The translations under genes and the position numbers were made by a program. A DNA stretch of 63,871 nucleotides, the filler included, from Basidiobolus ranarum (lineage: Eukaryota): assembly GCA_040143965.1 (NCBI GenBank). It is 44 parts of 44 records of this genome, joined end to end, with 100 filler letters (N's around TTAATTAATTAA, not from the genome) between each part and the next. Parts side by side here need not be neighbours in the genome. Positions count along the whole stretch, not along the records: positions 39,341 to 40,693 come from JASJQH010012318.1; 43 more parts are not named here. The stretch is one strand, 5' to 3'. Every line of letters begins with the position of its first letter. Position 1 is the stretch's first letter. The notes under the pieces are model-generated. The model searched no databases and was not told the origin of the DNA. It saw nothing but the letters and a program-made list of their open reading frames with translations. This document shows, piece by piece, positions 1 to 63,871 of this stretch.

Positions 1-379
1 GGGCTTTGATGGAGATATTGACACAAACTTGTGTTGGATATGAGCTAAACCTTGGGTATAAAGAACTATGTAAAATATGCAGGAGAATACATCAAAGAAA
101 CTAGGGATTTTGAAGGTGACAAATTAGCATTCAAGTGGTAATTGTGTAAAATTTGAGTTAAGTTTTTTGCACATGTGTTGATCCACAGTTCTCTGAGACT
201 TTAGCCTATCATTTGCAACTATTTTGTGAGATCTTGAAATTTCACTCCTGAAACTGAAAAAATTGATTAAAATCAAATATAACTTGACAATTTTATGACG
301 GTAAGTAAACGGTCAATCCCCAGTGGATTAAAATTGTGATGGTTTTCCTATGATAACAATCCTCAAATTTCTGTTAGGG
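1..379. mobile_element. CMC/CACTA-like DNA transposon end A (ORF2-side terminus, ...AAATTTCTGTTAGGG)
   Basis: Homologous segment ends sharply at TGTTAGGG, or a close variant, at 379, 1879, 4978, 15047, 45802, 49751, 57197 and 60170 with unrelated flanks; inverted degenerate copy at about 38945-39240. Confidence 0.85.
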
Positions 380-1362
380 ATTATAGCTACCAATAATGAT
401 GAAGCTCTCAGGACACAAAAGAGATCTATCAGTCTAATTCAAGATGAGCAAATGCAGTGAACTTATGTATTTTTTAGGTCTGCAGATCTGTACAGATAAA
501 TTGGCAAATCTATTGCTCTAAATCAATGTAAATACATATCAGACATTCTCAGGCATTACAAAATGGAGAATTGAAAGCCATTAGCAACTCCCATGGCTCC
601 AGGTGTGAAACTAGTCAAAAATCCCATGAAAAATGATGAAAATTTGCCAATTATGACTCAAATATATCATCTGAAAGCCCTGAGTTCCCTTATCAATATA
701 TGATTGGTAGTTTGATCTATGCTATGACTGGAACCCAACCAGATATCTCTTTTGCAGTGGGAGTAGTCAGCTAACATGTGCAAAACCCAGGATCTGAGCA
801 TTATGCAGCGGTTAAGGGGATTTTCAGATATTTGAAGAGGACAATTGATCTGGGATTAAGATACACATATTCTTATGAGAATAAGGATCTAACTGGTTTT
901 AGTAATGCATATTGGCAATGTGATATTGAGGACAAAAGATCTATCACTGGATATACCTTTCTGTATAGTGAAGCAGCCATATCTTGGAGTAGCAAGAAGC
1001 ACCCACCATAGCACTTTCAACAACTGAAGCAGAATACATGGCAGCATTACATACAACAAAGGAGGCTATGCGGTTAAGGAAACTGCTCAAAGACTTGGGC
1101 ATTATTCAAAGTTCACCCACCATAAATTTCAAGGATAAACACAGTTGTATTACTTTAGCTAAAAATCCCAAATTTCATGCTAGAAGTAAGCACATTAATT
1201 ATTCAACATCACTTTGTTAGGGAAGCTATTGAATATAAGCACATCCAACTGTGGTACTGTCCAACTGAGGACATGATTGCTGACATCCTTACCAAACCAT
1301 TACCCAAGCCAAAATTTGAAGAATTAAGATTTAAGTTAGGTTTAAGATATATGAATATTTAG
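380..1362 (+). pseudogene. Ty1/copia RT C-terminus and RNase H, frameshifted
   Basis: Motifs SITGYTF..SWSSKK, KNPKFHARSKH, HHFVRE, EDMIADILTKPL. Confidence 0.93.
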
Positions 1363-1462
1363 NNNNNNNNNNNNNNNNNNNNNNNNNNNNNNNNNNNNNN
1401 NNNNNNTTAATTAATTAANNNNNNNNNNNNNNNNNNNNNNNNNNNNNNNNNNNNNNNNNNNN
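1363..1462. other. Artificial assembly linker (44 N + TTAATTAATTAA + 44 N); first of 43 identical linkers in the window
   Basis: The same 100-bp structure recurs about every 1.45 kb; TTAATTAATTAA gives stops in all six frames; contig lengths fall monotonically. Confidence 0.98.
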
Positions 1463-1879
1463 CTGGAAGAATGTTGATTCAGCAACGTAAATACAATGGT
1501 GGGCTTTGATGGAGATATTGATACAAACTTGTGTTGGGTATGAGCTAAACCTTGGGTATGAAGAACTCTATAAAAATATTCAGGAGAATATAGCAAAGAG
1601 ACTAGGAATTTTGAAGGTGCCAAATTAGCATTCAAGTGGTAATTGTGTAAATTTGAGTTATGTTTTCTGCACATGTGTTGATCCATAGTTCTCTGAGACT
1701 GTAGCCAATCATGTGCAACTATTTTGCCAGATCTTGAAATTTCACTCCTGAGACTGAAAAAATTGATCAAAATCAAATCTAACTTGATAATTTTATGATG
1801 ATAAGTAAATGGTCATTCCCAAATGGATTAAAATTGTGATGGTTTTCCTATGATAACAATCCTCAAATTTCTGTTAGGG

Positions 1880-2824
1880 GTAATGGTTGTGATCAATGCT
1901 TCATATATCTTGAAATATTGAAGCACTTCTCCATTGCTTGACAGAAGATATGAAACTGTGAAGTGAGATTTATCATTAATGATGATGAGTAAATATTGTT
2001 GCTTACTTGGTATCAGAGTTTGCATTGGGCCACATAAGTTTGTATGAATAAGATTCAATAAATCTTTGGCTTTGCTAGCTCCTTTTGGAAATGGTTTTCT
2101 GGTGATTTTCCCTTGAATACAGCTTTTACATTCAGTAATATCTAAGGGTTTAAGATCTATTCCTATACGTAGGCTATTTTTATATAATAGTTTTGCACCA
2201 TTATAGTTTAGATGATCTAAGCACTGATGCCAAGTCATCAAGTTTCCAGAAGTAACTGTTGCAAAGTTAGAAACAGTCTCAGTTATTAGTGCAATATCCA
2301 GGTGATATAGATTCCCAATTCTTGTTCCAGTTGCTACTATCAAGTCCTTTGATTTGTAAATGGTTGCTTTTCCTTGGCTGAATTTCACATAATAATATTT
2401 CTTTTCAATTGCTCCAATTGAAAACAGATTTGGTGTAAATGATGGAATATATAAGACATCTTCCAAGGTTACCATTACACTTTTTGTTTAACTTATTTGT
2501 AAGTCAAGTGTGACCTTTCCCAATCCATATGCAACCAGTTTGTTTCTTCCAGCTACCATGATGTCCAGAGGTTCTATTTCCTTATAGTCATGCAGTATGT
2601 TTCTATTGTGACATATATGATCACTTACACCAGAATCTAGATCCCTTCATCAGCAGAGTCATTTCCTGATTTAGAGGTTGCCATAAGTACATAGTGTTCA
2701 TTTCCTCTTTTAGTGGTGTTACATGCTTCCTGAAGCCTATTTCATCTTTGATCTGCAGTAACATGCTATATGTCCCAGTTTTCCACATTTGTAACATTTC
2801 ACAGTGCTCCTGTATGGTTGGCTA
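1880..2824 (-). pseudogene. Ty1/copia zinc knuckle, protease, GAG-pre-integrase and integrase start
   Basis: LEDVLYIPSFTPNLFSI, WHQCLDHLN, CKSCIQGK, LIHTNLCGPM. Confidence 0.9.
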
Positions 2825-2924
2825 NNNNNNNNNNNNNNNNNNNNNNNNNNNNNNNNNNNNNNNNNNNNTTAATTAATTAANNNNNNNNNNNNNNNNNNNN
2901 NNNNNNNNNNNNNNNNNNNNNNNN

Positions 2925-4286
2925 TGTGTTTGGCAGTTCTTGCCTCTTCAACCATGGTAGAAGCTTCATCCCCTTTGACTGGCCATGGCCATGGTCACAT
3001 GGCAGTACATGTTGGAGCAAGTCATCTACCTTGTGGTTTGTGTTTGGTGGTTATTGCTTCTTCAACCACAGTGGAAGCTTCATCTTTTTTGACTGGCCAT
3101 TGCATGGTTGCATTCCTGTACATGTTGGAGCAAGTTATCTACCTTGAGGCTCATGTTTGGCAGTTCTTGCCTCTTCAGCCATGGTAGAAACTTCATCTCT
3201 TTCAACTAGTTGCTGTAACCTCTGGTGCAAGGTGGAATGCATTGAGGCATATTGTCTGCCTTGATGTTTGCGTTTGACTGTTGTGGCTTCTTCAAGCTCA
3301 GTAAGAGCTTCACTATCTCTCTCAAACACCTGTTGTCTTGGTCTTGTGAGGGTATGTGTTGTAACTGATTGCTGTCTCAGTAGATTGCCCTCAGGTGTCA
3401 GATCTTCATCCAACAAGGGGAAGGTTCAATAATTCTTGTGGTTGGCCTTTGTTGCTGTCACTTGGTAATACACATTAAACTGGTATGTCTTTCTGGTGGC
3501 ATGCTCCTTGGAGCTGACTCTTCTCCAGATGTAAAAAGCTCACTGATTGGTTTGGTTGAATCAGGTAAATGATGCACTATGATGCATGAGAATGCGGGCC
3601 ATCCTCTTTCTGGTTCTTCAACAAAAATGGGAGAAACATCATGGACTCTTCCAAGCTGGCATTGCTGTCAATGTGTACTACTAGCTGATGAACCAACTTG
3701 TTAGGCTCTTGGCCTTGTTGGAGGTGTTACCTCAATTCTAGTGGTGAGTTGTTTAGATTCTTCTCATGAAATAAATTCCTTGTCAGGAGTCTCTTCAATT
3801 TGGAATGATCTGATACATCTCTGCAGCAGTCTAGAATGCTCCAATTCACCTTTGGTAATATCTTCTGATTCATTAAATTGTTTTGCTTTTCTCTTTGCAC
3901 CTCTGTTGAATACTCTTGCCTTAGTGTCCTGAAATGTTGTTTTGAACTCTGTAACCTCAATTGACAGTTGCTGCAAAGTCTCCTTGAGTAGTGGTGGATA
4001 TCTATTTAGAACATCTTTTGTCTCTAAAGTTGAGGCCGCAAAGGTTGCTTCTGGTCCATACAAGCAAAAATGCAATTGGAATTGTGTCTTTGCGGACTCA
4101 AAATTAAAATTCCTATTTCTCAATTCACTCTTTCTATCCTCATGAGTCTTGTTGTATACTTTCTTGCAGACATCTGAAGGCATGAATATATAGTAGTCTC
4201 TCCAAAGCAGAGTCAAAAGTTGCTTCCACTTTTGTCTAATGCCCCCTTCCCCAGCTTCTGTCAAGCTTATCAATAACTCCCATATA
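2925..4286 (-). pseudogene. Accessory ORF of PHIS/Harbinger-like transposon (decayed, function unknown)
   Basis: LTEAGEGGIRQKWKQLLTLLW is shared with 34981-35830, which in turn matches 5848-6120, the segment divergent from the DDE transposase. Confidence 0.65.
2927..3315. repeat. Degenerate tandem repeat, unit about 114 bp, about 3.4 copies, inside the PHIS accessory ORF
   Basis: Unit starts TGTTTGGCAGTTCTTGCCTCTTCA, or variants, at 2927, 3041, 3154 and 3271. Confidence 0.8.
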
Positions 4287-4386
4287 NNNNNNNNNNNNNN
4301 NNNNNNNNNNNNNNNNNNNNNNNNNNNNNNTTAATTAATTAANNNNNNNNNNNNNNNNNNNNNNNNNNNNNNNNNNNNNNNNNNNN

Positions 4387-4813
4387 CTAACTGTTGACTA
4401 GTTGCTTCCAAATGCTGCATTAATTGCAATATTGCGGCGTTATTGCTTGTCATGGCCTGTATAGCAACTTCATAGTTTTTACTTATGATTGCATACAAAT
4501 CATTACAGTGTTCTGCCTGCGATTCCCTTATTGTAATAATTCTATCCAAATTTTCTATGGAGGGTTGTTCAATAGTGGGCAAAGTAGCCATTTTGGAAGT
4601 TGATGGTCTTGATGGTGTTTTGGTTGAACTTTGCTCAACTATTGATTTACTATGTAATTGGGGGATTACAATCTCTTCACTTGCACTATCGCTGGAAAGG
4701 AACACATCTGGTAAATTGATTAATGCTTCATCATTACTTGAGTTAGTTTCCGGCATGTTAATGCCTTCCAAAGTGGATAGTGGATTGTTAGACTGCTCAT
4801 CAATTTAGTCCTC
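4387..4813 (-). pseudogene. CMC/CACTA element ORF2 fragment (PETNSSNDEALINLPDVF...)
   Basis: Homologous to the ORF starting at 17082, which is divergent from the CMC transposase. Confidence 0.7.
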
Positions 4814-4978
4814 GCAACTATTTTGCAAGATCTTGAAATTTCACTTCTGAAACTGAAAAAATTGATTAAAATCAAATCTAACCTGACAATTTTATGACGG
4901 TAAGTAAATGGTCAACCCCAAATGGATTAATATTGTGATGGTTTTCCTACGATAACAATCCTCAAATTTCTGTTAGGG

Positions 4979-5375
4979 TACAATGTTGCTACACAGGCCA
5001 TGACAAGTAATAATACCACAATATTGCAATTAATGCAGTGTTTGGAAGCAATTACCCAACAGTTAGAGAGTCACTCAACAATAATACAAGACCTTCAGAA
5101 TACTGTATCTGAGCTACAGCAACATGATGCTCCCTCTGTCCAATCTCATATGGGATTTCAATCAATCCCACACCATATATATGAATGTCACCATCACAAG
5201 CTAGCAGAGCAGAATATTTGTTGGACCATTAAGCCTACACAACAACCCAAAATTGCTTGTGCACAAGAAAGTAGATATCTCATAGGAAAACTGGCAAACG
5301 AAAAGACTCTGAATGTCAGAGCTGCCATCACTTGCTCTGATGATGAGTGGTTTGACATTTGGGAAACTGTGCGGA
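4979..5375 (+). pseudogene. CMC/CACTA element ORF2 fragment (coiled-coil-like region)
   Basis: QAMTSNNTTILQLMQ overlaps the end of the 4387-4813 fragment. Confidence 0.65.
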
Positions 5376-5847
5376 ATCTTGCCTTTCTGTTAGATTCCTT
5401 ATTCAGTATATTATGTTTAACCTTGCAATATCTATATAAGCTCTGTGTTCTTCTTGATCGGACTGAGGTCTGATCAAAACCATAGTAAAAATAAAATTTA
5501 TTTGATCTGGATCAGATCCACCCTCCAAAAAAGCAAAACCATCAGAGAACCATCACAATATTTGTGGCTTGCATTCTGCCAGGGATTTTGATGGTGTGAT
5601 AGTGCTTTTGTGATGGTATTTTGACAGTATTCATGCATGTTTAAATATTTTTCCTCAAATTTGGCCTGTCTTGTTCAATATCTGGCCATTTTGGCAAAAA
5701 TCTAATTTTTAAATGGCAAATAGCTTGGTTTACTGCTGTAGGAATTTNNNNNNNNNNNNNNNNNNNNNNNNNNNNNNNNNNNNNNNNNNNNTTAATTAAT
5801 TAANNNNNNNNNNNNNNNNNNNNNNNNNNNNNNNNNNNNNNNNNNNN

Positions 5848-6120
5848 GGATACTTGGGCTTCTGTAAAATCATTGGGTGTGTGCTGCTTTGTGCCACCCA
5901 CACCTTTATTTGACTGAGCATGCAAAATTTTGGAAGTGGTGGTCTCCTGTACCAAAGTAGGTTATGAATCTGGAAGAATCTGTTTTGACATGATACATAA
6001 CTACCATATGTGTCTATGATGTTAGACTTTATTGGTTTCAATCAAAATTAGGGATCTCTTTATATTATTGATTAATTTGTCAAAGTTAATTTCCTATAGT
6101 GTGATCAAGCATAATGCATT
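5848..6120 (-). pseudogene. 5' part of PHIS accessory ORF, divergent from the transposase
   Basis: KPIKSNIIDTYGSY is shared with 35253-35753. Confidence 0.6.
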
Positions 6121-6323
6121 CTGCTTTGAGCCATTTTGATATGTATGCAAAATAAATTGATTCAGATTGAACTATGATTAACTTTGCTGATGCAGTTTAT
6201 TATATAGTTTCAATGCAATTACACATAACTGGAATAAATAGGAAAATAAACACAAACAGAAATTTTATTTTACGGAATGTAGGGAATTTACCAAAATAAT
6301 TAAAATTCTTAGATAAATAACTC

Positions 6324-7207
6324 ATGGGCACCAGATTGATCTGTATTGTGCTAGCTCAATACAAGATTAATATCATGCTCTCCATCTACTCTGAAAGGCC
6401 ATTCCTCATTAATTCAAAAGTAACTACTAGCCTTCCTAACACCACCCTAGAGGCTATATTTGAGAAATACTGTGGCTCATATACTCCAATACCTTCCAGA
6501 AAGCAGCTAGTCAATTTGTTTTGTTACTATAAAACTATTGTCCAATCAGATTGCAGTGCCTATTAGTAGTAGTAAAAGTGGGAGAAGCTTCTATACCAGG
6601 CTTCAAGTAAGTGAGAGTTATCTAGCTTCAGTGATGAATGATGTTGAAGGTGCCTGAGATGGAGGATTCAGAGACTCTCATTTCCTTCCATTTCCTGTAG
6701 TGTTTCCCAATAGAGTTCATATCGGAAGTATTCTTGACACATTTCTTGTGAGATTTAACAGGCCCCAAAGCAGCCAAAAGCTATTCTATTCTGGCAAGTA
6801 CAATGCTCACTGTGTAAAGTTACAGGCTTTCACAGATTTGGAAGGAATAATATTTGGTTTGGTGGGCCACATCCATGGAGACAGCATGACAAAAGACTTT
6901 GGGTTTAGAGGCATGCACCATTTGTAAGATATGAGAAGACTATGGCTGATTTGGCATATGTTGGGGAAGAATGCAGAAGGCTAGGATGTGTCACTGCTAA
7001 CAAGAGGCCCAAAGGAGGGATACTCACAGAGAGGCAAAAGCTTTATAATGACATTTTTTCCCATTTTAGAGCAAGAGGAGAACATAGCTTTGGTTTCCTA
7101 AAGAGATATAGCATTGTAGCAGGAAAGTATAGAGGAAAATCATTTTGTGGGCCTCAATCAAAGTTAGGCAAAGTAGTCAAAATTTTGATTAATTCTCAAT
7201 ACATCCA
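6324..7207 (+). pseudogene. PHIS (PIF/Harbinger-ISL2EU-Pangu) DDE_Tnp_4-type transposase, decayed
   Basis: ILDT..RP..FYSGKYNAHCVKLQ, ADLAYVG, KRPKGGILTERQKLYN..SHFRARGEHSFGFLK. Confidence 0.88.
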
Positions 7208-7307
7208 NNNNNNNNNNNNNNNNNNNNNNNNNNNNNNNNNNNNNNNNNNNNTTAATTAATTAANNNNNNNNNNNNNNNNNNNNNNNNNNNNNNNNNNNNN
7301 NNNNNNN

Positions 7308-7499
7308 CAAAGGAAGCTTGGTAGGAATAGGCCAGTCACCTTCAGCGGCATGGAGATCAGTGTGGCAAACACCGGTGTATTCAATCTTGACGAGAACATC
7401 ATCAGGTCCAGGAGTAGGAACAGAGATAGTCTTGATCTCAACGGGTTTCTCGTGAGATTCGATGACGGCAGCCTTTTGAGTCTTGGGAATTTGACACAT
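7308..7499 (-). CDS. ADH: Zinc-dependent alcohol dehydrogenase, N-terminal fragment
   Basis: MCQIPKTQKAAV...YTGVCHTDLHA..GDWP. Confidence 0.95.
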
Positions 7500-8767
7500 T
7501 ATGAATTATTGTCTTGTTAAATTTTAGGAACTGCCATACACTTATATATATGTAAGGGAAATTTGTGTGACATAGTTTTGACATGTTATGTAAGTATATC
7601 GATATCATGCTTGTGTTGATAGTTGTTTACAGGACTCTATTAGACGAATCTTCCACTGATAACATGCCTCTGGTCTTTCTTATTCTCTAGACTCAAATTT
7701 TCGTTCCTTCAAAGTTAAGTTATTCCGATGATCGACAGCTCTGGACCTATATAAATACCGTATATATCCCTCATCTTCAGTATAAAATACCTATGATATT
7801 GTTGTATTAAATTGGTAATCCGTGATATCCCTATCATTTGGATCTCGAATTATTGAGAGAAACTGGTTATTAAATGGTAATTTCTGCAAGCACATGAATA
7901 ACATGGATATAAGGGGATAATAATATTTAATCTTGGAAATCAGACTTTATGACGACGATCCCCACAGAGACCATCTATAGAAATCGTAAGAAGATTTAAC
8001 TTGGCTTGCATTTACAACCCAACCCCCCAAATATGCTATAACTCAATAGTTGAGCAAAGCTCTGTAGAGATGCTGTCAAGACTATTAACTTTGAACATGC
8101 CTACTTCACAAGCTATTGAACACCTCTCCATAGTTAATTTGTATAGAATCAGTACTACAAAGGAATCTCAGGCAGAACACAGTAATGATGTATATGAGCT
8201 CATAAGTAAACAACTTTAAGGTTGTTATACAGGCCATGATAAGCAATAATGCTGGCCTTGCAATCCACTTACAGGTCTTCTCATTTTCCTTACCCAGCAA
8301 TACTAATACATTTGTGCATTTATTTTAGGATTTGCATATTCTAGTATTCTCCACAAATGATGTTGCTAGTTTAAGACATATCTACGTTAATTGTAAATTT
8401 CTCAGGAAATTACAAATGTTGCTATGATTTATCTCTACAATGATGGCTAATTCTATGGTTTCAGAAGATGTATCCTGATTGGCTTCACACTGGCCAATCA
8501 TAATTAGTCTTGGCTGAAACAAAAGATTTCTATGCTGAACATTCTAGGATTTCAGGAACCTCTTTGCCACTACCTTATATTGCAACTGATATGTCACTTA
8601 CCCCCAACTCCCCAACTGCTTTAATATATATTCACTGCTATGCCACCCTGTTTCCAATCATCTAAAGNNNNNNNNNNNNNNNNNNNNNNNNNNNNNNNNN
8701 NNNNNNNNNNNTTAATTAATTAANNNNNNNNNNNNNNNNNNNNNNNNNNNNNNNNNNNNNNNNNNNN

Positions 8768-9969
8768 ATGCACTTACTATTCAACAACATTCCAAAACTA
8801 CTTACTCAGCTATATAGTGGAAAATTCAATATGAATGAGCTATTTGAGATAGGATCAAAGTTTGAATCAATTGGATAAAATGCTTGAAAGCATCAAGATA
8901 CCATCATATTTTACCTGGACTCCCATCAATATCCACTCATCTAGGCATTTTTTCAAATGCAAGGACTGGAAGTATTGGATTTGTATATATTCAAGTGGAA
9001 TTTTGAAAAGATTTCTGCCTGATAAGTGTTGGCAACATTGGGAGTTGTTTGTGGATATTGTTAATATATTTGTACAGCATCAACTCACATGGGCAGATGT
9101 CAGGCAGATACAGCAACTGTGTGAAGATTTTGTAATTGGATATGAAAAACATCATTACAGGTTTAAAGAAGATTGACTGAATCTATGACAGTATTCAATA
9201 CATTCCCTGCTGCATCTTTGACAATGCTTAGAGATTATTGACCCTTGCTATACATTCTGGGAGTTCCCAATGGAGCGCACCTATAGCAAAATGATGCTCC
9301 GTGTGAAATTGTCAGTATTACCATATGCTAATCTGATTAACAATGTATCAGCAAAATCAGTGAAGGATGTAATGCAATGGGTTAAGGAGACTCCAGAGTA
9401 TATTAACCTGCTAACAAAGGGCTCTTATCAATGTGATCATGGGTTATTGCATTGTTTCAGCACAATTACAGCAACAAAGCCCAATCCATGGACACAGAGT
9501 AAGTACCTTTATAATTGGACTAATTTGCTTGTGTGATAATCTGATGGTATTTTTAGGAAAGCTGCAAGACAGACTTCTTGGTGAGATAGATGGAGATACG
9601 CAGTATTATCGTTTTAGCCATGGGGTAATCTATTCAAGCAATGACACATCTACTTGTGGCAGGACATTTGTTGACTGCAAGTTGGGGATATATTGGCTGA
9701 ATTCTTTATGGAAATTTGCCAAAATCCAAGAGCTTATTCTCATCATGAATGGTAACAAAAGTCAGCTATTTGCCAAGTGTCAGTGCTATTCAAAATTTCA
9801 GATGTTTAGCAATTTTTCCACCATTAGTTTGCTGGTAAAGCATATTGATGTTGTTGAGTTATGTCTAATCAGTCAAATATGTGCATATGTAGAGACTAAA
9901 CACAACAAGATTCTTGTATTTTTTGATTCTCATTATGGCTGGAATACAAAGCCTAAAATATCTAAATAA
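8768..9969 (+). pseudogene. CMC/CACTA-type transposase, C-terminal part
   Basis: MHLLFNNI, FKCKDWKYW, IHSLLHL..GPCYTFWEFPMER pattern. Confidence 0.85.
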
Positions 9970-10226
9970 AGGCATGCATATTGATTCAAATTCCTACAGC
10001 AGTAAACCCAGTAATTTGCCATTTGAAAATTTCTTTTTTGCAAAAATTGCTGGATATTGAATAATGCATGCCAAATTTGAGGATCAATATTTTAACATGT
10101 ATGAATACTGTTAAGATTGTTGAGATNNNNNNNNNNNNNNNNNNNNNNNNNNNNNNNNNNNNNNNNNNNNTTAATTAATTAANNNNNNNNNNNNNNNNNN
10201 NNNNNNNNNNNNNNNNNNNNNNNNNN

Positions 10227-10388
10227 GGTAAATAGCAACTCATTATTTAGTAGTTAGTTTATTCATATTCTGATTATTTAGCACTCAATTCTGTTATTCA
10301 AAAACGTGTGTTTATTGCTCTAATTGATAGAAATATCTTATCTATGCATGATGGGTAGTTTAATGTATACAATGGCTGGAACAAGTCT
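10227..10388. mobile_element. PHIS-family element end (GGAACAAGTCT)
   Basis: Reverse complement of the AGACTTGTTCC end seen at 10803 and 36087. Confidence 0.55.
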
Positions 10389-10399
10389 AGACAATGCTG

Positions 10400-10800
10400 T
10401 GGCAGTAGAAACTTTTGGCAATATCTTAAAATCCTGGATCTGAGGACAAAACTGCTATAAATTAAATATTCAGGTATTTAAAGGAAATGTAGATCTAGTT
10501 CTGTAACACTCTGGTAATCCTGATGTGCAAAGTTTCAAAGGCTACAGTTATGCAAACTGGAGAAGAAACCTTGATGATTGAAGTTCAACAACCAGGTACA
10601 CTTTTATGTATGGTAATGGAGCCATAATTTGGAGTGGTAAGAAGAAACCAACTGTAGCACTATCCACCACAGAAGCAGAGTATAGGACTGCCTCTGCTAC
10701 TACACCAGAAGCTATGTACTTAAGGAAGTTATTTACAGACCGAGGATACATGCAAAAATATGCTATTACTGCTTTTGAAGTTAAGCAAAGTTGCATTTCA
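10400..10800 (+). pseudogene. Ty1/copia RT-RNase H fragment
   Basis: GAIIWSGKKKPTVALSTTEAEY. Confidence 0.85.
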
Positions 10801-10802
10801 TT

Positions 10803-11585
10803 AGACTTGTTCCATCAGACCAGGTCAAATTGTGCTGTCCAATCCAGCCTGCTATCACAACATCTGGCACAATCTGTCAATTACCATGACTAGGTCCTAT
10901 AACACTTGATTGGACTCTATAAGGAACAATTTGGCATTATCCCAGCACATTCTGACAAAATAATTTTTTTGCAGATTTTGTGCCAGGCTGTACCAAGTTA
11001 TCTGATTTAGAATTGCCAAATTAAGATTTTGGGTAACTGACAAAGCAAGTGCAGTATGATAGTAATGATCAGGATCACTTGATTCATCATTTTTGGATCA
11101 GCAAATTATTTGTTCAATCATGTAAGTCTCTTTTTGGGTGAGAACATGAATGAATTGAGCCATATGAAGCCAATATGGCTGCACAAGCTTTTTATTGACA
11201 GACATTTTTCATTTCATTGTAGTGAAATTGCTTGTATTAATAGGCTTTCATTAATTTTTTGATATATGAAGATTTCCTGTTATCAGTGTTTCATAAGGAC
11301 ATAAGCAATTGTGATCCAACTAGAGCAATTTATGCTATATTTAACTGCAATCCCTATTGATTTTGCATGATGCACTAAACAGTAAAGTTAGGATAAAGTA
11401 AGTATTAACAAGAGCATTCAGCAGTTGCCCAAGTTCAAGGTGGTACATGCTGATTTGCTTCAGTTACTTTTGTTGTCTCCTTGATATTTCCATGGAAAGA
11501 ACTTTGCTTGAACCTCTGCACTGAGTTAGTTGGTTTGATCCTGCGGAAGTTCCTCTACCTTGGCAAGCATGAGTTGTGGCTTGAG
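10803..11585. mobile_element. PHIS-family element end (TIR AGACTTGTTCC) inserted at ATT in a copia RNase H
   Basis: About 240 bp homologous to 36087-36334; copia homology stops exactly here. Confidence 0.75.
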
Positions 11586-13011
11586 NNNNNNNNNNNNNNN
11601 NNNNNNNNNNNNNNNNNNNNNNNNNNNNNTTAATTAATTAANNNNNNNNNNNNNNNNNNNNNNNNNNNNNNNNNNNNNNNNNNNNGAAATGAGTTCGTGA
11701 TAGTTTCCATTCCATAAAGTACTATATATACTGAGCCAAATATTGACCTAAACTATTATAGGGACTTTCCTGAAGGTTGTGATCAACCAATTGGGTGTCT
11801 TCAACTACCACATTCTATTTCCTAAGCATATGATTGGAAGAACTTAGTTTAAGGTATAGTCTTTTTCAAGTAACACGAATAAATAGAAAGCCATATTCCC
11901 TGATATTTATTATAATTTATATTAGAGGATTACCGATAACCCAACAGCTGACAGGTAAGTGGAAACTTCGCCCCTTCTCCCCTTCTCCCCACAATGGAAG
12001 TATACCACGATACATATATAGCTTCTTTTGGTCATTTTGCACATACTCACTTCATTTAACTAAGAAACATTTATCACGTCTGTTAAAAGTTAATTTTGGA
12101 AAAAATTGAAGCATGGCCAAGACGTGTTAACTTCGTTTGGTAACTTTTTAAGGCGGGTTTTTCACCTTGAAACCGCTTCTAAGAACACCTAACACTGATT
12201 TGTGTACCCAGAAATGAAAATTTTCGGAGCCAATGGTTGAGTGAATTTTAAGCATGGAGTGTACATACTTTGTTCATTGGCGTGATCATCTATCATTAGA
12301 TTTATCAGCTAATAAGGACTATCACGGGAAATATTTTCCGAGATAGCGTCACAATATTCATTATCTGACAGCCTGTATAGTAACCTGTACCTTGCTCTTT
12401 ATCGTACGTACCCACAAACTACTCTAACAGTCAGCGTCTCACCATTCTACAAGTAAGCTTAAAAGCTAATCTGTTATCTCCACCAATCATCGAGCATCTT
12501 CATGGTAACCACCCCATTCTGCATTCTGATTGGTTAAGCTAAGTCAAACCACTGACATATCATTACAATAAGGTATAATCTGAAGCAAATCTCAATATTA
12601 ATCTGAAGGTAATGCTTTAACGATGTCTAGGGGGCTTACGACGACAATATCGAGAAGAATAAGGTTAAAACTTCACGCATCCAATTATTGCTAGAGTACC
12701 AGTTTGGCAAGTGCAATATTGATGTCGGTAAATTTGGAAATTTCAGTGAGATATTAATATAGGTGGATTTGGAAATTTCTCTGTAAGAGACTTAAGGGTT
12801 TGTGTTAAATTATGATGACGAATTGAGATCGAGACTTGTATTTTTGAAAAAGTAACACCTAAAAAATTACTATATCCGTCTTAGTGCCATTGTCCAATAA
12901 TGTTTCATTCTCAAAGTCGTGCTATTTGAAGGAGTATGATTGGCTATATTGAGTCTTGGTATCATAATTCACTGTCTTATAAAACCAGAAGACTAGTGCC
13001 TACCTGAATAC

Positions 13012-13044
13012 TCACAGCTTAGCTGACAACTTCTCATCAGTTAT
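13012..13044 (-). CDS. Possible 3' end of a peroxisomal protein (ITDEKLSAKL*)
   Basis: Short open frame at a contig end ending in PTS1-like AKL; contig is CpG-rich and host-like. Confidence 0.3.
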   Translation of the reverse strand: MTDEKLSAKL

Positions 13045-13439
13045 NNNNNNNNNNNNNNNNNNNNNNNNNNNNNNNNNNNNNNNNNNNNTTAATTAATTAA
13101 NNNNNNNNNNNNNNNNNNNNNNNNNNNNNNNNNNNNNNNNNNNNACTTTCATATGTACAAGCAATTTCAGGTTGTTGTGTAGGCTTAATGGTCCAACACA
13201 TATTCCACTCTGCTAGGTTGTCATGGTGATGTTCATATATATGGTGTGGATACTCTGGTCACTACTACTTTTCCATAGTATCAGAGCTTCCAGCATAGAA
13301 TCACTGTTGCCAATTCAAGCTCTTGGAGATTGTTCTCAGCCATAGAGTGTTTTCCAGAGTGGGAAAGCTTTTTTAGGGTTTTTTTGGCACCCAAATCAAT
13401 CTGATGATGCACTATAGTTCTCCTCAGCAAGCTTGCCTT

Positions 13440-14480
13440 TCATTAAGGCTGCATTTGAAGCCACTTGAAATAGACTGAGCTGAAAATAACAGAAATTGCT
13501 GAAGTCAATCTAACTGAAGTGAACTTTGCTACACAAGAAAATGTTTCTTTAAAATCTATTCCTGGTATTGAGTAATAACCTTTGGCTACCTGTTGAACCT
13601 TGTGTCTTTCCATATTGCCATAAAAGTTGTATTCAAATTTAAACAACCAATTGTGGCAATTGCCTTTATATCATCAGGTAAGTTAGTCAAAATCCAAATT
13701 TGATTATCAATCAAAGCCTCCTGCTCATCAGCCATTACAGACCTCCAAAATTTTGTGTGTGAGATATTTGGGGGCTGCTTTTACATGTAAGGGCTCACAG
13801 ATTTCAGCCCTGCAGAGATAAGCCCAATTGTGACAGTTTTTGCTAATTTAGTCAGGGCTGTTTTAAGACTAATATTATCATCTGGCTGGGGATGTAGCTA
13901 CTACAGCTTGTGAAATTGTATTGGGCACCTAGAGTGGCCTCAATTCTGGTTGCAAGGTTCATAGGAATGCTATTTATTTCTATATTGTTTGGTTTGAAAT
14001 CAACTTTATTGACTTGATCAGAAGCAAATATATCTTTTGTCAACAACATTGGAGGTCATTTCAAACAAGAATGTGATATTTTCATCAAACATAATATATA
14101 TGGGCTTGGTTAACTGTTAAAATGGGAATAATAGAGTCAGTAGGCCTTAAGGTGACATTAGCCCAGATATATGCATTTCTCACTTTTTAGACCAAATGTA
14201 AAGCAACTTTGGTTAATAACTTTTCCATAAGCAGTGAATCCAAAAATTCTCAAATGTTTCACATCAGGTCAAGCTCCAAACCAATCTTGATATGCAATAA
14301 CTGATAATTGCATACAAACTACTTTGGGTTTTATGTAGGTTTATGTAAGTTCTGATCCTTTTCTCCAGAAGCTATAAAAACCCAATCTCACCCAGTATTT
14401 ATACATGCTGACCTATCATCATCAAATAACAGCCCTTTTGAAATAGGCTTTCATTTCTAATGACAAATTTTTGCAATCTG
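13440..14480 (-). pseudogene. Heavily decayed Ty1/copia integrase-RT
   Basis: VAKGYYSIPGIDFKETFSCVAKFTSVR. Confidence 0.8.
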
Positions 14481-15047
14481 GAATCTAGAAGTATGCACTG
14501 TCTNNNNNNNNNNNNNNNNNNNNNNNNNNNNNNNNNNNNNNNNNNNNTTAATTAATTAANNNNNNNNNNNNNNNNNNNNNNNNNNNNNNNNNNNNNNNNN
14601 NNNAAAAATGCAAGGTATCAGACAGATATAAGGAAGAATTTAGATTCACCAATATTAGTACAACAGTGGACTTTAATAGAGATAATGAAACAAACTTGTG
14701 ATGGGTATGAGCTAGACCTTGGGTATGAAGAACTCTATAAGAATGTTCAGGTGAATATATCAAAAAAACTAGTGATTTTGAAGGTGACAAATTAGAATTC
14801 AAGTGGTAAATTTGTAAAATTTGAGTGATGTTTTTTGCACATGTGTTGATCCAAAGTTCTCTGAGATTGTTGCCAATCATCTGCAACTATTTTGCAAGAT
14901 TTTGAAATTTCACTCCTGAAAATGAAAAAAATGATTAAAATCAAATCTTACTTGACAATTTTATGATGGTAAGAAAATGGTCAATCCCAAATGGATTAAC
15001 ATTGTGATGGTTTTCTTATGATAACAATCCTCAAATTTCTGTTAGGG

Positions 15048-15455
15048 TTTATCTCATAGCGTTTGGGCAGAATCTGTTATGACAGCGGTATATCTGAGGA
15101 ATAGGAGTTTTACTAGAAGTCTGTCTAACTCTGCACCATATTGTGCTTGGTTTGGGGTCAAACCTGATGTAAAACATTTGAGGATCTTTGGATGCAGTGC
15201 ATATGTCAAAATCATAACCAAAAATTGGTCTATATTTAATCCAAAAAGTAAGATATGCATATTTCTGGGTTATTTCACTCAAACTAAGGCCTACAGACTC
15301 TATCATACTGAAATTTCCAAGTTTATCAAGTCCATGGATGCTTTGTTTAATGAAAATGAAAATGTTTCTATAAAAATGACCTCAGATGATGACAAAAATC
15401 AATTTTCTCCTGATCCAATCATTCAAATTGATTCAAACCACAACAATGAAGAAAA
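15048..15455 (+). pseudogene. Ty1/copia integrase C-terminus / SH3
   Basis: TAVYLRNRS..KPDVKHLRIFGC..KICIFLGY..KAYRLY. Confidence 0.9.
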
Positions 15456-15961
15456 TGTAGAAATTGGCATTGCCTAAACACCTATATATTCATATATAGC
15501 TTAGTACTTAGTTATCATATAGTTTACTAAGATATTATCAATTATTCTCATTCAGAATTTACTTACTATACTTTTACCAACTTAGAAGTTCTCAGATATA
15601 TAGATTTTTCAAACTTGTGCTAGAAGCCCCAAACTTTGCACACATGTTCCTGGGACCTTCCTTAACACATTCTACATGTTTGTTTGCTTACATCTTGAAA
15701 AAACTATAAATGTCAACTTTCTACTCAATAAATCAATAAGTGAAAAAACATCAATTCCTCTAATTCTCCAAACCACTTCCAACAGGCTCCCAAATACTTT
15801 AACAGGTTATGAGCCCCAAGCTTGCACTCTCTGTAATTTCTACTTCTCAAATTTATGGAACTTTTCCTTCTTCTGAAAAGTTGGATGGAACCAATTATCA
15901 AGGTTGGAAAATTAAAATGAAAATGCTGCTGCAAGAAAAAGGACTTTGGGACACTGTTGTA
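15456..15961 (+). mobile_element. Copia 5' LTR (15456-15804), PBS GGTTATGAGCCC (15805-15816) and gag start
   Basis: TG...CA LTR of about 349 bp; gag EKLDGTNYQGWKIKMKMLL.EKGLW. Confidence 0.88.
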
Positions 15962-16061
15962 NNNNNNNNNNNNNNNNNNNNNNNNNNNNNNNNNNNNNNN
16001 NNNNNTTAATTAATTAANNNNNNNNNNNNNNNNNNNNNNNNNNNNNNNNNNNNNNNNNNNN

Positions 16062-16190
16062 CAAGAGACAGACCCATATTACAGTACGTCCCAGAGTTAT
16101 TCAACTGTGGTTATTGCACCCTTTGGTCACCTCACAAAACCCTTGGGATATTGCAGTTATAGTTGCTGCTTACACCCTAAAACAACTACA
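16062..16190 (+). mobile_element. End of the long LTR of the tRNA-Lys-primed gypsy, inserted in a CMC transposase
   Basis: Reverse complement of 30294-30422; ends CAACTACA. Confidence 0.8.
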
Positions 16191-17020
16191 CTGGTGAAAG
16201 CCAGACAACCATTTGGACATGAAGGTAGTTTAATTACTGAAGGATTAGAAGTCATACAATTGACAAGTGTTTTCCAGTTGTACCATGTCTGAGGCAAGCA
16301 ACAGTTGCCAATTGACAATGGTAAAAGTGTAAGAAAACCAATAAACACCTGGTTGCTATGATTGGATTGAATCTCCACTCCTCAATAATCAATGCTGCTT
16401 CCTTTACAGTAAGTGTTATGAGTGAACTAATGTTTGCCAATAACAAAGAGTATGTAATAAAACCATCCTCTTCTTCTTCAACTTCCAATAAACTACCATT
16501 GGTACTGGAATAACCAAGGTCAACATCTAGCAGCAAGTCCTCAAAGTTGTCTGGACTTACTGGTTTGTCCAAAATTGCATTTTGACCTACATCATTCTGG
16601 TCATATAACTGTGGTTACTCCACCATATCTTGACTTTTTGCAGTCTTACCAAAACTTTGAGGCAAACTACAGTCAGTGGACCCAATGGGCAAAACAAAAT
16701 TCAGTTTAGTGTACTTATTACTGTTGTTAGACACCAGGCTTTGTGGAGCTGGTGGCTTTGTACAGTGACTGTGCTTCTGATTATTTTTTCTATGAAGCCT
16801 CTGGCTTTCATAGCGCTAGAATTTGTGACATTAATAGCAGGGCTTCTGTAAACATTTGAGTAGCAGTATGAGAAGGATATTGTGGAAAAAAGAACATCTC
16901 CTACATAAGGGTGGTATTTTAGGTATAGCTCATCAATATCATAAGCTGATTCTGAGATGGTGTCACAGATGACTCATTGGGGCATTTACAAGATATTTCC
17001 AGTAATAGATGGCAATCATG
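16191..17020 (-). pseudogene. CMC/CACTA transposase N-terminal region
   Basis: Homologous to 25399-26154, which runs into the Transposase_21-like core. Confidence 0.75.
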
Positions 17021-17081
17021 GTTTATTACAAGCTGTTTCTAAGCAATTTCATTATACCAAGCTTGCCATCTGAAAATTTCA

Positions 17082-17418
17082 ATGCCATTCAAAAAGCATT
17101 CAAAATCTAAGTCAAAGTTGGCTTTGAACCCAAAGCCTGCTGGTGCAAAAGGAAAAAAACCAGCAAGAATAGAGGACTTGATTGATGAGCAATCTAGCAA
17201 TCCACTGTTCACTTTGGAAGGCAGACACATGCCGGAAACTAACTCAAGTAATGATGAAGCATTAATCAATTTACCAGATGTGTTCCTTTCCAGCAATAGT
17301 GCAAGTCAAGAGATTGTAATCCCTCAATTATAGAGTAAATCAATAGTTGAGCAAAGTTCAACCAAAACACCATCAAGACCATCAACTTCCAAAATGGCTA
17401 CTTTGCCCACAATTGAAC
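17082..17418 (+). pseudogene. CMC element ORF2 5' end (MPFKKHSKSK...), head-to-head with the transposase
   Basis: ATG at 17082 on the same contig as the transposase 5' region on the opposite strand; basic, NLS-like N-terminus. Confidence 0.7.
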
Positions 17419-17826
17419 NNNNNNNNNNNNNNNNNNNNNNNNNNNNNNNNNNNNNNNNNNNNTTAATTAATTAANNNNNNNNNNNNNNNNNNNNNNNNNN
17501 NNNNNNNNNNNNNNNNNNTCAATAAGTGAAAACCACCAATTCTTCTAATTCTCCAAACCACTTCCAACAGGCTCCCAAATACTTTAACAGTACTAAGCTA
17601 TATATGACTATATAGGTGTTTAGGCAATGCTAATTTCAACATAATTAACTTAAATCTTCCTACTTCTGAATGGTATAAGAGTCATAATATTTTGATATTA
17701 TCCATCATATCTGTGCCTAAATCACCAGTGCTTAAAGATAGCTTCTTGGAGCCTTTGATTGCAGTATTTGAATTGTTATCTAATAGGGTTCAGATGGGTG
17801 AATATTTTATTAAAGCTTATATCATT

Positions 17827-18875
17827 CCCTAACAAAATAAAATTGATTTGATCAGGAATGGATCCACCCTCCAAAAGAGCAAAACCATCAGAGAATGGTC
17901 ACAATATTGGTGGCTTGCATTCTGTCAGGGATTTTGATGGTGTGATGGTGATTTCTTGATGGTATTCATACATGTTAAAATATTGATCCTCAAATTTGGC
18001 ATGTGTTATTCAATATCCAACAATTTTTGCAAAAATATAATTTTCAAATGGCAAATTACTGGGTTTACTGCTGTAGGAATTCAAATCAATATGCATGCCT
18101 TTATTTAGTTATTTTAGGCTTTGTATTCCAGCCATGATGAGAATCAAAAAATACAAGAATCTTGTTGTGTTTAGTCTCTACATATACACATACTTGACTG
18201 ATTAGACATAACTCAACAACATCAATATGGTTTACCAGCAAACTAATGGTGGAAAAACTGCTAAACATCTGAAATTTTGAATTGCAGTGACACTTGGCAA
18301 ATAGCTGACTCTTGTTACCATTCACAATGAGAATAAGCTCTTAGATTTTGACAAAATTCCATAAAGAATTAAGCCAATATATCCCCAACTTGTAGTCAAC
18401 AAATGTCCTGCCACAAGTAGATGTGTCATTGCTAGAATAGATTACCCCATGACTAAAACAATAATACTGCATATCTTGATCTATCTCACCAAGAAGTCTG
18501 TCTTGCAGCTTTCCTAAGAACACCATCAGATTATCACACAAGCAAATTAGTCCAATTATAGAGGTACTTACTCTGTGTCCATGAATTGGGCTTTGTTGCT
18601 GTTATTGTGCTCAAACAATGCAAAAACCCATGAGCATATTGAAAAGAGCCCTTTGTTGGCAGGTTAATATACTCTGGAGTCTTCTTAACCCGTTGCATTA
18701 CATCCATCACTGATTTTGCTGATACATTGTTATTCAGATTAGCATATGATAATATTGACAATTTCACAGGGAGCATCATTTGACCACAGGTGTGCTCCAT
18801 TGGGAACTCTCAGAATGCATAGCAAGGGCCTATAATATCTAAGCATTGTAAAAGATGCAGCAGGGAATGTATTGA
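17827..18875 (-). mobile_element. CMC element: transposase 3' end and terminus B (CCCTAACAAAA...)
   Basis: Terminus B also at 31621, 44868, 52249, 61892 and 62955; it follows the transposase stop. Confidence 0.85.
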
Positions 18876-19094
18876 NNNNNNNNNNNNNNNNNNNNNNNNN
18901 NNNNNNNNNNNNNNNNNNNTTAATTAATTAANNNNNNNNNNNNNNNNNNNNNNNNNNNNNNNNNNNNNNNNNNNNCTTAGCAGGGAAGCTTGGGAAAGAT
19001 GGGAAATAAGAGGGAAGCCAACCTTGGGGGGTTTCAAGGTTGGAGAATAGGGATGGAGAGAAGTCTACAGGCAAGTATAAGTAGTCTGTCAAAC

Positions 19095-19470
19095 TGTCAC
19101 AATAAGGAACTGGACAAGGACTGCAAACAATGACAAGAGGCTAGAAGGCAGGAGAGTACTTGGGTATAGACCACAATACAAGACGTGACAAGACTGGACA
19201 AGGAAGATACTTTGGCAAGAATCTTTATTGATAACTGGCATTGATCAGACTGAGGTCTGATCAAGAAATACATGGTGCTTATATAGATATTGACATGACT
19301 GGTTAGGTTTCATGGAATGTTCCAAAGAATATGACTTCCATATAAGGTAATATAGACAAACTAACACAAGATTGCCAAGAAGAGACGGCACAGCAGATAT
19401 GATGTCATAATCTAATAATAGAGGAATTCTATTTGTACTGTATTAGTATGCCAAGATCAGAATCATGACA
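19095..19470 (-). mobile_element. Chromovirus LTR (TGTCA...TGACA), internally shortened
   Basis: Matches the LTR next to the PPT at 46598-46850; other copies at 31386, 46223 and 50642. Confidence 0.8.
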
Positions 19471-19599
19471 CCAGCACAAATTGGAATGATTGGGCACTAT
19501 CTGGCACAATGTTAGTTACCATTTTGGAAACCATTTATTTTACTTGCGTGGTATATTTAAGAAAAGTACTTTTAGACATTATTGCACATTCAAAAGATG

Positions 19600-20331
19600 A
19601 TAAAAGCTTCACTCATAGTTTCTTAAGTCTAGAGCTCCCAATGGATATCTTTGAGTATGAATGTATTCAGAATTAATCAAGATTTTGACTACTTTGCCAA
19701 CTTTGATTGAGGCCCACAAAATGACTTTTCTCCCTACTTTCCTGCTACAATGCTGTATCTCTTTAGAAAACCAAAGCTATGTTCTACTCTTGCTCTAAAA
19801 TGGGAAATAATGTCATAATAAAGCTTTTGCCTCTCTGTGAGTATCCCTCCTCTGGGCCTCTTGTTAGCAGTGACACCTTCCAGCCTTCTCCATTCTTCCC
19901 CAACATATGCCAAATCAGACATAGTCTTCTCATATCTTACAAATGGTGCATATCTCTCAACCCAAAGCCTTTTGTCATGGTGTCTCCCTGGATGTGGCCC
20001 ATTAACCAAATGATGTTTCCTTCCAAATCTGTCAAAGCCTGGAATGTAACACAGCAGGCTTTGTAGTAGCCAGAATGGAATAGCTTTTGGTTGCTTTTGG
20101 GCCTGTTAACTCTGACTGGAAATGTGTCAAGAATACTTCTGATATGAACTCTATTGGGAAGTACTCCAGGGAATGGAAGGAAACTAGAGGCACTGAATCT
20201 TTTGTCCCAGGCACCTTCAGCATCATTCATCACTGAAGCTAGATAATTCTCACTTACTTGAAGCCTGGTATGGAAGCTTCTCCCACTTTTGCTACCATTT
20301 GTAGTGCACTGAAATCTGATTGGACAATAGT
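19600..20331 (-). pseudogene. Second copy of the PHIS DDE transposase
   Basis: GPHPGRHHDKRLW, SDLAYVG, RARVEHSFGFLKRY. Confidence 0.88.
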
Positions 20332-20431
20332 NNNNNNNNNNNNNNNNNNNNNNNNNNNNNNNNNNNNNNNNNNNNTTAATTAATTAANNNNNNNNNNNNN
20401 NNNNNNNNNNNNNNNNNNNNNNNNNNNNNNN

Positions 20432-20700
20432 TTGAGCTTGGTGCCAGGGAATTTACTTTCAAATGCCTTGGCTAGACCGGCTCCACCATTAGGCAAATCA
20501 CCTCCCGCAAAGACATTCACCAATCCTCCCTCTTTGAGAGCACTCTTGTATAGTTTCTGGAGTGCGGCTTCTTCATGCTTCACATATGAAGGTACATACG
20601 ATGAAGAATAACGTGCAGCACTTGAGGGAAGTGCGTTAACCAAGGCAAAAGGTAAAATAGCAGCGGTAGTTGCGAATAGAGCGAAAGAGAAATGAACCAT
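20432..20700 (-). CDS. Secreted periplasmic-binding-protein-like (ABC Fe3+/thiamine SBP-like) protein, N-terminal fragment
   Basis: Signal peptide followed by LYKSALKEGGLVNVFAGGD...AFESKFPG, typical of the fungal SBP-like family. Confidence 0.75.
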
Positions 20701-21673
20701 TATAAACCTGTGAACTGTAATCTGAATACCGGTACATAGTCTGTAACCTCATGCTTTTATAACTTTACAACTGGTGCGATATCGTGGAGCGTTAATATGT
20801 ATATGGTATCAGTTTATCAATTAACGATTGAAATCAATATTTGCATTTATAGTTGAACTTAGTGATTTAGGTGAAAGTAATCGGATAATATTTCCTAATT
20901 AAAGTTTGTGATATTGACTGACAGACTTAGTAATCCACCCTCAGATCAAAAATATTAATTTAGTATATACCACGGGCGCACAATAATCTTAAATAGTCAA
21001 ACCAATAGAATCTGGTAAGAAAACGCAAATCGTTGTGACTTCAATGAAATTAAAATGTATTGGTTACATGGCAACTCATTATGTATTTCAGGTACCATTA
21101 CTATATTCGGCGGTAAAACAGAGATTCAACGTAGAGCTACCGTGCGCTGTGCTTGATCTGACAGACAAGATGGGACCATGGAACTCCATTGGAGCCTCAG
21201 TAAAGCTATTAAAGGAGCAGCTATACGTATGCAATTTCATTTAAGCTGAGTGGTAGTCAATGTACAAGTCATAAAATGTATTCAATTATGTAACTAGTCA
21301 AGTCGCTTCTGGTTTATCGAAAATCATCGATCACTTACTAACTATAGAAGTTAGAGGTTAAGTCTACCCACTGCTCGTTTCGAATAACCAGATTCACCTC
21401 ATATCTAAGATCAATTTATGGATCGTAATTTCAGTTGTTGATGATTAACATGAGGCATATTTCAAACATAAAAATACTTGAGCAATAAACTTTTCACAGA
21501 ACAGTATATTAAAAAACCACACAGGAAACAGTAATCAAAACACTTACCTAACCCTAAATCCACTATTCGAATAAGATGATTTATTGAAGCCTAGTTAACC
21601 CAATAGTACTTGTCAAAACTATATTAACTAAAGTCTTTATGTTATGAACTTGAATGGGCATTCATCACACAGA

Positions 21674-21787
21674 TTAACTGTATTCTAAGTCAAGTGGAGA
21701 GGCTCCTACAACCGGACCAATAAGCTTCTCCATGAATGCCTTATCTTCCTCCACTTTAGTGCGGTTCATCATGTAGTTACGGAAGCC
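21674..21787 (-). CDS. C-terminus of an upstream tandem paralog of the SBP-like gene
   Basis: GFRNYMMNRTKVEEDKAFMEKLIGPVVGASPLDLEYS* resembles the family C-terminus. Confidence 0.6.
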   Translation of the reverse strand, partial: GFRNYMMNRTKVEEDKAFMEKLIGPVVGASPLDLEYS

Positions 21788-21887
21788 NNNNNNNNNNNNN
21801 NNNNNNNNNNNNNNNNNNNNNNNNNNNNNNNTTAATTAATTAANNNNNNNNNNNNNNNNNNNNNNNNNNNNNNNNNNNNNNNNNNNN

Positions 21888-22080
21888 CCCAACTCAATAG
21901 TCAGTGGAGCCAATCTCAAAGAAAGCTTAAATTTCTCAAATTTCTGCTTAGCTAATGGTTTGGTTAATACATCAACAATCATGTTTTCTATAGAATAATC
22001 AGTCAGTTTAATAAACTTATTCTCCATAGTCTCTCTAATAAAGTAATGTCTGATATTTATAAACTTACTTCTAGTATGCT
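21888..22080 (-). pseudogene. Copia RNase H end and PPT
   Basis: ENMIVDVLTKPL; TTGAGTTGGG. Confidence 0.8.
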
Positions 22081-23488
22081 TTATGAAAAATGCAAGTGAA
22101 ATCCCATAGAGAAATGGACAAAAAGTTCACTTGATCCTAACTTACCAATGGAATCCCATCACAATTAGGGATGAAAAGCAATTGCTAACTATGGAAAATC
22201 AACTTGCAGCTTACTCAATTTATTACTCTACCAGATAGTCCATCTATCATTGCCTAAAAATCTTTGTAAAAACTTCTCACTTAAAATAGGATGATCTTCA
22301 CAATGCACAATGAAATACCTTGGTTTTTATTCATTATATTCTGACCAGATTTAGCTGCACTTTGATATTACATTGAGTTATGGTGTGAAGAGTAATATCT
22401 CTCTTGTTACATTGTATTGGCAGCTTGAAAAGAATCCACCATTCAATCAGCCTACACCCACTGAGGTTTTTTTCCAAAGTAGAGGGAATCCTCCATTAAT
22501 GTGCTATCATTGATTTAGTTTCTCCTGAAAGTTTTGTTCAAAAGATGTACTTGGTGTAAGTCTGGCCAGTTGCTGCAAAAAATCAAAACATACCAATTTA
22601 ACTTACTGAACTACTCAGGAAGTGAAATACTTCTCAATAGCTTCTGAGTATTTATTGCTGTTTTAAAAGTTGGTACCATTGATGGTTGCTTTTGATTTAC
22701 TGGCAGTTGCACCACAGTTATCAGCAGTAGTGTTAGTATCTACACTTTCAAAAACTGAGAGTTCAAGCTGATCACTGGCAACTATGACTTAGCTTCTGAT
22801 TTTTGAAGAAAGGCCATATACCCCAACTAGACAGCAAAAGAAACCATATCCAACACAGTGAAATATAAGATAACTAGATACTAAGCTATATATAAAGATA
22901 TAGGTGTTTAGCCAATGCTAATTTCAACAAAGATAATATCCATTATCAAATATTGGAGTTAACTCAAAATATTTACACCAACTTAGAAGTTCTCAGATAC
23001 ATAGATTTTTCAGGCTTGTGCTAGAGGCCCCAAACCTTACACATATGTTCCTGAAACCTCTTTCAATACATTTTACATTTTAGTCAGTTGATATTGTGAT
23101 TAACGTATAAATGTCAACTTGCAACTCAATAAATCTGTTGGAGGATCTTGACATAATGAGGGTAGACTTTGAGTATTTGAAGCAACTTATGATAGTGTGT
23201 TTTAGTTAGTTTATTCTTAAGAGTATATGGTGACTTATATAGTNNNNNNNNNNNNNNNNNNNNNNNNNNNNNNNNNNNNNNNNNNNNTTAATTAATTAAN
23301 NNNNNNNNNNNNNNNNNNNNNNNNNNNNNNNNNNNNNNNNNNNATTCAGGAGAATATATCAAAGAGACTAGGGATTTTGAAGGTGACAAATTAGCGTTCA
23401 AGTGGTAATTGTGTAAAATTTGAGTTACATTTTTTGCACATGTGTTGATCCATACTTCTCTGAGATTGTAGCCAATCAGGCGCAACTA

Positions 23489-24699
23489 TATTTTCTTGGC
23501 AGTTTTAGCTCTTGAACATTGAATTTGCAAGTTGTCTTTACCAATAAGACAAATTGTGTTAAAGGTACTTTGTTCTTTTTTGAACCAGAGTAAAGCTTTG
23601 GTTTCAGATAGTTTTGCATTGTTTTCTTCTCCTAAAGCAGTGTCCCAAAGTCCTTTTTCTTGCAGCAGCATTTTCATTTTAATTTTACAAACTTGATTCC
23701 ATCCAGTTTTACAGAATAGGGAAGAGTTTGATGAATTTGAGAAGTAGACATTAGAGACATTGCATGCTGAGGGTTCATAACCTGTTAAAGTATTTGAGAG
23801 CCTGTTGGAAGTAGTTTGGAGAATTAGGCAAATTAGAGGTTTTGTCTTGTTGATTTATTGAGTGTTTGGTTTATATTTATTGGTTTGTCAAGATAGTAAC
23901 AAACTAATGTGTAGAATGTGTTAAAGAAGGTCCTAGGAGCATGCATGCAAAGTTTGGGGCCTCTAGTGCAAGTTTGAAAATGTATATATCTCAGAACTTC
24001 TGAGTTGCTAAAAATATTTTAAGCAAATTGTAATTGAGAATAATGGATAATGTCTTAGTGAATAATAAGATAACTAAGTACTAAGCTATATATTGCTATG
24101 TAGATGTTTAGGCAATTCTAATTTCAACATCTAATGCAGTCCATTTCATCCACAAATATTATGAATCTACTAATCAGTGATTTAATGTCTTCTCCTGGCT
24201 TCATCTTCAAGTCAAAGAATTGTCTTCTTATAAACTTCTTGTTGGCAGCACAACTTGTTTGGTAGGTGTCTTCAAAGGCATTCCATACCTTCTTGGCAGC
24301 TTTAACTCCTGAGCATTGAATAAGAAATTTGTCTTTAACATTTAGACAAAATGTGATAAAGGCATGGTGTTCTTTTTAACCTGGGGTAAGACTTGGGTTT
24401 CAGATAGTTTTTCATTGCTTTTTCTCCTAGAACAGTGTCCCAAAGTCCTTTTTCTTGCAGTAGCATTTTCATTTTAATTTTCAAACTTCATAATTAATTC
24501 TATCCAATTTTTCAGAAGAGGGAAAAGTTCCATAATTTTCAGAAATAGACATTACAGAGAGTGCAAGCTTGGGGCTCATAGCCTTTTAAGTATTTGGGAG
24601 CCTGTTGGTAGTGGTTTGGAGAATTAGAGAACTTGGTAGTTTTCATCTATTGATTTATTGGGTAGAAAGTTGACATTTCTAGTTTTGTCAATATATAGA
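23489..24699 (-). mobile_element. Two nested copia 5' ends (LTR-PBS-gag); LTR at 23783-24129
   Basis: Degenerate PBS at 23771-23782 and about 24572-24583; KMKMLLQEKGLWD occurs twice. Confidence 0.85.
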
Positions 24700-24904
24700 N
24701 NNNNNNNNNNNNNNNNNNNNNNNNNNNNNNNNNNNNNNNNNNNTTAATTAATTAANNNNNNNNNNNNNNNNNNNNNNNNNNNNNNNNNNNNNNNNNNNNT
24801 GATATTTGACTAAATAATGTTGACTAACTAATATGTGATATATGAAATAGTTAGGTGTATAAAGATAGGGATAACATATATGATAAAGACAATAAACTTC
24901 AACA

Positions 24905-26154
24905 GTAATGAATATGGCTGTGAGTAAACTCCATTGATTTGACAAAATCTGCAGCAAGATAGTGCATTGTGCACACCAAAACTTCCAAGTTTACTGATAG
25001 CAGGAGCCTCACCAATTCATTCAATGATATTAGCTTTAACAATATATTCACCCATCTGAACCCCATTGGATAACCATTTAAATTCCACAATCAAAGGATC
25101 CAAGAAGCTATCTACAAGCACTGGTGAGTTAGGTCCAGATTTGATGGATAGTATCAAAATATTATGACTCTTACACCATTCAGAAGGAGGAAGATTTAAG
25201 TTGATTATAATTATTGGCCAGCAAGCCTTTCCAATGGTATATTTGTTTAGTGAGATACCATCCAGTGCCAATGCAAATGCATGATCATACATGTTCTCAA
25301 AGAAACCTTCACTTTTCAGATTCTGGTAGTGATATTCATCAGGTATATTGGTAGTACCATCAGCTTTACAGTGAGTACTTTGGTATTGGATCAAAGATCT
25401 ATATTTGGGTGATTTCATCAAAACTTTTAAATGTTGAATTAATGATATTTAGCAAAATATGCAAAATATTTACTTGATTCAGTGATTGCCAATTGTGTGC
25501 AAACATACATGACTTCTGGTTGTTCAGATCACCAGAGAAAGCCAAACAACCACTAGGACATGACAGTAGTTTAGTTACTGAAGGATTATAAGTCATACAA
25601 TTGACAAGTGTTTTCCACTTGTACCAGATCTGTGGCAAGCACAAGTTGCCAATTGACTGCAGTAAAAGTGTAAGATAAACAATGAACACCTGGTTGCAAA
25701 GTTTGGATTGAACTCTCCACTCCTCAATAATCAAAGCTACTTCCTTGAGAGTAAGTGTTATGAGTGGACTAATGTTTGCCAATAACACAGAGTCTGTAAT
25801 ATAACTGTCATCTTCTTCTTCAGCTTCTGATAAACTAGTGTTGGTAATGGAATAACCTTGGTCAACATCTGGCAGCAAGTCTTCAAAGTTGTCTGGACTT
25901 ACTGGTTTGACCAAATTTGCATTTTGACCTATAACATTCTGATCATATAACTGTGGTAACTTCTTGGTAACTTGACTTTTGCCAGTGTTACCAAAACTTT
26001 CATGCAAACTACAGTCAGTGGACTCAATGGGCAAAATTAAAGTTGATTTAGTGCACTTATTACTGTTGTTATGCACCAGGCTTTGTGCAGCTGGTGGTTT
26101 TGTACAGTGACCATGCTTGCGCTTATTTTTTCTATGAAGCCTTTGGCTTTCATT
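24905..26154 (-). pseudogene. CMC/CACTA transposase (Transposase_21/Tnp2-like core)
   Basis: CPSGCLAF; AFALALDG..CWPIIIINLNLPP..GPNSPVLVDSFLDPLIVEF. Confidence 0.9.
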
Positions 26155-26780
26155 NNNNNNNNNNNNNNNNNNNNNNNNNNNNNNNNNNNNNNNNNNNNTT
26201 AATTAATTAANNNNNNNNNNNNNNNNNNNNNNNNNNNNNNNNNNNNNNNNNNNNTCATGATGCAGCAGGTAGTGTAATTAAATCTTGATCGTGCGCTATT
26301 TTTCATTACCAATCATAAACTATTCACCATCTATGTCTTTTATGACTAGCAAATACCCAGAAATATATACGAAGATACTGAGGCAAATCTTATTTAATAA
26401 GCCCCACAAACTATAGTAAATAACCCGCCGACGTGAACGTGCCAGTTCAGTGCTTCAACCATACCAGCTGAGTTGGATATATGTTATTGATGTACGCTAC
26501 TTAATAATTGTCAAGTATTTATACACCTAAGTAGCACTGTATAATAGAATTTTTATCCGTGCACATGAACAAAACTCCCAATACCGCCACAGTTAGGTAC
26601 TAGTGACAAATCCATGAACCCAGAAATTTAAGCTTGTTATCTGCCACAAATTTTGTCAGTATTACATTCAGATCGCTGAGTCAGTTATCATGTATCAGTC
26701 AATGTCACCACTCTAATTCAATGTCAACTAATTTTGCACCTGCCTTAACTAAGCTGATGGTCAAAGTTTCCTTAAAAATG

Positions 26781-26841
26781 TGCCTACTGCCGGGATTGAA
26801 CTGGCGACCTTCAGTTTACGAGACTGACGCGCTAAGCAGGC
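26781..26841 (-). tRNA. tRNA-Thr(CGT) lacking the D-arm, probable pseudogene
   Basis: Acceptor GCCTGCT/AGTAGGC, anticodon arm TCAGT-CTCGTAA-ACTGA, T-loop TTCAATC, followed by a T5 run; only 7 nt between acceptor and anticodon stems. Confidence 0.8.
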
Positions 26842-27709
26842 CTTTTCAATACTGTGGCAGTGGCAAAATTCAGGAACCTATTTGTTACAGGGAAACCTCA
26901 ACGGATAAAGAGCCTCCTCATCACGAACATATATTTCGTATAGGCTCAAAGAAATAAGAGTATATATATCTACAATATCTAGTATCTCTCGTTATAAAAT
27001 ATTTTCCATTTACAGACATCAGTGATCTCCCCTGAACCCATCATATGCCAACGAAATACAAATAAGGCAGAAAACGGTCGTCGTTATTTCAAACCAAGAT
27101 AAAAATCGCCTTTATATTTTGCACACTCATATTTCAAGACCCAATCTCAAGCTTGACCAACTTTCATAATTGTATATTTCCAAAGTTGTCCGCAATCAAG
27201 AAACAAATATTCACATCTTTATATCTCACAAACTGCACGATGAAATATTACTAGATATTAGGATGACAATTTGCTACTATTCTTCTATCTCAGATATAAA
27301 TTTCGAACAAACAAACATCGGAAACTGAAGTTACACAGCATGTGAAATGGGCCATTGCTCTGACAGATAAGTTCCGAATTTGTAGGACTCCCAAATGCCA
27401 CTCGATTTTCTCCTGAACACCTCTCTGAAAATACCGCTATCAAAATAAAGTTATTCAGTCAATTTATCAGTGAATCAAGGTTTTAGTTTTGTTCCAATCC
27501 AATTGATTGCTTTGTACGGTGCAAAGAGCTCATTAGATGTTATGAGGTATTGAGAGCTAAATCTATTTGCTGGGTGAGCTGAATTGGTTCCTTTGTGATA
27601 TTCATCTCANNNNNNNNNNNNNNNNNNNNNNNNNNNNNNNNNNNNNNNNNNNNTTAATTAATTAANNNNNNNNNNNNNNNNNNNNNNNNNNNNNNNNNNN
27701 NNNNNNNNN

Positions 27710-27880
27710 CTCCACCGCAATGGCAATCTACCCGTTAGTGAATCGAACGGTGTTCACTCACTCCAAGATGTTCCAGTATTTGCCACTGGACCAGGCGCCC
27801 ACCTCTTCGGACGTGTCATGGACAACACTGAGATATTCTTCAACTTTGCCGAGGCTCTAGGCCTTGGTCAAGATAATTAG
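27710..27880 (+). CDS. Alkaline phosphatase-like protein, C-terminal fragment
   Basis: GNLP..GVHSLQDVPVFATGPGAHLFGRVMDNTEIFFNFAEALGL. Confidence 0.85.
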   Translation, partial: LHRNGNLPVSESNGVHSLQDVPVFATGPGAHLFGRVMDNTEIFFNFAEALGLGQDN

Positions 27881-28843
27881 ATTTAATGTGAATGATCAAT
27901 ACTTGATGGGATAATATGCCACCTAATATCGTATTGCTATATTCCATATATTACTCTAGATTTAAAGAATCCACCACTAATTTACACATGCCCGATGCCA
28001 ATAAAATTCATCAATCTCCATCAAAATATCATCATGACTAAAGAGAAATGGGATAGCTCTCGCGCCAATCCATTAATATCATTGAAAGATTTGGCCATCG
28101 TTTCAGAAACCAAAGTAACTGAAGTTTCCACCATTTCGTAAACGTGGAGAGTTACAAAATGACGCGTATTATTGGAAAGCAAACGTCTATGGGTAATCCC
28201 AAATAATTAGTGAGAAAGTTAGTCAAGCGGGGTACATAAAAGAAAAAATATGGCCTTAACTGCAAGTCTGTAGGAACGAATAAAAGCAAGGTAGAATATT
28301 TATACAGTTTATATTTAAAACACGCCCATTCGTCTACGATATACATGTATCACTTCGTATCACTGCTAACAATATCTACTTGGGTAGACAGTTTGATTGA
28401 CACGTGTGTAGTATTTCACTTCAATGCGAGCACGGTATGGTATGCGTAGTCATCACAGATGGCTTGGGAAAATAGTGCTTTTCAGGGTGCACCTATCAGT
28501 ACTTGTCATTAAGGCACGCTTTTATCACTTTTTGACTCAGATGCGGATTTTGTATATGGATAATACATTAATATAAACCGACTCATCCCTGGTTTCCAGA
28601 TCCTCTTTGATTGGCGGGTTTTTTAGCTTTTTCATAATGATCCAATTTAGTCATGTACTAAAATTCCTAAATGGCAATATCTATCTAATCGCTTGATGAA
28701 CTAATGTCGTTCTTTTGATCAACCCCTCATGATAGAAAGGAGGGTAATGATTGGATGCAACAAATCGAAAGAACATATAAATTGGTCTGACGATCAGGAG
28801 GTGGACCAGCAACTTGCTGCTAATCATCACAACCGAAGTAAAC

Positions 28844-29064
28844 ATGTCTACAACATTTAGAGCTTTAGCATTGATTAGTGCCTTGAGTTTGTTAAGTACC
28901 AACGTACTATCAGATCAATTCACTAGATTTCCCGGTTGTCCTGACAAAGCATGCATCATTCCACCCACAAGGTAAATATACGCCTTAGTATTTTCACTTT
29001 GCCAACTTGTCTTCTACAACATAATACTTACTGCCCTTTCTCAATAGTGCTGAAATGCTCTTAG
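28844..29064 (+). CDS. Secreted alkaline phosphatase-like protein, N-terminus (intron 28972-29047); tandem paralog
   Basis: MSTTFRALALISALSLLSTNVLS-DQFTRFPGCPDKACIIPPT/SAEMLL; GT..AG intron with TACTTAC branch-like site keeps the frame. Confidence 0.7.
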
Positions 29065-29164
29065 NNNNNNNNNNNNNNNNNNNNNNNNNNNNNNNNNNNN
29101 NNNNNNNNTTAATTAATTAANNNNNNNNNNNNNNNNNNNNNNNNNNNNNNNNNNNNNNNNNNNN

Positions 29165-30209
29165 GTGGAGAAGTTCTCTTGGTTGCATAAGCTTCAGCTA
29201 AGCGAGAAAATTCATCTTCATTGTCAGATTCCAATGTTTGGTTCTGGTGTTTGTCAACAGCAAAGTGCTGTGTGTTCTGGTCAGGGTCTTCAACAGTTAT
29301 TCTTCTAGTGTTGTTAACTGGTGGGCGGTAAGTTGCTTTCATACCTCCTCTTCCAAAGTTTGGCCTGACACTTCTGCCATTATGATCAAGTATGAACCCT
29401 CTTGAGTCCAATTGGAGCTCTCCTTTGTCAAGTAGTTCATTCAATTCAGGACAGTCCTTCTTGGAATGCTCGGTTGAGTCACACCATACACAATTAGATG
29501 GGTAGGAAGATTGATAAGTCCCTCCTTGGTAGGATTTACTTTCAAGCTTCAAAGTGAGACGTTCAAGTTTCTTGCTAATGTTGGATAGTTCTTCCTCAAC
29601 ATCGACTGTTCTGCTTTTTGTCAATGGTTCCTCTGGTCTTGGTTGTTGTTGTTCCCTGCTCTTCTGGAGCATCTTCATGAGTGCTGAGTTCTCGTGACTT
29701 GCTAGCAGCACTTTCTTCACACTGGCAAGAGAGGGAATATCAGAGGTTGATTGGCCGGTAGTTTCTTGATCTACTTTTGTCAATAGGTGTTGGGGTAAGG
29801 CATTCAATAGGTAAATAGTAAGGGTAACTTCAGTGATAACACCTTGTCGGATCAAAGGTGCTCCAATATTTTCAAGCTCTTGGATAAATTGTTTGGTAGG
29901 CATCTTTGAGAAGCTGGTTTTGGCAAAGTCCTCCAAGTCATAGATTGAGTAAGTACGGCAGGGTTCTCCATAGTGTTCTAGCAAGTGTCCTTTCATAAGG
30001 CTCCAGTCTTGTAGTATGGAAGGGTTGTCTTCAAGTGCTAACATAATATCATCTTCACAGTAAGGTGGTAGTTCCTCAGCCATCCTATCTTGAGGAACAT
30101 TGTAAGCTCGGCAGAAAAGTTCCCATCTCCTGATGAATGCTTGAACTTTAGTTCCATCAAAGAAGGGAGTTCCTGGGGATCCGCATAATGGTAGTATTGG
30201 GGTTGACAT
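29165..30209 (-). CDS. Ty3/gypsy Gag with CCHC knuckle, open frame truncated by contig end
   Basis: PFFDGTKVQAFIRRWE; CVWCDSTEHSKKDC; PBS and LTR immediately upstream. Confidence 0.85.
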
Positions 30210-30272
30210 GTTGAATAGGTAGTAGTAATAGTAGTCTTTCTTGTTGTAAGTCTTCAGAGAGATTCAGTTGAA

Positions 30273-30518
30273 CCCCCCACGTTGGGTGCCAAATGTAGTT
30301 GTTTTAGGGTGTAAGCAGTAACTATAACTGCAATATCCTAAGGGTTTTGTGAGGTGTCCAAAGGGTGCGATAACCACGGTTGAATAACTCTGGGATGTAC
30401 TGTAATATGGGTCTGTCTCTTGCCTCTTGGGTCTTTGTGAAAGGGAATCAAGCCTCTAGAAATGTCTAAGGACTGATAAACCACAATGCAATGTCCAGCT
30501 TTCTGTTGAATAATATGC
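30273..30518 (-). mobile_element. tRNA-Lys-type PBS (TGGCACCCAACGTGGGG) and part of the 5' LTR (30294-30518)
   Basis: PBS lies 2 nt after the LTR end CTACA; one mismatch to the canonical Lys PBS TGGCGCCCAACGTGGGG. Confidence 0.85.
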
Positions 30519-30618
30519 NNNNNNNNNNNNNNNNNNNNNNNNNNNNNNNNNNNNNNNNNNNNTTAATTAATTAANNNNNNNNNNNNNNNNNNNNNNNNNN
30601 NNNNNNNNNNNNNNNNNN

Positions 30619-31385
30619 TGAATTAGATCAAATTTTTTGACAGATTTGATTAAATCACAGCTCTTGAATGGCTTCCTGACTTTTTATCCATATATACAAC
30701 CCTCACAAATTTCCATTTTGGTTGGGGGTTAATTTGAATTCTAGAAATTAGGTGATTTTCAATCATTTTGCTCAAATAATCTCATCTGATATGGCTGAAT
30801 CTCTTATGCCATGATTGAATAGTTTCTTGATTGGAATTACTTATATTTATACATAAACATCTTGGATCATATGTAAGCTTGTATAAGTTCTGATTCTTTT
30901 TTCCTAAAGCTAAATAATTCCCATTTTGATTAGTGATGGTGGATCCTGACTTATCAAAATTGAATTTTAGCCCTTCTGAGGTGGCTATGCATACAGATGT
31001 TAAATTCTTGGCAGTGTCTGGAACATGTAGTACATCCTTAAAATTGTATATTTTCTCTTCAAAAGCTTAGTTAAATTTACTTGAATTGTTCCCATTCCAA
31101 TAGTATCCAATGTGTGGTCATCTCCCATGAAAACCTTTCTAATTGGGATTTCTTCATAATCCACAAACCAATGTTTTTCTTTTGTGAAATGTTAGGAAGC
31201 TCCAGAATCAATAGACCATATGTGAGACTCCTTGTTGGTAGTCATAAATAGAGCAGATATGAACAAGTGATCTTCTGTTGTAACCACATTTCCAGATTCA
31301 GTACATTTTTCTTCTTTTGCAATTCTTTTGAAGCAATCTTTGCTTAAATGGCCATTTCTTTTACAGTAATCACAGAATGTGTTAC
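30619..31385 (-). pseudogene. Copia knuckle, protease and pre-integrase, decayed
   Basis: CDYCKRNGHLSKDC; WSIDSGAS.HFT. Confidence 0.85.
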
Positions 31386-31620
31386 TGTCACACTAAGGAG
31401 CTGGACAAGGACTGGAAACAACAATAAGAGGCTAGAAGGCGGGAGAGTACTTGGATATAGGCTACAAGACAACACAAGACTGGACAGGGAAGATAATTTA
31501 GCAAATATCTTTATTGATAACTGGCATTGAGCAGACTGAGGTCTGATCAAGGAATACATGGGGCTTATATTGAGAATGCAAGATAAAACATAATATACTG
31601 AATAGGGAATATATCGTAGC

Positions 31621-31972
31621 CCCTAACAAAAATAAAATCAATTTGATGTGGATTGGATCCATCCTCCAAAATAGCAAAACCATTGGAGAACAGTTGCAAT
31701 ATTGGTGGCTTGCATTCTGCCAGGGATTTTGATGGTGTAATGGTAGCTTCTTGATGCTATTTTAATGGTATTTGTACATGTTAAAATATTGATCCTCAAA
31801 TTTGGCATGCATTACTTGATATCTGGCAATTTTTGCAAAAATCTAATTTTTGAATGGCAAATTACTGGGTTTACTAATGTAACAATATGAATTAATATGC
31901 ATGCCTTTATTTAAATATTTTAGGCTTTATATTGCAGCCATAATGAGAATCAAAAAATATAAGAATCTTGTT
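31621..31972 (-). mobile_element. CMC terminus B adjacent to a chromovirus LTR
   Basis: CCCTAACAAAAATAAAATCAATTTGAT. Confidence 0.85.
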
Positions 31973-32073
31973 NNNNNNNNNNNNNNNNNNNNNNNNNNNN
32001 NNNNNNNNNNNNNNNNTTAATTAATTAANNNNNNNNNNNNNNNNNNNNNNNNNNNNNNNNNNNNNNNNNNNNT

Positions 32074-32202
32074 GTCTTCGCTCCTATCCAACCTCTCATC
32101 GTTGATAGCTTCAAGAACTGCGAGGGTCTTTCCCGTATCGCTTTCCTTGATGGTAACACCGCTGTCATGCTTGGTAAGGTTGTTTCCGTTGAGCAAAAAT
32201 AA
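32074..32202 (+). CDS. EFL: Elongation factor-like GTPase (EFL), C-terminal 42 aa
   Basis: VFAPIQPLIVDSFKNCEGLSRIAFLDGNTAVMLGKVVSVEQK*; EFL-type C-terminus rather than the EF-1alpha PPLGRFAVRDM; strong codon bias. Confidence 0.88.
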   Translation, partial: VFAPIQPLIVDSFKNCEGLSRIAFLDGNTAVMLGKVVSVEQK

Positions 32203-32311
32203 ATTTATTAATTTATTAGCTTAATAGAAATACTAAATAATTGAGAAATTCTTTGTAACTAGATAATAAAATTGCAACCAATTTTTTAAACCAAATTTAT
32301 TGTGTTTTATT

Positions 32312-32521
32312 TCATTTCTTTAATCCCGCCTCGAAATCTTTCTCCAATTTGCCAACTACTCCCTTGTGGTCATTCTTGTCAGTGTATACACGTTGATCGG
32401 TGTTCTGCCAGGATTCGGATTTTTCTGCTGTCTCGAATTCACCTTTCTTGTCATCGTGCTTCTGTCTGCCATGGGCGACCACCGAGCTGTTGGGTTCTTG
32501 TCCGAGGTGTTTGGAGTTCAT
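32312..32521 (-). CDS. Small hydrophilic hypothetical protein (69 aa)
   Basis: ATG in ACAATG context; K/E/D/G-rich; CpG-normal composition; convergent with EFL. Confidence 0.45.
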   Translation of the reverse strand: MNSKHLGQEPNSSVVAHGRQKHDDKKGEFETAEKSESWQNTDQRVYTDKNDHKGVVGKLEKDFEAGLKK

Positions 32522-33526
32522 TGTTGATGAGAGGAAGGACTCAGAAGCACTGAAATTTATATAGAATCCAATGAATTTCGAAACATACCATGTCACTATC
32601 GGTGCAAGTCACCATTCAACTGATTGGAGGTGAAATAGATGAAGTTAAACTAGATCCAATAAAGATATATTGGAAAATGACACGCATATGAGATGACTTG
32701 TACCTCTAATATCTACTTGGGAGATTCTAATCCATATAATTCATACTATGCGTCCTATTCATATATCTTCCATTAGTGACGATTGCTCTTTAGGCCTAAC
32801 CCTAAGTATTGTTCAAAACCGTTAGTCATTTAAGAAATTTTCTTCGGGTTCATAATGACTTCAATTGCTTAGACACCTAACCTTAACCCTAACCCTTCGT
32901 AGCCTTCTTAGTAAATTTTCATTAACTTAACCATTTGTATAAATTGCCTCCATCATCGTATTCACCTAATTATTTCACATATTATTTCCAACTTAGCGAT
33001 ATTTGGCTAAATAATGATAACTTAGTTCAAAGCAGAAATTTATATGGGATATGCAAATTATCCAAAACTTGTTAATGATAAACTCGTAATTTGAAGTCTT
33101 CCGGTGCAACTCTAATATCTCTCAATCTAACTATATATTCATTTTGGATGTACTTCTTCCATACATCTTAGATTCTTCCAACAATTTATGATTCCTAATT
33201 TGCTACTCTAGAATGCCTCAAATCTCTACAAACACCTTTACACAAGTTATTGAGGAATCTGTTAAAATTAGCATTGCCTAAACACCTATATAGTCATATA
33301 TAGCTTAGTACTTGGTGTTGGAGGATCTTGACATAATGGGGGTAGACTTTGAGTATTAGAAGCAACTTATGATAGTGTGTTTTAGTTAGTTTATTCTTAA
33401 GAGTATATGGTGACTTATATAGTAGANNNNNNNNNNNNNNNNNNNNNNNNNNNNNNNNNNNNNNNNNNNNTTAATTAATTAANNNNNNNNNNNNNNNNNN
33501 NNNNNNNNNNNNNNNNNNNNNNNNNN

Positions 33527-33664
33527 GATAGAAATGTCGAGTTCGCTTCTGCTCAAACGGATGATGTTGTGGCCAACATCCATCTTTGCAGGCAAGGGCC
33601 AGACCCAAGCCATTGAAGTGGCAGCCAAGAGAGAGATAGATGTAAGAATTTTAATGGCGACCAT
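33527..33664 (-). CDS. Secreted beta-N-acetylhexosaminidase (GH20), N-terminus
   Basis: Signal peptide followed by VWPLP. Confidence 0.75.
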
Positions 33665-34282
33665 GATGAATTCGTATGACTCTAAGATATCTAACCTAGA
33701 GATTTCTATTCACACTTTTATACTTCAAATTTCAATAGTTCCGGGATTCAGAAAATCACCCTGTGAATATTTGAATAGCAACTGTTTTATCCGAATAGCG
33801 TAACATCAAACCAGTTGTATTCAATTTTGTGCGCGGAGTTTCTATTTCCAATGGAGTCAAGAACGTTACTCCAATTTCACTACGGATTAGGAAATTACAG
33901 AAAAACCATACTATACATAGAATTAATGAATATGTGACCGATAAGCACTAATTCTCATCGTGTTATCTTCTATAGTATACAATAACAATTACCAGAACAA
34001 TCCTTCCTCGTCTCAAATATCAAATTCAAAGCCAACAAAGCTAAAAGGTCATTAAAAATACGAGTAAGTGCTTCAGATTTGTTACTTCCAAGGTAGGCAA
34101 ATTAACATCGTCCCTTGTTCATCTTGGAGCATTACACTTGAGAAAATTCTATGAGTCAATATAAATGACAAAAAAAATTTCATCGTTTACGATCAAAAGG
34201 TACATAAACTTTTATTAAGCAAAAATTATAGATACTATTGAATAAATTAATAGTATAATGCTCTACTATTCAAATGGTTTCC

Positions 34283-34880
34283 CTAGCAATTACGAGGGTT
34301 GCGAGCACACCACAATGGTTGTAAAGGAACAGCTCCAATACCACGATCAACTAAGCGAGCTCTTTGTTCGTTGATACGAGGGAAGACATCACCAGTCTTG
34401 CGAATGGAGCCATCAGCTAGTTTGATGTCAGACCACAACACTTCAGCAGCAGCTGAACCACGAGGCCACAAGACGCTATCGATGTTGATACCATCAATCT
34501 GCTCAGCCCAGAGTCCGACTTCACCACCAAGGACAAGTTTACCTTCTTCCTTGGTCATGTTGGCAGTGAGATCATAGTTGTAAACAATTTGCCAGCTCTT
34601 GTAAGGATCACACCATGAGTTACCTTGGCTGTCACTGATCCAAGCTCCACGACCACAGTCGAGATACCATCTCTCGTAGCTGGTAGCAATCACACGATGT
34701 CCAGCACGGACTACCTTCAAGGCATCAGCAGCACCGAGCCATACGTGGATAGCAACATCCTTGCCCATGGGGACATGGTGACTGGTCAAAGCCTCTTGCC
34801 AGGTGATGGGAGTCTTCTTGTTTTCACGAATCCACTTGTGACTCTTGAGAATGAACTCTTCAAGAAGAATGTCCAGGGTG
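34283..34880 (-). CDS. GH20 beta-N-acetylhexosaminidase, C-terminus
   Basis: WYLDCGRG..SWCDPYKSWQ..VLGGEVGLWAEQID..LWPRGSAAAEVLWS..PLQPLWC. Confidence 0.95.
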
Positions 34881-34980
34881 NNNNNNNNNNNNNNNNNNNN
34901 NNNNNNNNNNNNNNNNNNNNNNNNTTAATTAATTAANNNNNNNNNNNNNNNNNNNNNNNNNNNNNNNNNNNNNNNNNNNN

Positions 34981-36086
34981 CCTCAATTCTAGTAGTGAGT
35001 TGTGTAGATTCTTCTTGTGAAATAGATATCTTGTCAGGAGTCTCCTTGATCCGGAGTGATCTAGTACATCTCTGCAATGCTCTAGACTGCTTCAATTTGC
35101 CTTTGGGGATATTTTCTGATTCAATAAATTGTCTTGCTTTTCTCTTTACACCTCTGTTGATTACTCCTGCCATAGTGTCCTGAAATGTTACTTTGAACTC
35201 TGCAACCTCCATCAACAGTTGCTGCAAAGTCTCATTGAGTAGTGGTAGATATTCAATTAGAACATCTTTTGTCTCTAAAGTTGAGGCTGCAATAGTTGCT
35301 TTGGGTCCTTACAAGCAAAAAACGCAATTGGAATTGTGTCTTTGTGGACTCAAAATCAAAATTCCTATTTCTCAATTCATGCTTTCTATCTTCATGAGTC
35401 TTATTGTATATTTGCTTGCAGACTTCTGAAGGCATGAAGATATAGTATTCTCTCCAAAGCAGAGTCAAAAGTTGTTTCCACTTTTGTCTAATGCCCCCTT
35501 CCCCAGCTTCTGTCAAGTTTATCAATAACTCCCATATATCCAAGCAAGAATTCATAGTGGATACCTGGGCATGTGTAAAAATCATTAGGTACACACTGCT
35601 TTGCACCACCCACACCTTCATTCCACTGCGCACACAAAATTTTGGAAGCAGTTGTTTCCAGTACCAAAGTAGGTTATGAACCAGGAAGAATCTGTTTTGA
35701 CTTGATATGTAGCTACCATATGTATCTATGATGTTTGACTTTATTGGTTTCAATCAGAATGAGGGAACTTTTTATATTATTGGTTAAAATGTCAAAGTTA
35801 ATTTCCTATAGTTTGATCAAGCATAATGCATTCCGCTTTGAGCCTTTTTGATATGTATGCTAAATAAATTGATATGGATCAAACTATGATGAACTTTGCT
35901 GATGCAGTTTATTATATAATTTTGATGCAATTACACATAATTGAGATAATTAGGTAATAAACACAAACAGAAATTTTATTATACCAAATGTAGGGAATTT
36001 TACCATGATAATTGAAATTCTTAGATAAATAACTTGTGTGTGCCAGACTGATCAGTATTGTGCCAGCTCAATACAAGATTAATATT
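34981..36086 (-). mobile_element. PHIS element: accessory ORF (-), divergent spacer and transposase start
   Basis: Colinear with 3730-4286 and 5848-6375. Confidence 0.8.
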
Positions 36087-36334
36087 AGACTTGTTCCATA
36101 GGACCAGGTCAGATTGTGCCGCTCAATCCCACCTGCTAATACACCATCTGGTGTGATCTGTCAATTACCATGGCTAGGTCCTAAAACACTTGATCGGACA
36201 CTATAAGGAACATTAGGGCACTATCCCACCACAATTGAACACGATGGTTTTTTTGGAGATATTGTGCCAGCCCATACAAAGTTACCCGATTTAGTATTGC
36301 CAAATTACAATTTTGGGTAACTGACAAAGTAAGT
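36087..36334. mobile_element. PHIS-family end (AGACTTGTTCC) inserted at ATT in the transposase start
   Basis: The uninterrupted site is present at about 6365-6380. Confidence 0.75.
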
Positions 36335-36519
36335 NNNNNNNNNNNNNNNNNNNNNNNNNNNNNNNNNNNNNNNNNNNNTTAATTAATTAANNNNNNNNNN
36401 NNNNNNNNNNNNNNNNNNNNNNNNNNNNNNNNNNTGAGTTTGAAATTTCCAATATGGAATTGCTAATTCTCACATTATTCACATATATATATAATATATG
36501 TTCCAATTTTCAGCTAAGT

Positions 36520-37590
36520 GATATTTGACTAAGTAATGTTAACTAGCTTATATGTGATATGTGAAATAGTTAGGTGTATAAAGATAGAGATAATAAATAT
36601 GATAAAGACAATAAACTTCAACAGGAAGTGGTCAGGAGAATTAGAGAAACTGGTGGTTTTACTTATTGATATATTGAGTTGAAAGTTGATATTATTAGTT
36701 TTGGCAAGATGTGAAGAATCAACATGTACAATCTGATCAGGAAGCTCACAGGAACACATGCAAAAGTTTGGGGCTTTTAGTACAAGTTTGAAGAAATATA
36801 TTTATGTGAGAATTTCCAAGTTAGTGTTCATATTCTAAGTATGTTCCAATCACTAACAATGGGCAATATCTGTGGAAATGATCATTGACTAAACACCTAT
36901 ACAGTTATATATGGCTTAGTACCTAGTTATCTTTTATTTCCCCAAGATATTACCTACTATTCTCAATTAGAATTTGCTTAAAATATTGACACCAACTTGG
37001 AAGTACTTGAATATATTTATTAATCAAAGTTTTGCTAGAAGCCCCATACTTTGCAAACATGTTACTGGGACCTTCCTGAATACATTTGATCACTAATTCA
37101 TAGTCACTATTCTTGTGGATGAAATGGAATGCCTTGGATTACCAATTACTGATCAGGATAGTATAGTAACATTCCTGAATATCCTGCCACACAAGTTTCA
37201 GAGCCTAGTAATGGCTCTAGAATGAAGAACTGAAAATTTAACCTTAACCATGTGTTTTGCAGACTCCTGGATGACAATTTATGCAAATTAGGATGCAGCC
37301 AAAAAATGAAGAAAATGCCTTACTAAGCTATGCAAAGCCCACCTATAAAGGTCAAAAGCACTTTGAAAAGCAATGCATTCTGTAATTACTGTAAAAGAAC
37401 TGACCAAGTAAGCAAATGTTGTTTTAAAAGAATTTTAAATGAAGTGAAACATACTGAATCTGGAAATGCAGTTACAAGAGAGCATCAGATGTGGTATATT
37501 GATTCAGGAGCCTTCCAACACTTCACAAATGAAAAATGTTAGTTTGCAGATTAGGAAGATATCTCAATTAGGAAGGTTGTCATTATATGT
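36520..37590. mobile_element. Nest of copia LTR fragments and decayed gag-protease
   Basis: LTR homologies; FCNYCK..WYIDSGA. Confidence 0.75.
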
Positions 37591-37887
37591 GCTCTCTCTA
37601 CTAAAGTCCTATTCATCCTTTCTGCAACTCCATTTTTGTTCTGCACTATATGGAATAGAAATTGTTGCTGAATTCCCTTTTCTTGACAAAAGCTAGTCAT
37701 GGCTTAATTGCTAAATTCAGTTCCATTTTCACTGCAAAGGTATTTGATTTTTCTTCCTGTTATGGTTGTGACCATTGCTTCATATATNNNNNNNNNNNNN
37801 NNNNNNNNNNNNNNNNNNNNNNNNNNNNNNNTTAATTAATTAANNNNNNNNNNNNNNNNNNNNNNNNNNNNNNNNNNNNNNNNNNNN

Positions 37888-38945
37888 TATATAACTTAGT
37901 AATTTGTTATCTTATAGCTCACTAAGATATTATCAATTATTCTCAATTGGAATTTACTTAGGATATTTTTTCCAACTTAGAAGTTCTCAGATATATAGAT
38001 TTTTCAAACTTGTGCTAGAAGCCCCAAACTTTGCACACATGTTTCTGGGACCTTCCTTAACATATTCTACTCATTAGTTTGTTTATATCCTGACAAAACT
38101 ATAAATGTCAACTTTCTACTCAATAAATCAATAACTGAAAAACCACCAATTCCTCTAATTCTCCAAACCACTTCCAACAGGCTCCCAAATACCTTAACAA
38201 TTTCTGGCTAATTTGATACAACTTTGATTATCTTGAAATATTATAGTTAGAGAGTCTTGAGAATAGCCCAAATCTGTTGAGAGATTTTGTAACCATATTG
38301 CTCCTTTTGTTGCTTCAGAAGCAGCCATGTATTCTGCCTCTGTTGTTGAAAGTGCTATGGTAGGTAATTTCTTTGCATCCCAAAAAATAGTTTTTATTTA
38401 TAGATTGCCTGTCTTCAATATCTCTTCCCCAATTTACATCTGAACTTCCTAGCAGATGAAAGCTAGATCCGGAATATGTGTTTTTTAAGCACAAATTGAT
38501 AATATCTTTCAAATATCTAAATATCCACTTAACTGTTATGATTTGATCAAATCCGTGATTATGAAGATAGTGGTACATAGCTCCCACAGAATAAACTATA
38601 TCTGGCCATGTTCCAACCACAATATGTATCAAACTACCAATTACAGATTGATAGGGAAATTTCTGGCTTTCATTTGAATCCAAGAATATCTGATTGGAGT
38701 CATTTTTGGTCAAGTTAAGATTTGCTCCTTTGGAGTAGATACTGGAATACATTTTTCACTTTAAACAACTTTGGTATATCTAGGAAATGCTTAGATTGGT
38801 TGGAAGTTATTGGCTTTGTGGTTTTATCAATCTTAATTTTGATTCCAAGATAGTATATCAAATCACCAAGATCAATCATTTTAAACTTGGTTGATAAGCT
38901 GGATTTGGTTATCTCCAAAGTTTCCAAGTCATTGGTTGCTATATG
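37888..38945. mobile_element. Copia LTR (37888-38199) and decayed RT/RNase H (-)
   Basis: MIDLGDLIYYLGIKI; PYQSVIGSL. Confidence 0.85.
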
Positions 38946-39340
38946 CCAACAGAGATTTGAGAATGGTTATTGTAAGACAATAATTGCAATTTTAATTCAT
39001 TTTGGGTTGACCATTTACTTACTGTCAAAAAATTATCAAGTAAGATTTGATTTTAGTCAATTTTTTCAAATTCAGGAGTGAAATTTAGAGATCTTGCAAA
39101 ATAGTTGCACAAGATGGGCTACAATTTTAGAATACTACGGATCAACTCATTTGTGATAAATGTAACCCAAAATCTACACATTTACCACTTGAATGCTAAT
39201 TTGTCACCTTTGAAATTCCTAGTTTCTTTGATATATTCTCNNNNNNNNNNNNNNNNNNNNNNNNNNNNNNNNNNNNNNNNNNNNTTAATTAATTAANNNN
39301 NNNNNNNNNNNNNNNNNNNNNNNNNNNNNNNNNNNNNNNN

Positions 39341-40291
39341 ATATACAATAGGATACTTTTCTCTTTTGTATGGTCTAGGGTTTTGGACTTTTTGAAACTT
39401 TTCCAGTTCACCGTTCTGGCAAGTAGGGCACAGACTTGAAGTTTTAAACTCGTCAAGGAGGTATAGCTGGAAGCCTTCTTTGACTATCATTTTCTCATTT
39501 TGATGGCTCTATTGGGCTCATGCTACTTTTCATTTCCAGCCGACCAGTTACCAAGTATTATTATAGTATTATTTCCAGACTTATCTCAAAGATACTTGGC
39601 AAGCCATTTGTCTGATTGTAGTTGATTAATGGAACTTGAGAGCTTCATTTTTCTAAAAGGTAACAAACTGCTGGTCTGCCAGACAATCTTTATTTGAGAA
39701 CTATGCTTTCATAACTGGAGTAGCTTTGGTTTTTTCTTGAAGATACTTGGCAAACTTGTTGAAATTAGCATTGCCTAAACACCTATATAGTCATATATAG
39801 CTTAGTACTTAGTTATCTTATATTGAGCTAAGATATTACCCATTATTCTCATGAGGAATTTACTTAGACTATTGACATCAACTTAGAAGTTTGAAGATAT
39901 ATAGAATTTGATAACTTGTGCTAGAAGCCCCAAACTTTGCGCACATGTTCCTGGGACCTTCCTTAACATATTCTACCTGTTAGTCTGTTTACATCTTGAC
40001 AAATCTACAAATGTCAACTTTCTACTCAATAAATCAATATATGAAAACCACCGGTTTCTCTAATTCCCCAAACCACTTCCAACAGGCTCCCAAATACTTT
40101 AACAAAACTTTTCTTTGTTGGCAGTTAAAGATTTAAAATGTGATAGGGAGCACTCATCTCCGATGACTTGGTGTGTCTACAAGTTCTCTCTGAGCTTCCT
40201 GAATTTTCTGTATTTTGCTTCAATTGCTTTTTGGTTGCTTGTATATAAGTAAAACATTGTGTTTTTGGCAATCCTTTCTTGGGGTATACAG
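39341..40291 (-). pseudogene. Fanzor1 (TnpB-like RuvC RNA-guided nuclease) pseudogene, interrupted by a solo LTR
   Basis: Manual translation across stops and frameshifts gives YTSNQKAIEAKYRKFRKLRE...KFAKYLQEK...LPFRKMKLSS.INQLQSD...IILGNWSA...HEP.R...MIVKEGFQLYLLDEFKTSSLCPTC...NPRPYKR. Confidence 0.88.
39757..40104 (+). mobile_element. Copia solo LTR (348 bp) with 5-bp TSD AAACT
   Basis: TGTTGAAA...TTTAACA flanked by AAACT at 39752-39756 and 40105-40109. Confidence 0.95.
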
Positions 40292-40693
40292 TGATGAAAT
40301 TAGCAGAGCCTAAGCATTTATATAGCCATATATACCCTAGTATTTAGTTATTCCATATTTTACCAAGACATCACCCACTACTCTCAATCCAAATTTACTT
40401 GGAATATTTTTACTAACTTGGAATTTTTCAGATATATATATTTTTCAAACTTGTGCTAGATGTTTAAGAATTTGGGAGCCTATTGGAAGTGGTTTAGAGA
40501 ATTAGAGGAATTGGTGGTTTTTGTTGAAATTAGCATTGCCTAAACACCTATATAGTCATATATAGCTTAGTACTTAGTTATCTTATAATTCACTAAGATA
40601 TTATCAATTATTCTCAATCAGAATTTACTTTGAATATTTTTACCAACTTAGAAGTTCTCAGATATATAGATTTTTCAAACTTGTGCTAGAAGC
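40292..40693. mobile_element. Nested copia LTR fragments
   Basis: Homology to the 39757 LTR starting at 40292 and about 40521. Confidence 0.8.
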
Positions 40694-40793
40694 NNNNNNN
40701 NNNNNNNNNNNNNNNNNNNNNNNNNNNNNNNNNNNNNTTAATTAATTAANNNNNNNNNNNNNNNNNNNNNNNNNNNNNNNNNNNNNNNNNNNN

Positions 40794-42145
40794 GAGTAGC
40801 AGAACGTGCAAACAGATCAATAATGGAAAAGGCAAGATCAATGCTTCATGATCAAGATTTACCAAAACAGTTCTGGGCTGAATTGGTTGCAACTGCAGTA
40901 TATATTAGGAATAGATGTCCTTCTAGGTCTCTATTGGCTATGACACCTTATCAAGCTTTGTTTGGAAGTAAACCTGATGTGGCTAATCTCAGAGTTTTTG
41001 GAAGTACTGCATATGAAATGATTCCAGACCAGAAGAGATCAAAATTAGACCAAAAAAGCCAGAAATGTCTTTTTTTGGGATATTGTGATGAAACAAAAGG
41101 GTACAGGCTATATGACACTGAAAATAAGAGGCTAATCAAGTCAAGGGACATGGAATTTGCTGAAGAAGAAAAATTTTCAATCAAAACAATCCAGGATCAA
41201 GAAAAACAACCAAAATTGATGAAAATTCTTCTTTTTTTCACCAGATCATCATCAGTGAGAAAAACGTTGAAAATCTCTCACCTGCAGTGCCCTCAACCAG
41301 GCCTGAGGTGGTTTCATTAACTAAATTGGTACCAAAAGTTGTAGTGCCAATTTCATTTGAAAGCCCTGAGTTCCCTTATTAATCTTTGGTAGGTAGTTTG
41401 ATCTATGCTATGACTAGAGCACAACCAGATATCTTGTATGCAGTGGGAGTAGTCAGCCAACATGTGCAAAATCCAGGATCTGAGCATAATGCAGCAGTTA
41501 AGCAGATTTTCAGATATTTGCAGGGGACAATTGATCTGGGATTAATATACACATACTCTCATGACAATAAGGATCTAATTGGGCTTAGTGATGCAGATTG
41601 GGGACATGATATTGTGGAGAGAAGATCTATCACTGGATATACCTTTCTCTATAGTGAGGCAGCCATATTTTGGAATAACAAGAAACACCCCACGGTAGCA
41701 CTTTTAACAACTGAAGCAGAATATATGGCAAGATCACATACAATAAAGGAGGCTACATGGTTAAGGAAGCTGTTAAAAGACTTGGGCATTATTCAAAGTT
41801 CACCCACCATAATTTTCAAGGATAATCAAAGTTGTATTTCATTAGCAAAAAATCCCAAATTTCATGCTAGAAGTAAGCATGTTGACATTCAACATCACTT
41901 TGTTAGGGATGCTATTGAGAATAAGCACATCCAACTGGAGTACTGTCCAACTGAGGACATGATTGCTGACATCCTTACCACACCATTACCCAAGCCAAAA
42001 TTTTAAGAATTAAGATTTAGGTTAGGATTAAGATATATGAATATTTAGTTGAGTGGGAATTTTGAAGTTTATTGTCTTTATCATATTTGTTATCTCTATC
42101 TTTATACACCTAACTATTTCATATATCACATATGAGTTAGTTAAC
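40794..42145 (+). mobile_element. Internally deleted copia: integrase, end of RT, RNase H, PPT and 3' LTR start
   Basis: GVAERANRSIMEKARSML; the RT core is missing near 41300-41360; DADWG..DNQSCI..ADILT; PPT TTGAGTGGGA. Confidence 0.9.
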
Positions 42146-42245
42146 NNNNNNNNNNNNNNNNNNNNNNNNNNNNNNNNNNNNNNNNNNNNTTAATTAATTA
42201 ANNNNNNNNNNNNNNNNNNNNNNNNNNNNNNNNNNNNNNNNNNNN

Positions 42246-43596
42246 TCCTGGCAAAGTTCCTTGGAATTAGAAAGATTTGTTGCTGGCTCCCATGATTGAT
42301 CATTTGTTGAATATCCTTTCCAGTCCACTAAATATTGCAATTTACGTCGGTAAATTCTGGAATCTAGAATTTTGTTAACTTCATATTCAGGGTGTTCTTC
42401 CACTTGGATTGCTGGTGGTTGGTCAATGGATCGGCCCTGGAAGGTGTTTCTGGCATGTGGCTCTAAGAGAGACACATGGAATACATTGTGGACTTTGAAA
42501 TGGGCTGGGAGTTCAAGGCGGAAGGCTACTGAATTGATTTGCTTAATAATCTTAAAAGGCCCTAGTCTTTTATGATCAAGTTTATCACAAGGTCTAGTGG
42601 TTTTGATATTCTTCCGGAGTAGCCAAACATAATCTCCTGGCTTGAGATCTGGGCTTGGCTTTCTTTTCTTATCAGCAAAGTTCTTGTATTGGGATTGAGC
42701 ATGCTCGAACTTAGATATTGGACTTGTTCTCTGTGATAGTGCCAGATTGTGCTATATATATCATATCGGATAAAGTATTCTAAAATTTATGCGGCATAAT
42801 TTGGCACTATCCATCACCCTCTGGCATGATCAATTTCAATTACATTTACTTTAATATATTGATCCAAGGTCTGATAAATCATGGCAAAATGGAACAAGTC
42901 CATTAATTGTTTATGGATGTCCTTAAGGTAAGTGGCATGGTCTGAGGCAGCAGGGCAAGGTAGATTTGATGGTGGGTGAATTGTGAAACAAGGATGGAAT
43001 CCATAATTTGCAAAGAAGGGAGTTTGTTTTGTTGAGATATAATAACAGTTGTTGTAAGCAAATTCAGCAAGAGGCAAGAGTTGTGTTTAATTATCCTGAT
43101 TATAGTTGATAGTGCATCGCAAATATTGTTCCAAAACTTGATTGACTCTTTCTGTTTGGCTATCAGATTGGGGATGGAAGGCAGTGGAGAGATTGGCTGA
43201 GATACCCAAGGTATGGAGGAGGCTTTTCCAGAATTTGGAAGCAAACTGAGATCCTTGGTCAGAGATGATGGTTTCAGGGAGTCCATGTAGGTGGAAGATG
43301 TTTTGAGTTACCAATTCTGCTGTTTGTTTTGCATCAATTGACTTGTTGCAGGGCACAAAGTGGGCCATCTTTGTTAGACGGTCAACAATTACCAGAATTG
43401 AATCATATTTGGCAGACAAGGGTAGATCAGTTGTGAAATCCAGGGATATGGATTTCCACTGCTGATCAGGAATTGGAAGAGGCTGTAGGAGGCCATAGGG
43501 CTGATGTCTTGGAGTCTTCACTTGAGCACAAGTATCACAGGTCAAAACATAAGTCTTGACAAATGCAAACATTTTGGGCCACCAATAATCCCTTGA
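42246..43596 (-). pseudogene. Ty3/gypsy chromovirus integrase and chromodomain
   Basis: WKSISLDF..VDRLTKMAHF..HPQSDSQTERVN; LGPF; EYEVNKILDSR..QYLVDWKGY..SWEP. Confidence 0.95.
42720..42901. mobile_element. 182-bp MITE, TIR GGACTTGTTC/GAACAAGTCC, 3-bp TSD ATT
   Basis: The empty site AGATATTAATTG is present in the paralogous gypsy copy near 52140. Confidence 0.9.
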
Positions 43597-43696
43597 NNNN
43601 NNNNNNNNNNNNNNNNNNNNNNNNNNNNNNNNNNNNNNNNTTAATTAATTAANNNNNNNNNNNNNNNNNNNNNNNNNNNNNNNNNNNNNNNNNNNN

Positions 43697-44731
43697 GTGA
43701 GGTGTTCAAAGGGTGCAACAACTATGGTTGATTAACTCTGGGATGTACTGTAAAATGAGCCTGTCTGTTGCCTCTTGGGTCTTTGTGAAAGGGAATCAAG
43801 CCTCTAGAAATGTCTAAGGACTGATAAGCCACAATGCAATATCCAGCTTTCTGTTGAATAATATGCTGGTGCCTGACAAAAGAATATAGTGTCCTCAAAG
43901 TCCTTTGAGAATGATCAGATAAACAGGGTACATCTAAGCAAAAACAACTGTAAACTCAGCCAGCAGGATTTTGAACAAGGATGCACTAGTAGTGACTTAT
44001 CCAAGGATGTGAAAAGTTCCTTGCCTACGCAGACAAAGCTAGGGAAAAAATATAAAGTATCAGAAATATAACACCTACCAGTCAGTACTTCCTTTGAGCC
44101 AGTCAAGTGTTTTCTAGTACACAGTAGCCTCTAACTGCCTCTAGTAGTCTCTCTTGAGCTTCCTCTTCAAAGGTCTTGTAAGCGGTGATGAAAATCAGGG
44201 GTTATTATAAGTAGTATATGTTAGTTGAAAACCAGGATGATTTTTATTTGGAAAGATATGGCTCTAATTTATACTTTTCTGGTGGTAGATATGAAGAATA
44301 ACAAGAATTTCCAGAAAGTTCCAGAGAATTCTATTGGTGGGGATCTGGGGTTATGATATCATCATAAATCATAAGAATAGTAATCCATGGAATGTTCCGG
44401 AGGTTTGTAGAATAATCCAGAAAGTCATAGTATGTTCCAGCAACATCAAGTTTTGATTGTTCAAATCTCAATCAATCAGCATATATTCCAAGAATCTTGT
44501 TGAATGTTCCAAAAGGTTGTGGAATTTTCCAGAAAAGAATAGAGCTAATGTGGGTTAATACTGATAGATCTGAAATAATAGGGGATAATACTAATACTGT
44601 GATATGAATGGTTAGAAAGGATGGGTAAGTCAAATATGGATAATAAAACAGAAATTGTGCAATAGTAATGATACGAGCTTGGAGTGGAAATTATTCAACC
44701 TGCCAGTGGGTAGCATTGCTGCCCCACTACA
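43697..44731 (-). mobile_element. Long LTR (about 1.1 kb) of the Lys-primed gypsy, next to CMC terminus B (44732-44868)
   Basis: Start matches 30349-30518; ends CCCCACTACA, the inverse of TGTAG. Confidence 0.75.
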
Positions 44732-45147
44732 CCATCAAGAAACAACTGTTGCACCATCCAAATCCCTGGCAGAATGCAAGCCATCAATATTGTGATGGTT
44801 CTCTGATGGTTTTGCTCTTTTGGAGGGTGGATCCAATCCGGATCAAATCAATTTTATTTTTGTTAGGGTAACATACAACATCTTGCTTTAGATTTTGTCA
44901 AATCAATGGAATTTACTCTATCAGGCATACACATTACTACTATCCAAATACCACACTACACTCCATGATTTTACCATCAAGAGCCCAGTCAGATTTCAAT
45001 TTGATCACCAATAGGAAGCCAATTTTGATTTAGATTTTGAATGCTTTNNNNNNNNNNNNNNNNNNNNNNNNNNNNNNNNNNNNNNNNNNNNTTAATTAAT
45101 TAANNNNNNNNNNNNNNNNNNNNNNNNNNNNNNNNNNNNNNNNNNNN

Positions 45148-45802
45148 TGCACAAACACCCCAAAGCACCCTCAGTAGTGTCACACTACGAGGATGTACCA
45201 AAATAGTCAAAGTGCTTGAGGAGTAATTACAAAAGTATGAAGGGAAAAACGCAGTGCAAGTGTGCATAAAATGGATTCAGAAGAAGAACATTCAACTTGA
45301 CATTCAGTCTGGTGTTGACCATGCAGATATCTGGGAAGAACTTAATACCAAGTGGCACAATATTGAAGGGTATCCACCAGATAGCCAGAAGAATGTTGAT
45401 TCAGCAACATTAATAAAATGGTGGGCTTTGATGGAGATATTGTTACAAATTTGTGTTAGGTATGAGCTAAACCTTGATTATCAAGAACTCTATAAAAATA
45501 TTTGGAGGAATATATCAAAGAGACTAGGGATTCTGAAGATGACAAATTAGCATTCAAGTGGTAATTGTGTAAAATTTGAGTTATGTTTTTTGCACATTTG
45601 TTGATCCATAGTTCTCTGAGTTTGTAGCCAATCATGGGCAACCATTTTGCAAGACATTGAAATTTCACTCCTGAAACTGAAAAAATTGATTAAAATCAAA
45701 TCTAACTTGACAATTTTATGATAGTAAGTAAATGGTCCATCCCAAATGGATTAAAATTGTGATGGTTTTCCAACAATAACAATCCTCAAATTTCTGTTAG
45801 GG
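45148..45802 (+). mobile_element. CMC element ORF2 3' end (stop at 45550) and terminus A
   Basis: DIQSGVDHADIWEELNT..KRLGILK.TN* is conserved in 59633-59917. Confidence 0.8.
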
Positions 45803-46222
45803 ATGTAAGTTCTCCTAATTTGGTCATCTGGAATTGGAATGATAGATCTCTTTTGGTGTTCCTGAGAGCTTCATCATTATTGGTAGCTATAATCAGATGA
45901 TCTACATATAAGGCAAGTATCTCCTTACTGTCCTAATTTGTCTCAAAGTAGATCCCAAAATCAGCCATACTCGTTTGGAAATCAAGTGATTCCAAGTATG
46001 TGTCTATCTTAGTGTACCAGGCCCTGGGTGATTGTTTAAGTCTATAAAGTGACTTTTGTAGCTTACACATGTCCTGAGGATGCTCAGGATTCACAAAACT
46101 ATCTGGTGGAATCATGAATACATCCTCTTCCAAGTCTCCATTTGAAAAGCAGTTTGAACATCCATTTGATGGATTTTTAAGCACCATTTTGCTGCTACTG
46201 CTAGTATGGTTATGATGGTATT
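45803..46222 (-). pseudogene. Copia RT fragment
   Basis: HQMDVQTAF; CKLQKSLYRLKQSPRAW. Confidence 0.88.
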
Positions 46223-46597
46223 TGTCACAATAAGGAACTGGACAAGGAGTGAAAACAACAACAAGAGGCTAGAAGGCAGGAGAGTAGTTGGGTGTAGACC
46301 ACAAGACAAGACTAGACACGACAAGGAAGATACTTTGAAAAGAATCTTTATTGATAACTAGCATTGATCAGACCTCAGTCTGATCAAGGAATACATGGGG
46401 CTTATATAGATATTGCAAGGTGAAACATGACATACTTAATAGGGAAAATACTGTGGCAAGTTCAAGAGTTGGGGTGTTGAGGACTACAAGGACCAATNNN
46501 NNNNNNNNNNNNNNNNNNNNNNNNNNNNNNNNNNNNNNNNNTTAATTAATTAANNNNNNNNNNNNNNNNNNNNNNNNNNNNNNNNNNNNNNNNNNNN

Positions 46598-47947
46598 GAT
46601 GTAAGGATGATGTAAGGGTGATCAGGTGACCTTTCATGGAAGGTCTTGGTGGAAATACACTATGTGTGGGTTGACATGATGGGTTAGGTTTCTTGGAATG
46701 TTCCAAAGAACATGACTTCCATATAAGGTAATCTGGACAAACTAACACAAGATTGTCAAGAAGAGATGGCACAGAATATATGATGTCATAATCTAATAAA
46801 AGAGGAGTTCTATTTGTAGTGGATCAATATACCAAGATCAGAATCATGACAGTATCCCCTTCTTTAGTGATGGCTTCAAGATGTCATAGGGCCAGGTTTT
46901 TCTGGGTAGGCTTCATGAAACTCCTGGCAAAGTTCCTGGGAATTAGAAAGATTTGTTGCTGGCTCCCATGATTGATCATTTGTAGAGTATCCTTTCCAAT
47001 CCACTAAATGTTGAAACTTATGTCAATAAGTTCTGGAATCTAGGATTTTGCTAACTTCATATTCAGGGTGTTCTTCCACTTGGATTGCTAGGGGTGGGTC
47101 AATGGATTGGCCCTGGAAGGTGCTTCTGGCATGTGGCTCTAAGAGAGACACATGAAATACATTGTGGATTTTGAAATGGGCTGGGAGTTCAAGGCAGAAG
47201 GCTACTGATTTCCTTTGCTTATAATCTTAAAAGGCCCTAGTCTTTTATGATCAAGTTTATCACAAGGTCTACTGAATTTGGTATTTTTCCAGAGTAGCCA
47301 AACATAATTGTATTTGGGTGGAAGCTTATGAACCATAGGTTTTGTTGGTTTTAGCTCTTCAGCAATACTGTCAACAAATATTGGCTCTATAGATGGCTTT
47401 AGGATTTGGGTTGGTGATGAGTTGGATACTTTGCAGGTTGGCAAGTATGGACTAGGAGGTGGAATTTGCTTGAACATCATAATCTTCTTCTTCCAATTGA
47501 ATACTGGGTTGTGCTGCATGAGCCATGAGATACCAAGGATGCCTGGGTGGTGAGTTGATGAAATGATATCAAAGGCTATTTCTTCTTGATGAGCAGTGGA
47601 CATGAGTTTCATAATGGTTGCCTCATGTGTTACAGCACCTGATGATAATAGCCTTCCATCAAGTACTTCTACAAGGACTAGACTAGATTTCTTGATTGTT
47701 GGGATAGAGTGGAATTTTACCAAGGCAGAGTCAATAAAACAGGAGGAAGCACCTGAATCAAGAAGTACAGTAATTTTTATTGACTTGGAATTTGGTAGCA
47801 GGAGTGTATTGGCAGCTTTATTGATTCATATGACTGCAGAGATTGCAATGTATGGTGAAGATACATTTTTGAAGATGGTTTGCCCAACTGCATGCCCATT
47901 ATTGCAGCTGGGCATTGAAGTTTTCCAATGGTTGGGAAGAGTTCTCT
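46598..47947 (-). mobile_element. Internally deleted chromovirus: protease joined to GPF/chromodomain, PPT and 3' LTR
   Basis: VLLDSGASSCFID protease motif; junction near 47310; PPT AAAGAAGGGGATAC before TGTCATG. Confidence 0.88.
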
Positions 47948-48047
47948 NNNNNNNNNNNNNNNNNNNNNNNNNNNNNNNNNNNNNNNNNNNNTTAATTAAT
48001 TAANNNNNNNNNNNNNNNNNNNNNNNNNNNNNNNNNNNNNNNNNNNN

Positions 48048-49169
48048 TCTAGAGAGCTGAATATTGCAGGCTTTCAAGGTCTTTCTGATGATAGAAATAG
48101 GAGTCCATGGTACTTGATCCAAATACAGGACAGTCCAAGTTGAGACAGGAGGTAAATTGGCAGGAGGCTTGTAGGTTCTTTTCTGGTGAGGAACAGTAGT
48201 GAGGCTTGACTGGTTTTCAGGTATGGTGGTTTCAGCATTTAGATGTCTAGGGTCCTTCTGAGCATTGGAAGTAGCTTTGGAGGTATTCATAATTCTAGTC
48301 AGGATCTTGCCAGCATAAGTTGCAGGAATACTGGTAGAAGCAGCTACAACCTCAGGCAAGATATCAGCTACCAAGGCAGGAGCAGGTTCCAGGACTGGAG
48401 GGAGAGAAGGAAATTCATGACTTGAAGTGCAACTAACTGGCTGTTGTAGGAGTACACTGGAGTAGCTTTTCTTAGGCTCAAGAGAGGGGGCTGGTACAGG
48501 AATCTTGGGAATATTCAAATTGGTAGAAGCAGAGTGGCAGCTACATTCCTGGGAAGCCTTTTGGAGAGCATCTTGGGCAGCTTTCATGGCAGAGTGTACT
48601 TCATTCTTCAGTCTCTTGCATTGGGCTTCAAGTCTCTTGTTCTCAATTGAAAGAGCAGTATTGTTGCTTTCCAAGCTGGTAAGCCTCTTCTCAATAGCCA
48701 AAAATTTCTGTAGAATGTCCTCATTACTAGAGAAAACTTTGGGTGGAGCAGTGGAGGAAATATCTTCAAGAATCTCAGGGCTCTCAGGTAGCATAGGACT
48801 AACAGATTCAGGCACAAAAGGAGATTTTCTGGTGGATGGGCTAGGTGTATCCAAGGAAACACTGGAAGAGGCTCTTCTTGGGGCAGGGGCTGAAGGGGAA
48901 GCAAGCCTGTTGAGAAACTGGGAAGGAGAGAGCACCTGTGGGGAGGGGGTTCTGAGTTTTCCAAGCATATCTTCCATAAGAGTAATCCCAACATTCTTGG
49001 TACACTTGCAAACAAATGTAAGTTTTCTTAGTTTTCCAGCTCTTCCATTTTTCCTGATAGTCCCTTTGTTTCCACAATTGGGACAAGCAATCTTCTTTGC
49101 AGACTTGTCAAAGCAATCCAGAGTCTTTCTCTCAGGTGTAGTAGGATCCTGCTTAGGTTTTGGTGGCAT
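48048..49169 (-). CDS. Probable non-LTR retrotransposon ORF1-like protein (N-terminal Zn ribbon, coiled coil, P/S-rich), 3'-truncated
   Basis: Open frame over 370 codons; CPNC..CKC; heptad region LAIEKRLTSLESNNTALSIENKRL; TE-like lack of CpG. Confidence 0.55.
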
Positions 49170-49497
49170 TTCCAGAGTTTCAGAGCAAAATTTCAATTTT
49201 TGATGGTTTTGGTCAATTTTGTGATTTGCGATATGAAAATTAGGGTTAGGGTTGCGCGATGTGACTGCTTTTTACGATTTCAATCAGAGGGCCTAGGAAA
49301 AAATAAAAAAAGTTAGTAAAGGTTATTTAATGGATGGATGGATGGATTCAGAGTCAGATCTAACTAAAAAATTAAATCAGAGACTGGTTAAAAGAGGNNN
49401 NNNNNNNNNNNNNNNNNNNNNNNNNNNNNNNNNNNNNNNNNTTAATTAATTAANNNNNNNNNNNNNNNNNNNNNNNNNNNNNNNNNNNNNNNNNNNN

Positions 49498-50460
49498 AGC
49501 GTTCAAGTAGTAAATGTGTAAGATTTGAGTTACATTTTTTGCACATGTTTAAATCCAGAGTTCTCTGAGATTGTAGTCAATCATGTGGAACTATTTTGCA
49601 AGATCTTTAAATTTCACTCCTGAAATTGAAAAAGTTGAGTAAAACAAACTCTAACTTGAAAATTTTATGATGGTAATTAGATAGTCAATAGCTGATGGAT
49701 TAATATTATCATTGTTTTCCTACAATAGCAATCCTCAGTTTTCTTTTAGGGTAATCTGATGGTGTTTCTAAGATAGCTGCAAGACAGACTTCTTGGTGAG
49801 ATTGATCAAGATATGTAGTATTGTTGTTTTAGCCATAGGATAATCTATTCCATATATGACACATCTACTTGTGGCAGGACATTTGTTAACTGCAAGTGAG
49901 GGATATTTTGGCTCAATTCTTAATGGAAATTTGCCAAAATCCATGAGCTTAATCTCATTGTGAACAGTAACAAGAGTTTGCTATTTGCCAAGTGTCAGTG
50001 TGATTCAATTTTCAGATGTTTAACCATTTTTCCACTATTAGTATGCTGGTAAAACATATTGATGTTGCACAGTAATGTCTGATCAGTCAAGTATGTGCAT
50101 CTGTAGTGACTAAACACAACAAGATTCTAGTATTTTTTGATTTTCATTATGGCTGGAATACAAAGCCTAAAATGTCTAAATCAAGGCATGCATATTGATT
50201 CAAATTTGTCCAGTAGTAAACCCATTAATTTGTCATTCAAAAATTGAATTTTTCATAAATTGCCAGAAATTAAATAATTCATGTTAAATATGCGGATCAT
50301 TATTTTAACATGTGTGAATACCATAAAATTACCATCAAGAAACTGTAGTCACACCATCAAAATCCCTGGCAGCATGCAAGCCACCAATATTGTGACAGCT
50401 CTCTGATGGTATTGTGATCCAGAAAGGTGGATCAAATTGATAGTGTTTATGTTAGGTTAG
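49498..50460 (+). mobile_element. CMC terminus A abutting the 3' part and degenerate terminus B of another CMC copy
   Basis: TTAGGG end at 49751 followed by sequence homologous to 9537-10110. Confidence 0.8.
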
Positions 50461-51464
50461 CCTGGTGTAGATTTGCCAAATCAATGAAGTTTATTCTCTC
50501 ATACATATGCACTACTATAATCCAAATACAACAGTAAACTCCATGATTTTACCATCAAGAGCTTGGTCAGATTTCACATGCTCACTGATATCAGTTCACC
50601 AAATAGTCTGCCTATCATCAAACATGGTATTAGCCATAAGCTGTCACAATAAGGAACTGGACAAGGACTGGGAACAACAACAAGAGGCTAGAAGGCAGGA
50701 GAGTACTTGGGTGTAGACCACAAGACAAGACAAGACAAACTGGACAAGGAAGATACTTTGGCAAGAACCTTTATTGATAACTGGTGTTGATCAGACTGAG
50801 GTCTGATCAAGGAATACATAGTGCTTATATAGATATTGCAAGGTGANNNNNNNNNNNNNNNNNNNNNNNNNNNNNNNNNNNNNNNNNNNNTTAATTAATT
50901 AANNNNNNNNNNNNNNNNNNNNNNNNNNNNNNNNNNNNNNNNNNNNACTTTACACTTAATCAAAGTCTTTGCAATCTTAAAAGAACTACTTCTTTTTTGT
51001 CAGACTACAAGCTAGAGAAACCACCAGAGTTTTTTCTACCCTGGTAGTATTGAAGATTCTTGATAGGTCTATCATCAGAAATAATCTTTTCTCAGAAAGT
51101 CTTCAAGCTATTAACATACTATATTGTGTCTTTACCCTTTAAAGATAGAGTGAAGAATATATCTCCTATCTATATTTCTAAGCTTCCAGTATATAAAATT
51201 CAACTTTGTTGGATATTTGTAGTGGTATTAAGTTTTGTTACTGAATAAATTTGTTAACACCCCTATCCCACACTACACTGTGTAAACCATTGAAATCCCT
51301 GGCACAAAGGAAGCCACCAATATTGGGATAGCTCTCTGGTGGCTTTGCCATCTAGAAGAGTGGATCCAACTCAGGTCTCTAAAAATGGCAATTTATGTTC
51401 AAAAAATCCTTAATCTTTAATTTTGCTAATTTCATATTCAGAGTATTCTCCCTACATGAATTGC

Positions 51465-52248
51465 TGGGGGTGGGTTAATAGATTGGCCCTGGAAGGTGTT
51501 TCTGGCTTGTGGCTCTAAGAGAGACACAGGGAATACAGTGTGGATGCTGAAATGATGTGGGAGTTCAAGGCAGAAGGCTATCTAAATGATTTGCTTACTA
51601 ATCTTAAAAGGTGCCAGTCTTTTTTGATCAAGTGTATTGCCAGGTCTGGTGGTTGGGATATTTATTTGGATTAGCACATGATTTCCTTGCTTGAGATCTG
51701 GGTTTAGCTCTCTTTCCTTATCAGTAAAGTTGTTGTATTTGGATTGAGCATGCTCTAACTAGAATATTAATTGTTGATGGATATCCTTAAGGAAAGTGGC
51801 ATGGTCTTCATATTCAGGGTGTTCTTTGACTTGGATTGCTGGGGGTGGGTCAATGGATTGGCCCTGGAAGGTGTTTCTGGCATGTGGCTCTAAGAGAGAC
51901 ACAAGGAATATATTGCAGAATTTGAAATGGGCTGGGATTTCAAGGCGGAAGGCTACTGAATTGATTTGCTAAATAATCTTATAAGGCCCTAGTCTTTTAT
52001 GATCAAGTTTATCTCAAGGTCTAGTGGTTTTGATACTTTTCTGGAGTAGCAAACTTAATCTCCTGGCTTGAGATCTGGGCTTTGCTTTCTTTTCTTACCA
52101 GTAAAGTTCTTGTATTGGGATTGAGCATGCTCCAACTCAGATATTAATTGTTTATGGATGTCCTTAAGGAAAGTGGCATGGTCTGAGGCAGCAGAACAAG
52201 GTAGATAGCATGGTGGATGAACTGTGGGACAAGTATGACATCCATGCA
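51465..52248 (-). pseudogene. Chromovirus integrase C-terminal segment, locally duplicated
   Basis: Two diverged copies (about 51465-51810 and 51841-52185) of 42410-42960. Confidence 0.85.
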
Positions 52249-52395
52249 CCCTAACAAAAATAAAATCGATATGATCCGGATTGGATCCACCCTCTNNNNN
52301 NNNNNNNNNNNNNNNNNNNNNNNNNNNNNNNNNNNNNNNTTAATTAATTAANNNNNNNNNNNNNNNNNNNNNNNNNNNNNNNNNNNNNNNNNNNN

Positions 52396-53743
52396 CCTGG
52401 AAAGAGCAGCCAAGTCAATAACATCTGAGTGGCTGATACACACTAAAGTGGCCCCATTCAGAAGTGCGCCCCAAACTTCGAAAGTGGCAGCATCGAAGGA
52501 GGTACTAGCAATATGAGCAATCTTGTCACTCTCTTGGATATTGATATACGTTGTATTTTTTACCAGACGAACCACGGATCGGTGTTCTACTAAGACTCCC
52601 TTGGGAGTTCCTGTTGAACCAGATGTATAGATAGTGTAAGCTAGATTCGAAGATGCTGGGCGTCTGGAAACCAATTCTTCCGACAATTCCATGATAGACG
52701 AGATATTTTCATCCAAGCTGATGATATTATAATCTCCTATTGGTATTGCGAACACAGTTGATTTCTGGCATATTACGATATCAGACTTTGTATCTTCCAA
52801 GATGAATCGCAACCTATCTGCAGGGTACTGAGGGTCCAATGGAATATATCCTCCACCAGCTTTGAGTACAGCCAAAAGAGCTACTATCATAAAGGGTGAG
52901 CGCTCCATGCATATAGCAACGGAAGACTCTAGATTGACGCCGAGAGTAACAAGGTAAGAAGCCAACTTATTTGACATTTGATGCAGCTCAAGGTAAGTGA
53001 GCTGTTCATCATTATGGATTACACCGACGGCATCTGGTGTATTGCGAACTTGATGCTCGAAGATGTCGACAATCGAACTATTGCGGGGATAGTCAGTAGC
53101 AGTCATATTCATCGTCACTAGTAGATTCTCACGTTCCATGTGATCTACAAGTTGCAAGGTCCCTATGGCCTGGTCGGGCTTTTCAACAGCAACTCTCAGT
53201 ATTTTCCGCAAATCCGAAACCATTCTGAATATCGTGTCGGAGCTGAACAAATCGGTGCTGTAAATGAAATCGGCTTTCAATCCATCACCATTTCTCCAGA
53301 AATGTACTTCGAGATCGAATCTGGTAGCAATTTCTCCTGTCTTGAAAGGTGTAGCCGTAATATCATTGAACTTGAAGTTGTCGAATGAAGCATCTTGTAA
53401 AGCGAACATTACTTGAACCAAAGGATTTCTACTAAGATCACGTTCCGGTTGAAGTTCGGCTACGACTTGTTCGAACGGAATGTCTTGGTGGCTGTAGGCA
53501 CCTAAAGTAACATCCTTGACCCGTGCCAAAAGCTCGTTGAATGTTAGTTCATGATCCATTTTAACTCGGATTACTTGGGTGTTGACAAAGAAACCAATCA
53601 GCCCTTCAATTTCTTTGCGGTTACGATTTGCTATTGGAGAGCCAACAGCAATGTCATCTTGTCCTGTGTACTTGTAGAGGAGAATTTCAAAGGCTGCCAG
53701 CAAGGTCATAAATAAGGTAGAACCTTCATTCTTGCTCAATTCC
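52396..53743 (-). CDS. Non-ribosomal peptide synthetase fragment (condensation domain C-half and adenylation domain N-half)
   Basis: TLFMTLLAAF..GSPIANR..GLIGFFVNT..AYSHQDIPFE; LTYLEL; YTIYTSGSTGTPKGV; SFDAATFEVW; open across the whole contig. Confidence 0.97.
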
Positions 53744-53843
53744 NNNNNNNNNNNNNNNNNNNNNNNNNNNNNNNNNNNNNNNNNNNNTTAATTAATTAAN
53801 NNNNNNNNNNNNNNNNNNNNNNNNNNNNNNNNNNNNNNNNNNN

Positions 53844-54155
53844 TAAAACCGCGAATGTTTGACCAGCATCATACGAGATTGCAAATTGACAATGACCTCC
53901 ACTATGAGTAGCTACTCCACTAAGTTTAACGCTTATTGACCCGCCAGCCTTAACTGTTTGAACAATTCCACCTTGTTCATACCCTTTGCATGGGAATACA
54001 CCTAGTGGATCCACCATGTTATAGTCGGGAACGCCAGGAAAGGTTGGGTTATACTTAGAGTGGCGTGGAGGAGGTTGAACCATTTCCATATGAGCGACGG
54101 TCAACGCCGCAAAGCTTAAAAGAACTGTAGCTGATTGGAAATAATTCAAGAACAT
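53844..54155 (-). CDS. Secreted AA11-like lytic polysaccharide monooxygenase, N-terminus
   Basis: Signal peptide then N-terminal His (HMEMVQPPPR), FPCKGY, ATHSGGHCQFAISYD. Confidence 0.8.
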
Positions 54156-55101
54156 CGCAAGCAAATTAAAGAACTTAAAACCTTGGAGTCTCTGATTTTT
54201 ATACTCAACTCGAAGAATCAAGTTGCTGAAGTTCTCTACAAAAATTAAACCATATGGAGATTCCAAGTCCAGTACATGAACATATCACCGGTTGGAAACC
54301 GGTCTACACTAATCAAAATGGTCATATGAATGAAATATCAAGGTAAGAAGATGATTATCAGGTGATGCACACGCTAGTGCTGAGTTCATAATCCGCGGAA
54401 TATGGTTATTAACTTATTGGAAACCCTGGGACGCTAGAGTATATCACTTCCCAAAGAGTTAGTGTGAATTTCAAGACCACCAATTTGGTATAATTGAACC
54501 CGATATGCTTCGGAAATATTCGCTGAATTAGTATTATTAGCAAGAAGATATTCACCATGTTAATTTGTACTAGTTCATGATAGTGTCACACAACTTGTCT
54601 AGGTAACTGGTCCCTGACTGACGGCTCGAACTTCCGAGACTTAATCACTAACCTACTCTTGCCTTTACTCAGGGGAATTATGAACGTTCATAGCAACTTT
54701 GTTACTGAGATTGTAGGTACAGCCAATCAGTATCTCAACACGTTTCGATGTCTGATACTAACATCAGATCATAATCGTGATTCTTCACAGTTAGAGACTA
54801 TATAGTGCAGAAGATTGGTGCCAGTTGATAATAATAATTAGGGTTGTGGGGAAATCTGCTGAAGAATACCCTCATGAGCATGTGATGATGTAGGAGTGTG
54901 ATAAGAAAGTCAAGACGCAGTCATAAGATACTACTTCGAGAATTCAAACTGCTCTAATCTCACTACGCGAAAATTCATAATAATACTAATGGATTGGGAT
55001 ACCTGTTGCATCGTTACTATCTATAAACACTTTAAATCATATTGAAGTTGTACCAAGTTGGTAAAGTTTATTTATTAAACAGTCCCAATGATGAACACTA
55101 C

Positions 55102-55191
55102 TTAACAGGCACCTAAATCAGTCCAAACACTGCTAGTATCTGGAGATTCATTCTGAGTCCACCATTTGGCTTGCCACAAATGTCCTTTATG
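55102..55191 (-). CDS. C-terminal CBM5/12 (ChtBD3-type) chitin-binding domain of the upstream gene
   Basis: HKGHLWQAKWWTQNESPDTSSVWTDLGAC*. Confidence 0.85.
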   Translation of the reverse strand, partial: HKGHLWQAKWWTQNESPDTSSVWTDLGAC

Positions 55192-55308
55192 NNNNNNNNN
55201 NNNNNNNNNNNNNNNNNNNNNNNNNNNNNNNNNNNTTAATTAATTAANNNNNNNNNNNNNNNNNNNNNNNNNNNNNNNNNNNNNNNNNNNNCTAGGCATA
55301 GCATACAA

Positions 55309-55381
55309 GGACTGGTAGCTCAGTGGTTAGAGCACCTTGCTAGAGTGAAGGAGGCCCCAGGTTTAAATCCTGGCCAGACCA
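55309..55381 (+). pseudogene. tRNA-like sequence (pseudogene or SINE head)
   Basis: A-box TAGCTCAGTGG, decayed B-box GGTTTAAATCC; cloverleaf with mismatches in acceptor and anticodon stems. Confidence 0.7.
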
Positions 55382-55399
55382 TTATTTCTCCCTAAACAA

Positions 55400-56530
55400 T
55401 TTCAATATTTGCACATATCCTAAGTCTGTACATAACTTTTGTAACCACATAGATTCTTGGGCAGTAGCAGTGGCAGCCATATACTCTGCTTTGGTAGTGG
55501 AAAGTGCTATGGTTAGTTGTTTCTTACTACTCAAATTTATGGCTTTATTACCATAGAGAGAAGTGTACCCAGTTGTTGATCTTCTATCGTCAAGGTTTCT
55601 TTCCCAGTCAGCATCACTCTAACCATCAAAATTTGTACATCAGGAGTGGCAGCAGATTACAGAACTAGATTTAAAGTTCCTCTCAAATACCTGAATATTT
55701 GTTTTACTGCAATATTGTGCTCAGATCCTTGATTTTTGAGATATTGGCTTACAGTTCCTACTGCCAAAGCAATGTCTGGACATGATCCAACCATTGTATA
55801 CATTAAACTACCCACCATAGATTGATAAGTAAACTCCTGACTTTGATTTGAGTCATTTTGGGCCAAATCAGATGAAACTTTAATCTTATATCATCAAGGT
55901 TTCTTCCCCAGTCTGCATCACTGTAGCCTCCAAATTTCTGAGCATCAGGAGTGGCAAAGTCTTCCAGAACTAGATTTACAGTTCCTCTCAAATACCTTAA
56001 TATTTGTTTTATTACAGTTTTGTGCTCAGATCCTGGATTTTTGAGGTATTGGCTGATGGTTCCCACTGCCACAGCAATGTCTGGACATGATCCAGCCACT
56101 GTATACATTAAAATATGAATCATTGATTGATAAGTAAGCTCCTGACTTTGATTTGAGTCATTTTGGGCCAAATCAGATGAAATTTTGATTGATTTCACAT
56201 TGGGATCCATTGGTGTCAATACAGGCTTGCTATTATCCATGTTGAAGTGTTTTAGGATATCTAGCATGTATCAAAACTGATTCAGCATGGTTTTCTGATT
56301 GGGTTTATCTCTTTTCACTTGGATTCCAAGAAAATAACTTAATTCACCCATATCAGTCTTCCGAAATTGGTTTGATAAGCTGCTTTTCTTCTGATCAAGT
56401 GCTTCTAGAATTTTTTTGGCCATGATTAATTCACCCACATGTGCTGCCAAGATAAAGATCCTATTTCCAGTTGTTTTGATGTAAATACTGTGAACTGCTG
56501 TGCATTTTTGGAATTCTGGTGAGACTAAAT
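55400..56530 (-). pseudogene. Copia RT/RNase H with an internal tandem duplication of about 300 bp
   Basis: NDSNQSQE.TYQSM..SCPDIA.AVGT.SQYLKN occurs twice. Confidence 0.88.
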
Positions 56531-57197
56531 GATAAAAGTGTTTAGGGGATTTGGAAGTGTTTTGGACAAGATTTGGATTTGTGAATTAGACACTTAAGTT
56601 TTATTGAATTGAATATGTCCTATTTATAGTTTACTATGNNNNNNNNNNNNNNNNNNNNNNNNNNNNNNNNNNNNNNNNNNNNTTAATTAATTAANNNNNN
56701 NNNNNNNNNNNNNNNNNNNNNNNNNNNNNNNNNNNNNNAATACAGAGTGGCACAATATTGCAGGGTATTCACCAGATAGCTTGAAGAATGTTGATTCAGC
56801 AACATTAAAACAATGGTGGGCTTTGATGGAGATATTGACACAAACTTGTGTTGGGTATGAGCTAAACCTTGGGTACAAAGAACTCTATAAAAATATTCAG
56901 GAGAATATATCAAAGTGACTAGGGATTTCAAAGGTGACAAATTAGCATGCAAGTGGTAATTGTGTAAAATTTGAGTCATGTTTTTTGCACATGTGTTGAT
57001 CCATAGCTCTCTGAGATTTTAGCCAATCATTTGCAACTATTTTGCAAGATCTTGAAATTTCACTCCTGAAACTGAAAAAATTGATTAAAATCAAATCTAA
57101 CTTGACAATTTTATGAAGATAACTAAACAGTCAATCCCAAATGGATTAAAATTGTGACAGTTTTCCTACAATAACAATCCTCAAATTTCTGTTAGGG

Positions 57198-58085
57198 TAT
57201 GATTGAAAAGATGTTTCATGAAGATCCAATTGATTTTGGTATTCCATGTGCAAGGAGCCTGTTTCAGACCATATAGACTTCTCTGTAGTTTGCATACTTG
57301 ATGTTCTTTTCCTTTTGCAATATATCCCTCTGCTTAATCCATGTATATATCTTCATCAATTTCTCCATTAAGAAATGCTATCTTGACATCCAATTGTTCA
57401 ATCAGCATTCCTTGGTGGGGAGCAATGGCTAGGATTACTCTGATTGAGGTAAACTTAGCAACGGGAGAAAATGTTTCATCATAGTCAATGCCATGTTTCT
57501 GAGCATAGCCTTTTACTACTAATCTTGCTTTGTACTGGTTAATAACTCCATCTGAGTTAAGTTTCAGTTTCAGCACCCATTTATTACCAATATTTTTTCT
57601 TCCAGTTGGTAAATCCACAACAATCCATGTGTTATTCTTGATTAGGGAGTGAATTTCATCATCAGTGGCTTTTCTCCATTCTGTTGCCCGATCAGATTTC
57701 AGAGCTTGTGTCAAATTTTCTGGTTCAGAAAATGCTATATGAGCAGATATATTCCACCCTTTTTCTGAATTGAAACAATTGATTTTATGCTCTGATTTGA
57801 GACATCCAAAGTCCTTAGTAGATTGGTCAGATGTTTCACTTACAGGATGTTTCTGATTTCCACTCAGTAGGATGTCTGAGACCTGATTTGCTGAATTTTG
57901 GGATTGATTGAATAAATGTTGTGATTGATTGCATACTTCCAATAATTGATTGCATCCAGTATCAGCCAGATTGAGAGTAGGATATTTCTTAGGTATGTGA
58001 TTGGTCAGAAAATTATTGCCTTGTTTCTGAGCCCAATTTCCTGATTCCTGATTGGCTGGAAAAATATTCTTTTTCTGATTACCAT
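57198..58085 (-). pseudogene. Copia RT N-terminal part
   Basis: EWRKATDDEIHSLIKNNTW..KWV..YKARLVVKGY..DETFSPV..QLDVKIAFLNG. Confidence 0.93.
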
Positions 58086-58185
58086 NNNNNNNNNNNNNNN
58101 NNNNNNNNNNNNNNNNNNNNNNNNNNNNNTTAATTAATTAANNNNNNNNNNNNNNNNNNNNNNNNNNNNNNNNNNNNNNNNNNNN

Positions 58186-58380
58186 AACCAAAGGAAGCTT
58201 GGTAGGAATAGGCCAGTCACCTTCAGCGGCGTGGAGATCAGTGTGGCAAACACCGGTGTATTCAATCTTGACGAGAACATCATCAGGTCCAGGAGTTGGA
58301 ACAGAGATAGTCTTGATCTCAACGGGTTTCTCGTGAGATTCGATGACGGCAGCCTTTTGAGTCTTGGGAATTTGGCACAT
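58186..58380 (-). CDS. ADH: Alcohol dehydrogenase N-terminus (second copy)
   Basis: Protein identical to 7308-7499 over the shared length. Confidence 0.95.
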
Positions 58381-59243
58381 TTTTACAAATAATGTAATGC
58401 TAAACAAATGACGAACTCGTCCCTATTTATTGTAGTTTCACTGTTTTGTGTCGGTATGTCGAATTGGTGCATAATGATTTTTCCCCCGCTTGGTAGCAAA
58501 TCAAACGTTTAGTCAAACATTTCATAGACCTAGTGCTCTCTCGATGATCACCATTTCGATGTTGCCCCCATGATAGAACAATCATATATTACTAGATCGG
58601 AATTAATCGAACATTAAGGGCGGTTCTATGTTGCCATAACGAACAAAAATGGGAATTACGAAAGATATGATTGAAATGAATTCCCTGAACAACGAAAACG
58701 GTTATCCTTTGAATCTCGAGCCGATCGAAATATAAAAATGGACAATATCAATACTAAAAGATGTAGTATCCCGCATATGCTATATATATTTATTTTAGGA
58801 AGGCATAAGTTACTTTTGGTAAGATGTATTTTTGGAGGCGGATTCTCGGCCAACAAATTTGGTGTATTCCACTCAGATACAACAAATCAGCTACAAAATT
58901 TAACCGAAAATACATTTAGTATTTGAAGTTTTGTTGGATACAGTTAACTCAGGTTTAAGGTGGTTGCAATACTTATCAGATTTACTAAGAATTTATTTAT
59001 GCAAGATTTGTATTATAAATTATTACTGAAAATTAAGCAACGATGATCCAGAAAAAGAAATCTTCATATCCAAAAAAGTAAAAATACGAATTGTATATCC
59101 TTAATGGATGAGAACAGTTTCCATATACAGTGAGCATACGCCCTAATTGACAACATTTATAAAAATCCAATAATTGATTTAACGAATAGAAATTTCTATT
59201 TATTCATCTACCGAAATTTACATAATACAAATTGATTACCAAA

Positions 59244-59532
59244 TTAATGGTTGTGCATATCAAGAACGATACGTCCAGCAATCTTACCAGCATGCATATC
59301 CTCATATACTTGAGGAATGGTTTCCATATCTTGGACCTTGTAGTGACACTTGACCTTACCGCGAGCAGCAAAGTCGAGAGCCTCAGCAAGATCTTGACGG
59401 TTACCAACAATGGAACCACGGATGGTCAAACGTTGGAGAACAAGATCGAAGACAGGGAAAGTTCCCTTAGCACCAGCGGGAAGGGCAATGCAAGCAACAG
59501 TACCCCAACGACGAGTGTAGTCAACAGCTTGT
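59244..59532 (-). CDS. ADH: Alcohol dehydrogenase C-terminus (upstream tandem paralog)
   Basis: TIRGSIVGNRQDLAEALDFAARGKVK..GKIAGRIVLD. Confidence 0.95.
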
Positions 59533-60590
59533 NNNNNNNNNNNNNNNNNNNNNNNNNNNNNNNNNNNNNNNNNNNNTTAATTAATTAANNNNNNNNNNNN
59601 NNNNNNNNNNNNNNNNNNNNNNNNNNNNNNNNAGAAAGTGGCTTCAGAAGAAAAACAATTAACTTGACATTCAGTCTGGTGTGGACCATGCAGATATCTG
59701 GGAAGAACTTAATACAGAGTGGCACAATATTGCAGGGTATCTGCTAGATAGCTGGAAGAATGTGGATTCAGTAATGTTAATACAATGGTGGGTTTTGATG
59801 CAGATATTAAAACAAACTTGTTTTGGATATGAGTTAAACCTTAGTTATAAAGAACTCTATAAAAATGTTCAAGAGAATATATCAAAGAAACTAGTAATTT
59901 TGAAGGCAACAAATTAGCATTCAAGTGTTAAATGTGTAAAATTTGAGTTACATTTTTTGCACATGCTTTGATCCATAGTTCTCTGATATTATAGCCAATC
60001 ATGTGCAACAATTTTGCAAGATCTTGAAATTTCACTCCTGAAACTGAAAAAAATTGATTAAAATCAGATCTAACTTGACAATTTTATGATGGTAAGTAAG
60101 TGGCCAATCCCAAATAGATTAAAATTGTGATGGTTTTCCTACAATAACAATCCTCAAAGTTCTATTAGGGTCAGTAATATAGAGACCCTTTGGTTAAAAA
60201 ATTAATCTGAACATAGTATCATTTATATTCATTATTCCCTAGCAATCCTAGCTAAACTGGTTTTAAATTCTGCACCAACATGTAAGTTTGCATAACATAG
60301 GAAATTACTGCCAAGTAGCATACATTTCATAAGTCATAGATTTCAGTTTACTATATGAGATGTTTAAATTTTTGGGGGGATAAATACACCAGTCATATGA
60401 AAATTATTTGGCTTATATTCTCATCAAAATAGAGTAAGAATTAGGACAGCAATCCCCTAAGATGCAGTGAAAGTATAGGATTATATCTTTCATTAACTCA
60501 GATGCCAGGTTTGTAGGCATTAAGAAAAGAAATATAAATGCAATAGTCATATCAAAGATATAGCTGGTAGTCTATCTGACATTTTGATAG

Positions 60591-60979
60591 TGTTGAAATT
60601 AGCATTGCTTAAGAACCTATATAGTCATATATAGCTTAATACTTAGCTATCTTTTAATTTACCATGATATTACCCATTATTCTCAATCAGGTATTACTTG
60701 AAATATTTATACCTACATAGAAGTTCTCAGATATGTAGATTTTTCAAACTTGTGATTGAAGCCCCAGACTTTGCACACTTGTTCCTGAGACCTTCCTTAA
60801 CACATTTTACACTTTAATTTGCTTATATCTTGACAAACTATAAATATCAACTTTTTACTCAATAAATTAATAAGTGAAAGCCACGAATATCTCTAATTCT
60901 CCAAACCACTTTCAACAGGCTCCCAACTACTTTAACAGGTTATGAGCCCCAGGGTTGCACTCTCTGCAATGTCTACTTC
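60591..60979 (+). mobile_element. Copia 5' LTR (60591-60937), PBS GGTTATGAGCCC (60938-60949) and gag ATG
   Basis: Same architecture as 15456-15961. Confidence 0.9.
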
Positions 60980-61079
60980 NNNNNNNNNNNNNNNNNNNNN
61001 NNNNNNNNNNNNNNNNNNNNNNNTTAATTAATTAANNNNNNNNNNNNNNNNNNNNNNNNNNNNNNNNNNNNNNNNNNNN

Positions 61080-62425
61080 GAGGTACTTACTCTGTGTCCA
61101 TGGTTTGGGCTTTGTTGCTGTTATTGTGCTCAAAAATGTAAAAACCCAAGAGCACATTGAAAACAGCCCTTGGTTGGAAGGTTAATATCTCTGGAGTCTC
61201 GTTAACACATTTCATTATATCCATCACTGATTTTGCTGATATATTGTTAATCAGATTAGCATACAGCAATACTGACAATTTCACATGGAGCATCATTTCC
61301 CCACAGGTGTGCTCCATTGCGAACTTCCAGATTGTGTAGTAAGGTCCTATAATCTCTAAGCATTGTGAAAGATGCAGCAGGGAATGTATTAAATACCGGC
61401 ATAGATTCAGTCTATCTTCTTTAAACCTGTAATAATTTTTTTATATCCAATTACAAAATCTTTGCACAGTTGCTGTATCTGCCTGAGATCTGCCAATGTG
61501 AGTTGATGCCATAAGAATATATTAACAACATTGACAAACAATTCCCAATGTTGCCAATACTTATCAGGCAGAAATTGTTTCAAGATTCCACTTGAATATA
61601 TACAAATCCAATACTTCCAGTCATTGCATTTGAATAAATGCCTTGATGAGTGGATATTGATGGGAGTCCTGGTAAAATATGATGGTCTCTTGATGTTTCC
61701 AAGCATTTTTCCAATCAACGCAAACTTTGATCTTATCTCAAATGGCCCATTCATATTGAATTTTCCACTATATAGCTGAGTAAGTAGTATTGGTTTGTTG
61801 TTGAGCAGTAAGTGCATAGTGCCTAATTGGAGGCTTTGGCTCCAGCTGATCCCCCTTAGCAATATAATCTTAGGCTTATGGCTAATACCAACCCTAACAA
61901 AAATAAAATCAATTTGATCCGGATCAGATCCACCCTCCAAAATAGCAAAACCGTCAGAGAAACGTCACAATATTGCTGGCTTGCATTCTACCAGGGATTT
62001 TGATGGTGTGACGGTGGGTTCTTGATGGTATCTTAATGGTATTCATACATGTTAAAATATTGATCCGCAAATTTGGCATGCGTTATTTAATATGCAGCAA
62101 TTTTTGCAAAAATATAATTTTCAAATGGCAAATTACTGGGTTTACTGCTGTAGGAAATTGAATTAACATGCATGCCTTTATTTAGATATTTTAGGCCTTG
62201 TATTCCAGCCATAATGAGAATCAAAAATTACAAGAATCTTGTTGTGTTTAGTCTCTACATATGCACATATTTAACTGATTAGACACAACTCAACAACATC
62301 AATATGCTTTACCAGCAAACTAATGGTGGAATAATTGCTAAACATCTGAAATTTTGAATAGCACTGACACTTGGCAAATAGCTGACTCTTGTTACTGCTC
62401 GCAATGAGAATAAACTCTTGGATAT
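61080..62425 (-). mobile_element. CMC transposase (61080-61891) interrupted by terminus B of another copy (61892-62425)
   Basis: MHLLLNN..FKCNDWKYW; CCCTAACAAAA at 61892. Confidence 0.88.
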
Positions 62426-62525
62426 NNNNNNNNNNNNNNNNNNNNNNNNNNNNNNNNNNNNNNNNNNNNTTAATTAATTAANNNNNNNNNNNNNNNNNNN
62501 NNNNNNNNNNNNNNNNNNNNNNNNN

Positions 62526-62955
62526 TAGTTTGCTGGTAAAGCATATTGATGTTGTTGAGTTATGTCTAATCAGTCAAATATGTGCATATGTAGAGACTAA
62601 ACACAACAAGATTCTTGTATTTTTTGATTCTCATTTTGGCTGGAATACAAAGCCTAAAATATCTAAATAAAGGCATGCATATTAATTCGAATTCCTACAG
62701 CAGTAAACACAGTAATTTGCCATTCAAAAATTATATTTTGGTAAAATTGCTTGATATTGAATAACGCATGCCAAATTTGAGGATCAATATTTTAACATGT
62801 ATGAATACCACCAAGATACCGTCAAGAAACTGCCGTCACATCATCATAATCCCTGGCAGAATGCAAGCTAACGATATTGCAACGGTTCTCTGACGGTTTT
62901 GTTATTTTGGAGGGTGGATCCGATCCGGATCAAATCGATTTTATTTTTGTTAGGG
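62526..62955 (+). mobile_element. CMC transposase 3' end and terminus B (CpG-retaining copy)
   Basis: Ends TTTTTGTTAGGG. Confidence 0.9.
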
Positions 62956-63871
62956 GATGTTTTGAGTTACCAATTCTGCTGTTTGTTTTGCATCAATTGA
63001 CTTGTTGCAGGGCACAAAGTGGGCCATTTTTGTTAGATGGTCAACAATTACCAGAATTGAATCATATTTGGCAGACATAGATAGATCAGTTATGCAATCT
63101 AGGGATATGGATTTCCACTGCTGATCAGGAATTGCAAGTGGCTGTAGGAGGCCATAGGGCTGATGTCTTGGAGTCTTCACTCAAGCACAAGTATCACAGG
63201 TGGAAACATAAGTCTTGACAAATGCAAACATTTTGGGCCACCAATAGTCCCTGGATGCCAACATATATGATTTGGCAACACCAAAGTGTCCTGCCAGTGG
63301 TGAGTCATGTCTTTCCTGCATGATTTTGAGTCTGGAAGTGTGGTCTGGAATGTAAAGGTGCTTCTTATAAAACAAAAGATCATTGATGATAGAGAAATGG
63401 TGGTACAAGTTCAAGCTTGAGAGGTCTTTGGGTGTTTCCTGGGCTTTCTTGATTGATATTACCAATGCATCTTCAGATTGGAGTTTGCGGATGTCTTCAT
63501 GGAATGTGCTTGAACTAGGCAGAGAAAGGGCAGTTGCACTAATTTGAAGTTGGTGGGGCTTCAGTAAGGAAGTATTTTGTTGGCCAAAGGCCTCATCCCC
63601 TTCTTTAGGCTGATATTCTGCTCTACGTGATAAGGCATCAGGTTTTCCTTGCTGGCTACCTGGTCAATATGTAATCACAAAATCAAAACTGGCAAGAAAT
63701 AATGACCATCTTGCTTGATGATGGTTGAGAACTTTGGTTGTACTAAAATACTGAAGATTCTTGTGATCACAATAAACTGTGATTTTGTGATTTGCTCCAT
63801 TCAAGTATTGTTGCCATTGTTCAAACACAGCAATAATTGCTAATAGTTCCTTGTCATAGATGTCATAGTTG
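62956..63871 (-). pseudogene. Chromovirus RNase H and integrase zinc finger/core
   Basis: [48 protein letters not shown]. Confidence 0.95.

Follow-up and report, generated by a model that had tools for sequence, protein, structure and literature searches.

Genomic context and structure of the locus

The window, that is, the whole 63,871-nt stretch of DNA that was analysed, consists of 44 contig pieces of ~1.35 kb each with N44-TTAATTAATTAA-N44 linkers between them. The contig pieces are arranged by descending length, such that neighbours within the window do not reflect genomic context. The locus described here is located in the piece 39341–40693 (1,353 nt). It comprises two parts of a Fanzor1 relic on the minus strand, an LTR inserted between them, and further LTR-derived sequence that extends to the other end of the contig. 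Its features are as follows.

39341–39756, minus strand: Fanzor1 relic, downstream part, corresponding to residues ~343–483 of the Rhizopus protein P0003 (see below), with three in-frame stops and two frameshifts; the contig ends at 39341
39382–39371, minus strand: NPRP, in the downstream part of the relic
39454–39419, minus strand: RuvC-II/zinc-finger string DEFKTSSLCPTC, in the downstream part of the relic
39552–39541, minus strand: GNWS, in the downstream part of the relic
39660–39643, minus strand: PFRKMK, in the downstream part of the relic
39752–39756: target-site duplication AAACT, left copy, identified from the sequence
39757–40104, plus strand: 348-nt solo LTR with TG..CA ends, oriented opposite to the relic and lacking an internal region, delimited from its blastn family
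40105–40109: target-site duplication AAACT, right copy, identified from the sequence
40105–40291, minus strand: Fanzor1 relic, upstream part, corresponding to P0003 residues ~281–342, with one TAG (40179–40177)
40292–40693: LTR-derived sequence that cuts off the N-terminal ~280 codons and reaches the contig end
40292–40460, plus strand: LTR positions 1–169 at 75 % identity, part of the upstream LTR sequence
40461–40521, inverted: LTR positions 288–348, part of the upstream LTR sequence
40522–40693, plus strand: LTR positions 1–172 at 87 % identity, part of the upstream LTR sequence

Other coding remnants are apparent elsewhere in the window. An NRPS fragment at 52396–53742 (minus strand) is open over 449 codons and matches the Condensation (E 5.5e-48) and AMP-binding (E 2.9e-52) domains. 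A Transposase_21 (tnp2, CACTA/EnSpm-type) transposase fragment is located at 25020–25448 (minus strand; E 9.6e-10), and copia- or gypsy-type pol fragments are found in many other contig pieces.

Reading frame of the relic

Read across its breaks, the minus strand of 39341–40291 yields ~205 codons, collinear with residues 280–483 of P0003, a 577-aa protein of Rhizopus arrhizus annotated as a hypothetical protein or a transposase. The first-pass annotation of this DNA had proposed a reading of ~200 aa on this strand, which agrees with the codon count, and all of the peptide strings that it gave are recovered by translation. The reading starts at 40290 and runs to 40105, is interrupted by the insert at 39757–40104, resumes at 39751 and runs off the contig at 39341. 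When 39757–40109 (353 nt) is left out, the minus-strand reading becomes continuous, as had been anticipated.

An uninterrupted reading frame is absent. Apart from the solo LTR within it and the truncation by LTR sequence at its upstream end, the relic contains four in-frame stops, namely TAG at 40179–40177, TAG at 39703–39701, TGA at 39588–39586 and TAG at 39525–39523. Stops had been indicated in the first-pass annotation, which was correct as to their presence but displayed three rather than the four counted here. The two frameshifts that it also claimed can be placed near 39671–39675 and near 39490; the second of these restores the frame and lies within a run of A. The longest open stretch in the relic is 71 codons, with the linker X included.

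A 22-nt direct repeat is present inside the relic at 39581–39602 and 39732–39753, with 86 % identity between the copies. It was considered as a meaningful element and rejected; the two copies, which lie at separate points of the protein, each code for a peptide of the AKYL type, and the similarity is probably due to chance.

Affiliation with the Fanzor1 family

Residues 3–205 of the X-bridged read-through match P0003 residues 280–483 with 63 % identity (E 5e-88). P0003 in turn matches the solved Fanzor1 proteins of Parasitella parasitica (9cf0; E 1.6e-140) and Spizellomyces punctatus (8gkh; E 3e-50), and in a metagenome scan one locus, on a contig here termed L002, was found to encode P0003 at 100 % identity. 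Searching the whole window with P0003 by tblastn matched a single place, in three collinear segments (E 1.6e-26, 3e-18 and 1.5e-16). No further Fanzor pieces were found among the 44 contig pieces by tblastn, blastn or tblastx with P0003 and L002.

Individual segments of the relic give the same affiliation. The 56-residue open piece at 39341–39508 (minus strand) matched 10 of 13 candidate proteins at E≤0.01. Its best matches are to Rhizopus arrhizus/delemar (76–80 % identity) and Basidiobolus ranarum (85 %), and all of its named matches are from Rhizopus or Basidiobolus, at 71–85 % identity. Searched directly against the PDB, two of the three window pieces matched solved structures (9cf0 at E 2.3e-13 and 7.6e-9, 8gkh at E 9e-5), and the most upstream piece, searched alone, had no PDB match. 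A profile built from 28 relatives retrieved at E≤1 solely the three solved Fanzor1 proteins, 9cf0 (1e-275), 8gkh (3e-99) and the Guillardia theta protein 9cer (6e-18); TnpB and Cas12 chains were not among its matches at this cut-off.

Pfam searches with the three pieces returned PF07282 (Cas12f1-like TNB) alone, below threshold (E 0.014; 16 bits versus a cut-off of 26.3 bits). The relic shares this superfamily with prokaryotic TnpB and the TNB of Cas12f, and the sub-threshold match is the only Pfam signal; the relatives carry the precomputed label PF26935.1. A prokaryotic TnpB or a Fanzor2 identity was considered and rejected, as the named relatives are all of the fungal Fanzor1 type and the profile reaches no TnpB/Cas12 chain.

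The assignment to Fanzor1, which the first-pass annotation had proposed, is thus borne out by the match to P0003 and by the matches of the pieces and of the profile to solved Fanzor1 proteins. Its expectation of related copies also holds, since the consensus of the relatives has a DPG upstream and a second Cys pair and WNRD downstream. The relic is a decayed, partial member of the published Fanzor1 family, and with a probability of about 0.93, judged by sequence comparison, 39341–40291 represents a pseudogene fragment of a Fanzor1 gene.

Catalytic layout

Retained in the contig is the middle third of the gene: the linker behind RuvC-I, the stretch reaching through the catalytic glutamate of RuvC-II, and, of the zinc-finger (TNB) domain, the first Cys pair. 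Of the 24 columns in this range with at least 90 % conservation across the family, 19 are retained in the relic, including G414 (the G of GNWS), D447, E448, C455, P456 and C458. The glutamate of the relic string LLDEFKTSS aligns with the invariant family E448 and with residue 935 of the 8gkh chain. The DPN of the S. punctatus protein SpuFz1 is found at 777–779 of that chain, which, using the published D383 and N385, both described as metal ligands (PMC10432273), gives a tag offset of 394. The relic glutamate therefore corresponds to SpuFz1 E541 (chain residue 935 minus the offset of 394). The WNRD aspartate, chain residue 1000, is SpuFz1 D606, and the catalytic residues described for SpuFz1 are E541 together with D383 and D606 (PMC10432273, PMC11423790).

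One of the three catalytic residues is located within the contig. The place of the RuvC-I DPG, in which D272 and P273 are nearly invariant among relatives, would be 8 codons beyond the LTR boundary at 40291, and the rest of the contig in that direction is LTR sequence. At the other end, the contig includes the first CxxC (39430–39419), and the second Cys pair falls outside it. Its end corresponds to P0003 residue 483, ~40 residues before the RuvC-III RD motif, which places RuvC-III past the contig edge at 39341 as originally suggested. As far as the contig extends, the relic fits the motif of Bao and Jurka, D-X-[TS][TS]-X-X-C4-X-RD, for which an extra conserved G and E are described in Fanzor1 (PMC3627910). 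The element's 3′ end, with any omegaRNA, would likewise be situated past the contig edge, and an Rfam search of the relic's contig and of L002 gave no match.

Comparison with characterized and predicted Fanzor1 proteins

The R. arrhizus/delemar Fanzor1-type protein P0003 has 63–66 % protein identity and 78–81 % DNA identity to the relic over their collinear range. The two are alike in their GNWS, DEF-TSS and CP-C motifs. Unlike P0003, the relic is truncated at both ends, is interrupted by a solo LTR, stops and frameshifts, and is found in a Basidiobolus-like rather than a Mucorales genome. Four Fanzor1 families are given for Rhizopus oryzae in Table 1 of Bao and Jurka 2013 (PMC3627910).

A second Basidiobolus sequence, K7432_007251 of B. 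ranarum (181 aa; hereafter P0004), is 74–85 % identical to the relic over the 52–93 residues that they share. It consists of the C-terminal part only, lacks the WNRD stretch and has F instead of the second Cys of the first pair. In addition, Q replaces the conserved D (D447 of P0003) beside the retained catalytic E.

Among solved proteins, PpFz1 of P. parasitica (PDB 9cf0–9cf3) is the best match to the window pieces and has the same RuvC-II/TNB string. It is described as active, with a 75-nt omegaRNA and a 5′-ATN TAM (Xu et al. 2024, PMC11423790). PpFz1 differs from both the relic and P0003 in carrying the FRI domain, a RuvC insertion of ~100 aa, between the YY-NE and LPFRKMK blocks. This domain is reported in PMC11423790 from Parasitella and Rhizopus only; it was present in three of the relatives examined here (two from Parasitella, one from Rhizopus microsporus) and is absent from P0003 and the relic. 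SpuFz1 (8gkh) aligns with the relic at the first CxxC as well as at the catalytic glutamate, yet is much more distant (E 9e-5 with a window piece). It is described as an intact copy with inverted repeats of 30 nt on either side (Saito et al. 2023, PMC10432273).

LTR insertion and upstream LTR sequence

The LTR family of the insert has blastn matches in 10 of the 44 contig pieces, with 4 full-length copies. All full-length copies other than the one in the relic (3 of 4), as well as 1 partial copy, lead into a common internal sequence, whereas the copy within the relic is followed by the duplicated AAACT and then by Fanzor sequence; the insert is therefore a solo LTR. This is as the first-pass annotation had described it, with TG..CA ends, a 5-nt AAACT duplication and no internal region. 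Fanzor homology ends at 40291/40292, the exact start of a further LTR copy, which belongs to the same family as the insert and is more diverged. An LTR at 40292 that displaces RuvC-I had likewise been proposed, and the stop of homology at precisely this position agrees with it.

Abutting LTRs of the same family in opposite orientation are evident in 4 contig pieces (at 17589; at 22929/22930; at 36871; and at 40460/40461 and 40521/40522). Two of the LTR–LTR junctions are located at about LTR position 74. The junctions could be the result of nested insertion into same-family LTRs, or they could be assembly chimeras.

The latter prospect bears on the relic as a whole, for it could be less broken than it appears if some of its breaks arose through sequencing error or misassembly, the assembly being highly fragmented. 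The contig pieces are merely ~1.35 kb long, the second frameshift (near 39490) falls in an A homopolymer where it could be an artefact, and the LTR-to-LTR junctions in several contigs could be chimeric. Against this, such errors do not typically produce four substitution-type stops in ~205 codons, nor an insertion bounded by a clean 5-nt duplication, and the B. ranarum relative P0004 is degenerate as well. A largely artefactual origin of the damage is accordingly given a low probability, and the relic is read as genuinely decayed.

Phylogenetic position and possible transfer between phyla

A maximum-likelihood tree was computed from 51 rows, with two very short rows excluded. In this tree the relic pairs with the degenerate B. 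ranarum sequence P0004 (support 99/96), and the pair is sister to the copies of Rhizopus arrhizus, R. delemar and R. stolonifer (98/96), within an assemblage of Mucorales sequences. Copies from Coemansia and Syncephalis are distant from the relic. Forcing the relic and P0004 together with the non-Mucorales rows was rejected (lnL difference 105.8; AU p 2e-7), in a comparison for which the grouping was picked after the tree had been seen.

At the DNA level, the relic is 78.4 % identical to the Fanzor1 gene of L002 over 431 nt and 80.7 % identical over 161 nt. Across 204 aligned codons, 42, 32 and 57 differences are found at codon positions 1, 2 and 3, respectively. The Nei–Gojobori estimates over 200 codons are a dS of 0.56, which is unsaturated, and a dN of 0.19, both for the Fanzor1 gene only. 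In protein identity to R. arrhizus, the relic (65 %) is on a par with the copies of Rhizopus microsporus (66–67 %).

Basidiobolus and Rhizopus belong to different phyla (Basidiobolomycota and Mucoromycota, respectively). As to the host of the relic, a GH20 beta-hexosaminidase fragment at 34286–34879 (minus strand) of the window is 82–89 % identical to Basidiobolus proteins versus 39–46 % to those of Mucorales, and the host contigs are on this basis most likely Basidiobolus-like. An unsaturated dS, together with an identity equal to that between Rhizopus copies, fits vertical descent poorly, and Basidiobolus-like host contigs carry a relic that is nested inside Mucorales copies. These two observations suggest, with a modest balance of probability in favour, that a Fanzor1 element may have been transferred horizontally between the Rhizopus and Basidiobolus lineages, in either direction, long after the phyla split, and later decayed.

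The main alternative to horizontal transfer is contamination, that is, that the contig is Mucorales DNA. Every one of the closest full-length relatives comes from Rhizopus, and GC content does not separate the relic (36–37 %) from L002 (36.7 %) or from the window (36.4 %). However, identity to the Rhizopus-type gene at the DNA level is just 78–81 %, and the sister sequence in the tree comes from an independent B. ranarum assembly, with the support of 99/96 given above. The LTR family within the relic, moreover, is matched in 10 of the 44 contig pieces, although the pieces analysed gave no direct link between this family and a Basidiobolus host gene. Taken as an account of this contig, contamination is unlikely, and a relic resident in a Basidiobolus-like genome is preferred.

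The nearest intact gene and its surroundings

The Fanzor1 gene of contig L002 is the nearest intact relative for which DNA was found. An upstream exon, matched by longer relatives, is located at about 2220–2430 of L002, and the 577-aa P0003 as annotated seems to lack this exon. A GT..AG intron is present at 4039–4088 in the C-terminal part, just past the point at which the relic's contig ends.

Upstream of the gene, 1–903 (plus strand) of L002 holds the last 301 codons of a tyrosine recombinase gene, which shares the strand of the first Fanzor exon and lies 1.3 kb from it. Its Pfam match is weak (E 6e-4); searched alone against the PDB it had no match, and its family profile matches Cre at 4.6e-6. 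At the nearly invariant tyrosine position of the family, the L002 copy reads C. An association of Cryptons with Fanzor1 has been published (PMC10530073, PMC10711439), and a Crypton-like carrier was considered for the Fanzor1 gene of L002. It is not adopted here, since some relatives of the recombinase carry sub-threshold reverse-transcriptase or RNase H matches in the same protein. The recombinase may equally belong to a DIRS-like retroelement next door. A scan of viral contigs found no close relative; it returned one locus, at 5001–5393 of a 335,593-nt viral contig (L001), at 27 % identity.

The intron in L002, together with the published occurrence of introns in Fanzor genes (PMC10530073), raises the question whether the relic could be a live, intron-containing Fanzor1 gene whose breaks are introns or sites of read-through. 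Each stop, however, occupies a position that is coding in the relatives when the residues are aligned one by one; nothing additional separates the aligned blocks, and both TAG and TGA are represented among the stops. The 348-nt insert has TG..CA rather than GT..AG ends in the sense of the gene, and its repeat family recurs across the window (10 of the 44 contig pieces). With a longest open stretch of 71 codons, linker X included, a live gene is very improbable, and a pseudogene fragment is retained as the reading. That Fanzor-like motifs arose here by chance is dismissed, the weak Pfam match notwithstanding, given an E of 5e-88 across 205 collinear residues and 78 % DNA identity to an intact gene over 431 nt.

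Proposed history and ancestral activity

The arrangement of the locus suggests the following history. An LTR retrotransposon would have inserted into a Fanzor1 gene and would later have been reduced to a solo LTR. A further LTR insertion, or several nested ones, would have removed or displaced the upstream part, including the RuvC-I aspartate. Point mutations would then have brought in the four stops and two frameshifts. As it stands, the relic cannot make an active nuclease: its open stretches do not exceed 71 codons, it has one of three catalytic residues, and an LTR divides the gene.

By analogy with solved relatives, the ancestor of the relic would have associated with an omegaRNA encoded at the 3′ end of its own transposon. 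A short TAM next to the target matching the guide would probably have been recognised, and double-stranded DNA may have been cleaved by a RuvC site of the D-E-D type. Guidance by omegaRNA, use of a TAM and cutting of double-stranded DNA are described as demonstrated for the Fanzor1 proteins of Parasitella, Spizellomyces and Guillardia in the papers cited.

Significance

Fanzor1 is described as common in early-diverging fungi (PMC10432273), several species of which are included in Table 1 of PMC3627910. The literature search found no paper with both Fanzor and Basidiobolus, though supplementary tables may list such matches. Being dead and incomplete, the relic adds neither an enzyme nor a guide RNA or mechanism to those known, and is in itself of little interest. 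Its presence does show that the genome of a Basidiobolus-like fungus once hosted an active element carrying Fanzor1. The single aspect worth pursuing further is the cross-phylum similarity of the relic to Rhizopus copies. Transposon transfer between fungal phyla has been proposed in published papers in general terms only, and the relic represents a concrete, datable candidate for such a transfer.
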